DNA of 41,049 nucleotides from Patescibacteria group bacterium (GTDB lineage Bacteria; Patescibacteriota; Minisyncoccia; Phycocordibacterales; UBA1539), in the NCBI GenBank assembly GCA_036985875.1, contig BTQM01000002.1, positions 1 through 41,049 on the forward strand. Reading direction: 5' to 3'. The position numbers and the translations under genes are program-made. Of this stretch, positions 1-41,049 are shown piece by piece. The notes below the pieces were generated by a model. It searched no databases. It saw only the letters and a list, made by a program, of their open reading frames with translations, and was not told the DNA's origin. Numbering within the stretch: position 1 is the first letter of the stretch; every line of letters begins with the position of its first letter.

Positions 1-166
1 CTCCATGATGAATCAGGTCGGCATCTCTCTTGAAAAAGTACGCAGCTACACGCAAGACGCCATGCGCATCTTTCCCCGAATCCCCGACATAAAGAGAGCA
101 CAGTTGGGAGACGAACTCGGACTCTACGGGGCACTTGCGTCTCTGAAACAGAAAGAAGGGAAATAA
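1..166 (+). CDS. 3' end of a gene cut by the window edge; the tail (...RAQLGDELGLYGALASLKQKEGK) resembles ROK-family sugar kinase/regulator C-termini
   Basis: Frame 2 is open from the window edge to TAA 164-166 and is followed by a GC hairpin. The family call rests only on the short C-terminal motif. Confidence 0.3.
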   Translation, partial: SMMNQVGISLEKVRSYTQDAMRIFPRIPDIKRAQLGDELGLYGALASLKQKEGK

Positions 167-171
167 AGGAT

Positions 172-191
172 CCTCGGGGCTTGCCCCGAGG
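172..191 (+). terminator. Hairpin CCTCGGGG-cttg-CCCCGAGG after the truncated gene
   Basis: 8-bp GC-rich stem directly after the stop. The downstream tract is A/T-rich but not a clean T-run. Confidence 0.5.
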
Positions 192-205
192 TATTAAAAT
201 AAGTG

Positions 206-307
206 CTCTCTCCGCTCACTCATTCCTGCGGCCTGTCTGCGTGCTCCGCACATGCAGGCAAGCCGCGGGGTATTTACCTATAATTTCAAGCGAGGAGCGT
301 GTGAGAG
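206..307. other. Nested inverted repeats predicting a ~100-nt rod-like structure in a convergent intergenic gap (possible small RNA, orientation unknown)
   Basis: Pairings are CTCTC 206-210/GAGAG 303-307, CGCTC 213-217/GAGCG 295-299, GCGGC 228-232/GCCGC 262-266 and CTGCGTG 237-243/CACATGCAG 251-257. It lies between the terminators of the two flanking genes. Confidence 0.3.
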
Positions 308-333
308 TCTTACCTCATATCATTTTAAGTGCA

Positions 334-368
334 ACAAAAAACCCACACCAGATAGTACTGATGTGGGG
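334..368 (-). terminator. Intrinsic terminator of the thyA-folA operon
   Basis: On the minus strand, CCCACA...TGTGGG stem (342-347/362-367) is followed by TTTTTTGTTG, just downstream of the folA stop. Confidence 0.6.
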
Positions 369-373
369 GGTGG

Positions 374-898
374 TTAAGAGATGGGCGGCAATACGCGTTC
401 CAATGTTACGAACACAAGATCGTATGGACTTTTTGCCCCTCGCATGTGGATACGCCTCTTCACTTCCCTCCACTCCTGCGATGGAACGAAAGGAAAGAAC
501 ACATTTCCACGAAACTCCTCGTTAATGAACGTGATGTACAAGCGATTCGCGTAAGGCATAAATTCTTGGAATACCGCCGCGCCGCCAATAACCATAATTT
601 CCGCTCCTTGTCCCTCGTCCTCTGCAATGCGAATAGCTTCCTGCGCTGAGAAAGCGTGGAAATATCCCACAGGATAGAATGTTCGTTGTCGGCTCATAAC
701 AACATTTATCCTATCCTTGAGTGGCTTATCGCCAAGCGACGCAAATGTTTTTCTTCCCATGATAATCGGCTTGTGTACGGTCTGCTCCCGAAAATGCTCC
801 ATGTCCGCACTGATATATTCCCAAGGCAGATAGTTGTCTAAGCCGATCACCCTACCGCGTCCCATTGCCGCGATCATCGCAATGTTTGTCTTTTTCAT
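374..898 (-). CDS. folA: Dihydrofolate reductase
   Basis: ORF 374..949 trimmed to MKKTNIAMIAAMGRGRVIG... (ATG 898). DHFR motifs: IAAM..G.IG, LPW, GRKTF.S, VIGG. Starts 15 nt after the thyA stop. Confidence 0.9.
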   Translation of the reverse strand: MKKTNIAMIAAMGRGRVIGLDNYLPWEYISADMEHFREQTVHKPIIMGRKTFASLGDKPLKDRINVVMSRQRTFYPVGYFHAFSAQEAIRIAEDEGQGAEIMVIGGAAVFQEFMPYANRLYITFINEEFRGNVFFPFVPSQEWREVKRRIHMRGAKSPYDLVFVTLERVLPPIS

Positions 899-912
899 CT
901 TTGCCTCTTTCC

Positions 913-1710
913 CTAAACCGCGATCGGTGCTTTGATGTACGGCCAACATTGATAATCGTCCGAGATCTCAAAATCATCAAATGTGAAATCAAAAATAGAC
1001 TTCACGTCTGGATCGAGCTTCATGGTCGGCAATGGATACGGATCGCGCATGAGCTGAATGTCAACCTGTTCCCTGTGGTTCAAGTACATATGAAGGTCGC
1101 CGAATGTATGAATAAAGTCGCCCGACTCAAGGCCGCATACTTGCGCCATCATCATGGTGAGAAGAGCATAACTTGCTATATTGAACGGCACGCCCAAAAA
1201 AACATCGGCGCTTCGCTGATACAGCTGACAAGAAAGTTTGCCGTTTGCCACATTGAATTGGAAAAAGCAGTGGCATGGCGGCAGAGCCATTTTATCAATA
1301 TCGGCGACATTCCACGCGCTTACGATCATTCGGCGGGAGTCCGGTGTGCTTTTGATCTCCTCGATCACTCGACTGATCTGGTCTATATGACGACCATCGG
1401 GAGTAGCCCACAAACGCCATTGACGTCCGTATATCGGCCCAAGTTCGCCGGACTCATCGGCCCACTCATCCCAGATGGTCACGCCGTTATCATTAAGATA
1501 CGCTACATTTATATCACCTTTCAAGAACCACAGCAGTTCATGAATAATTCCCCTGATGAACATTTTTTTTGTGGTAAGCAGAGGGAATCCTTCGCTAAGA
1601 TCAAAACGTGTTTGATACCCAAAAACACTAATGGTACCGGTGCCGGTGCGATCACCTTTCTTCGTGCCGTTTTCTTTGATGTGGCGCAACATGTCAAGAT
1701 ATTGCCGCAT
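913..1710 (-). CDS. thyA: Thymidylate synthase (ThyA type)
   Basis: ORF 913..1758 trimmed to [11 protein letters not shown]... (ATG 1710), preceded by AAAGGAGGAG. Motifs: DRTGTGT.SVFG, LPPCH..FQF, GDLHMY.NH. Confidence 0.95.
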
Positions 1711-1756
1711 GAATCTCCTCCTTTTTGTTGTGACAAGGTGTTGTATTCTGCTCCCC

Positions 1757-1784
1757 ACATTATCACTTCAACGAGTGTTGTCAA
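1757..1784 (-). promoter_or_regulatory. Sigma70-like promoter for thyA-folA
   Basis: Minus strand reads TTGACA (1784-1779), 16-nt spacer, TGaTAATGT (-10 at 1762-1757). It lies about 45 nt upstream of the SD and ATG. Confidence 0.6.
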
Positions 1785-1891
1785 ACAATACAAGCGGCGT
1801 GCGCTCGTTCAGGCAACAGTGTTTGGTCGTTATAGTCCTCAATATAGGGAAAGAGTTATTCAAGCAGGGCATTTTTGCAGAGAGTGAAAAA

Positions 1892-1900
1892 TGATACTAT
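1892..1900 (+). promoter_or_regulatory. Extended -10 (TGaTACTAT) 6 nt upstream of ATG 1907; leaderless-type arrangement
   Basis: TACTAT at 1895-1900, then acattt, then ATG. No SD. Confidence 0.45.
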
Positions 1901-1906
1901 ACATTT

Positions 1907-2995
1907 ATGCCAAAAACGGTGCGGACCATCATGTATACAGAATATACGCTCACGACAACACTCTTGCTTGCTCTATTTTTCCTTGTGTTTTCCACCCACC
2001 TTGCGTATGCGCAGAGCGCGGCCATACGGAACATCGGCTTTATTCCGGGTAATATCTGGTATTCCGAAGATCCTTTTTTTGCCGGAAACAAAATAAGGGT
2101 ATACACAGTGGTGTTCAATAGCAGTCCAAATGATCTTTTGGGAATAATAGAGTTTTATGACAACAGCACTCTGCTTGGGAAAAAAGATTTCTCTCTCGCC
2201 GGTGGTGGCAAGACGCGCAATGTATGGATCGACTGGATGGCGAAGGAGGGGGACCACAAAATATCTGCCAAGATCACGAACGCCACCCTCTCCATCGCGG
2301 GAGGAAAGGAAGAGTCGATCACGCTAGCAAACAATCAAACAGGGGAGAATCAAACATTCGTTGACATTGACACAGACGGGGATGGAATCGGCAACCAGAA
2401 AGACACCGATGACGACAATGACGGCTTGACGGACGCAGAAGAAAAAGAAGCGGGAACAGACCCTCTCAAGAGCGACACGGATGGGGATGGCATTCCCGAC
2501 GGCGAGGATGAAGACCCCACTATCCCCGCGGAGGAAACCCCGTCAGTGACAGAAAATATTAAGAAACGCATTGAGAAAAATGTATCTCCCGCCGTCATCA
2601 AATCCACACGGTCAATCATCAGGAAAGTGGAAGAGTTCAGGGAGGCAAGTAGTGAGAAAGCGGCGATTAAGGTGCGAGAGGCAAAAAGGGAACTGGAATC
2701 TATTAAAAAGAAGGAGTATGTGAACCAGAAAGGAGACGCGCAAGATCGCATATCTTCTACCAAACAGACGGAGAAGATACAAGAGGGAGACATGGAAAAA
2801 ATTGAATCCGAAACACCGTGGGAGGTTGCTGATGATACGATGGGGATAAAGAAACCGCTTGCGTATGCCTCTCTGTTCCTATGGTCCCTCGCTCTATACA
2901 TACTGCAATATAAAGTAGTGTTTTATATTCTTCTACTCTTTCTCATTTTCAAACTGACGATGTTCGCCATCAAACGCTTGTTTAGAAACCCCTAG
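1907..2995 (+). CDS. Membrane-anchored or secreted protein with thrombospondin type-3-like Ca-binding repeats
   Basis: N-terminal hydrophobic signal (LLLALFFLVFSTHLAYA). DxDxDG repeats (DTDGDGIGNQKDTDDDNDGLTD...DTDGDGIPDGEDEDP, about nt 2365-2520). Charged coiled region. C-terminal hydrophobic helices. Confidence 0.6.
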   Translation: MPKTVRTIMYTEYTLTTTLLLALFFLVFSTHLAYAQSAAIRNIGFIPGNIWYSEDPFFAGNKIRVYTVVFNSSPNDLLGIIEFYDNSTLLGKKDFSLAGGGKTRNVWIDWMAKEGDHKISAKITNATLSIAGGKEESITLANNQTGENQTFVDIDTDGDGIGNQKDTDDDNDGLTDAEEKEAGTDPLKSDTDGDGIPDGEDEDPTIPAEETPSVTENIKKRIEKNVSPAVIKSTRSIIRKVEEFREASSEKAAIKVREAKRELESIKKKEYVNQKGDAQDRISSTKQTEKIQEGDMEKIESETPWEVADDTMGIKKPLAYASLFLWSLALYILQYKVVFYILLLFLIFKLTMFAIKRLFRNP

Positions 2996-3024
2996 GATAC
3001 CAAGTATCAGATATCGAGACTCAT

Positions 3025-3049
3025 CTACTAGACGTCGAGCGTCTAGTAG
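3025..3049 (+). terminator. Perfect 10-bp hairpin CTACTAGACG-tcgag-CGTCTAGTAG downstream of the 1907..2995 gene
   Basis: Seen directly in the sequence. No T-run follows, so its terminator function is uncertain. Confidence 0.4.
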
Positions 3050-3110
3050 ATTGGAGCGTGATCTATGTTTATAAAAAGAATAATGTCTGGCATTATTGCA
3101 TGCTAGTGTG

Positions 3111-3116
3111 TATAAT
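3111..3116 (+). promoter_or_regulatory. TATAAT box 7 nt upstream of the uvrB ATG (leaderless-type)
   Basis: TATAAT, then ccatcga, then ATG 3124. No SD. Confidence 0.45.
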
Positions 3117-3123
3117 CCATCGA

Positions 3124-5154
3124 ATGCAGAAATTCAAATTAAAAAGCGAGTGGGCACCCGCCGGCGATCAGCCACAAGCCATAAGAGTGCTCACGGACGG
3201 GCTCCGAAAAAGCATGCGCCATCAGACGCTTCTGGGGGTCACTGGATCGGGCAAGACGTTCACAGTGGCCAATGTTATTGCCAATATCGACAAGCCAACA
3301 TTGGTAATTGCACACAATAAAACCCTTGCCGCACAGCTAGCCCAGGAATACCAGGAGTTTTTTCCGGAAAACGCGGTGCATTATTTCGTTTCTTATTACG
3401 ACTACTACCAGCCGGAAGCATACATGCCGATAACGGATACTTATATTGAAAAGGATGCGCAAATAAATGAAGAGATCGATCGCCTGCGACATGCGTCCAC
3501 ACAAGCCCTTCTGACAAGACGCGATGTTATCATCGTTGCATCCGTCTCCTGCATATACGGCATCGGCTCACCGGAGGAATATCAGAAACAGAATTTGACC
3601 CTGCGAAGAAGCGAGGCGGCAAACCGGCGGGAACTCATAAAAAGTTTGGTAGCGATCTATTTCACGAGAACGAATGCTGATCTCACCCCAGGCACATTCA
3701 GGGCAGTGGGCAACAAGGTGGAGATAATGCCCGTTCACGAAAGGATAATGTACAGCATTGAGATATCAGACGGCAAAATATCCTCACTCTTCAAAATAAA
3801 CGCTCTGACAAGCAGTATTCTAGATGAACCAGACGAGATATCGCTTTTCCCGGCAAAACATTTCATCACGGAGGAGGACCAGAAAAACAGGGCGATCATA
3901 CTCATCAAAGAGGAACTGAAGGAGCGTTTGGGCGAGATGAAAAAAGACGGAAAGGTGCTTGAGTACGAGCGTCTCAAAAGGCGCACCACTTACGACCTCG
4001 CGATGATACGCGAGGTGGGATATTGCAGCGGCATTGAAAACTATTCGCGGCACTTCTCCGGCAAACGCGCGGGGGAACCGCCCGAAACGCTTCTTTCGTA
4101 TTTCCCTCGCAAAGAAGATGGAAGTCCTGATTTTCTCACCATCATTGACGAATCGCACGCCACTGTCCCGCAGATCGGAGGCATGTACGCCGGCGACGCT
4201 TCAAGAAAAAAAACGCTGGTGGAGCACGGTTTTCGCCTGCCGAGCGCTTTGGATAATCGCCCGCTTACATCGCGCGAATTTGGGAAAAGGGTTGGACAAG
4301 TTATCTATACGTCCGCAACTCCCGGCACCTACGAGCGGGAGGTGAGCATGCAAACAGCGGAGCAAGTCCTGCGTCCGACGGGACTTGTAGACCCCAAGAT
4401 AGATGTACGCCCAATCACGGAAAAGGGCGGCTACGGGGGCCAGATCGCGGACTTTATCAAGGAGACGGAAAGAGAAATAAAAAAGGGAGGGAGGGTAATC
4501 GCAACGACGCTGACAAAGAAAATGGCAGAGGACTTGAGCGAGTATCTAAAAGAAAAAAAAGTCGCGGCAGAGTACCTGCACAGCGACATCAAAACGATGG
4601 ATAGGATCAAAGTGCTCACGGACTTCAGAAAAGGTTCGCACGCGGATGGCTTTGACTGTTTGGTAGGCGTCAACCTCCTGCGGGAAGGACTTGATCTTCC
4701 CGAGGTCTCCTTCATCGGAATACTGGATGCAGACAAGGAAGGATTTCTCCGCAGCGAGACTGCGCTTATCCAAACGATAGGCCGCGCCGCAAGAAACGTG
4801 CTGGGGCGCGTGATACTCTACGCCGATACTCTGACCGGCTCCATGGAACGGGCGATCAAGGAAACGGACAGGAGGCGCTCTCTCCAGCTCGCGTACAATA
4901 AAAAGCACGGCATTACACCGAAAAGCATCGTGAAAAATATCCGCGACATTACGGAACATATGGAAAGCCAGCACGTAAGAACGGTGCGCACAATGCTTGC
5001 AATAGAAGAAAAGAAATTTGCCAAACATCCGAAGAAATTCATTGCGCTGAAAGAGAAGCGAATGAGTGAGGCGGTAAAAATACTTGATTTTGAGACCGCC
5101 GCGATCTTGCGCGATGAGATCAAGATCCTTAAGGAGAGATTGCCGCGATCCTAG
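3124..5154 (+). CDS. uvrB: Excinuclease ABC subunit B
   Basis: ORF 3058..5154 trimmed to MQKFKLKSEWAPAGDQPQAI... Motifs: Walker A GVTGSGKT, DESH box, C-terminal UVR motif (FETAAILRDEI). Confidence 0.95.
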   Translation: MQKFKLKSEWAPAGDQPQAIRVLTDGLRKSMRHQTLLGVTGSGKTFTVANVIANIDKPTLVIAHNKTLAAQLAQEYQEFFPENAVHYFVSYYDYYQPEAYMPITDTYIEKDAQINEEIDRLRHASTQALLTRRDVIIVASVSCIYGIGSPEEYQKQNLTLRRSEAANRRELIKSLVAIYFTRTNADLTPGTFRAVGNKVEIMPVHERIMYSIEISDGKISSLFKINALTSSILDEPDEISLFPAKHFITEEDQKNRAIILIKEELKERLGEMKKDGKVLEYERLKRRTTYDLAMIREVGYCSGIENYSRHFSGKRAGEPPETLLSYFPRKEDGSPDFLTIIDESHATVPQIGGMYAGDASRKKTLVEHGFRLPSALDNRPLTSREFGKRVGQVIYTSATPGTYEREVSMQTAEQVLRPTGLVDPKIDVRPITEKGGYGGQIADFIKETEREIKKGGRVIATTLTKKMAEDLSEYLKEKKVAAEYLHSDIKTMDRIKVLTDFRKGSHADGFDCLVGVNLLREGLDLPEVSFIGILDADKEGFLRSETALIQTIGRAARNVLGRVILYADTLTGSMERAIKETDRRRSLQLAYNKKHGITPKSIVKNIRDITEHMESQHVRTVRTMLAIEEKKFAKHPKKFIALKEKRMSEAVKILDFETAAILRDEIKILKERLPRS

Positions 5155-5207
5155 ACCAGAAAAGGTGTGTTTTCGATCGACTTAACTGCAGATGTGGATA
5201 ACGCACA

Positions 5208-5236
5208 TTGTGTGTCCTATATGCACAAGATATAAT
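5208..5236 (+). promoter_or_regulatory. Promoter TTGTGT-17-TATAAT, 7 nt upstream of ATG 5244
   Basis: -35 at 5208-5213, -10 at 5231-5236, then aataacc, then ATG. Confidence 0.5.
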
Positions 5237-5243
5237 AATAACC

Positions 5244-5630
5244 ATGGAGAAGGACGCTAAAACAAACGATCTGTCCGGCTCGACTCCGCCAATACACAAT
5301 GGGTCTCGCGCTTTCGAAACCAAGACAGGAAAACATTTGAATGTCATTTTCATCGGCATCACTATAGCGATATTGGTCATTGGAGGGCTTATATATTATA
5401 TTTATTTTTCTCAAAACGGAATACGCAACATAGGTACACCGACTCCGCTTACGATGGAAGAGATCCTTGGTGGCGCGGCGGCGCTCTCAGGAAGAGAAGC
5501 GGTGACAGAGGAAGAGAAAGCGATAATTATCGAAGGATCTTCCGTGCGTAAGACAGAAAAAAGGGAAATTACGGAGGAAGAATGGGAAAAGATACTGGGT
5601 GGGTCTGAAGCGCGTGCTGTTAACGAGTAA
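5244..5630 (+). CDS. Hypothetical single-pass membrane protein
   Basis: ORF 5208..5630 trimmed to MEKDAK... One TM helix (VIFIGITIAILVIGGLIYYIYF). Acidic tail with an internal repeat (EEILGG.../EKILGG...). Confidence 0.5.
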   Translation: MEKDAKTNDLSGSTPPIHNGSRAFETKTGKHLNVIFIGITIAILVIGGLIYYIYFSQNGIRNIGTPTPLTMEEILGGAAALSGREAVTEEEKAIIIEGSSVRKTEKREITEEEWEKILGGSEARAVNE

Positions 5631-5749
5631 AGCACGCGCAACCATTGGATGGTTTTAATACTACTAACGACTATGGTTCTACGGTGACCTATCATGCTCA
5701 GTGGGCGGGGATTTTATAGCAAATCTAAACTAAAAGTTGCAATAAGTTG

Positions 5750-5783
5750 AAAAATGCGCGAGATCTGATCTCGCGCATTTTTT
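5750..5783. terminator. Bidirectional intrinsic terminator
   Basis: AAAAATGCGCGAGAT-ctg-ATCTCGCGCATTTTTT: GC-rich stem flanked by an A-run and a T-run. Confidence 0.75.
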
Positions 5784-5847
5784 GTTCACAACAAGGACTT
5801 TCAAGTGGCTATCTAGTGCCGACATATCAGTCCCACCACTAGGTTAC

Positions 5848-5918
5848 GGACGCGTATGTAAAATGAGACTACCCGTGCTATAGACGTGTGTAAAATATAT
5901 CTACCTTTTCTGTAAAAT
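5848..5918 (+). repeat. Three direct copies of TGTAAAAT (5857, 5889, 5911); the first two lie within ~24-nt repeats GACG.GT.TGTAAAAT....CTACC
   Basis: Spacing is 32 and 22 nt, about 3 and 2 helical turns. They lie in a ~390-nt non-coding region upstream of the 6022 gene. Confidence 0.5.
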
Positions 5919-6021
5919 CGCTTCTGCTCCGCGTCCTACCTCTCAGCGAGGTTGACTTCTTGCGCTCTGCATAATACTCTTAGAAAAGATAATTTCTTTT
6001 AAGATGTACGGGGAGGTCCTC

Positions 6022-6330
6022 ATGCCAAAGCAAAAATATGCATTTTCGTCCTTGAATCAAGAGGAATCGTTCTATATACTTGCCGCTCTCATACAAATAC
6101 AGAGCAATGCTCAGAATATACTTGATCAAGTATCCACAGAGATGAATGCGCAAGATATTCTTGAACTCGCTGAGACGATTCAGAAAGGCTTCGCTCGGGG
6201 ATTCATGGGAAATAGTGAGCTTAAGGAAAAGTTTATTGAATATGCTCATGAAAAATTCGGGTTGGAGATTGAAGCGACCGAAGAGGAAGAGAACGGTAAA
6301 GGTCCAAGAGGAGATGTAACTTGGCATTGA
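6022..6330 (+). CDS. Hypothetical protein (102 aa)
   Basis: ORF 6004..6330. ATG 6022 is preceded by GGGGAGG with a 5-nt spacing. I recognise no family. Confidence 0.55.
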   Translation: MPKQKYAFSSLNQEESFYILAALIQIQSNAQNILDQVSTEMNAQDILELAETIQKGFARGFMGNSELKEKFIEYAHEKFGLEIEATEEEENGKGPRGDVTWH

Positions 6331-6337
6331 ACGTAGT

Positions 6338-6368
6338 AAAAACCCCCGGTTCTATAACCGGGGGTTTT
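6338..6368. terminator. Bidirectional intrinsic terminator shared by convergent genes
   Basis: AAAAACCCCCGGTT-ctat-AACCGGGGGTTTT. It overlaps the stop codon of the minus-strand gene. Confidence 0.85.
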
Positions 6369-6954
6369 AATATTTACGGTAGACACGCAGCGTCCTCATG
6401 CATTGCGCGGCAACATCGGACATGACCAAAAAATGTTCGCTCATGTGACGACCAATCTCTCTTTCCGTTTGGCGATAGAAACTCCCGTATAGACGCACAC
6501 CCATTTCTTTATAAAATCTGGCGTTGATTGCTTGCGCATTCCCCTTTTTGGGAAACAGAGATGAGAAGAGGAGACACGCATCGGCCCCCTCCTGCAGTAA
6601 AAACGGATTCCCTGTTTTCGCATTTTCGACCAGAAAACCAAAGACGTTTACATGGCGGAATTGTCGGTAAAAAAGTCTTGTGAGTAATTCCGCGGTATAG
6701 CACGCGCACAGAAACAGTGTTGGATTCATCATGTTTCTGTCACGAAGAATATCAATCATCGTTGACTGAAAAAAATACCGCACCTCCTCCTCGTTCACAA
6801 TGGTCATATTGCCAGAGAAACGCAAGGTCTTTTTCTTGACGAACACAAGTGCATCAAGGACAAGTCCGTCTATGTCCTCAGTTGAGGAATGTTTGTCCTT
6901 GCGCCGCAGTGCGTCGCAAATGTCTATTATGCGGGTGAGCTTTTTATCACGCAT
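6367..6954 (-). CDS. Hypothetical protein (195 aa), predicted mostly helical
   Basis: ORF 6367..6969. The second ATG (6954, MRDKK...) is preceded by AAGGAGG, which is formed by codons 2-3 of the longer ORF. I recognise no family. Confidence 0.55.
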   Translation of the reverse strand: MRDKKLTRIIDICDALRRKDKHSSTEDIDGLVLDALVFVKKKTLRFSGNMTIVNEEEVRYFFQSTMIDILRDRNMMNPTLFLCACYTAELLTRLFYRQFRHVNVFGFLVENAKTGNPFLLQEGADACLLFSSLFPKKGNAQAINARFYKEMGVRLYGSFYRQTEREIGRHMSEHFLVMSDVAAQCMRTLRVYRKY

Positions 6955-7038
6955 TACTCCCTCCTTCATGCAACGTATATTGAAATAGTTTTACAACCAT
7001 CTCATGAGGCCTCTTGCTATATATTAGCATGCTTCCCA

Positions 7039-7067
7039 TTGCTTTCACATCAAGAAATTGCTACTAT
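7039..7067 (+). promoter_or_regulatory. Promoter TTGCTT-17-(TGc)TACTAT upstream of uvrA
   Basis: -35 at 7039-7044, -10 at 7062-7067 with an extended TG. It implies a ~115-nt uvrA leader. Confidence 0.5.
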
Positions 7068-7083
7068 GCTTCTTGTTGATACA

Positions 7084-7130
7084 CCCCGCATGGTTGCGGG
7101 GCACACACCCCCTCTCTCACGGAAGGGGGG
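7084..7130 (+). promoter_or_regulatory. Two GC-rich hairpins in the putative uvrA leader
   Basis: CCCCGCA-tggt-TGCGGGG (7084-7101) and CCCCCT...AGGGGG (7108-7129). They sit in a divergent promoter region, so they are not terminators of any upstream gene. Confidence 0.4.
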
Positions 7131-7147
7131 TCGTTAGCGTTTTAGCA

Positions 7148-7160
7148 GTCGTGACACGAC
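7148..7160. promoter_or_regulatory. Perfect palindrome GTCGTG-a-CACGAC 30 nt upstream of the uvrA ATG (candidate operator)
   Basis: Seen directly in the sequence. Its function is inferred. Confidence 0.3.
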
Positions 7161-7189
7161 CGATAAAAATGTAAACAACAACATACACT

Positions 7190-9766
7190 ATGCCCAAACA
7201 ACACTCCAACGAAACAGAGAATATCATCGTGAAAGGCGCCAGGGTGCACAATCTGAAGAATATAACGGTTACAATGCCACGCAATAAGATGATCGTCTTC
7301 ACCGGCCTTTCTGGGTCGGGGAAGTCTTCGCTCGCTTTTGATACTATCTTTGCCGAAGGACAAAGGCGATACATTGAATCGCTGTCGGCATACGCCCGCC
7401 AATTCCTGCGCCAAATGCAAAAGCCCGACATTGACGAGATAGTGGGTCTCTCGCCCGCCATCTCCATTGACCAAAAGACGCGCTCTTCAAACCCGCGCTC
7501 CACCGTGGCGACCATTACGGAAATATATGATTACCTGCGTGTCCTATATGCTCGTGTGGGAAAACCGCACTGCCTCCTATGCGGTGAAGAGATAAAGAGG
7601 TTGTCCAACGAAGAAATAATTAATTTTGTTCTGGAGCACATACAAAACGTGGGGAAAAAGAGCGAAAAAAAGGAGCGGGTCCAGATCTTCGCTCCCATCG
7701 TGCGCGGAAGGAAAGGGGAGTACTACCAGCTTCTCTACGACATGTTAAGCAAGGGATACGCACGAGCACGCGTTGACGGAAAAATGAAAAATTTGAGAGA
7801 GCAGATCATTCTTTCAAAACATAAAAAACACACCATTGATGTTTTGGTGGACGAGATAGAGGTGTCTGAATTCAAAGAGGAGCGAAAAGGCGCCCTTGAG
7901 AGAGTGGGTGAATCTCTGGAGAGGGCGCTGCACGAAGCGGACGGCCTTGTAAGGATCGTCTTTATGGGGACGGAAAAGACGGATGCAAACGAATTTTTGA
8001 TGTCAAGCAGTTTCGCGTGCCCAAATGACGGTTTCTCTTATCCGGAGGTGGAACCGCGGCTTTTTTCATTCAATTCCCCTTATGGGGCTTGTACCGCGTG
8101 CAACGGTTTGGGTACAAAGCACTTTTTCGGCGATGAGGAGTGCCCAGAATGCCAGGGAGCACGCCTGCGTAAGGAAGCGCTTCATGTCTTTCTTGGCAAA
8201 AAGAGGATAGACGAGGTGGTGGGAATGTCTATCACGGAAGCGGCCGGTTTTTTCGCAAAACTTCAGCTGTCAAAAAAAGACAAGGAAATATCAAGGGTTG
8301 TCATCAAAGAGATAGAGAACCGTCTTTCTTTCCTTCTTGACGTGGGGCTTGACTATCTGGCGCTGGAGCGGCGCGCCAACACGCTCTCAGGAGGCGAAGC
8401 ACAGAGAATACGCTTGGCGTCACAGCTTGGCTCACGGCTCGTGGGGGCGCTTTATGTTTTGGACGAACCCACCATCGGGCTTCACCAGCACGACAACAAC
8501 CGGCTCATTAAAACACTTCACAATCTACGCGATCTGGGAAACACCATTATCGTCGTAGAACACGACGAGGACACCATTTTTGCGTCAGATTACCTCGTTG
8601 ATATCGGACCTGGGGCCGGAGTGCACGGCGGAGAAATTGTTGTATCGGGATTTTTGGAAGAGCTTCTCACGAATGACCAGCATCAATCAATAACGCTAGA
8701 CTATCTAAGGGAGGATAAAAAGATACCAACGCCAAAGACAAGGAGGAAGAAGAACCGCGGCGCGCTGAAGATCAGAGGAGGAAAGATATTTAATATAAAG
8801 AACTTAAGCGTTGACGTGCCGCTGGGAAGGTGTACTGTCATCACCGGCGTGTCCGGATCGGGGAAGTCAACGCTCCTCTATGAGATCATCTATCAAAATC
8901 TTAAAGCGAGGTTTGACAGGCGATACAGGAGCAATGAAGTATTCAATTGCAAATCGTTCGCCGGTACGGAATACATCAGCAGGGCGGTACTCATCAATCA
9001 GTCACCGATCGGCAGGACTCCACGCTCAAACCCGGCCACCTACACCGGAGCATTCACGTTTATCAGGGAATTGTTCGCAGAAACGGAAGAGGCACGAATT
9101 CGCGGGTGGAAGCCGCGCCGGTTCTCTTTCAACGTAAAAGGCGGCCGTTGCGAGGTATGCCAAGGAAACGGCACCATCGCTGTTGAAATGCACTTCTTGC
9201 CGACGGTCTATGTTACCTGCGATGTGTGCCGCGGCAAGCGGTTTGAAAGCGAGACACTGGAAGTAAAGTACAAAAAGAAAAACATACACCAAATTCTCAA
9301 GATGACCGTTGAGGAAGCGCTCGCATTCTTTGAGGATATTCCGGCCATCCACGACAGATTAAAAACAATGAACGACGTCGGATTGGGATACTTACAGCTC
9401 GGACAATCCGCGACAACGCTCTCCGGTGGGGAAGCGCAAAGAGTGAAAATATCTTCCGAGCTTTACCGCCCGCATCTGCAAAAGACAATATATCTTTTGG
9501 ACGAGCCGACTATCGGGCTTCATTACGAAGACGTGGCAAAACTCATTGAGATACTCCAAAAGCTGGTTGACAAAGGCAACACCGTGGTGCTGATAGAGCA
9601 CAACATGGACATAATAAAAACGGCCGATCATGTCATTGATATGGGGCCGGAAGGAGGTGAAGGCGGGGGACGTGTCGTGGCGAAAGGCACCCCGGAAGAG
9701 GTCGCGCAAAGCACAAAGTCCCACACTGCAAAATACCTAAAAAGGGCATTGCGGAAAAAGGCATGA
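7190..9766 (+). CDS. uvrA: Excinuclease ABC subunit A
   Basis: Two ABC ATPase modules (GLSGSGKSS and GVSGSGKST; LSGGEAQR twice). Zinc-finger Cys clusters. Confidence 0.95.
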
Positions 9767-11025
9767 TATATCAAGACCTACAGAGAAAAAAGTTGCCGAA
9801 TCAACCGGGCGTGTATATGTTCGTGGAACGTGGCGGTAAAATGCTCTACATAGGAAAAGCATCGTCTCTGAAGGATCGTGTGCGCAGTTATTTTAACAAG
9901 GGCGTAACCGAGGCGCGAGGCCCCCATATCCACTCCATGGTGGAGATGGCGAAAACCGTTCGATTCATTGAGACGGATTCAGTGTTGGAAGCGCTCATTC
10001 TTGAGGCGCAGTTGATCAAAAAACACAAACCGCGATACAACACCAAAGAAAAAGACGACAAGAGTTTCAACTACGTAGTGATCACCAAAGAAGACTTTCC
10101 GCGAGTGCTTCTTATGCGCGCGAAAGAGTTTTTTAACCCACGCCACAAACCAAAATACGACATAAAATATTCATTCGGACCTTATCCGCAAGGGGGTACA
10201 CTCAAAGAAGCATTGCGTATCGTCCGCAAGATCTTTCCGTTTAGAGACAGGTGCACACCTGTCGAAGCGAACCTGCCCGTGCGGCGACGCACGCAGACAG
10301 GCAAACCGTGTTTCAACAGACAGATCGGACTGTGTCCCGGTGTATGTACGGGAGAGATCTCAAAAAAAGAATATGCAAAAACGATAAGACACCTCAAGCT
10401 CTTTTTTGAAGGAAAGAAGAAAACGGTCTTAAGAAAACTTAAAAAAGAGATGGCAGGAGCGGCGAGTAAACTGGAATTTGAACGGGCGGGAAAGATCAAA
10501 AGAACAATATTCGCGCTGGGGCACATTCAGGATATTGCACTGATCGGAGACGAGCAAGGCCCCGTCTCCGACGTGCTCGCTGTGAGAATCGAGGCATATG
10601 ACGTAGCGCACATAAGCGGAAAATTCGCGGTGGGAGTAATGGCAGTGGTGCAAGGAGAAAGCCCACAAAAAAGCGAGTACAGAAAATTCAAGATAAAAAG
10701 TTTTGAGGGGGTGAATGATACGCGAGCCCTTAAAGAAATTCTGGAGCGGCGCCTCGCTCATGCACGGTGGGAACTTCCACGCCTTGTCGTCGTTGACGGG
10801 GGAGCGGCACAGAAGAATGCCGCCGAGAAAGTGCTGAGAGAAGCGGGAATCATGATTCCCGTAGTCGCCGTTGTGAAAAATGAGCGGCACAAGCCGAAAG
10901 GAATAAGAGGGGGAAAAGAGTTGATGCGAAAGCACGAAAAGGAGATCCTTCTTGCCAACAGCGAGGCGCATCGTTTTGCAATCGCATATCACAAAAAATT
11001 GCGAAGTGAGGCCATGAAAGGCTAA
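9763..11025 (+). CDS. uvrC: Excinuclease ABC subunit C, short form (420 aa) lacking the C-terminal (HhH)2 region
   Basis: ATGA overlap with uvrA. GIY-YIG N-terminus (GVYMF...LYIGKASSLKDRVRSYF). UVR motif (EFERAGKIKRTIFAL). Endonuclease-domain motif (EAYDVAHISG). The protein ends about 40 aa after the VVDGG...Q block. Confidence 0.85.
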   Translation: MIYQDLQRKKLPNQPGVYMFVERGGKMLYIGKASSLKDRVRSYFNKGVTEARGPHIHSMVEMAKTVRFIETDSVLEALILEAQLIKKHKPRYNTKEKDDKSFNYVVITKEDFPRVLLMRAKEFFNPRHKPKYDIKYSFGPYPQGGTLKEALRIVRKIFPFRDRCTPVEANLPVRRRTQTGKPCFNRQIGLCPGVCTGEISKKEYAKTIRHLKLFFEGKKKTVLRKLKKEMAGAASKLEFERAGKIKRTIFALGHIQDIALIGDEQGPVSDVLAVRIEAYDVAHISGKFAVGVMAVVQGESPQKSEYRKFKIKSFEGVNDTRALKEILERRLAHARWELPRLVVVDGGAAQKNAAEKVLREAGIMIPVVAVVKNERHKPKGIRGGKELMRKHEKEILLANSEAHRFAIAYHKKLRSEAMKG

Positions 11026-11037
11026 GTGTCCAAGCAA

Positions 11038-11487
11038 CTATAGTAGCTCCTCCACCACTGCCTTTACGGAGTTTCCGTCAGCCCTGCCTGCCGTTTCTTT
11101 CATCACCGCCCCCATAAGCATTCCCATTTTTGCCTTGTCTTCAATGCCGAGTTCCGCTTTCTTCGCCTCCACAATGTTGCGAATATCTTCTTTGCCCATC
11201 ATTTGAGGCAAATACTGCTCTAAAACAGCGAGCTCCTCGCGCTCTTCTTTCGCCAGATCCTGCCGACCGCCTTTCTCAAACTGCGTGATGGAATCTTTTC
11301 GTTGTTTCGCAAGGCGTTTTATTACAGCGAGCGCCTCTTCGTCGCCAAGCGCATCCTGCGGGGTTTTACCCGTTGCAACAAGCTCGTTGGTGAACGCGGA
11401 AAGTATGTTCCGCAACACGCTCAAGCGGAGAACGTCCTTGGATCGCATTGCACTCTTAATTTCTTCTTTGATATCTTCGTAGATCAT
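11038..11487 (-). CDS. GatB/YqeY domain protein
   Basis: ORF 11038..11550 trimmed to MIYEDIKEEIKSAMRSKD... Typical YqeY motifs: LRLSVLRNILSA, QRKDSI..F.KGGRQDLA. Confidence 0.85.
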   Translation of the reverse strand: MIYEDIKEEIKSAMRSKDVLRLSVLRNILSAFTNELVATGKTPQDALGDEEALAVIKRLAKQRKDSITQFEKGGRQDLAKEEREELAVLEQYLPQMMGKEDIRNIVEAKKAELGIEDKAKMGMLMGAVMKETAGRADGNSVKAVVEELL

Positions 11488-11570
11488 ATATAGTGTTTTA
11501 ATACTAATTATGTAGTTTATCATACGATATTGGAGGCTTTTTACCAACACAAGCTCTCTTGTTTGTCGTG

Positions 11571-11614
11571 ATAAAAAAATAAACCCACCATTCAGCAGAA
11601 GCTGATAGTGGGTT
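11571..11614 (-). terminator. Intrinsic terminator after the small membrane-protein gene
   Basis: Minus strand reads AACCCAC-ta-TCAGC-ttct-GCTGA-atg-GTGGGTT, followed by a T-rich run. Confidence 0.8.
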
Positions 11615-11627
11615 GTGGGAGACTAGC

Positions 11628-11819
11628 TTACCCTCCTTTTTGTTTTTTCTCGCTCATGGCGAGGAAAACGCCTAATGCCATTAATGCCGCTATGCCAATG
11701 ACTACTGCGAACAAAGCGATATAATCCACGAAGTAGAAGGTCTTACCCGAAGTCCATAACATTGTGGTACCAATGGAAAAAATTATTAAAATACCGAGTA
11801 TTTTTTTAAACATAAACAT
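11628..11819 (-). CDS. Small hydrophobic membrane protein (63 aa)
   Basis: ORF 11628..11849 trimmed to MFMFKKILGILIIF... (GGAG 8 nt upstream). Two predicted TM helices. Confidence 0.5.
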   Translation of the reverse strand: MFMFKKILGILIIFSIGTTMLWTSGKTFYFVDYIALFAVVIGIAALMALGVFLAMSEKKQKGG

Positions 11820-11902
11820 GACAGAATCTCCATTTTGCCAAAATGCCAAAACTTGCTTAATCTATAAACATACTAATACACAACGGCTGCATTGTCAAGA
11901 GC

Positions 11903-11932
11903 TTGCGAGCACAGCTCTCCTCTTGGTATAAT
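11903..11932 (+). promoter_or_regulatory. Promoter TTGCGA-18-(TGg)TATAAT, 7 nt upstream of ATG 11940
   Basis: -10 at 11927-11932, then atacgta, then ATG. No SD. Confidence 0.5.
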
Positions 11933-11939
11933 ATACGTA

Positions 11940-12683
11940 ATGGCGCAATCGGTATTTTTTACAAACTTTCTTGAGCAAAAGAAAACGATAAAAACCTTGA
12001 TCGAAGAAAGTCGCGCGGACGCCGATTTTTACCTTTTTCTGGGCGGTTCAAGCATCATCACCACCTTGGGGCTCCTGATGGACAGCTCTATCGTAGTGAT
12101 AGGGGGAATGCTGGTTGCCCCGCTCCTGTTTCCCATATTGAGCTTGGGTATGGGAGTCGTAACCTCAAGCAAAGAAGCGATTGACAGATCGCTCAAAACG
12201 ATAGGGAAGTCGATTCTCCTTGTTTTTTTCGTTTCATTCTTCTTTGCATTTCTCATAAACTCTAAAGAGGTGACGCCTGTCATCTATCTTGCCAGCACCG
12301 CAAGCCTCGCGCACTTCCTCATTGCGTTCGTCTCGGGACTCGTCGCCGCGCTTGCATGGGTGAGACAGAACGCTAACGCCGCTCTCCCAGGCATCGCCGT
12401 CTCCGTTTCTCTCATCCCTCCGCTTTCGGCACTTGCGGTCGGAGCGTCTTTCCTGGACAAGGATATAATTTCCGGGTCCCTCATGCTCTTTATCATAAAT
12501 CTGATCGGCATCGTGGTCGCAGGGATGATCGTCTTCTCCTTATTTGGCTTTTCCCAGCTGCAAAAAGTCCAAGAGAAAATTATAAAAGAAGAGGAGAGAA
12601 AAACGGAGGAAAATAGGGAAAAGAAAGAAGATGCGGACGGAATTGTGATAGAAAACATTGAAGAGAGAGGGGGTACCGGTTGA
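11940..12683 (+). CDS. DUF389-like multi-pass membrane protein
   Basis: ORF 11892..12683 trimmed to MAQSVFF... The motif VVIGGMLVAPLLFPILSLGMG is typical of DUF389/TIGR00341 proteins. Charged C-terminal tail. Confidence 0.6.
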   Translation: MAQSVFFTNFLEQKKTIKTLIEESRADADFYLFLGGSSIITTLGLLMDSSIVVIGGMLVAPLLFPILSLGMGVVTSSKEAIDRSLKTIGKSILLVFFVSFFFAFLINSKEVTPVIYLASTASLAHFLIAFVSGLVAALAWVRQNANAALPGIAVSVSLIPPLSALAVGASFLDKDIISGSLMLFIINLIGIVVAGMIVFSLFGFSQLQKVQEKIIKEEERKTEENREKKEDADGIVIENIEERGGTG

Positions 12684-12736
12684 TTCTTAAGTTTCGCTGC
12701 AATAAACGCAAAGGAAGTACGCATAGAGCACAAAAG

Positions 12737-12765
12737 AAGCACCGCACATTGTTTGCGCGGTGCTT
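12737..12765. terminator. Bidirectional hairpin between convergent genes
   Basis: AAGCACCGC-(11 nt)-GCGGTGCTT, a 9-bp stem flanked by A/T. Confidence 0.7.
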
Positions 12766-12773
12766 TAGTAAAG

Positions 12774-13100
12774 TTATTTCTTTACTAAAATGAACTTGGG
12801 TGTTTTCTTTTCTGCCGCAATTTGCCACTCTCCGAAGAGGAGTCTCCACTTGAAATACAAGTATAGCGGACCAAAGAAAAAGAAAGCGGCCATACCGACA
12901 ATGATCATCCAAAAGAAAAATGGATCTGCCGGCGCTGGATAAGGTCCCGTTGCATACAGGGTCCCTGATACAATGAGGGCGATGATGGAAAAACAGATAA
13001 CATGTACTAAACACTCTCTGTCCTTCCGCATACCTTTTTCTTTCCATTGAAACCTGCGCGCAGCACTCCAGCGTGCACGAAAGTTTTGTGTAAAAAACAT
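12774..13100 (-). CDS. Hypothetical membrane protein (108 aa)
   Basis: ORF 12774..13109. ATG 13100 lies 8 nt downstream of AGGAG. Two hydrophobic helices. Confidence 0.5.
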   Translation of the reverse strand: MFFTQNFRARWSAARRFQWKEKGMRKDRECLVHVICFSIIALIVSGTLYATGPYPAPADPFFFWMIIVGMAAFFFFGPLYLYFKWRLLFGEWQIAAEKKTPKFILVKK

Positions 13101-13186
13101 AATTCCCACTCCTGTGTCTGCTTATAATCCAGAGGCACAATACCATACTTGATAGAGAGCGGCAAGCGGTGTAGATTAAACTTGTA

Positions 13187-13212
13187 TCAAAAATATTAAA
13201 GAATATTTTTGA
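13187..13212. promoter_or_regulatory. Perfect 11/11 palindrome TCAAAAATATT-aaag-AATATTTTTGA upstream of mnmA
   Basis: Seen directly in the sequence. It lies in a divergent promoter region. An operator or UP-element role is inference. Confidence 0.25.
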
Positions 13213-13228
13213 AATAAATTTCAGTTCT

Positions 13229-14338
13229 ATGCGTGAAAAGAAGGAAAAAGTATTTATTGGACTTTCGGGTGGCGTAGACAGCTCTGTCGCCGCGGCAATT
13301 CTTCAAAAGGAGGGCTATGATGTAACGGGGGTATTCATCAGGGTATGGCAACCACCGTTTTTACCCTGCACATGGAAGGAAGATCGGCTGGACGCTATGC
13401 GTGTTGCGGCGCATTTGGATATTCCATTTTTGACGATGAATTTTGAAAAGGAGTATAAAAAAGAAGTGGTGGACTATATGATAGATGCGTACAAGCGGGG
13501 ATTAACACCCAACCCCGACGTGATGTGCAACAGGACTATCAAGTTTGGAGCATTCTGGAGGGAGGCGGTGAAAATGGGCGCTCTCCATGTTGCAACGGGA
13601 CACCACGCACGCACGCGCAAGATCGAAAACAAAAGATCAAACATCAAAAATTACCGTCTACTCAAGGGTGTGGATGAGGGCAAAGATCAATCATATTTTC
13701 TCTGGACACTCACGCAAAAACAACTGCAAAAGACACTTTTTCCGGTCGGTGAATACGAGAAGTCAGACGTCAGAAAAATGGCAGAGGAATTCGGGCTTCA
13801 TACTGCACAGAAAAAAGACAGTCAGGGGCTCTGCTTCGTGGGCAAACTCAATATGCGGGATTTCTTGAAACACTTTATTGAAGAGAAGAGGGGAGATGTA
13901 TTGAATGTGGGGGGAGAGGTGATAGGATGGCACGAAGGAGCATATTTCTACACACTGGGACAGCGGCACGGATTTACCATCACAAAAAAGGGGGCGCACG
14001 ATACACCATATTACATTGTTGGCAAGAATATTGAACACAACACGCTGGCAATATCCCACAAAAAGACAAGTGGGGTGGTTGCAAATACGAAGAGAAAGGT
14101 GACAATAAAAAACACAAACTGGATCGCCGACACACCCCTCGTTGGGAAAAAAATATACGCGGCGCGAGTACGCTATCGTCAGCCGCTTCAGCAATGCACC
14201 GTAAAAAACATTTCGGACGATGAGGCAACTATTGTCTTTGACGAGCCCCAGCTTATTCCCGCGGGACAATCTTTAGTGCTCTACGACGGGGAGGAGTGCC
14301 TCGGTGGAGGAATAATGAAGCAACAAGCTGCAATTTAA
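13229..14338 (+). CDS. mnmA: tRNA 2-thiouridine(34) synthase
   Basis: PP-loop GLSGGVDSSV. Conserved DQSYFL and GLCF motifs. Length 369 aa. Confidence 0.9.
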   Translation: MREKKEKVFIGLSGGVDSSVAAAILQKEGYDVTGVFIRVWQPPFLPCTWKEDRLDAMRVAAHLDIPFLTMNFEKEYKKEVVDYMIDAYKRGLTPNPDVMCNRTIKFGAFWREAVKMGALHVATGHHARTRKIENKRSNIKNYRLLKGVDEGKDQSYFLWTLTQKQLQKTLFPVGEYEKSDVRKMAEEFGLHTAQKKDSQGLCFVGKLNMRDFLKHFIEEKRGDVLNVGGEVIGWHEGAYFYTLGQRHGFTITKKGAHDTPYYIVGKNIEHNTLAISHKKTSGVVANTKRKVTIKNTNWIADTPLVGKKIYAARVRYRQPLQQCTVKNISDDEATIVFDEPQLIPAGQSLVLYDGEECLGGGIMKQQAAI

Positions 14339-14340
14339 AA

Positions 14341-14363
14341 ACCCCCGCAATAGTTGTGGGGGT
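14341..14363. terminator. Bidirectional hairpin ACCCCCGCAA-tag-TTGTGGGGGT between convergent genes
   Basis: 10-bp stem including one G-U pair, flanked by AAAA and TT. Confidence 0.75.
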
Positions 14364-14390
14364 TGAATCTGGATGTGCACAATGCGACAT

Positions 14391-14891
14391 TTATTCGCTA
14401 TTTTCTTTCATATGTGCCTTCAGGAGTGCGATGATTTCTGTCTGACCAAACGTTGTCGCATGCATTAATGCGGTCGTTCCATTTTCATCTTTTGCATTCA
14501 CATCGGCATCGTACTTAAGCAAGATGTCAGCAATTTCAGTTTGACCAAACAGCGCCGCAATCATTAGTGCGGTTGTTCCATCTTTATCTTTTGCATTCAC
14601 ATCGGCACCGCGATCAAGAAGGAGTTTCGTGACTTCAGTATGGACATACAACACCGCAATCATTAGTGCGGTTGTTCCATCTTTATCTTTTGTGTTCACG
14701 TTGGCGCCCTTTTCAAGTGCGCGCCGCACCGTTTCCATGTCTCCTTTCAGCGCACCGCCGACAAGCACCGAGTTCTGGAAAGAAACATCAGGTGCGGCAT
14801 ATGACGGAAGCGTTATGGTGAACATTCCGCACAATATCAACAGTGGTGCCAGTACGCCAATCTGTATTCTCGATATCCTCTTTGTGTTCAT
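14391..14891 (-). CDS. Secreted ankyrin-repeat protein (166 aa)
   Basis: ORF 14391..15254 trimmed to MNTKRISRIQIGVLAPLLILCGMFTITLPSYAAP (signal peptide; GAGGTG upstream). Contains 3-4 ANK repeats (DKDGTTALM.A......E....LL..GADVNAK). Confidence 0.8.
   Translation of the reverse strand: MNTKRISRIQIGVLAPLLILCGMFTITLPSYAAPDVSFQNSVLVGGALKGDMETVRRALEKGANVNTKDKDGTTALMIAVLYVHTEVTKLLLDRGADVNAKDKDGTTALMIAALFGQTEIADILLKYDADVNAKDENGTTALMHATTFGQTEIIALLKAHMKENSE
14456..14752. repeat. Three tandem 99-bp units encoding the ANK repeats
   Basis: Units 2 and 3 share a 39-nt perfect run (14555-14593 = 14654-14692). Unit 1 is more diverged. Confidence 0.85.
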
Positions 14892-14937
14892 GCGTGACCA
14901 CCTCTCTGTTGTCAAATTGTTACTGGGTCTGCCGTAC

Positions 14938-14966
14938 AGCGTATCACGTATATGGGATATTGTCAA
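14938..14966 (-). promoter_or_regulatory. Promoter TTGACA-17-(TGa)TACGCT for the ankyrin gene
   Basis: Minus strand: -35 at 14966-14961, -10 at 14943-14938. Confidence 0.5.
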
Positions 14967-15039
14967 CTCCGTTAAAGGATTACCGCAACTAAAAACTTTG
15001 AAAAAGAGGAGGAGTATGAAATAATACATTCTAAAGAGT

Positions 15040-15903
15040 ATGGTGAAAAACGAGACTTTCATTATAAAAGCGTCGGGAGAAAAAGAGTTGTTTTCTGAAG
15101 AGAAGCTTCGTCGTTCTTTGAGGCGTTCCGGCGCGCCCGCGAATGTGGTTGACGTGGTTATGGATCGTATCAGAGATGAGCTTGCAGACGGGATGACGAC
15201 TTCCAATATATACCGCCGCGCGTTTGACATTCTGAAGAGGAATAAAAAAACCATTGCGATGCGTTACAGCTTGAGGCAGGCGGTGATGCAAATGGGTCCG
15301 ACAGGATTCCCTTTTGAGAAATTAGTGGGGGAGATCCTTAAAAAACAGGGCTATGATGTCAAGGTAGGTGTGGTAATGGCGGGACACTGTGTTTCTCACG
15401 AAATTGACGTACTCGCAAAGAAACAGCGTAAACACATTATCGTTGAAGCAAAATTCCACAATCAACTTGGTATAAAAACAGACCTGAAAGTGGCGCTCTA
15501 TGTGCAAGCTCGGTTTGAAGACATCAGAAAGAAACGTGAAGAAAAATATGTTAAACAAGAGAGGGAACACGAGGCATGGCTTATAACAAATACAAAGCTT
15601 ACTGCAGAAGCGGTGCGGTACAGCAAATGCATGGGAATGAGAGCAATAGGATGGAATTATCCACGCTGGGGAAATCTGCAGGACTTAATCGCAAGTTCAG
15701 ACGTACACCCCCTCACATGCCTTACCACGCTCTCCACGGGGCATAAAAGACAACTTTTTGAGAAAGGGGTAGTGCTTTGCAGAGAGCTTCTTGAAGACAA
15801 AAGCGCACTAAAGACACTCGGCATAACCGATAAAAAAATTAGGGACGTACTGGAGGAGATCAAGCTTATATGCAGAGATGTCATAGGGCTTGATGCCGCA
15901 TGA
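15040..15903 (+). CDS. ATP-cone domain fused to a Mrr-like PD-(D/E)xK restriction-endonuclease domain
   Basis: The N-terminus (IIKASGEKELFSEEKLRRSLRRSGA...IYRRAFDIL) looks like an ATP-cone. The core (GHCVSHEIDVLA...IIVEAKFH) matches the D...ExK nuclease motif, followed by a WLITNTKLT..A block. Confidence 0.7.
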   Translation: MVKNETFIIKASGEKELFSEEKLRRSLRRSGAPANVVDVVMDRIRDELADGMTTSNIYRRAFDILKRNKKTIAMRYSLRQAVMQMGPTGFPFEKLVGEILKKQGYDVKVGVVMAGHCVSHEIDVLAKKQRKHIIVEAKFHNQLGIKTDLKVALYVQARFEDIRKKREEKYVKQEREHEAWLITNTKLTAEAVRYSKCMGMRAIGWNYPRWGNLQDLIASSDVHPLTCLTTLSTGHKRQLFEKGVVLCRELLEDKSALKTLGITDKKIRDVLEEIKLICRDVIGLDAA

Positions 15904-16062
15904 TTATTCGTAAGAACAGTCTCTCAACCTCCCAGATACTACAAATCTTGCAGATTTGGCTACGGGACAGGCATTCCATTTTAAAATTACCAGATTCCGC
16001 CATGAAAACAGCTTGACAGACTACTCTAGCGGACGAAAATTTTTGAAACCTATCCTAAAAAC

Positions 16063-17238
16063 ATGCCGACAGAGTTCATTTCTTTTTTCGTTATCCTTCT
16101 CGCGGGACTTTTTTTCTCCGGGATTTTTAACCGTCTTCACCTTCCCTGGGTAGCAGCACTCATCATCGCGGGCATTGCCGTGGGACCGTATGCATTTGAT
16201 ATCTTTGCGCCGAATCCCGCAATAGAATTCATGGGAAACATCGGGCTGGTCTTTCTAATGTTCATGGCGGGGCTTGAAACACGAATTTCAAGCTTTAAAA
16301 AAGATCGGCGCGAAATAGGAATACTTGTTCCATTAAGTGCGGCGATACCGTTTTCGGTGGGTTTTGGTATAGGAATATATTTTGAATACCCTTTTCTCAG
16401 TGCGATTTTTCTGGGAATTATTTTTATATCTTCTTCCATCGCCGTGATCATACCCTCACTGCAAACGAACAATTTATTTGGCAAACGGGTAGGAAAACTT
16501 ATTATGGGTTCCACCATAATTACGGATATTCTCAGCCTCACACTGTTATCCATACTTTTGCAAACAATAGAGCCCGCCACGAAAATCCCACTTCCTTTGT
16601 TCTACTTGCTTCTCTTCGGTTCCCTCATTCTTCTCATGCGTATCATACCCAAGATAGTAAGGTACTTTGAACGTCATAAGGGGCGGGGGAGGCGATTTGA
16701 AAGTGAGCTGCGCCTCATTGTAACAATACTTCTTGGCACAGTAGTGATCTTTGAGCTTCTCGGGCTCCACGCGATCATTGCGGGATTCTTTGCGGGGCTT
16801 GTGTTATCCGAAACCATTACGCACAAGGTCATTAGAGAAAAACTACACACAATCTCTTATGGTATCTTCATTCCCATATTCTTTGTTCTCGTGGGAGTAA
16901 GCACGAATATAGGGATCTTTGCAGAGGTGGGCAATGCGCTTCTCATAACCTTCGTGGTTGTAATTGGCTCCGTCTCGGCGAAATTTATCAGCGGTTTTAT
17001 CGGCGGACGTTTGGACGGATTTTCAAAAGACGAGAGCGCACTTATTGGAGTTGCCACCACGCCACACCTTTCAACAACGCTGGCCGCCATATTCATAGGC
17101 TTCAAACTGGGAATCCTTGATGAGAAGCTTCTCACCGCAATGATCATCTTAAGCATTATAACGACGCTTATCGCACCAACAATTATGGGCAAAATGGCGA
17201 AACGATTAGATAGGAGGGCGGCATCTCCGACCTCGTAA
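16063..17238 (+). CDS. Cation:proton antiporter (CPA2/Kef-type Na+/H+ exchanger family), membrane domain only
   Basis: About 11-12 TM helices. Motifs: GPYAFD, FLMFMAGLE, AGFFAGL. Confidence 0.8.
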   Translation: MPTEFISFFVILLAGLFFSGIFNRLHLPWVAALIIAGIAVGPYAFDIFAPNPAIEFMGNIGLVFLMFMAGLETRISSFKKDRREIGILVPLSAAIPFSVGFGIGIYFEYPFLSAIFLGIIFISSSIAVIIPSLQTNNLFGKRVGKLIMGSTIITDILSLTLLSILLQTIEPATKIPLPLFYLLLFGSLILLMRIIPKIVRYFERHKGRGRRFESELRLIVTILLGTVVIFELLGLHAIIAGFFAGLVLSETITHKVIREKLHTISYGIFIPIFFVLVGVSTNIGIFAEVGNALLITFVVVIGSVSAKFISGFIGGRLDGFSKDESALIGVATTPHLSTTLAAIFIGFKLGILDEKLLTAMIILSIITTLIAPTIMGKMAKRLDRRAASPTS

Positions 17239-17291
17239 TAGCTATCTAGAAAGAGCCCGTTGTAAGATCTTGGAGCATCCCCTTGGTCGCT

Positions 17292-17321
17292 TTGGATTTG
17301 TTCTTGGTCCCGTGGTATGAT
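17292..17321 (+). promoter_or_regulatory. Promoter TTGGAT-18-(TGg)TATGAT, 8 nt upstream of ATG 17330
   Basis: -10 at 17316-17321, then gaaaacat, then ATG. No SD. Confidence 0.45.
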
Positions 17322-17329
17322 GAAAACAT

Positions 17330-17821
17330 ATGTTGGAACCACTCATTTCTGGAAATGCAGATATCTTCTTGAGGATTGTCGTTGCCATGTTTTTAGGGAT
17401 ATTGATCGGAGCGGAGAGAATGGCGGCGGGCAAAACCGCAGGGATGAGAACACATGCGCTTGTTTCTATGGGATCTGCGCTGTTCGTGATCATCTCCATT
17501 ATTGTGTCAGAGTGGTATATCGGGCGAACGCCTTTTGATCCTTTGCGTGTTACATCCCAGGTCATTGTGGGTATAGGATTTATCGGGGCGGGGCTTATTG
17601 TCTTTACCGGCTCAAGATTAAGTGGGCTTACCACGGCAGCAGGACTCTGGGTTGCTGCGGGCATCGGAGTAGCCGTCGGATATGGGCTTTATGCGATTGC
17701 CGTCTTTGTGGCAATCTTGACGTTGCTTGTTTTCACCGCACTATGGTTCATAGAAAGTAAATTCAAAAAAATATCGCGGGGCTATTCTCGTAATGACGCG
17801 GCGGAAGAAGGCGAGTTGTAA
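17330..17821 (+). CDS. MgtC/SapB family membrane protein
   Basis: Motifs: RIVVAMFLGILIGAER....KTAGMRTH and GIGFIGAG.I. Length 163 aa. Confidence 0.8.
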   Translation: MLEPLISGNADIFLRIVVAMFLGILIGAERMAAGKTAGMRTHALVSMGSALFVIISIIVSEWYIGRTPFDPLRVTSQVIVGIGFIGAGLIVFTGSRLSGLTTAAGLWVAAGIGVAVGYGLYAIAVFVAILTLLVFTALWFIESKFKKISRGYSRNDAAEEGEL

Positions 17822-17841
17822 ATCGGGATGCAAGAGGCCCA

Positions 17842-17971
17842 TTTTAGGACCTACGCAATCGGATGCAGTTTGAGGCGCACGAACCAAATGAAGTAAGCTG
17901 TACAGAAGCTACAGCGAACGACATTTGGTGAAGTGCAACGAAGAAATACGCCGACTGCGTAGGTCCTAAAA
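17842..17971. repeat. 130-nt rod-like inverted-repeat element (21-nt terminal arms with further internal pairings)
   Basis: TTTTAGGACCTACGCAATCGG (17842-17862) pairs with CCGACTGCGTAGGTCCTAAAA (17951-17971), 20/21. Inner pairs are CCAAATG/CATTTGG, GCTGTA/TACAGC and GCAC/GTGC. It ends 5 nt before the pyrH ATG. Confidence 0.7.
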
Positions 17972-17976
17972 ATGTT

Positions 17977-18696
17977 ATGGAAACACCACACAAACGTGCA
18001 ACAACGATCGTAATAAAATTATCCGGAGCGGCACTGTCAGGCGACGGGAACAAGAAATATTCGGAAGTAGTGTTTGATCTCATTGCGGGTCAAATTAAGT
18101 CACTGCAAACGCAGGGTCATCGTGTAGCGCTTATCCTCGGCGGAGGGAATCTCTTTCGCGGCAAAGACCTGTCAGCGGAACTCTCTATTAAAAGATCCAC
18201 GGCCGATTACGTCGGGATGCTCGCCACGGTGCAAAACGCGCTTGTACTGCGCGACTATTTTGAGAGCAAGGGAATTGCCACGCGAGTTTCCTCGTCAATT
18301 CCGATGCCGCAGATATGCGAAAGATACGTGCCGAGACGCACGGTAGAGCACTTGAAGGAGGGGCGGTTGGTCATTTTTGCGGGAGGTCTCGGAGTGCCGT
18401 TTTTCACCACCGATTCCCTTTCCGCAGTGCGCGCCCTTGAGATAGGAGCTGATGTGCTCATCATGGCAAAAGACGGCGTTGATGGCGTGTATTCCGCCGA
18501 TCCTGACAAAGACACATCTGCAGTAAAGATAGACACCATTTCCGCATCGGAGGCGCTCGCGCGCGACCTGAAAGTTGCCGATGCTTCCGCCATTGCCCTT
18601 GCGAGAGATCATAATTTAACCATTAGAGTGGTTTCCATAAAAGATATCTGGCAGGCGCTGGGATCTGATATTGGCTCCACGGTGACCCCCGATTAG
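17977..18696 (+). CDS. pyrH: UMP kinase
   Basis: Motifs: IKLSGAAL, ILGGGNLFRG, GMLATVQNAL, and an FAGG block. Confidence 0.9.
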   Translation: METPHKRATTIVIKLSGAALSGDGNKKYSEVVFDLIAGQIKSLQTQGHRVALILGGGNLFRGKDLSAELSIKRSTADYVGMLATVQNALVLRDYFESKGIATRVSSSIPMPQICERYVPRRTVEHLKEGRLVIFAGGLGVPFFTTDSLSAVRALEIGADVLIMAKDGVDGVYSADPDKDTSAVKIDTISASEALARDLKVADASAIALARDHNLTIRVVSIKDIWQALGSDIGSTVTPD

Positions 18697-18718
18697 CCAT
18701 TTCTCAATAGCACTCATT

Positions 18719-20599
18719 ATGCGATCGGAAGATATCAGAAAAAGATTTTTAGCGTTTTTTAAAGCACGGGGGCATACGATCATCCCTTCGGCATCTTTGG
18801 TGCCGGAGAACGACCCGTCGGTACTTTTTATCACCGCAGGCATGCAGCCGCTTGTGCCGTATCTTTTGGGACAGAAGCACCCGGGCGGAGCGCGCCTTGT
18901 AGGCGCACAAAAATGTGTAAGAACGCAAGACATTGAAGAAGTGGGGGATAACACGCACGACACATTTTTTGAGATGCTTGGAAACTGGTCGCTGGGGGAC
19001 CCGTCCGCACCTGACGGCGTCGGCGAGGCGGGCTACTTTAAAGAAGAGACTATCAAATGGAGCTATGAATTTTTGACTGACAAAAAAGAGGGGCTTGGGC
19101 TTGATCCCGCGCGGCTTTATATCACCGTATTCGGAGGAGACGAGAACGCTCCTCGCGACGATGAGTCTGTGGAGATATGGAAAAAGGTTGGCATTCCCGA
19201 AGAACGTATCTATTTTCAGGGTGCGGAAGACAACTGGTGGAGTCCGGGGAATAATGGCCCATGCGGACCGGACACGGAGATTTTTTATGACGTGACCAAA
19301 GACGGCTTGGGTGACATGTCCTTTGAAGAGTTTAAGAAAGCAGACGACGAGCAGAAGGTGGTGGAATTATGGAATGACGTGTTCATGGAGTATGAGAAAA
19401 AGGACGGAAAGATCATTGGAAAACTCAAACAAAAGAACGTGGACACCGGCGCGGGGATTGAGCGGCTCGCGATGGTAATGCAGAAAACGAACAATGTTTT
19501 TGACACTGACTTATTTTTGCCATTGATGGAAAAAATATCAGAGCTTTCCACGGGTACTGATGAAAAGGCAAAGCGCATTGTTGCCGACCACATACGCACG
19601 TCCGTGTTCATAATTGCCGACGGAGTAACGCCCTCAAACACCGACAGGGGATACGTCCTCCGAAGGCTTCTCCGCCGAGCGGTGCGTTATGCGGACGGAT
19701 TGGGAATGAAGGAGGGAACACTGCCGCCACTTGTTGATGTTGTTATTGAGAAATACGAAGACGTGTATCCGGGGCTTGAGCAAAAGAAAGAGATAATTAA
19801 AGAAGAGGTTACGCAAGAAGCTTTGAAGTTCAAAAAAACTATCAAAAAGGGCTTAAAAAAATTATATGAATTGGGTACACCCCATTTTTCAAAGAAAGAA
19901 GAAGGGCAACCACCTAAAAGTTTCGAATCAATCGTAAGTCGTGGTAGTGGTAAATTATTGTTCAATATTTTTTCCACATATGGTTTTCCCCTTGAATTGA
20001 GTTTAGAAGAAATTGAAAAAAATAGAGCGCAACTTAAATATCCAACCCTTACTATTGAACAACTAAGTAGGATAAAAGAAGAGTTCAGCGGGGAGATGAA
20101 AAAACACCAAGAACTTTCACGCAGTGGCGCAGAACAAAAATTCAAGGGTGGGCTGGCAGATGCGAGCGAGATGAGTGTGAAGTATCACACGGCAACTCAT
20201 TTACTTCACAAAGCATTGCGTGATGTCTTGGGTGAGAGTGTTGAGCAAAAAGGCAGCAATATCACCACCGAAAGATTGCGATTTGATTTCGCTCACCCGC
20301 AAAAAATGACCGATGAAGAAAAACAGGCGGTGGAAGATCTGGTGAATAAAAAGATGAAAGAAAACCTGCCTGTTAAAATGGAAGAAATGACAGTTGCGGA
20401 AGCGAGGGAGCAAGGCGCTTTGGGCGTATTTGGAGATAAATATGGCGAAAAGGTGAAAGTTTATTCAATTGGTGATTTTAGTAAGGAAATTTGCGGCGGC
20501 CCGCATGTGGAAAATACTTCCGAGCTTGGGCGTTTCAAGATCAAAAAAGAAGAGTCAGTCTCCGCGGGAGTCCGCCGAATAAAAGCAGTTTTAAAATAA
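18719..20599 (+). CDS. alaS: Alanine--tRNA ligase, short form (626 aa) ending after the editing domain
   Basis: Motifs: FLAFFKARGHTIIPSASLVP, FITAGMQP, editing-site HTATHLLH and CGGPHV...GVRRIKAV. The stop follows immediately, so there is no coiled-coil or C-Ala region. Confidence 0.9.
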   Translation: MRSEDIRKRFLAFFKARGHTIIPSASLVPENDPSVLFITAGMQPLVPYLLGQKHPGGARLVGAQKCVRTQDIEEVGDNTHDTFFEMLGNWSLGDPSAPDGVGEAGYFKEETIKWSYEFLTDKKEGLGLDPARLYITVFGGDENAPRDDESVEIWKKVGIPEERIYFQGAEDNWWSPGNNGPCGPDTEIFYDVTKDGLGDMSFEEFKKADDEQKVVELWNDVFMEYEKKDGKIIGKLKQKNVDTGAGIERLAMVMQKTNNVFDTDLFLPLMEKISELSTGTDEKAKRIVADHIRTSVFIIADGVTPSNTDRGYVLRRLLRRAVRYADGLGMKEGTLPPLVDVVIEKYEDVYPGLEQKKEIIKEEVTQEALKFKKTIKKGLKKLYELGTPHFSKKEEGQPPKSFESIVSRGSGKLLFNIFSTYGFPLELSLEEIEKNRAQLKYPTLTIEQLSRIKEEFSGEMKKHQELSRSGAEQKFKGGLADASEMSVKYHTATHLLHKALRDVLGESVEQKGSNITTERLRFDFAHPQKMTDEEKQAVEDLVNKKMKENLPVKMEEMTVAEAREQGALGVFGDKYGEKVKVYSIGDFSKEICGGPHVENTSELGRFKIKKEESVSAGVRRIKAVLK

Positions 20600-20600
20600 T

Positions 20601-20918
20601 ATGGCATTTAAAGACGCACAAAAACAGGTTGACGATTGGGTGGATCAACACAAAATGGGGTATTGGAAGCCCCATGAGATCTTGGCGCGATTAACGGAAG
20701 AGGTCGGGGAGCTGGCGCGGGAGATCAATCATATTTTCGGTCCGAAGAAAAAGAAGGCTGTTGAAGGTCCGAAAAAGATGGTGGACGAACTAGCAGATGT
20801 TTCGTTCACTATTATTTGCCTTGCAAATTCTCAAGGGATAGACCTGGAAGAAGCGTTCAAAAATACGATGGAAAAATGCTACGGGAGGGACAAAAACAGA
20901 TTTGAGAAAAAGAATTAG
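20601..20918 (+). CDS. MazG-like nucleotide pyrophosphohydrolase domain protein
   Basis: Motifs: LTEEVGELAREI...ELADV.F.I..LAN..GIDLEEA. Starts 1 nt after the alaS stop. Confidence 0.75.
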   Translation: MAFKDAQKQVDDWVDQHKMGYWKPHEILARLTEEVGELAREINHIFGPKKKKAVEGPKKMVDELADVSFTIICLANSQGIDLEEAFKNTMEKCYGRDKNRFEKKN

Positions 20919-20988
20919 AAAGCGAGGAAAGCTCATACGGCAAAGAATTATTGCGATGTTTTTCCACACTCATATCACTGCGGCAACG

Positions 20989-20997
20989 TGATATAAT
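20989..20997 (+). promoter_or_regulatory. Extended -10 TGaTATAAT 6 nt upstream of ATG 21004 (leaderless-type)
   Basis: TATAAT at 20992-20997, then gtatgt, then ATG. No SD. Confidence 0.5.
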
Positions 20998-21003
20998 GTA
21001 TGT

Positions 21004-22209
21004 ATGTCATTCCCCATAAAACTCTTCAAATTCGCGCGTTCTAAAAAAGAAAAGAGAGTCGCCATCTTGGACATTGGAAGTTCAAGCGTGGGGGGTGCGA
21101 TCGTATTGCTCAAAGAGGATGGCAAGCCAAATGTAATATACAGCACGCGGAAAGAAATTGCCTTTCAAGATAAATTGGATTTTGAGAGATTTTTTACGTT
21201 GATGCTAAAGACTTTGAAAAGCGTTTTGGTTGAGATGGAAAAAGTTGCCGGTGGACCGCCCAAGAGTTTCTTTTGTCTGCTTTCTTCGCCGTGGTACACA
21301 TCCGCGACAAGAATAGTAAATGTGAGCAAAGACAAGCCGTTCACGGTTACTCCCCAAATCGTTGATATGCTAATAGAGAGCGAGGCGCGCGCCATGAGCA
21401 CCGCCGTGGGCACAAACAAAAAAACAGGGGAAGAGGAGTCCGAAATCATGGACATACAAAATATCCAGATTAAATTAAACGGATACGAGACTAGCAACCC
21501 ATATGATAAAAGTGTGCGAAATATTGAGATAGCTCTTTTTATCAGCATGAGCTCAAAAAGAGTGCTCGACTCCGTAAAGAAGGAAATATTCAAGATTTTC
21601 CACTCCCGCCACGTCAGGTTCAGTTCATTCGCGCTTGTTGCACTTTCCACACTGCGAGATATTTTCACCGATAAAGACGACTTCCTCTTCATGGATGTAA
21701 CGGGAGAGGTTACCGATGTATCGATCATCAGAAACAATGTGCTTATGGAGACGATCTCATTCCCGCTCGGAAAAAATTTCTTGACAAGAGAGGCTATGAA
21801 GGGGCTCTCCGCCACTCCTGAAGAAGCGATGTCAATGCTTACAATGTACCGCGAGGGTACAAGTGCAGCATCCACCGCGAGGAGGCTGGAAAGCATCCTG
21901 TCGGATGCGAGGAAAAAATGGCTTACATTCTTCGCAGATTCTCTGCGGAACCTTTCAAGAGAATTATCCGTGCCCAATACGGTGTTTCTTGCCGCAAGCC
22001 AAGACATCGCTTGGTGGTTTGCGAAATCCATAGAAAAAGGGAAATTTGATCAATCGGTTTTTGCGGGCGACTCACTTAATGTAAAGCTTTTGGACAAAAA
22101 AATTCTTTCAGGATTCTGTGACGTCAATCCTCGCGTGAAAAAAGACCCTTTTATCATGCTAGAGGCAATTTTTAGCAACAAAACGCTTAGAATCGGTCCC
22201 GAAAAATGA
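21004..22209 (+). CDS. Actin-fold (ASKHA) ATPase-like protein, FtsA/PilM-like
   Basis: Phosphate-1-like motif VAILDIGSSSVGGAIV near the N-terminus. Second motif FMDVTGEVTDVSII. Length 401 aa. Subfamily not resolved. Confidence 0.5.
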   Translation: MSFPIKLFKFARSKKEKRVAILDIGSSSVGGAIVLLKEDGKPNVIYSTRKEIAFQDKLDFERFFTLMLKTLKSVLVEMEKVAGGPPKSFFCLLSSPWYTSATRIVNVSKDKPFTVTPQIVDMLIESEARAMSTAVGTNKKTGEEESEIMDIQNIQIKLNGYETSNPYDKSVRNIEIALFISMSSKRVLDSVKKEIFKIFHSRHVRFSSFALVALSTLRDIFTDKDDFLFMDVTGEVTDVSIIRNNVLMETISFPLGKNFLTREAMKGLSATPEEAMSMLTMYREGTSAASTARRLESILSDARKKWLTFFADSLRNLSRELSVPNTVFLAASQDIAWWFAKSIEKGKFDQSVFAGDSLNVKLLDKKILSGFCDVNPRVKKDPFIMLEAIFSNKTLRIGPEK

Positions 22210-22257
22210 CGAGGAGACCTTCCGTAAACAATGAAACGTAGGGCATGTCCCTAAGTA

Positions 22258-22266
22258 TGATATAAT
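22258..22266 (+). promoter_or_regulatory. Extended -10 TGaTATAAT 6 nt upstream of ATG 22273 (leaderless-type)
   Basis: TATAAT at 22261-22266, then agcctt, then ATG. Same architecture as at 20989. Confidence 0.5.
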
Positions 22267-22272
22267 AGCCTT

Positions 22273-23622
22273 ATGCCCAAAAAAATAATACAAGACATAA
22301 TCAGTTCCCGTCGCCCGCAAAAGCAAGATTTCCACGAAGGCAACGACGAGGGGAAACGCAAATATTTCTCACGGCGTCCAAAGGGCGAAGATGGCGGGGA
22401 GGACAGTAGTGCCGCCCCTCGTATCCGCCTGGGGAGGAGGGGATTAAGAATCGCAAAAGGGGAACTGCATGGCAGTTTTCCAAAAATTGTTTTGTGGATT
22501 ATCGCGGCAGGAGCTTTCGTATTCTTTTTATTCGTACTTCTATCAATGTTCTCGGGTACAGTAATAGAAGTTGTCCCTATGCAAACACGCGTCTCCTTAG
22601 GCGGGAATTTCACTGCAAACAAAAATGCCGCGGAGGGAGAACTCCAATTTAAGCTGATCATGCTGGAGAGCGAGGCAACACTTGATATTCCGGCAACGGA
22701 AGAAAAAGAGGTGGAGAGAAAAGCGAAAGGCACCATCGTCATCTACAATGCCTATAGCTCAAAAAGTCAAACACTCATAAAAAACACGAGGTTTGAAAAT
22801 CCAGATGGTAAAATTTACAGAATAAATAAGTCAATAAGGATACCGGGTACAACAGTATCGGGTGGAAATATTGTACCTGGCAATATTGAGGTAACCGTGT
22901 ACGCTGATTTCCCGGGAGAAGAATATAACATCGGTTTAACGGATTTTACCATTCCGGGCTTCAAGGGTGATCCGAGATTTAAGAAATTTTATGCGCGCTC
23001 CAAAACACCGATGATCGGCGGATTCTCCGGTATTGTAAAAACAGTTTCTTTAGAAGACACAGCAGAAGCGAGTCGCACACTGCAAAATTCTCTGAAGGAA
23101 GTGCTGTTGGAGCAGGCACGTTCGCAAGTACCAGAAAATTTTATTCTGTATGACAAAGCGGTATTTTTCAGGTGGGACGAGACCAAAGGCACAAAAGTAG
23201 AAACGACCGAAGACTCTGTTGAGATCGTGGAAAAGGGCACGCTATATGGAATAATCCTTGAGAAGGATGAGCTGAGCGCTCACATTGCAAAAAACACCGT
23301 GGCTTCCTACGATGGGGGGGCTGTATCTATAAAAGAGGTAGGGGAGCTGGAATTCAACGTAAGTAACAAAAATGGATTTGATCCGGAGGAAAATAGTGAA
23401 TTTGATTTCACCCTTTCGGGACCAGTAAATATCGTGTGGAAAATCGACAAAACTGCTCTCGTCCGCGATCTTGTCGGGATACAAAAAAGGGATTTTCTCA
23501 ACGTAATTGAGAAATATACGAACATAAAAAGAGCAGAAGCCACCATAAGACCATTTTGGAAAAGAACATTTCCAGAAAATGCTGAACGCATCACCATACG
23601 AATAATTGAGGAAGCGTCGTAA
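22273..23622 (+). CDS. Hypothetical bitopic membrane protein (449 aa) with a large extracytoplasmic domain
   Basis: Basic cytoplasmic N-terminus and one TM helix (IVLWIIAAGAFVFFLFVLLSMF). The remainder looks beta-rich. From memory, similar CPR proteins are sometimes labelled baseplate J/gp47-like; this is unverified. Confidence 0.5.
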   Translation: MPKKIIQDIISSRRPQKQDFHEGNDEGKRKYFSRRPKGEDGGEDSSAAPRIRLGRRGLRIAKGELHGSFPKIVLWIIAAGAFVFFLFVLLSMFSGTVIEVVPMQTRVSLGGNFTANKNAAEGELQFKLIMLESEATLDIPATEEKEVERKAKGTIVIYNAYSSKSQTLIKNTRFENPDGKIYRINKSIRIPGTTVSGGNIVPGNIEVTVYADFPGEEYNIGLTDFTIPGFKGDPRFKKFYARSKTPMIGGFSGIVKTVSLEDTAEASRTLQNSLKEVLLEQARSQVPENFILYDKAVFFRWDETKGTKVETTEDSVEIVEKGTLYGIILEKDELSAHIAKNTVASYDGGAVSIKEVGELEFNVSNKNGFDPEENSEFDFTLSGPVNIVWKIDKTALVRDLVGIQKRDFLNVIEKYTNIKRAEATIRPFWKRTFPENAERITIRIIEEAS

Positions 23623-23713
23623 ACGTGCCCCCAAACACGGTACTGTGGGCGGCCGTCAAGCTTCTAGATAGGGATCGCTAAGAACTGGGGACGGGGTTCT
23701 GTCTCTAAGGGGG

Positions 23714-23742
23714 TTGACTCGTTGGATATAATTTGATAGTAT
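23714..23742 (+). promoter_or_regulatory. Promoter TTGACT-17-(TGa)TAGTAT upstream of infA
   Basis: -35 at 23714-23719, -10 at 23737-23742, 16 nt before the ATG. Confidence 0.6.
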
Positions 23743-23758
23743 TTCTCCCTACTAAACA

Positions 23759-23980
23759 ATGAACGGTAAACAACAAAAGGACGCTCTGGTATTTGCGGGA
23801 ATCGTTACAGAAGCACTGCCCAATACCATGTTCAGGGTGGAGCTTGAGGGCAACGAGACCGATATCGCATACCTTTCCGGAAAGATGCGGATACACAGAA
23901 TAAAGGTGCTGGTGGGAGACAAGGTAATGGTAAAGACGGATCCATACGGAGGGAAGGGAAGGATCGTGAAAAGACTATAG
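23759..23980 (+). CDS. infA: Translation initiation factor IF-1
   Basis: Motif: G.V.EALPN.MFRVEL.....I.A..SGKMR...I.VL.GD.V.V. Length 73 aa. Confidence 0.95.
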
Positions 23981-24074
23981 ACGATATATATTTCTCCACA
24001 CGCGACGTCGTGCTTGGGGGAACGTTTTTTGTTTAGGTAACGCGGCAGAGACGAAAGCCGATCATGTTATATTT

Positions 24075-24188
24075 ATGAAAGTAAGAGCTTCGGTCAAAAA
24101 GATATGTGCGACATGTAAAATGGTCCGAAGAAAGGGCCGTATTTTTATTACCTGCGAGAACCCAAGGCATAAGCAGAGGCAAGGATAG
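24075..24188 (+). CDS. rpmJ: 50S ribosomal protein L36
   Basis: Not in the ORF track because it is under 60 aa. ATG 24075 to TAG 24186-24188 translates to [37 protein letters not shown]. Confidence 0.9.
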
Positions 24189-24211
24189 TGGCCTCTGCCC
24201 GTAAAATCATC

Positions 24212-24592
24212 ATGCGTATTTTAGGAGTTACAATACCAGACAAAAAAAGATTGGAGATTGGTCTTGTGTCCATATACGGCATCGGTCGTCCCAGGGCGAG
24301 AAAGATACTAGATGAAGCCGGGATTGATTATGGAAAAAAAGCCGAGGGCGTTTCTCGAGAGGAGGAGAACGAGATAAGAAAGATTGTGGAAACATTTAAG
24401 GTGGAAGGTGATCTGAAAAGGGAGATTAGCATCAATATTAAGAGAATGAAGGACATCATGTGCTACAGAGGCACGAGGCACATGAAAAAGCTCCCCTTAA
24501 GAGGGCAAAGGACAAAAACAAATTCAAGGACAGTGAGGGGGAATGTCCGAAAAACCATGGGATCGGGTAAGAGGACAGCGGAGAAGAAATAA
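24212..24592 (+). CDS. rpsM: 30S ribosomal protein S13
   Basis: ORF 24188..24592 trimmed to MRILGVTIPDKKRLEIGLVSIYGIGRPRA..., which aligns with the usual MARIAGV... start. Confidence 0.9.
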   Translation: MRILGVTIPDKKRLEIGLVSIYGIGRPRARKILDEAGIDYGKKAEGVSREEENEIRKIVETFKVEGDLKREISINIKRMKDIMCYRGTRHMKKLPLRGQRTKTNSRTVRGNVRKTMGSGKRTAEKK

Positions 24593-24692
24593 TTGGGTTC
24601 AGTCTGTAGTGAGTAGAAAATCTGTAAATATGCCACATGCGCTTGAAAAATTATTCGCTGCAGACTACTCGCTAATAACTACTAGCTAGAAT
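24593..24692 (+). promoter_or_regulatory. Structured leader, copy A (upstream of rpsK), paralogous to 26977-27066
   Basis: Contains TATGCCACATGCGC (24629-24642). Helix 24601-24612/24655-24666. No SD. Confidence 0.5.
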
Positions 24693-25124
24693 ATGGGTAA
24701 AAAACGAATCGTAAAAAAGGGAGCAGACATCGGCCGAGAGGGGGTACCCCGCTCACTTTCTCGTGTACCGAGAAAGAATGTCGGTGAGGGCATTCTGCAC
24801 GTGCAGTCAACATACAACAATACGAAATTATTGTTGACCGATCGCAGCGGAGATGCGCTGGCATGGTCTTCTAGCGGAGTATTGGGATTTAGGGGAGCAA
24901 AAAAGGGCACCCCTTTCGCAGCGGCCAAGGTGGGAGAATTCATAGGCGAGAAAGCTGGATTGATGGGAATAAAAGAGGCGGAAGTGGTAGTAAAAGGAGT
25001 AGGTCCCGGCAGAGAGTCAGCAATAAGGGGATTCGCCTCAAGGGGAACGAGTCTCACCTCCATAAAAGACGAGACGCCCATGCCACACAATGGACCAAGA
25101 CCAAAGAAACCCAGAAGGGTGTAG
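24693..25124 (+). CDS. rpsK: 30S ribosomal protein S11
   Basis: Motifs: HVQSTYNNT....D..G......SSG..GF.G..K.TPFAA and PHNG.RP.K.RRV. Confidence 0.95.
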   Translation: MGKKRIVKKGADIGREGVPRSLSRVPRKNVGEGILHVQSTYNNTKLLLTDRSGDALAWSSSGVLGFRGAKKGTPFAAAKVGEFIGEKAGLMGIKEAEVVVKGVGPGRESAIRGFASRGTSLTSIKDETPMPHNGPRPKKPRRV

Positions 25125-25158
25125 CAAAAAAGATTGATTTTTAAATATTACATTAACC

Positions 25159-25776
25159 ATGATCACGGGACCAAAATATAAAATTTGCAGACGTTTAGGG
25201 TCTGGAGTATTTGAAAAATGCCAGACTCCAAAATTCGCGCTTGCTGAAGACCGTCACCACAGAAATAAAAGGCGCGGCAGAAGGAGGAAAAATCTTTCCG
25301 ATTTCGCGCTTCAATTGCTTGAAAAACAAAAGATGAGATACACATACGGGGTTACCGAAAAGCAATTCTCAAATTATGTAAAAGAGGCGTTAGCCAAGCG
25401 TGGCGTTAACGCCACCGAAAGGTTGCACGAACATCTTGAGACAAGGCTTGATAATGTCGTTTTCCTTCTGGGATTTGCGAAAACGCGCCCGGCTGCACGA
25501 CAAATGATTTCTCATGGCCATATCGCCATAAACGGCAAACGATTGAACATCCCTTCTTACAAAGTGGGAGTGGGTAATGTTTTAAGTATAATAGAGAGAA
25601 GTAAGAATAAGCCGCTATTTAATGGCCTGCCTTTGCGACTGAAAAAACACAAGGTTCCGTCGTGGATCAAACTTGACGCAGAGAACATTGAGGGAGTCAT
25701 GCTTGACAAGCCAAAACCGGACAAGGACAGAGCAGCGTTTGATCTTATTTCAATAATAGAATTCTACAGCAGATAA
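25159..25776 (+). CDS. rpsD: 30S ribosomal protein S4
   Basis: Motifs: GPKYKICRRLG and LE.RLDNVVF..GFA.TR..ARQ...HGHI..NG (S4 domain). Confidence 0.95.
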   Translation: MITGPKYKICRRLGSGVFEKCQTPKFALAEDRHHRNKRRGRRRKNLSDFALQLLEKQKMRYTYGVTEKQFSNYVKEALAKRGVNATERLHEHLETRLDNVVFLLGFAKTRPAARQMISHGHIAINGKRLNIPSYKVGVGNVLSIIERSKNKPLFNGLPLRLKKHKVPSWIKLDAENIEGVMLDKPKPDKDRAAFDLISIIEFYSR

Positions 25777-25832
25777 TGGGCGAGAGGACGCGCGGCTTAA
25801 TTGGCTTTTGGTCGATAAGCCAATGATATCAT

Positions 25833-25860
25833 TTGCAATTTTTAAAAAATGTGATATGGT
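25833..25860 (+). promoter_or_regulatory. Promoter TTGCAA-16-(TGa)TATGGT inside the 213-nt rpsD-rpoA spacer
   Basis: -35 at 25833-25838, -10 at 25855-25860. Downstream lies the hairpin GCATATCAA-(15)-TTGATATGC. A second CATAAT at 25977-25982 lies 7 nt before the rpoA ATG. Confidence 0.4.
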
Positions 25861-25989
25861 TTATCAGCTAAGTCTTGCATATCAAGGGGTATTAGGTCTT
25901 TTGATATGCGGTCGTTCGAACGGAACGAAGATATCTCAGCTTGCGCTGTTTAATTTTCATTCCGCTCCTCGCTAGACATAATAAAAAAT

Positions 25990-26976
25990 ATGCTTGATCA
26001 TAATATTATTTTACCATCCAAGCCAAGAGTGGTATCCGAAGAAAAATTTAGCGGAGTATATGAAATAGACGGTCTTTATCCCGGGTATGGCCACACCCTC
26101 GGTAATTCATTGCGAAGAATAATACTCTCATCTCTCCCCGGGGCAGCGATCACATCCGTAAAGATCGATGGCGTCCAGCACGAGTTTTCTACGATAGAGG
26201 GCGTTAAGGAGGACGTGATCACCATCCTCCTTAATTTAAAGAAAGTAAGGTTTAGCCTCTCAACCGACGAACCGCAAGTGGTTTCCTTGTCGATAAAAGG
26301 TATAAAGTCTGTTGTCGCTGGAGACATCAAGGTGCCGGGTCAGGTTGATGTGCTTAATAAAGATCTCCACATTGCAGACATTACAGACAAAAAAACCTCT
26401 CTCAACATAGAAATGACTGTAGAAAAGGGACTCGGATATGTCCCGAAAGAAGTAATGCGAAAAGAGAAAATAGAAGTTGGGTCCATCGCACTTGACGCCA
26501 TCTTCACTCCCATACGAAGAGTCAACTACGAAGTAGAAGGCATGCGAGTGGGAGAGAGGACGGATTACAACAGGCTTAAAATCTCAATTGAAACAGACGG
26601 GACGCTGTCTCCACGAGAGGCACTTGAGAGATCGGTGGAGATAATGATAAATCAACTCAAGGCAATAGTTGGATTCAAAGAGGAAGAGGAGGCAAGCGGG
26701 GAGGAGGCAGAAGAAGAGGAAGCAGAAGAGGACGGCATTGAAGCACGACAGAGAGAAAGCCGGGGAAGTATCGACAACGAGACATTGAAGATAAGGATTG
26801 ACGGTCTGGGACTTTCCACCAGAACACTCAACGCACTCTCTGGAGCAAATATCAGAACCGTGGGGGGACTTGCACGCAAGAAGGAGAAAGACCTACTAAG
26901 CCTTGAGGGATTAGGCAGGAAAGGGATTCAAGAGATCAAAAGAGCGCTCTCCAACTTCGGTATCATTCTGAGTTAG
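25990..26976 (+). CDS. rpoA: DNA-directed RNA polymerase subunit alpha
   Basis: NTD motifs (GYGHTLGN.LRR.LLS...G.A) and a CTD HhH (LGLSTRTLNAL...NIRTVGGL). The inter-domain linker is unusually long and acidic (res 231-256). Confidence 0.95.
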   Translation: MLDHNIILPSKPRVVSEEKFSGVYEIDGLYPGYGHTLGNSLRRIILSSLPGAAITSVKIDGVQHEFSTIEGVKEDVITILLNLKKVRFSLSTDEPQVVSLSIKGIKSVVAGDIKVPGQVDVLNKDLHIADITDKKTSLNIEMTVEKGLGYVPKEVMRKEKIEVGSIALDAIFTPIRRVNYEVEGMRVGERTDYNRLKISIETDGTLSPREALERSVEIMINQLKAIVGFKEEEEASGEEAEEEEAEEDGIEARQRESRGSIDNETLKIRIDGLGLSTRTLNALSGANIRTVGGLARKKEKDLLSLEGLGRKGIQEIKRALSNFGIILS

Positions 26977-27066
26977 TGGGCAGTCATCAGTCAGCGAGAG
27001 ACTGATAGTATGCCACGTGCGCAATTTTCTCTGCAAACTATTCACTAGTAAATACCGACTAGAAAT
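26977..27066 (+). promoter_or_regulatory. Structured leader, copy B (upstream of rplQ), paralogous to 24593-24692
   Basis: Contains TATGCCACGTGCGC (27009-27022). Helix 26989-27001/27028-27039. Alternative local hairpin 26986-26992/27000-27006. No SD. Confidence 0.5.
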
Positions 27067-27420
27067 ATGAAGCATCACAAGTCAATCAGAAAATTCGGAA
27101 GAAAAACAAATCAAAGGGTGGCGCTTCTAAGATTGCTTGCCCTTGCCTTGATCAGCAATGGCAAAATAACGACCACGGAAGCAAAAGCAAAGGAGCTTCG
27201 CCCCTTTATTGAAAAACTTATTACAAAAGGAGGTGCGGGTACGCTTGCCTCAAGGAGACTTGTAATATCAAGATTGGGAGGAAACACAGCAGGGGCAAAA
27301 AGGCTTGTTGACGAGATATCTTCGCGCTATAAAGAAAGGCGTGGGGGATATACGAGAATCGTGAAATTATCCCCGCGAGAAAAAGACGGGAGCAAGATGG
27401 CAATAATAGAGTTCGTTTAG
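27067..27420 (+). CDS. rplQ: 50S ribosomal protein L17
   Basis: Motifs: MKHHKSIRKFGRKTNQR.ALLR.L...L and GGYTRI.KL..R.GD. Confidence 0.95.
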   Translation: MKHHKSIRKFGRKTNQRVALLRLLALALISNGKITTTEAKAKELRPFIEKLITKGGAGTLASRRLVISRLGGNTAGAKRLVDEISSRYKERRGGYTRIVKLSPREKDGSKMAIIEFV

Positions 27421-27498
27421 GAAAATAGCGATTCGTCTCCACCAACAAGGTGCATGACGGAAAAATATTTTTCTTATTGTTCACTAAGAAAATTTATC

Positions 27499-27846
27499 AT
27501 GGAACATAAAATCGACGCGACAGATAGACCAATAGGTAGGGTAGCCACGGAAGCTGCCATTGTTCTGAGGGGCAAGAACACTGTTCAATTCCAAAGGAAC
27601 ATCGCCCCTTCAGTGAAGGTGGAGATCGTGAATGCTTCCAAAGCGACCGGCTTTAATCCTAAAAAGATGCAAGAAAAGACATATAAACGCTTTTCGGGCT
27701 ATCCAGGGGGGCTTAAAATAATCACTATGGAGAGGATCATAGAAAAAAAGGGGTACGGGGAAGTGTTTAGAAAAGCGGTGTACGGCATGCTCCCGGCAAA
27801 TAAGTTGAGAAAAATAATGATGAAGAATCTAACTGTTGCGGAATGA
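27499..27846 (+). CDS. rplM: 50S ribosomal protein L13 (short, 115 aa)
   Basis: ORF 27454..27846 trimmed to MEHKIDATDRPIGRVATEAAIVLRGK... Motifs: Y.R.SGYPGGLK and GMLP.N.L. Confidence 0.9.
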   Translation: MEHKIDATDRPIGRVATEAAIVLRGKNTVQFQRNIAPSVKVEIVNASKATGFNPKKMQEKTYKRFSGYPGGLKIITMERIIEKKGYGEVFRKAVYGMLPANKLRKIMMKNLTVAE

Positions 27847-28325
27847 TAAAAAACATGACAAAAAAAACAAGTATCACTAAGACGGTGGCAAAAAGGAAGA
27901 AGGCTGTAAAGAAGACTTCTAAGCCATCGCCGGTCAGCCGTTACATTGAAGCCGTGGGGAGAAGAAAAACTGCAGTAGCGCGCGTTAGAATAACAGAAGC
28001 CACAAAGACCAATTTCGTCATCAACGATAAAGATTTGCATTCCTACTTTCCCACAGACGAACTAAGGTCGATCGTACGTGACGCACTTTCTAAATCTAAA
28101 GTTTCAACCAAATTCAATGTAAGTGGACTCGTAAAGGGAGGTGGAATACATGCGCAAGCCCAAGCGATGCGACATGGAATTGCAAGGGCATTAGTCTCTC
28201 ATGACAAGGAAATCCGTGGTAAGATTAAAAAGCTGGGGTTTCTCAAGCGTGATCCAAGGGTAAAAGAGCGCAAGAAGCCCGGTTTGAAAAAGGCGCGAAA
28301 AGCTGCACAGTGGTCAAAGCGATAG
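27843..28325 (+). CDS. rpsI: 30S ribosomal protein S9 with a Lys-rich N-terminal extension
   Basis: ATGA overlap with rplM. Motifs: GRRKTAVARV, GGG..AQA.A.RHGIARAL, and a ...KKARKAAQWSKR end. Confidence 0.9.
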   Translation: MIKNMTKKTSITKTVAKRKKAVKKTSKPSPVSRYIEAVGRRKTAVARVRITEATKTNFVINDKDLHSYFPTDELRSIVRDALSKSKVSTKFNVSGLVKGGGIHAQAQAMRHGIARALVSHDKEIRGKIKKLGFLKRDPRVKERKKPGLKKARKAAQWSKR

Positions 28326-28408
28326 CCGGTCAACCCCAACTACAACATCTCTTATTGCAAGAAGGACGCGGATCATTTGACAATAAATGGTGAATATTTA
28401 TCTTATAT

Positions 28409-28987
28409 ATGACAATGACAGGAAAACAAAAAGGGAACAAAAGGGACGCACAAGAAAATGAGGATGTCACTATTGAGGCTATAGAAGAAGATCCCGCTGG
28501 TTCAATAAAAAAGTTGCGGGAAAAGCTTAAGAGTTGTACGAAAGAGAAGCGGGAATATTTGGAGGGCTGGCAAAGGGCAAAGGCGGATTTCATAAACGCG
28601 AAAAAGGGAAACGAAGCACGAGTAAAAGAATTGTCCGATTTTGCCAAAGAAGAGCTTATTACGGACATCCTCCCGGCCATAGATAGTTTTGAAATGGCAT
28701 TTGCCGATACGAAAACGTGGGAGGCGGTGGAGAAGAACTGGCGGAAAGGAATAGAATACATACATTCTCAATTGCTTGCCGCGCTGGAAAGCAATGGATT
28801 GAAGCAAACAGACCCGAGAGGTGAAACATTCAATCCAGCCCTACACAGCTCTGTTGAACTTGTTAAAACAAACACAAAGGCGGATGACGGGAAAGTGGTG
28901 GAGGTCGTTCAAAAAGGGTATGAGTTGAACGGTAAGATAGTGCGCGCAGCAAAAGTCAAAGTGGGACAATATGATGATACAAAATGA
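28409..28987 (+). CDS. grpE: Nucleotide exchange factor GrpE
   Basis: Motif: ...YLEGWQRAKADF.N.KK..........A.......LP..DSFE.A; C-terminal beta domain with V...GY.L.G...R.A.V.V. Confidence 0.9.
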   Translation: MTMTGKQKGNKRDAQENEDVTIEAIEEDPAGSIKKLREKLKSCTKEKREYLEGWQRAKADFINAKKGNEARVKELSDFAKEELITDILPAIDSFEMAFADTKTWEAVEKNWRKGIEYIHSQLLAALESNGLKQTDPRGETFNPALHSSVELVKTNTKADDGKVVEVVQKGYELNGKIVRAAKVKVGQYDDTK

Positions 28988-29029
28988 TTTTCCAAATTTT
29001 AATTTAGAAGTTTAATTTTTTTAAAAACC

Positions 29030-30985
29030 ATGAACAAAATATTAGGCATAGATCTGGGTACAACAAATTCGGCGATGGCGATCATAGAAGGAGGGGAGCC
29101 AAAAATAATAGAGAGCACGGAGGGCGCGCGAACCACCCCCTCCGTAATCGCGCTTTCTAAATCCGGAGAACGCTTAGCAGGTCTTCTAGCGAAAAGACAA
29201 GCAGTTACGAACCCTGAAAACACTCTGTCTGGCATTAAGCGTCTCATCGGACATAAGTTTGATGACAAAGCCGTACAGCGCGACAAGGAACATGCGTCGT
29301 TTACCATAGAGAAGAGTGACGATGGCGGTGTAAAGGTGAAGATGGGCGACAAACTATATCGTCCGGAAGAAATTTCCGCGATGCTTCTCCAGAAATTCAA
29401 ACAAGACGCGGAGGGTAAGCTCGGTGAGAAAATCACCGAAGCGGTTATCACCGTGCCTGCGTATTTTGATGATGCACAGAGAAAAGCAACGAAAGATGCC
29501 GGACATATCGCCGGATTTGACGTGAAGAGAATAATCAACGAGCCGACAGCGGCAGCGCTCGCGTACGGTTTTAATAAAAAGAAAAACGAGCAGATCGCGG
29601 TGTATGACTTCGGTGGCGGCACGTTTGATATTTCCATCCTTGAGGTCGGCGATGACGTAATCGAGGTCAAGTCAACCGACGGTGATTCCCATATGGGCGG
29701 GGAAGATATTGATCAGGAGGTCGTCCGCTGGATCGCGGACGAATTTAAAAAAGAGTCTGGCATTGACATCACAAAGGACGTACTCGCTCTGCAGCGGTTA
29801 AAAGAGGCGGCGGAAAAAGCAAAGCATGAGCTCTCAACTACCACCGAAACGGAAATAAATATTCCGTTCATCACCTCGGATGCTTCAGGACCCAAACACC
29901 TGCTCCTGAAGCTCACAAGGGCACAGCTTGAAGAACTTGCGCGAGTATACATAGAGAAATCCATTGAGATCACAAAAAGAGCGATTGACGCCTCGCCGTT
30001 TAGCGTCTCGGACATTGACGAGATCATCTTGGTAGGAGGACAGACGAGAATGCCCGCGATCATAGAGGCCGTGAAAAAGCTCTTTGGGAAAGAACCAAAC
30101 AAGTCCATCAACCCTGACGAAGTTGTCGCAATGGGTGCCGCGATACAAGCGGGAATACTGCAGGGAGACGTAAAGGATGTCCTCCTTCTTGACGTTATCC
30201 CTCTTTCTCTGGGAATTGAGACGATGGGCGGTGTTGCAACAAAATTGATCGAGAAAAATACAACCATCCCCGCGTCAAAATCGCAGATATTTTCAACGGC
30301 TGCGGACAATCAAACCTCCGTTGAGGTACATGTTGTGCAGGGAGAGAGACCCATGGCAACGGACAATAAGAGTTTGGGGAAGTTTATCCTGGACGGCGTT
30401 CCGCCCGCGCCGCGCGGCACTCCGCAGGTGGAGGTTTCATTTGATATTGACGCGAACGGGATACTGAACGTAAAAGCAAAAGATAAGATGAGTGGCAAAG
30501 AGCAGTCAATAAAAATAGAGGCGAGTAGCGGGCTTTCGGACGAAGATATTGAAAAAATGAAAGAAGATGCCTCGGCGCACGAAGAGGAAGACAAGAAAAA
30601 AAGGGAGTTAGCGGAACTAAAAAACATGGCACAACAACTTACATATACGGCAGAAAAGGCATTAAAAGACGCCGGCGACAAAGTTTCTGCAGACGTGAAG
30701 TTGTCGGTGGAAGAAAAGATCTCTCTCCTTAAAAAAGCAGCAGAAGTAAAAGAAGGCAAGGAGGTGGATCCGGAAGACATACGAAAGGCGTCGGAAGAGC
30801 TATCCACGGAGATGCAAAAAATAGGGGAAGCAATGAAGGCGGCGCAAGAGAACGAGTCGCACGGGAATGAAAAACAGGGCGAGAAACAGGCGGAAACTGG
30901 CAGTGAAGAGAAGGACACCAAGATAAAAGACGCGGAATACGAAGAGGGGGGTGGGGGCAAAGGTGAGGAAGACAAAAAAGCCTAG
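29030..30985 (+). CDS. dnaK: Molecular chaperone DnaK (Hsp70)
   Basis: Motifs: [25 protein letters not shown], and an acidic Gly-rich tail. Confidence 0.97.
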
Positions 30986-31029
30986 GGCTTGTCTGGAGCA
31001 TGTCTAAAAAGTGATATACTATATCCGTT

Positions 31030-32091
31030 ATGACAAAAAATTATTACAACATTCTTGGCGTTAACAAGAAAGCGTCAAAAGAAGAAATAAAAAAAGCATT
31101 TCGCCGTCTTGCGCACAAACATCATCCGGACAAAAAAGGCGGTAACGAGGTTAAGTTCAAGGAGATCAACGAAGCATATCAGGTTCTATCCGATGACAAA
31201 AAAAGGACGGAGTATGATTCTTACGGACAGGTATTCGGCGGAAGTCCGTTCGGGGATGCATCAGGATTTGATCATTCCGGATTTCGCGGGGCCGGAGGGG
31301 GATTTGAGGATATTGATCTTGGGGATATTTTCAGCGAATTTTTTGGCGGAGGAAGAAGGAGCAGGGTAAAAAGAGGAAGAGATATATCGGTGGATTTGAA
31401 AATTTCCTTTGAGGAGTCCGTGTTCGGCACGGAAAGAAAGGTGCTGCTCAATAAAATTTCCACGTGCGGAACATGTCAGGGAAGTGGCGCAAAGACTGGC
31501 ACTTCTTTGAAAAAATGTGAGAAGTGTGGCGGAGGAGGAAGCGTGCGCGAGATGAAACGATCTATATTCGGCACGTTCACAAGCGTGGTGGAGTGTGGCG
31601 CGTGTCAAGGCGCAGGCGAAATTCCCAAAGAACCGTGCAAAGAGTGCATGGGTGCGGGCGTTCTAAAAAAACAAGAGGAGGTTACCATAAAGATCCCTGC
31701 AGGAATTGAAAATGGGGAGATGATAAGGCTCTCCGGTGGCGGAGAAGCGATACCAAGGGGTGTCGCGGGTGATTTGTACATAAAGATTTACGTAAGCACG
31801 CACCCCGTATTCAAGAGATCGGGCAACGATCTCCTTATGAACCTGAACATCAAGCTGACCGATGCCCTTCTGGGAAGCGAATACGCAATAACCACACTGG
31901 ATGGGAACCTGAAACTCAAAATCCCTAAAGGCACTCTCTTCGGCGAAACGCTCCGCATCAGAGGAAAAGGAATCCCAGTCGGCGGCAAGAAAAGAGGGGA
32001 CCTGCTTGTGAAACTCAATATAAAAATGCCAACCAAACTTTCGCGAAAGGCCGAGAAACTCATAAAAGAACTCGGGGGGGAAGGAGTGTAA
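31030..32091 (+). CDS. dnaJ: Co-chaperone DnaJ
   Basis: J domain (YY.ILGV...AS..EIKKAFRRLA.K.HPD). G/F region. Four CxxCxGxG zinc motifs. Confidence 0.95.
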   Translation: MTKNYYNILGVNKKASKEEIKKAFRRLAHKHHPDKKGGNEVKFKEINEAYQVLSDDKKRTEYDSYGQVFGGSPFGDASGFDHSGFRGAGGGFEDIDLGDIFSEFFGGGRRSRVKRGRDISVDLKISFEESVFGTERKVLLNKISTCGTCQGSGAKTGTSLKKCEKCGGGGSVREMKRSIFGTFTSVVECGACQGAGEIPKEPCKECMGAGVLKKQEEVTIKIPAGIENGEMIRLSGGGEAIPRGVAGDLYIKIYVSTHPVFKRSGNDLLMNLNIKLTDALLGSEYAITTLDGNLKLKIPKGTLFGETLRIRGKGIPVGGKKRGDLLVKLNIKMPTKLSRKAEKLIKELGGEGV

Positions 32092-32203
32092 CTGCGAAAT
32101 CTCTCCTTGGTATTTCTTGATATATATATATCGACTTGATATTTGAAGTAAGTAAGTGTATATTCAATACAGTTTTGCATCATTGTCCTTTGAAAATATG
32201 GGC

Positions 32204-32252
32204 GACTGAGGCAAGTCTCAGAATAATGCCTGCCAGCCAGCAGGTTTGTTTT
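32204..32252 (+). terminator. Two short hairpins and a T-run downstream of dnaJ
   Basis: CTGAG-gcaagt-CTCAG and CCTGC-cagcca-GCAGG, followed by TTTGTTTT. The stems are only 5 bp. Confidence 0.4.
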
Positions 32253-32305
32253 AGGTTTTCACATATCTAAACCGAGAGGCTAATAAAGGCAAAGAGGGGA
32301 AAACG

Positions 32306-33286
32306 ATGGACAAAATGAATTTCAAACCCAAAAATTCGATAACAAATTACCGGACCTTTCGCCCTCGATACGAAATAAATCGATGGCCATATCTTCTTGC
32401 CTTGCCCATAATGTGGGCATTGACACTGTGGGTACTGATGAAAAAAGGCGCATTGAAAATATTCAGGAAAAAGCCACACATTAACAGCTTTTGGTTTGAT
32501 GGATTAGGGCTTACGTGCAGGGCAATCAAGGAAGGTACCGCTTCGTGGAAAGCACTTGATATCATTTACAATTATCGTTTCCGTCAAAAAGCGGGCTTGA
32601 GAGGGTTCGCGGACGATTTTTGGATAGGAATAATAAACGCTCAAGCAGTCAGAAACAGGCTCAGGCTTGTAAAATATGAGCTTGAAAAGATAGTAGGAGA
32701 GTTTGCTGATTCCAAGATTGTAAAGCTTCCTCCGTGCTTGAAGAACAGGAACAGAATAGCAACGAAAGAAGTAAGAATTTTGTCACTTGGTTCGGGGTCG
32801 GCTCAAGGCATCATTGAGCTTATGACAGAGTTAAAGCCGAGGGGGATAATCATTAAGGCGTTTTTGCTTGATTTGGATCAATCCGCTCTGGAGTATGCCC
32901 AAAAACTCGCAAGGAAGTACGGCGTTGCTGACCAAATTGAAGTATCCTGTACCAAGATAAGTGCAGTAATGTCGGTAGCAGAGAGTTTTAAGCCACATAT
33001 AATTGAGATGTTGGGGCTCCTGGATTACATACCCGAAAAGAAAGCAGTGCGCCTTGTCAGGAAAATACATGACGCACTGCCCAAAAGTGGGGTATTTCTC
33101 ACATGCAATATCCGCCATAATCCTGAGCAATTTTTCCTGGGTATTGTCATCAACTGGTGGATGATTTACAGAACACCAAAAGAATTTGAGGGTATAATAT
33201 CCAAGGGCGGTTTTGGGACTTACAAACTTATTTATGAGCCCCTTAACGTCCACGGCATCGCTATTGCAAGAAAATCCATTGGTTAA
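32306..33286 (+). CDS. Class I SAM-dependent methyltransferase with an N-terminal membrane anchor
   Basis: TM helix (WPYLLALPIMWALTLWVLM). Motif I ILSLGSGSAQG. Acidic post-I LLDLD. Motif IIEMLGLLDY. SD AGAGGGGA upstream. Confidence 0.65.
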   Translation: MDKMNFKPKNSITNYRTFRPRYEINRWPYLLALPIMWALTLWVLMKKGALKIFRKKPHINSFWFDGLGLTCRAIKEGTASWKALDIIYNYRFRQKAGLRGFADDFWIGIINAQAVRNRLRLVKYELEKIVGEFADSKIVKLPPCLKNRNRIATKEVRILSLGSGSAQGIIELMTELKPRGIIIKAFLLDLDQSALEYAQKLARKYGVADQIEVSCTKISAVMSVAESFKPHIIEMLGLLDYIPEKKAVRLVRKIHDALPKSGVFLTCNIRHNPEQFFLGIVINWWMIYRTPKEFEGIISKGGFGTYKLIYEPLNVHGIAIARKSIG

Positions 33287-33304
33287 AACCAATTGGTTAA
33301 AACC
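33278..33304 (+). repeat. Tandem duplication ATTGGTTAAAACC-a-ATTGGTTAAAACC spanning the methyltransferase stop codon
   Basis: Unit 1 is 33278-33290 and contains TAA 33284-33286. Unit 2 is 33292-33304. Confidence 0.8.
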
Positions 33305-33355
33305 GAGGGTTTGCTATAATGTTTGTAAGAACAGTATGGCAACCCTTGGTTTTTT
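33299..33355 (+). terminator. Long-loop hairpin plus T-run after the methyltransferase gene; an extended -10 (TGcTATAAT, 33312-33320) lies inside its loop
   Basis: AAAACCGAGGGTT (33299-33311) pairs with AACCCTTGGTTTT (33341-33353), including one G-U pair, and is followed by TTTTT. TATAAT at 33315-33320 would drive HK1. Confidence 0.45.
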
Positions 33356-33381
33356 GTATGTCTTTTTACTAAATAACAACA

Positions 33382-34998
33382 ATGAGCTTTTACGCAATAT
33401 CAGCACTGGCAAATGCAATTACGAGCTTGATTTTGGGCGCGCTAGTGCTCTCAAGAAATGTAAAAAACAAGGTGAATATAACATTTGCTCTATTCACGCT
33501 CGCGATAACTGTATGGAGTATCGGATATTTCTTTTGGCAAATAGCGCTTACGGCACCAGGGGCATTGCTATGGAGTAAAATTTTTATGGCCGCCGCTATT
33601 TTTATTCCCATCTTTTATTTTCATTTCACCGTAACGTTTTTGGGCATAGAAAAAACTCAGAAAATATTTGTGTGGATAGCATATATCCTCGGTCTCTTCT
33701 TTTTCATACTAAATTTTACTCCCTATTTCATAGCAAGTGTTACACCAAAGCTTTCTTTTGCGTTTTGGCCAAATCCAGGTATTTTTTATCATTCGTTTTT
33801 AGCAGCATGGTTTTTATATGTAGTCTACACAACATATCTGCTCTATAAAGAATTTCGCACGAAAAAAAGCACGCGACATGATCAACTAAAATACATACTT
33901 ATCGGTATGGTTGTCGGCTATCTCGGCGGTATTACAAATTATTTTCTCTGGTATGACATACCAATACCTCCAGTAGGCAACATTCTTGTCTCAGTGTATG
34001 TCATTATGGTTGCCTATGCTATTTTGAGACACCATCTCTTCAGCATTAAGGTCATCGCCACCGAGCTTCTTATCATCTCTTTATGGGTACTCATTTTCAT
34101 AAGAACGCTCCTTTCCGAGACACTGTGGGAGCAGCTGCTCAATGGAAGCCTTCTTGTGTCCATGATGGTCCTAGGCGTATTTCTTATCCAAAGCGTCATC
34201 AGAGAAGCAAAAACGCGAGAAAAGATCGAGCACCTCGCGAAACAGCTCAAAGGGGAGAATAAGCGGTTGCGCGAGCTAAGTCGACAAAAATCAGAATTCG
34301 TTTCAATCGCCTCACATCAGCTAAAGACACCACTTACCGCCATCAAAGGATACGCCTCTATGCTCCTTGAAGGGTCATTTGGTGCGCTGACGGAGGCTAT
34401 ACGAGAAGCGGTTGAAAAAATTTACCGTTCAAGCCAGTCGCTTGTGGTAATCGTTGACGATTTTCTTATAGCATCCAATATCGAGCACGGACAAATACAA
34501 TATAGATTCAACACCGTGAAATTAAAAAACCTCGTGGAAGAAGTCGTGAGTAACTTGACATCTCCTGCCAAAAAAAAGGGGCTGGCGATTAACGTCCAGG
34601 CCGAAGATGGGGATAGCTACAGCGTGATGGCGGATCATGGCAAAATAAAACAAGTACTGCACAGTATTATACATAATGCGATCAACTATACGGGGAAAGG
34701 GTTCGTCAATGTATCGCTTTCAAAAAATAAAGAAAGCGGCAAGATAAGAATCGCCGTGTCTGATAGCGGAGCAGGTATACGCAAAGACATAATGCCGCGA
34801 CAAAAGGTCACTAGGCAACACGAAGTGCGGCTTGGTCCAGATTTGGAGCTCTACGCCGCAAAAGAGATCATCAAAGCACATGGAGGAAATATCTGGGTGG
34901 ACTCAAGAGGAGAAGGACGCGGCTCAACGTTTTTTATAGAACTCGCCGGAGTTAAGCCACGTTCTGTGGTAGGCAATATAAAACGTCACGCAAAATAA
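33382..34998 (+). CDS. Sensor histidine kinase (HK1) with a >=7-TM N-terminal sensor; H-box intact, ATP-lid/G2 box degenerate
   Basis: H-box FVSIASHQLKTPL, N box HNAINYT, G1 DSGAGI, but GPDLEL in place of GxGLGL and a shortened F-box region. Confidence 0.85.
   Translation: MSFYAISALANAITSLILGALVLSRNVKNKVNITFALFTLAITVWSIGYFFWQIALTAPGALLWSKIFMAAAIFIPIFYFHFTVTFLGIEKTQKIFVWIAYILGLFFFILNFTPYFIASVTPKLSFAFWPNPGIFYHSFLAAWFLYVVYTTYLLYKEFRTKKSTRHDQLKYILIGMVVGYLGGITNYFLWYDIPIPPVGNILVSVYVIMVAYAILRHHLFSIKVIATELLIISLWVLIFIRTLLSETLWEQLLNGSLLVSMMVLGVFLIQSVIREAKTREKIEHLAKQLKGENKRLRELSRQKSEFVSIASHQLKTPLTAIKGYASMLLEGSFGALTEAIREAVEKIYRSSQSLVVIVDDFLIASNIEHGQIQYRFNTVKLKNLVEEVVSNLTSPAKKKGLAINVQAEDGDSYSVMADHGKIKQVLHSIIHNAINYTGKGFVNVSLSKNKESGKIRIAVSDSGAGIRKDIMPRQKVTRQHEVRLGPDLELYAAKEIIKAHGGNIWVDSRGEGRGSTFFIELAGVKPRSVVGNIKRHAK
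34321..34376 (+). repeat. 56-nt block identical to 35433-35488
   Basis: The block is ctaaagacaccacttaccgccatcaaaggatacgcctctatgctccttgaagggtc in both kinases (encodes LKTPLTAIKGYASMLLEGS). Confidence 0.95.
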
Positions 34999-35015
34999 TA
35001 TATTACAAAATAATC

Positions 35016-36101
35016 ATGGAACTGTTCAGCAACATTGCATTCCCCGCGCTCCTGCCTTCATTCGGAGTTTTCAATCTCACCTGGCTAGGAGCAACAGTAG
35101 CACTACTTGCCTTAGGCGCACTAGGATACCTAATAATTAAATATAGGTCAGGGAACTTCCAACTTATAACAACGGGGTTGTTTGCTTTGCTGATATCATT
35201 AACGCTTTTGTTTGAAATACTTTTCTCTCGCACACTTGACGGCATCATTATGAAAACTGTGATTTTTGCCTTGGTCGCATTCACAAGTATTTTTCTCATT
35301 AGAAGCATACGGCATGAAACAGAGAGCAAGGAAGAAGTGGAGGGCCTCGTCCAAGACCTTGCGGAGGCGCACAAGGATCTGCAGGCGCTTGACGAGAGAA
35401 AATCAGAATTTGTTGCAACCGCGGCAAGCAGCCTAAAGACACCACTTACCGCCATCAAAGGATACGCCTCTATGCTCCTTGAAGGGTCCTTCGGCGAATT
35501 GTCTAGCCGCGTGCAAGTGGCAATTGAGAGAATATTCCAATCAAGCCAAGGATTGGTAGTCATCATCGAAGATTTGACAGACATACTGAAGATCGAGAGT
35601 GGGGAAATAGCCTATAAGTTCTCCAGAGTAGATATGAGAAAGTTGGTTCAGGGCGTAGTGGATGATATGGCTATCTCCGCGAGGAAAGCGGGCATCGCAA
35701 TAAGTTTTGACTCTGACAAGAATGAGGATTATTACACTAACATTGATGTGGGGAAAATAAAACAGGTTATATTCAACCTTGCGGATAATGCAGTAAAATA
35801 TACGCCTCATGGATCTATACAAATATCACTATTGAAAGACACGGCAAACGGCGTCATAATCCTTAAAATTTCCGATTCCGGGATCGGAATGAGCAAGGGA
35901 ACCATCAAGAAAATTTTTCAAAAATTCAGCAGGGCAGAAGAAGCAAGCAAATTCCATACCGCAGGATCAGGATTGGGACTCTATATCGTGCGAGAGATCC
36001 TCAAAAAGCACGGCGGGCATGTATGGGCAGAGTCTGCCGGCACGAGCAAAGGATCAACCTTCTATGTAGCGCTTAAGGAGCAGAGGCTTGGTGCACGGTA
36101 A
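35016..36101 (+). CDS. Histidine-kinase-like protein (HK2) with 3-4 TM helices; ATP-binding domain intact, phosphoacceptor His replaced by Ser
   Basis: H-box position reads FVATAASSLKTPL. N box NLADNAVKYT, G1 DSGIGM, F FQKF and G2 GSGLGLYI are all present. Confidence 0.85.
   Translation: MELFSNIAFPALLPSFGVFNLTWLGATVALLALGALGYLIIKYRSGNFQLITTGLFALLISLTLLFEILFSRTLDGIIMKTVIFALVAFTSIFLIRSIRHETESKEEVEGLVQDLAEAHKDLQALDERKSEFVATAASSLKTPLTAIKGYASMLLEGSFGELSSRVQVAIERIFQSSQGLVVIIEDLTDILKIESGEIAYKFSRVDMRKLVQGVVDDMAISARKAGIAISFDSDKNEDYYTNIDVGKIKQVIFNLADNAVKYTPHGSIQISLLKDTANGVIILKISDSGIGMSKGTIKKIFQKFSRAEEASKFHTAGSGLGLYIVREILKKHGGHVWAESAGTSKGSTFYVALKEQRLGAR
35433..35488 (+). repeat. 56-nt block identical to 34321-34376
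   Basis: See the partner feature. Confidence 0.95.
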
Positions 36102-36175
36102 GCAACTTGATTTTTAAGTATATTGATAGTATTCTGCTTTCAGAATATGTTTGCGTCCAAAAACGAGGTGTCATT

Positions 36176-36304
36176 ATGATTGAATTGGGGATAGAAATTG
36201 CGCTTATGGTACTTGTACTATGCACAATAATTTTTCATCTCTCCACTATCAGTATGCAGAGAGATCTATGTGATTTAAAGAACAGGGGGTGTCTTTATAA
36301 ATAG
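36176..36304 (+). CDS. Small hydrophobic Cys-containing peptide (42 aa)
   Basis: ORF 36107..36304. ATG 36176 lies 5 nt after GAGGTG. Sequence: MIELGIEIALMVLVLCTIIFHLSTISMQRDLCDLKNRGCLYK. Confidence 0.45.
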   Translation: MIELGIEIALMVLVLCTIIFHLSTISMQRDLCDLKNRGCLYK

Positions 36305-36311
36305 CGTCACC

Positions 36312-36407
36312 ATGGCACGTTTCCTGAAATGCATGATCTGGGGGTTCGTTGTCATATTATGTTCATCCTTTGCCCTCGTATACCTACTCGTATATCTGAT
36401 GGCATAA
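36312..36407 (+). CDS. Possible second small hydrophobic peptide (31 aa)
   Basis: ATG 36312 to TAA 36405-36407 translates to MARFLKCMIWGFVVILCSSFALVYLLVYLMA. No convincing SD. A terminator follows. Confidence 0.25.
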   Translation: MARFLKCMIWGFVVILCSSFALVYLLVYLMA

Positions 36408-36423
36408 CTCAAACCAAAATACC

Positions 36424-36451
36424 AAAAGCTCTGCCGCGCGCGGGGCTTTTT
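36424..36451 (+). terminator. Intrinsic terminator after the kinase/small-peptide block
   Basis: GCTCTGC-cgcgc-GCGGGGC stem including G-U pairs, flanked by AAAA and TTTTT. Confidence 0.65.
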
Positions 36452-36495
36452 ACTTACCTATTTTCTATTATCTGTTAGGCGCACCTTGCGGTCAC

Positions 36496-36524
36496 TTCAC
36501 AATCAGTAGATTATATGCTATAGT
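36496..36524 (+). promoter_or_regulatory. Promoter TTCACA-17-(TGc)TATAGT for the transglycosylase gene
   Basis: -35 at 36496-36501, -10 at 36519-36524. GGAGGT SD lies 6 nt before ATG 36566. Confidence 0.55.
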
Positions 36525-36565
36525 CTTAGCTAGACCATATACACCCTTAGAAATGGAGGTAAGCC

Positions 36566-37450
36566 ATGAAACGCACTATTTGTTTTGGTATCGCCCTCAT
36601 ATTTCTGGGGGTAATGTTGAACGTTAACATCCCATACGGGAACACGGAGAAAGATAGCTCCGCAAAGCATAGATGCCATGTTCCGCCAAAGTACCGATCG
36701 CAACACCGGAAACTTATGAGGAAACTTTCCCAAGGGATCAAGGGTGAGTTCGCTATTGATCCTGAGTTTGTAAAGCGCGTCCTCTGTGACCCCAGACTGA
36801 AAGTGTATCTGACGGCAAAAAGGCCCAAAGGGAAGAAAGGGGTGCGACGACTTAAAGCTGACTACAGAAAAAATGTGTTGAGCAAAAAGTCCGTTGCGGA
36901 CGGTAAGGAATACATTGATGCGCATAAAGATTACTTTGTACGCGCGCAAAAAATGTATGGCGTAGATCCCTACATCATAACTGCCATCATCCGCGCAGAA
37001 AGTAATTATGGCAAAAATCTCGGGGAGAGGCTTGTGATAAATTCTCTTTACAGACTCTACATGGTTCCTCCGAAAACAAAGAAGATCAATTGGAGAAACT
37101 TTGCACTGAAGCAACTGAAGCATCTTCTGCATCTTGCGCAGAAGAATAACCGAGACGTGTTTTCCATTAAAGGATCCTGGGCCGGTGCACTCGGTCTTCC
37201 GCAATTCATTCCCTCTTCATATAACACGTATGCTGTTGATGGGAACGGAGACGGCGTGGTAGATCTTTTCCATCACCCTGATGCGATCATGAGTGTTGCA
37301 CACTACCTCAAAGAGAATCGTTGGGGGAAAGACAGTAAAAGACGCGTCCTTTTGCGGTACAATAATGCAACTTTCTACGTTAATCTCGTGCTTAAGTTTC
37401 GAAAAAAACTTAAGGCATACTACGAAAAAAACGCCTCAGAGGCGTTGTAG
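36566..37450 (+). CDS. Lytic murein transglycosylase (MltB/SLT_2-like)
   Basis: Signal-like N-terminus. Motifs: YGVDPYIITAIIRAESNYG and GSWAGALGLPQFIPSSY..YAVDGNGDG..DL. Confidence 0.8.
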   Translation: MKRTICFGIALIFLGVMLNVNIPYGNTEKDSSAKHRCHVPPKYRSQHRKLMRKLSQGIKGEFAIDPEFVKRVLCDPRLKVYLTAKRPKGKKGVRRLKADYRKNVLSKKSVADGKEYIDAHKDYFVRAQKMYGVDPYIITAIIRAESNYGKNLGERLVINSLYRLYMVPPKTKKINWRNFALKQLKHLLHLAQKNNRDVFSIKGSWAGALGLPQFIPSSYNTYAVDGNGDGVVDLFHHPDAIMSVAHYLKENRWGKDSKRRVLLRYNNATFYVNLVLKFRKKLKAYYEKNASEAL

Positions 37451-37476
37451 CCCCGCTAAAGGCGGGGTTTTTCTTT
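37451..37476 (+). terminator. Intrinsic terminator
   Basis: CCCCGC-taaag-GCGGGG followed by TTTTTCTTT. Confidence 0.9.
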
Positions 37477-37500
37477 CAAATCAAGTGGGTTTTGATGATC

Positions 37501-37818
37501 ATGGCAAAAAAATTTCAAAAACGCAAAGAAGATTTTGTGTGTGAACATTGCACCACGGAGGTGGTGGGCAACGGCTACACCAACCATTGTCCGAGATGTA
37601 TTTGGAGCAAACATGTGGATATAAATCCGGGCGACCGCGCCTCCTCCTGTGAGGGGGCAATGCGAGCGATAGATATTGAAGTAAAAGCGTGCACATATAC
37701 CATCGTACATCAATGTATCCTGTGCGGGCACAAACGAAAAAACAAGGCGGTAAAAGGAGACAGTATTGACGCAATGCTTGCGATTCAAAGGGGGGGAGAC
37801 GGGAAAGAGAATAGGTAA
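37501..37818 (+). CDS. RNHCP domain protein (Zn-ribbon-like)
   Basis: Motif: C.HC.......GYTNHCPRCIWSKHVD. A second Cys pair (CILCGH). Length 105 aa. Confidence 0.65.
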   Translation: MAKKFQKRKEDFVCEHCTTEVVGNGYTNHCPRCIWSKHVDINPGDRASSCEGAMRAIDIEVKACTYTIVHQCILCGHKRKNKAVKGDSIDAMLAIQRGGDGKENR

Positions 37819-37873
37819 GATAGACTAGAGCGATTTTACAATAAAGATGTTGAGAAAATACCATCCGTATTGC

Positions 37874-37904
37874 AGAGCGAGCTTTATCAATGGCGCTCTT
37901 TTTG
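37874..37904 (+). terminator. Hairpin AGAGCG-(14)-CGCTCT followed by TTTTTG
   Basis: Downstream of the RNHCP gene. A TACCAT box follows, 6 nt before the trpS ATG. Confidence 0.5.
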
Positions 37905-37917
37905 TTACCATGAAACT

Positions 37918-38922
37918 ATGGATCAGAATAAAAAAATAGTATTTACGGGAGATCGACCGACCGGGCGGCTTCATCTGGGACATTATGTCGGTTCCATCGT
38001 AAGTAGGGTAGAGCTTCAGGAAAAATATAAACAGTACGTGATGATCGCCGATGTGCAGGCGCTCACCGATAATTTTGACAATCCCGCGAAGGTTCGCAAT
38101 AGCGTACCGGAGATCGCAATCGACTACCTTTCAGTAGGAATTGATCCCGCTAAAACAACCATCTTTATACAGTCGCAAGTGCCGGAAATAGCCGAGCTCA
38201 CCCTCTATCTTTTAAACCTTGTAACGCTCGCGCGGCTAAAGCGCAATCCAACTGTGAAGGATGAGATGAAGCAAAAGGGCTTCGGTGAGGATGTTCCTGC
38301 GGGTTTTTTGACATACCCCATTAATCAGGCGGCCGACATTCTTGCCTTCAAGGCAAACGCGGTGCCGGTGGGGAAAGACCAGCTCCCTATGCTAGAGCAA
38401 GCGAACGAGATTGCGCATAAGTTTAACAGCATATACGGAAAGGTATTTGAAAAAATATATCCGATCATCTCACGTGCGCCGCGCCTCGCAGGCATTGACG
38501 GCAAGGCGAAGATGAGCAAGTCGCTCGGCAACGCCATCTATCTCTCCGACACACCAGAAGAGATAGAGCACAAGGTGATGTCCATGTACACTGACCCAAA
38601 CCACGTCCATGTTAGCGATCCTGGAGAAGTGAGAGGCAATATAGTATTCGAGTATCTTGATGCGTTTGACAATAACAAAGAAGAGCTTGAAGAGTTAAAA
38701 GGCCGCTACGAACGCGGGGGGTTGGGCGATGTGGAGATAAAAAAGCGTCTCATAGGGATTCTATACGAGCTCCTAACACCCATACGCGAGAAAAGGGAGC
38801 ATCTGGAAAAAGACCCCAAATACGTGATGGAAATACTGAAAGAAGGAACGAAGGAATCACGAAGGGTCGCGCAGAAGACTCTCGCCGAAGTTCGCGCAGC
38901 AATGCAGTTGCAGTATTTTTAA
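37918..38922 (+). CDS. trpS: Tryptophan--tRNA ligase
   Basis: ORF 37870..38922 trimmed to MDQNKKIVFTGDRPTGRLHLGHYVGS (HIGH-type). KMSKS is present. Length 334 aa. Confidence 0.9.
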   Translation: MDQNKKIVFTGDRPTGRLHLGHYVGSIVSRVELQEKYKQYVMIADVQALTDNFDNPAKVRNSVPEIAIDYLSVGIDPAKTTIFIQSQVPEIAELTLYLLNLVTLARLKRNPTVKDEMKQKGFGEDVPAGFLTYPINQAADILAFKANAVPVGKDQLPMLEQANEIAHKFNSIYGKVFEKIYPIISRAPRLAGIDGKAKMSKSLGNAIYLSDTPEEIEHKVMSMYTDPNHVHVSDPGEVRGNIVFEYLDAFDNNKEELEELKGRYERGGLGDVEIKKRLIGILYELLTPIREKREHLEKDPKYVMEILKEGTKESRRVAQKTLAEVRAAMQLQYF

Positions 38923-39008
38923 TATTAAAAAAGGGCTTACGCGGTTAGCGCATTTCTTCATTATACCTATAACTGTATCCAACTGAGCAAGTCCTAAAAG
39001 AAATACAT

Positions 39009-39209
39009 ATGGAAAAAATTGAAAAAGACTTTGATCCCACCATCGCAATGCAGGTAGAACTGATGAGGAAACACCCCGATTGTTGGATCGAGAAGCACGC
39101 GGCGGAATTCAGAGACCTCGTTGAAAGCCACCCAGAAATAGTCCAAACATTCAAGAACGACCCCACCCGCGCAATAGAAGAACTGGAGGGCAAATTCTAT
39201 CACGGATAG
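39009..39209 (+). CDS. Hypothetical small protein (66 aa)
   Basis: The composition is balanced, unlike the Ser/Cys-rich antisense ORFs that overlap it. I recognise no family. Confidence 0.45.
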   Translation: MEKIEKDFDPTIAMQVELMRKHPDCWIEKHAAEFRDLVESHPEIVQTFKNDPTRAIEELEGKFYHG

Positions 39210-39296
39210 GCGACACAAGCACCCCACTTGGAAACCCGGTGTTCAATAGAACCCCGCGAGGATGAATATTTAGCGGGAGAAGTAGTTCAATGCTAG

Positions 39297-39336
39297 GCCC
39301 GCCGAAAAACAACTCTTCGGTGGGCTTAGCGTTTTA
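39297..39336 (+). terminator. Hairpin GCCCGCCGAA-(9)-TTCGGTGGGC followed by ttagcgTTTT
   Basis: 10-bp stem including one G-U pair, downstream of the 39009 gene. Confidence 0.55.
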
Positions 39337-39339
39337 AGA

Positions 39340-39368
39340 TTGACATTTTCCCCTATCCCTGTTAGGGT
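39340..39368 (+). promoter_or_regulatory. Promoter TTGACA-17-TAGGGT with a ~85-nt structured leader
   Basis: -35 at 39340-39345, -10 at 39363-39368. The leader hairpin is CCCtGTGG-ttcgcg-CCACgaGGG. AAGGAG SD precedes ATG 39457. Confidence 0.5.
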
Positions 39369-39456
39369 GCTATCGAAGCCACGGAGCCCTGTGGTTCGCG
39401 CCACGAGGGAGTCATGGTACTGTTGTTTTACAATTTGAAAAAGGAGATAGAGACTC

Positions 39457-40119
39457 ATGAGTAAATTCTTACTTGCGGTTATACTGACGATCGGTTTAGT
39501 TCTACCATTCACACCAAGTTTTGCCACGACTGCCGTTCAAGAGATGACAGGCATTCAAAATGAAATGAAGAAAATCGACGGAGAGATCGGCACCTTGAAG
39601 GCAAAACTTCCCGGGCTTGCAGCTCTTCAGCGCGGGCGCGTACAAGAAGTCGCACAAAAGAAAAGTAAGCATGATGCAATACACAAGTATTACAGGGAAG
39701 AACTTCAGAAGTACAATACCAGATGCCTAGGCCGCCCACTTCTCGGTGACCATTATCGCAGTTGCAAGGCAAAGCAGGAGAGGTTGCAGCAGTATAAGAA
39801 TGCTAAACAACCCGAACTTCGCCGAATGATAACGCGTGTACGCGAACTAGGGCGCCAATACCAGGAAACAGCTAATGAAATAACGCTCACCAAGTCAGGG
39901 ATACAAAAAAAGGTCAATTATAAATCCAGACTTGAAGCAAGATTACAATCCTTGCGCAAGCGTATCATTGACGCGTGCCGTAATGTTCCCGCCGGTGCGA
40001 GCGATGAAGAGATCAAGCTCAAATGCGGAAATGTTCAATTTGACGGCGCCAATTCCAACCTGCCATCAGGCGATAATCTTCGTCCGCAGAGGCGCGGAAT
40101 TTCTATTACTCCGCGTTAA
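39457..40119 (+). CDS. Secreted coiled-coil protein with four Cys (220 aa), function unknown
   Basis: Signal peptide MSKFLLAVILTIGLVLPFTPSFATT. Heptad-like charged helices. SD present. Confidence 0.6.
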   Translation: MSKFLLAVILTIGLVLPFTPSFATTAVQEMTGIQNEMKKIDGEIGTLKAKLPGLAALQRGRVQEVAQKKSKHDAIHKYYREELQKYNTRCLGRPLLGDHYRSCKAKQERLQQYKNAKQPELRRMITRVRELGRQYQETANEITLTKSGIQKKVNYKSRLEARLQSLRKRIIDACRNVPAGASDEEIKLKCGNVQFDGANSNLPSGDNLRPQRRGISITPR

Positions 40120-40147
40120 GAACGAACTAAGTTTTTGTGAAATACAT

Positions 40148-40182
40148 GAGGCACGCCCTACGGACGTGCCTCTTTTTGTTTT
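40148..40182 (+). terminator. Intrinsic terminator
   Basis: GAGGCACG-(9)-CGTGCCTC followed by TTTTTGTTTT. Confidence 0.9.
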
Positions 40183-40615
40183 GCTATTGATGCCCTTGTT
40201 GAAGTCTAAAGGCGGCAGGTATACCTTTATTTTACTAATTAGTATACCTCTACCATTGCTCACCGATCGCCTCGGTAAAACTCATGGTCTTTGCCTGTGA
40301 GGCGGGTTGGCGAAAGAGAGAATGTTTTGGGGCCCCACAAAGGACTTTCGGGTAAGGGAGCTATCTGGCGGAGGCAATGAGGGTGGGGTGGGGATAAATA
40401 TGGGGTATTGCGTGCAAGGAGAAGCGGGAAATGAAGGATGTCGAGAAGACAGAGAATTGAATTAGGGGGGTTTTGATGTCTTACAATATAATGAAAGCTA
40501 ATTTCACCCTTAAAATTAGCGATATCTTGCTAATTTTTTTCAGGTCTTCCCAAATGTGTAGTTTTCTGTATACTTTATAATAGTATTTTAATAGCTTTAA
40601 TAAACATTAAATATC

Positions 40616-40804
40616 ATGCCTGAATTAAAAGCACTTTGTATGAGATGTCGTGATGATAATAAAAAGCCAACCATGCAGACCATGAAAGACATTGAGGTAC
40701 AAGAGAAGAACAATAGGTACTCTGCCAAAGGGAAGTGCACACAGTGTGTAGGTAATATGTTCAAGTTCTTATCAAAAGACGACGCAGAGAAATACAAAAG
40801 CTAA
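40616..40804 (+). CDS. Small Zn-ribbon protein, DUF5679-like (62 aa)
   Basis: CxxC...(29)...CxxC pattern: LCMRCRDDNKKPTMQTMKDIEVQEKNNRYSAKGKCTQCVGNMFKFLS. The gene and its surroundings are AT-rich. Confidence 0.5.
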   Translation: MPELKALCMRCRDDNKKPTMQTMKDIEVQEKNNRYSAKGKCTQCVGNMFKFLSKDDAEKYKS

Positions 40805-40815
40805 ATACTCAAAAC

Positions 40816-40840
40816 AAAAACCCCTTAAGGAGGTTTTTGT
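40816..40840 (+). terminator. Intrinsic terminator AAAAACCCC-ttaa-GGaGGTTTTT
   Basis: Directly after the stop at 40802-40804. Confidence 0.75.
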
Positions 40841-40853
40841 TTAATATGACTAT

Positions 40854-40890
40854 GAGATACATTCGGACGTCCGATGTCCGAATGTATCTC
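40854..40890. repeat. Perfect 15-bp inverted repeat GAGATACATTCGGAC-gtccgat-GTCCGAATGTATCTC
   Basis: Seen directly in the sequence. It is followed by CTCC-ttcg-GGGG and a T-run (40894-40912). Confidence 0.8.
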
Positions 40891-40930
40891 ATTTCTCCTT
40901 CGGGGGATTTTTTGCTATGATAACTCGTAT

Positions 40931-41049
40931 ATGGAGCGGATACTTATTAAAGATTTACATGAACATGTTGGCGAGCAGGTGAGTATCGCGGGATGGGTGG
41001 AAACGCAGCGCGACCATGGCAAGCTCATTTTCATTGACCTGCGCGACAG
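40931..41049 (+). CDS. aspS: 5' end of aspartate--tRNA ligase (truncated by the window edge)
   Basis: [39 protein letters not shown] matches the AspRS OB-fold N-terminus (GWV...RDHG.L.FIDLRD). TGcTATGAT lies 9 nt upstream. Confidence 0.75.

Follow-up and report, generated by a model that had tools for sequence, protein, structure and literature searches.

Reciprocal loss of the acceptor histidine and ATP-binding motifs in tandem Paceibacteria histidine kinases suggests a two-subunit enzyme

The usual view of histidine kinases is that of self-sufficient homodimers, with mutual insulation between paralogues. HK853 of Thermotoga maritima autophosphorylates in cis as a homodimer that carries every motif and needs no partner kinase. 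Mycobacterium tuberculosis encodes a split kinase in adjacent genes, one product binding ATP and the other bearing the histidine; these are single-domain proteins, and the response regulator is encoded next door. This system, HK1-HK2-TcrA (Rv0600c-Rv0601c-Rv0602c), is mentioned by name in PMC8965865. In Rhodobacter sphaeroides, which has a split chemotaxis kinase, neither CheA3 nor CheA4 autophosphorylates alone, but their mixture does; CheA4 lacks the phosphorylatable domain, CheA3 has no dimerisation or catalytic domain, and the His-bearing partner also has phosphatase activity (PMC3591291). The H293A and G472A/G474A mutants of GacS are likewise inactive individually and regain autophosphorylation when mixed (PMC8498467). 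Finally, the kinase-like proteins DivL (PMC4211667) and RetS, the latter in RetS-GacS heteromers (PMC8498467), act by contacting another kinase, which they regulate or inhibit while supplying no catalysis.

The 41,049-nt stretch of DNA analyzed here (the window) carries two adjacent plus-strand genes, each found on one contig only, whose products distribute the acceptor histidine and the ATP-binding motifs over separate polypeptides. HK1 (33382 to 34998; 538 aa) is an A-type membrane histidine kinase with Pfam matches to HisKA_7TM, HisKA, and HATPase_c, and HK2 (35016 to 36101; 361 aa) is a B-type paralogue matching HisKA and HATPase_c. Since each protein has lost a different essential part and the pattern recurs in relatives, the two probably constitute one two-subunit kinase. 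As with CheA3/CheA4, they are separately encoded and each lacks what the other has. However, CheA proteins are class II kinases that lost whole domains, whereas the window pair is of class I (HisKA), arose by tandem duplication, consists of two membrane proteins, and has kept all domains with losses at the motif level (His to Ser; N, F, and G2 boxes). The lesions affect the same sites as in the GacS mutants, namely, the acceptor His and two G2 glycines, so that the pair may be regarded as a natural equivalent of the standard trans-autophosphorylation test (a His mutant plus a G2 mutant); the GacS alleles were engineered in one known trans kinase, whereas the window lesions are natural and reside in paralogues that are ∼40% identical. 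The motif-level division of kinase functions between adjacent genes is shared with M. tuberculosis HK1-HK2-TcrA, but in the window the proteins are full-length and their surroundings encode no regulator. HK2 resembles DivL and RetS in being kinase-like without an acceptor His; unlike HK1, the partners of those proteins have competent CA domains. HK853 is the best sequence match of both proteins (E = 1.6e-26 for HK1 and about 1e-37 to 7.7e-37 for HK2) and the top structural match by E-value of the HK1 model, with a DHp loop of similar length, but in contrast to HK1 and HK2 it is complete.

HK1 scored above the cut-offs of PF16927 (HisKA_7TM; 49.4 bits versus 28.6), indicating an N-terminal multi-pass region, and of PF00512 (HisKA; 62.8 versus 26.9), and it matched PF02518 (HATPase_c) at 54.3 bits, a fold also evident in its AF2 model. 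At least seven membrane helices are predicted; the DHp domain contains His312, and the CA domain is degenerate. The H-box (FVSIASHQLKTPL, 34297 to 34335, plus strand) bears the phospho-acceptor pointed out in the earlier note, CAT at 34315 to 34317 encoding His312, with Thr316 at H+4, and deviates with the rest of the DHp domain at only 1 of 21 conserved columns. The N-box (SIIHNAINYT, 34663 to 34692, plus strand; family consensus NLIDNAIKYT) carries N428S and D431H while retaining the Mg-binding Asn, and the G1 box is kept as DSGAGI. Degeneration of the ATP lid and G2 box (RKDIMPRQKVTRQHEVRL-GPDLEL, 34780 to 34851, plus strand) is evident from codons, alignment, and the AF2 model. Specifically, a 2-residue deletion and an F-to-V change removed the F-box Phe residues, and GSGIGL became GPDLEL (34834 to 34851), the second and third glycines being replaced by Asp487 (GAT) and Glu489 (GAG), which phmmer places opposite the HK853 G2 glycines. 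The F-box helix is absent from the AF2 model, where pLDDT drops below 50 over residues 471 to 486. The lid is indeed shorter than that of HK2, as had been noted, but by six residues rather than about eight, and four of these six are a trait common to the A subfamily. A frameshift or sequencing error in the lid was rejected, as both alternative frames are interrupted by stops and lack anything resembling an F-box or G2 box. Without its F-box, two G2 glycines, and N-box residues, HK1 is thus not a canonical class I HisKA kinase, although the HATPase_c fold is present, and we propose that it can no longer bind ATP. HK1 was assigned to the A type from its cytoplasmic core, whose nearest relatives in distance matrices are short-lid A-type kinases, and from its synteny with the A genes of L001, L005, L170, and L171. 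Whole-length similarity proved a misleading guide to orthology, its top matches being long-lid kinases.

HK2 matched PF00512 at 48.9 bits (cut-off 26.9) and PF02518 at 91.4 bits, the latter fold again appearing in its model; the helical hairpin (DHp) is predicted in the models of both proteins. Its closest homologues are full-length, His-bearing 7TM kinases of 542 to 544 aa (54 to 55% identity). Approximately 180 N-terminal residues, i.e., most of the HisKA_7TM sensor region, have been deleted from HK2, which explains the lack of a PF16927 match to a region that its orthologues possess. Three predicted membrane helices are left. Of the membrane modules contrasted in the earlier note (at least seven helices versus three to four), that of HK2 is a deletion remnant; loss of most of this sensor leaves the suggestion of two inputs converging on one phospho-site unsupported. 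At the acceptor position, HK2 has Ser138-Ser139 (AGC AGC, 35427 to 35432, plus strand) in place of the His-His of B-type orthologues, a replacement requiring two base changes per CAY-to-AGC codon and four altogether. As the earlier note had it, Ser138 (AGC, 35427 to 35429) occupies the acceptor column, opposite HK853 His260 in the phmmer alignment. None of the HK2 histidines (residues 100, 119, 265, 314, 332, and 335) lies within the DHp domain, so none aligns there as a substitute acceptor and HK2 is not a canonical class I HisKA kinase either. Its ATP-binding boxes (35775 to 35981, plus strand) were confirmed as intact by both codons and alignment: N, NLADNAVKYT (35775 to 35804); G1, DSGIGM (35874 to 35891); F, IFQKF (35913 to 35927); and G2, GSGLGL (35964 to 35981). 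Only 1 of 27 conserved CA columns deviates and the predicted structure includes an F-box helix; judged by its motifs, the ATP-binding domain of HK2 is canonical.

A survey of 219 full-length homologues placed these losses against family variation. Across the 42 columns conserved in at least 90% of the sequences, other members deviate at a median of one. HK1 departs from consensus at seven, six of which belong to its N, F, and G2 boxes for ATP binding. The HK2 deviations are confined to the His, a shared R-to-K change, and the deleted sensor region. In this set the acceptor His is conserved at 99.5%, no sequence departs from the second G2 glycine, and 99% keep the third; a G2 state like that of HK1 is confined, among ∼230 homologues, to A partners of His-less B proteins. 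The damage to the HK1 boxes thus exceeds family variation, and each protein is damaged where the other is intact, which bears out the reciprocal loss originally proposed. Homologues with such substitutions are adjacent pairs rather than singletons.

Gene order and sequence place HK1 and HK2 in a conserved syntenic tandem kinase module, A followed by B, of Paceibacteria, which are uncultured candidate-phyla-radiation bacteria. Wherever 1.5 kb or more of sequence precedes a B-type gene, a same-strand A gene lies upstream, and we found ∼20 distinct A-B pairs, including every His-less B with upstream DNA. Both members retain all motifs in L001, L005, L087, L169, L170, and L167 (the B gene of L169 is cut by the contig end; in L167, B is truncated and A partly seen). 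Because the closest syntenic pairs are intact, the losses in the window are lineage-specific. Constraint is reciprocal across the clade: in 45 comparisons among 10 other genomes, DHp identity was higher for A (0.73 versus 0.64 for B) in 43, and CA identity was higher for B (0.58 versus 0.41 for A), also in 43. That is, A keeps its DHp domain while its CA domain drifts, and B does the opposite.

Loss of the His from B with retention of a canonical CA domain occurred independently in at least six lineages. The replacements are diverse: R in P0238, F in P0244 and P0024, V in P0259, N in P0264 and P0340, Y in P0273, and K in L030_B. Wherever upstream DNA was available, a His-bearing A lies directly upstream of the His-less B, with a near-perfect DHp domain and an often damaged CA domain. 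L175_A retains neither the Mg-binding Asn nor any G2 glycine (NDTELY), having acquired a D-x-E G2 as in HK1, and L173_A has Tyr for the Mg-binding Asn and DSSLGL as G2 box; in L030_A, L171_A, L176_A, and L178_A the degeneration is partial, and ATP binding may persist. Recurrent acidic replacements in A-type G2 boxes (GPDLEL, NDTELY, DSSLGL, and DSGIGL) might occupy the phosphate site left empty in a dead domain. Clearly dead A-type CA domains occur in three of seven pairs with a His-less B versus none of 14 with a His-bearing B, counts that ignore phylogeny. The window pair is closer to His-bearing pairs (55 to 59% identity) than to other His-less ones (40 to 55%), and L171_B shares 74% identity with L001_B, which bears the His. 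L176_B and L178_B, which are 60% identical, have a common Asn-Gln replacement and zero to one CA deviations. Even where the B-type DHp domain has decayed (9 of 21 columns in L030_B and 10 of 21 in L178_B), the ATP-binding boxes deviate at none or one. Such relationships indicate that the His losses are independent and stable.

A 56-nt tract in DHp helix 1 (LKTPLTAIKGYASMLLEGS) is identical in HK1 (34321 to 34376) and HK2 (35433 to 35488), both on the plus strand, and makes this helix the same in the two proteins. The HK2 copy begins where the Ser-Ser codons end, and its H+4 residue is the A-type Thr instead of the Asp found in B-type proteins. Synonymous choices coincide at 17 of 18 positions inside the tract versus 40% elsewhere between the two genes (P about 1e-7), the signature of a recent A-to-B gene conversion. 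A comparable tract was sought in orthologous pairs, L001 and L005 among them, and was present in the window pair only. General concerted evolution or coevolution of A and B within genomes was rejected, since A-B identity is the same within and between genomes (0.64/0.64 for helix 1, 0.41/0.40 for helix 2, and 0.37/0.37 for CA). This lack of an overall excess in similarity counts against the split-kinase explanation discussed next.

With moderate confidence, we favor the explanation that the CA domain of HK2 phosphorylates His312 of HK1, as in a split kinase. HK1 would serve as membrane sensor, offer His312 in its DHp domain for phosphorylation, and present the surface on which the response regulator docks. 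HK2 would be an accessory catalytic subunit with a three-helix anchor, a His-less DHp domain used solely for association, and a competent ATP-binding domain. The genes would be cotranscribed and the proteins colocalized in the membrane; the HK1 stop and HK2 start are separated by 17 nt (34999 to 35015, plus strand; ∼7 to 34 nt in orthologous pairs), in which our scan found no plus-strand terminator. Cotranscription is likely given this spacer devoid of terminator-like sites. Promoter and terminator counts in the scan were not above those of shuffled controls. The DHp domains would then mediate association of HK1 with HK2, whose DHp helix 1 was recently overwritten with HK1 sequence, and His312 would be phosphorylated by the HK2 CA domain and pass its phosphoryl group to a response regulator encoded elsewhere. 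We infer the association, the interprotein phosphorylation, and the downstream regulator from the sequences, with phosphorylation presumably proceeding in trans inside a DHp heterodimer. Of the heterodimer envisaged in the earlier note, functional complementation is supported by comparative evidence and the convergence of two inputs is not. A point against the split-kinase explanation is geometry. The solved relatives closest to the pair are HK853 and VicK/WalK, and VicK autophosphorylates in cis (PMC3904827); the DHp loop has the overall length of that in HK853 and a similar S-[LF]-G-E-L motif. In a cis arrangement, a simple heterodimer would put the HK2 CA domain beside the Ser of HK2 itself, without complementation. 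Monomer AF2 models and Foldseek confirmed the folds of both proteins, but monomers do not discriminate between cis and trans.

The main competing explanation, which we consider unlikely but worth serious attention, is that HK2 is a His-less, ATP-binding pseudokinase similar to DivL or RetS that modulates HK1 or a response regulator allosterically, without interprotein phosphorylation. HK1 would then be mainly a signal-controlled phosphatase, or would act in phosphotransfer for a regulator that receives its phosphoryl group from acetyl phosphate or a different kinase. His-less regulators are established (DivL, PMC4211667; RetS-GacS, PMC8498467), both come up among the nearest structural matches to the HK1 model, mainly by domain arrangement, and HK1 keeps the H-x-x-x-T motif required for HisKA phosphatase activity (motif as in PMC3591291), whose H+4 Thr HK2 acquired through the conversion tract. 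However, the pair would be left without any kinase activity, and neither the near-invariant ATP-binding boxes of B proteins with badly decayed DHp domains nor the restriction of clearly dead A-type CA domains to partners of His-less B proteins would be explained. Alternatively, the pathway is being lost and both genes are young pseudogenes that remain open by chance. Candidate-phyla-radiation genomes are reduced, HK2 has suffered a large deletion, both proteins bear changes that disable a stand-alone kinase, and the pair comes from a single contig. We nonetheless judge this improbable: the damage is not scattered, leaving the HK1 DHp and HK2 CA domains essentially untouched; the reading frames are open across 538 and 361 codons; the recent conversion kept helix 1 of HK2 intact; and the complementary state exists in several independent lineages, persisting between L176 and L178 across their divergence.

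It is slightly less credible still that each protein works alone, HK1 binding enough ATP for cis autophosphorylation despite its unusual lid and HK2 having an unrelated role. HK1 does retain the Mg-binding Asn and its G1 box, the family's nearest solved relatives are cis kinases, and a title cited in PMC3904827 points to autophosphorylation of DosS without a normal ATP lid. Yet Ala at the same two G2 glycines abolishes ATP binding by GacS (PMC8498467), and HK1 has Asp and Glu there in addition to its F-box loss, a G2 state absent from the ∼230 homologues save the A partners of His-less B proteins. A change of chemistry, in which the HK2 CA domain phosphorylates Ser138, Ser139, or a Ser/Thr of another protein, as do some other members of the GHKL ATPase superfamily, which includes the histidine kinases, is very improbable. 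Two serines do sit exactly at the acceptor position of HK2. Ser/Thr kinase activity in histidine-kinase-like proteins is familiar from anti-sigma factor kinases and plant receptors. Ser is not a conserved replacement, however, given the R, F, Y, V, N, or K of other His-less B proteins.

Extending the split-kinase explanation to the clade, we tentatively suggest that reciprocal loss has repeatedly and independently turned a duplicated Paceibacteria sensor kinase into an obligate two-subunit enzyme, with the sensor and His retained in the upstream copy and only the catalytic ATP-binding domain in the downstream one; the window would represent one end state. A natural pair divided between ATP binding and acceptor His that evolved several times would break the homodimer picture. 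If so, heteromeric kinases with a division of labor arise readily, kinases that genome censuses list as orphan or "dead" may each be half of a single enzyme, and whether autophosphorylation runs in cis or in trans matters for evolution. The module would be a clean bacterial case of subfunctionalization within a single enzyme and a natural series of experiments on class I kinases as heteromers with intersubunit phosphorylation. With two small cytoplasmic domains and many natural intermediate states, the pair is a directly testable system, and the module offers a first functional handle on signaling in these uncultured bacteria.

Consistently with the earlier note, no receiver domain was detected in the 41-kb window, either in six-frame searches (best E = 0.11) or in Pfam scans of ∼40 open reading frames, whereas the same receiver-domain profile readily detects regulators in unrelated loci. 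No response regulator adjoins the A-B genes at any of the relatives' loci examined, and the missing nearby regulator is normal for the Paceibacteria A-B clade. Rfam RNA families had zero matches across the window. Downstream of HK2, an SLT transglycosylase gene (36566 to 37450) precedes a gene for a 108-aa RNHCP-domain protein (37492 to 37818, plus strand), identified by Pfam and by synteny in relatives. Our literature search on HisKA_7TM and RNHCP returned nothing functional. In relatives, the RNHCP gene comes directly after the B gene, with an overlap or a gap of under 10 nt, and its product is a possible third partner of the two kinases.

HK1 (33382-34998; 538 aa, with matches to HisKA_7TM, HisKA, and HATPase_c) and HK2 (35016-36101; 361 aa, with matches to HisKA and HATPase_c only) are encoded on the same strand, 17 nt apart. 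Alignment to the solved kinase HK853 placed its acceptor His260 opposite HK1 His312 and HK2 Ser138, its catalytic Glu opposite HK2 Ser139, and glycines 2 and 3 of its G2 box opposite HK1 Asp487 and Glu489. The DHp (His-bearing dimerization) domain of HK2 holds no alternative His, and all codons quoted in the earlier note were confirmed. Compared with intact relatives, HK1 reads GPDLEL for GSGIGL in the G2 box, carries Asn428Ser and Asp431His in the N box, and has an additional two-residue deletion that takes out the F-box Phe, another Phe being replaced by Val; HK2 lacks ~180 N-terminal residues (most of the sensor) and reads Ser-Ser for His-His. A frameshift in the HK1 lid was ruled out, as the other two frames contain stops and nothing kinase-like. 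At 42 columns with conservation of 90% or more across 219 full-length homologues, HK1 deviates at seven, six within ATP-binding boxes, and HK2 only by the His, an Arg-to-Lys change common to HK1, and the sensor deletion (median among other family members, 1). This pattern indicates that the damage is targeted and complementary rather than scattered, and the reciprocal loss of core motifs claimed earlier is solid. Membrane helices had been put at no fewer than seven and three to four; HK1 indeed shows at least seven hydrophobic segments, and the figure for HK2 is three. Predicted structures confirm the folds only. The HK1 cytoplasmic model (mean pLDDT, 78.5) contains the DHp hairpin and the CA (catalytic ATP-binding) fold, with the F-box helix absent and pLDDT below 50 at residues 471 to 486; that of HK2 (mean pLDDT, 75.6) retains this helix. 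Foldseek ranked HK853, GacS, RetS, DivL, and WalK at the top.

The top HK2 homologues are full-length 7TM kinases of 542 to 544 aa (54 to 55% identity over 98% of HK2). Named homologues of the pair come from Paceibacteria, Yonathbacteria among them. In relatives' loci (L numbers), the gene order is Methyltransf_20, kinase A (536 aa), kinase B (542 to 543 aa), and RNHCP in L001 and L171, and dnaK, dnaJ, A, B, RNHCP, and trpS in L005, L170, and L173. Over the cytoplasmic core, upstream A kinases are closest to HK1 (55 to 58%) and downstream B kinases to HK2 (58 to 59%). SHQLRTPL and a lid four residues shorter than in B kinases distinguish the former, (A/S)HHLRDPL the latter. A survey of orthologous loci bore out the expected co-conservation: wherever 1.5 kb or more of DNA is available 5′ of a B gene, a same-strand A gene lies upstream, and B came next after both short-lid A kinases examined separately. 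Throughout the family, the acidic residue normally found after the acceptor His (H-E/D) has given way to Gln (A-type kinases and most singletons) or His (B-type kinases). In Yonathbacteria-type A kinases, the ATP lid contains a highly acidic 20- to 40-residue insertion (L009 2358-4070, L011 3562-5280, L092 294-1949, and L103 29-1744), with Ser, Thr, or Ala for the first G2 glycine and His for the first N-box Asn. An RNHCP-domain gene (~100 aa, Zn finger-like) directly follows the B kinase in many relatives, often overlapping its stop codon by 20 to 29 nt, and may be a third module component (L001 11636-11947, L168 1582-1893, L171 5635-5940, L173 5577-5876, and L177 1112-1411); in the window, its counterpart (37492-37818) is set apart from HK2 by an SLT gene.

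Division of labor between the two kinases extends across the clade. At 48 conserved core columns, A kinases show 0 to 3 deviations in DHp and 2 to 8 in CA, and B kinases 1 to 4 in DHp (9 in L030) and none in CA in 10 of 14 pairs. Between orthologues from 10 genomes besides the window, DHp identity is 0.73 for A and 0.64 for B (A higher in 43/45 comparisons), and CA identity is 0.41 and 0.58 (B higher in 43/45); the comparisons are mutually dependent, though the effect is large. On these alignments, selection guards the His-bearing domain of A and the catalytic domain of B.

Loss of the acceptor His from B is recurrent. A B-type profile searched against 1.84 billion cluster representatives yielded seven more B-like proteins without it, all with canonical ATP-binding boxes: P0238 (Arg), P0244 and P0024 (Phe), P0273 (Tyr), P0259 (Val), and P0264 and P0340 (Asn). 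A genome scan added L030_B (Lys). Every His-less B that has upstream DNA is directly preceded by an A kinase, and these partners keep their His and a near-perfect DHp beside a degenerate CA. L175_A retains neither the Mg-binding Asn nor any G2 glycine (NDTELY, with Asp-x-Glu as in HK1), L173_A reads Tyr for that Asn and DSSLGL in G2, and CA deviations number 8 in L030_A, 5 each in L176_A and L178_A, and 3 in L171_A. An A-type CA domain was counted as clearly dead if the Mg-binding Asn, or two or more of the G2 glycines, had gone; such domains occur in 3/7 pairs with a His-less B versus 0/14 with a His-bearing B (Fisher probability ~0.03, hand-calculated and uncorrected for phylogeny). The losses are independent, since the window is nearer to His-bearing pairs (55 to 59% identity) than to other His-less pairs (40 to 55%) and L171_B shares 74% identity with L001_B, which has the His. 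Absence of the His is also a stable condition: identity between L176_B and L178_B is only 60%, yet they have a common replacement at the His and 0 to 1 CA deviations. B has been truncated at the N terminus repeatedly as well (window, L030, P0273, and L167, where the His is retained). Acidic residues replace G2 glycines in A partners of His-less B kinases, namely, GPDLEL (window 34834-34851), NDTELY (L175 A gene, 2321-3949), DSSLGL (L173 A gene, 2584-3945), and DSGIGL (L171 A gene, 2388-3998), and in none of the 14 A partners of His-bearing B kinases; this may be convergence, e.g., occupying the vacant phosphate site. In the Colwellbacteria locus L037 (2895-4601), a His-bearing kinase is preceded by a His-less kinase of another kind (H-box EAQGSLVAPL), with several receiver-domain genes close by; the downstream kinase is duplicated in L133 and L134. 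P0288 (2017 aa) has four distinct regions that match the B-type profile and may combine several kinase cores in one fusion.

A 56-nt tract is identical in HK1 (34321-34376) and HK2 (35433-35488), beyond which their DNA identity is ~50%. Identical residues share codons at 17/18 positions within the tract and 40% outside (P about 1e-7), and no comparable tract occurs in pairs L001 and L005, nor is there a general excess of A-B similarity within genomes. Hence, the two genes recombine, and conversion ran from A to B, because the tract has the A-type Thr at H+4. It starts immediately after the His-Gln (HK1) or Ser-Ser (HK2) codons and encodes DHp helix 1, a dimer and regulator-docking surface now identical in both proteins, which is suggestive, not proof, of HK1-HK2 interaction.

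The most coherent reading, toward which we lean modestly, is that HK1 and HK2 form a functionally split kinase, in which the HK2 CA domain would phosphorylate HK1 His312. In GacS, mutating either the His or the G2 GxG motif abolishes activity, which returns when the two mutant proteins are mixed (PMC8498467), a pairing of lesions like that seen here. Such complementation needs kinases acting in trans. However, HK853, among the closest solved relatives, autophosphorylates in cis, and the DHp loop of HK1 and HK2 resembles its loop in length and motif. VicK, also among these relatives, acts in cis as well (PMC3904827). A simple HK1-HK2 heterodimer is thus possibly unproductive, and a higher-order assembly or another handedness may be needed. 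For the trans-phosphorylating pair proposed earlier, whose mechanism we infer, the comparative pattern is striking and the cis relatives count against it; the comparative data argue that the CA domain of B would act on a substrate distinct from the His of its own protein, the geometry lying outside their reach. The accompanying idea that two inputs converge is unfit for HK1 and HK2, most of the HK2 sensor being lost, and could apply to lineages with a full-length His-less B.

The Mycobacterium tuberculosis HK1-HK2-TcrA system is split through domain loss. It is another split kinase (listed in PMC8965865), and the closest concept is CheA3/CheA4, also split through domain loss (PMC3591291), whereas the window pair shows motif-level loss. 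DivL (PMC4211667) and RetS-GacS (PMC8498467) are His-less or heteromeric kinases, yet their roles are regulatory. We found no description in the literature of tandem full-length class I kinases that have reciprocally lost motifs, or of the Paceibacteria A-B module.

The window, from a candidate-phyla-radiation bacterium, is a housekeeping region, with uvrABC, ribosomal protein genes, rpoA, grpE-dnaK-dnaJ, a Methyltransf_20 gene, HK1, HK2, an SLT transglycosylase gene, the RNHCP-domain gene, and trpS. It contains no receiver domain (best E value, 0.11, with an unfiltered profile on six-frame segments of at least 50 aa), and the same profile easily detects regulators in unrelated fetched loci. 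The response regulator noted as missing is truly absent from the window, but this is not distinctive, as all A-B loci lack a nearby one. No RNA families, including tRNA, were detected in the whole 41 kb at Rfam gathering thresholds, and the ends (1-370 and 40300-41049) carry no convincing ORFs. The Methyltransf_20-like gene (32306-33286), probably membrane associated, lies directly 5′ of the kinase pair, as in L001 and L171; acyltransferase and HAD genes take its place in L005, L030, and L169. An ankyrin-repeat gene (14391-15254, minus strand) overlaps by ~215 nt, as called, a plus-strand ORF (15040-15903) with ATP-cone and Mrr-type restriction endonuclease domains, unusual for a small housekeeping region. 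Four sizeable ORFs are without a Pfam match (865-1887, 21004-22209, 22273-23622, and 39457-40119), the last being rich in coiled-coil-like sequence and having an N-terminal signal or anchor.
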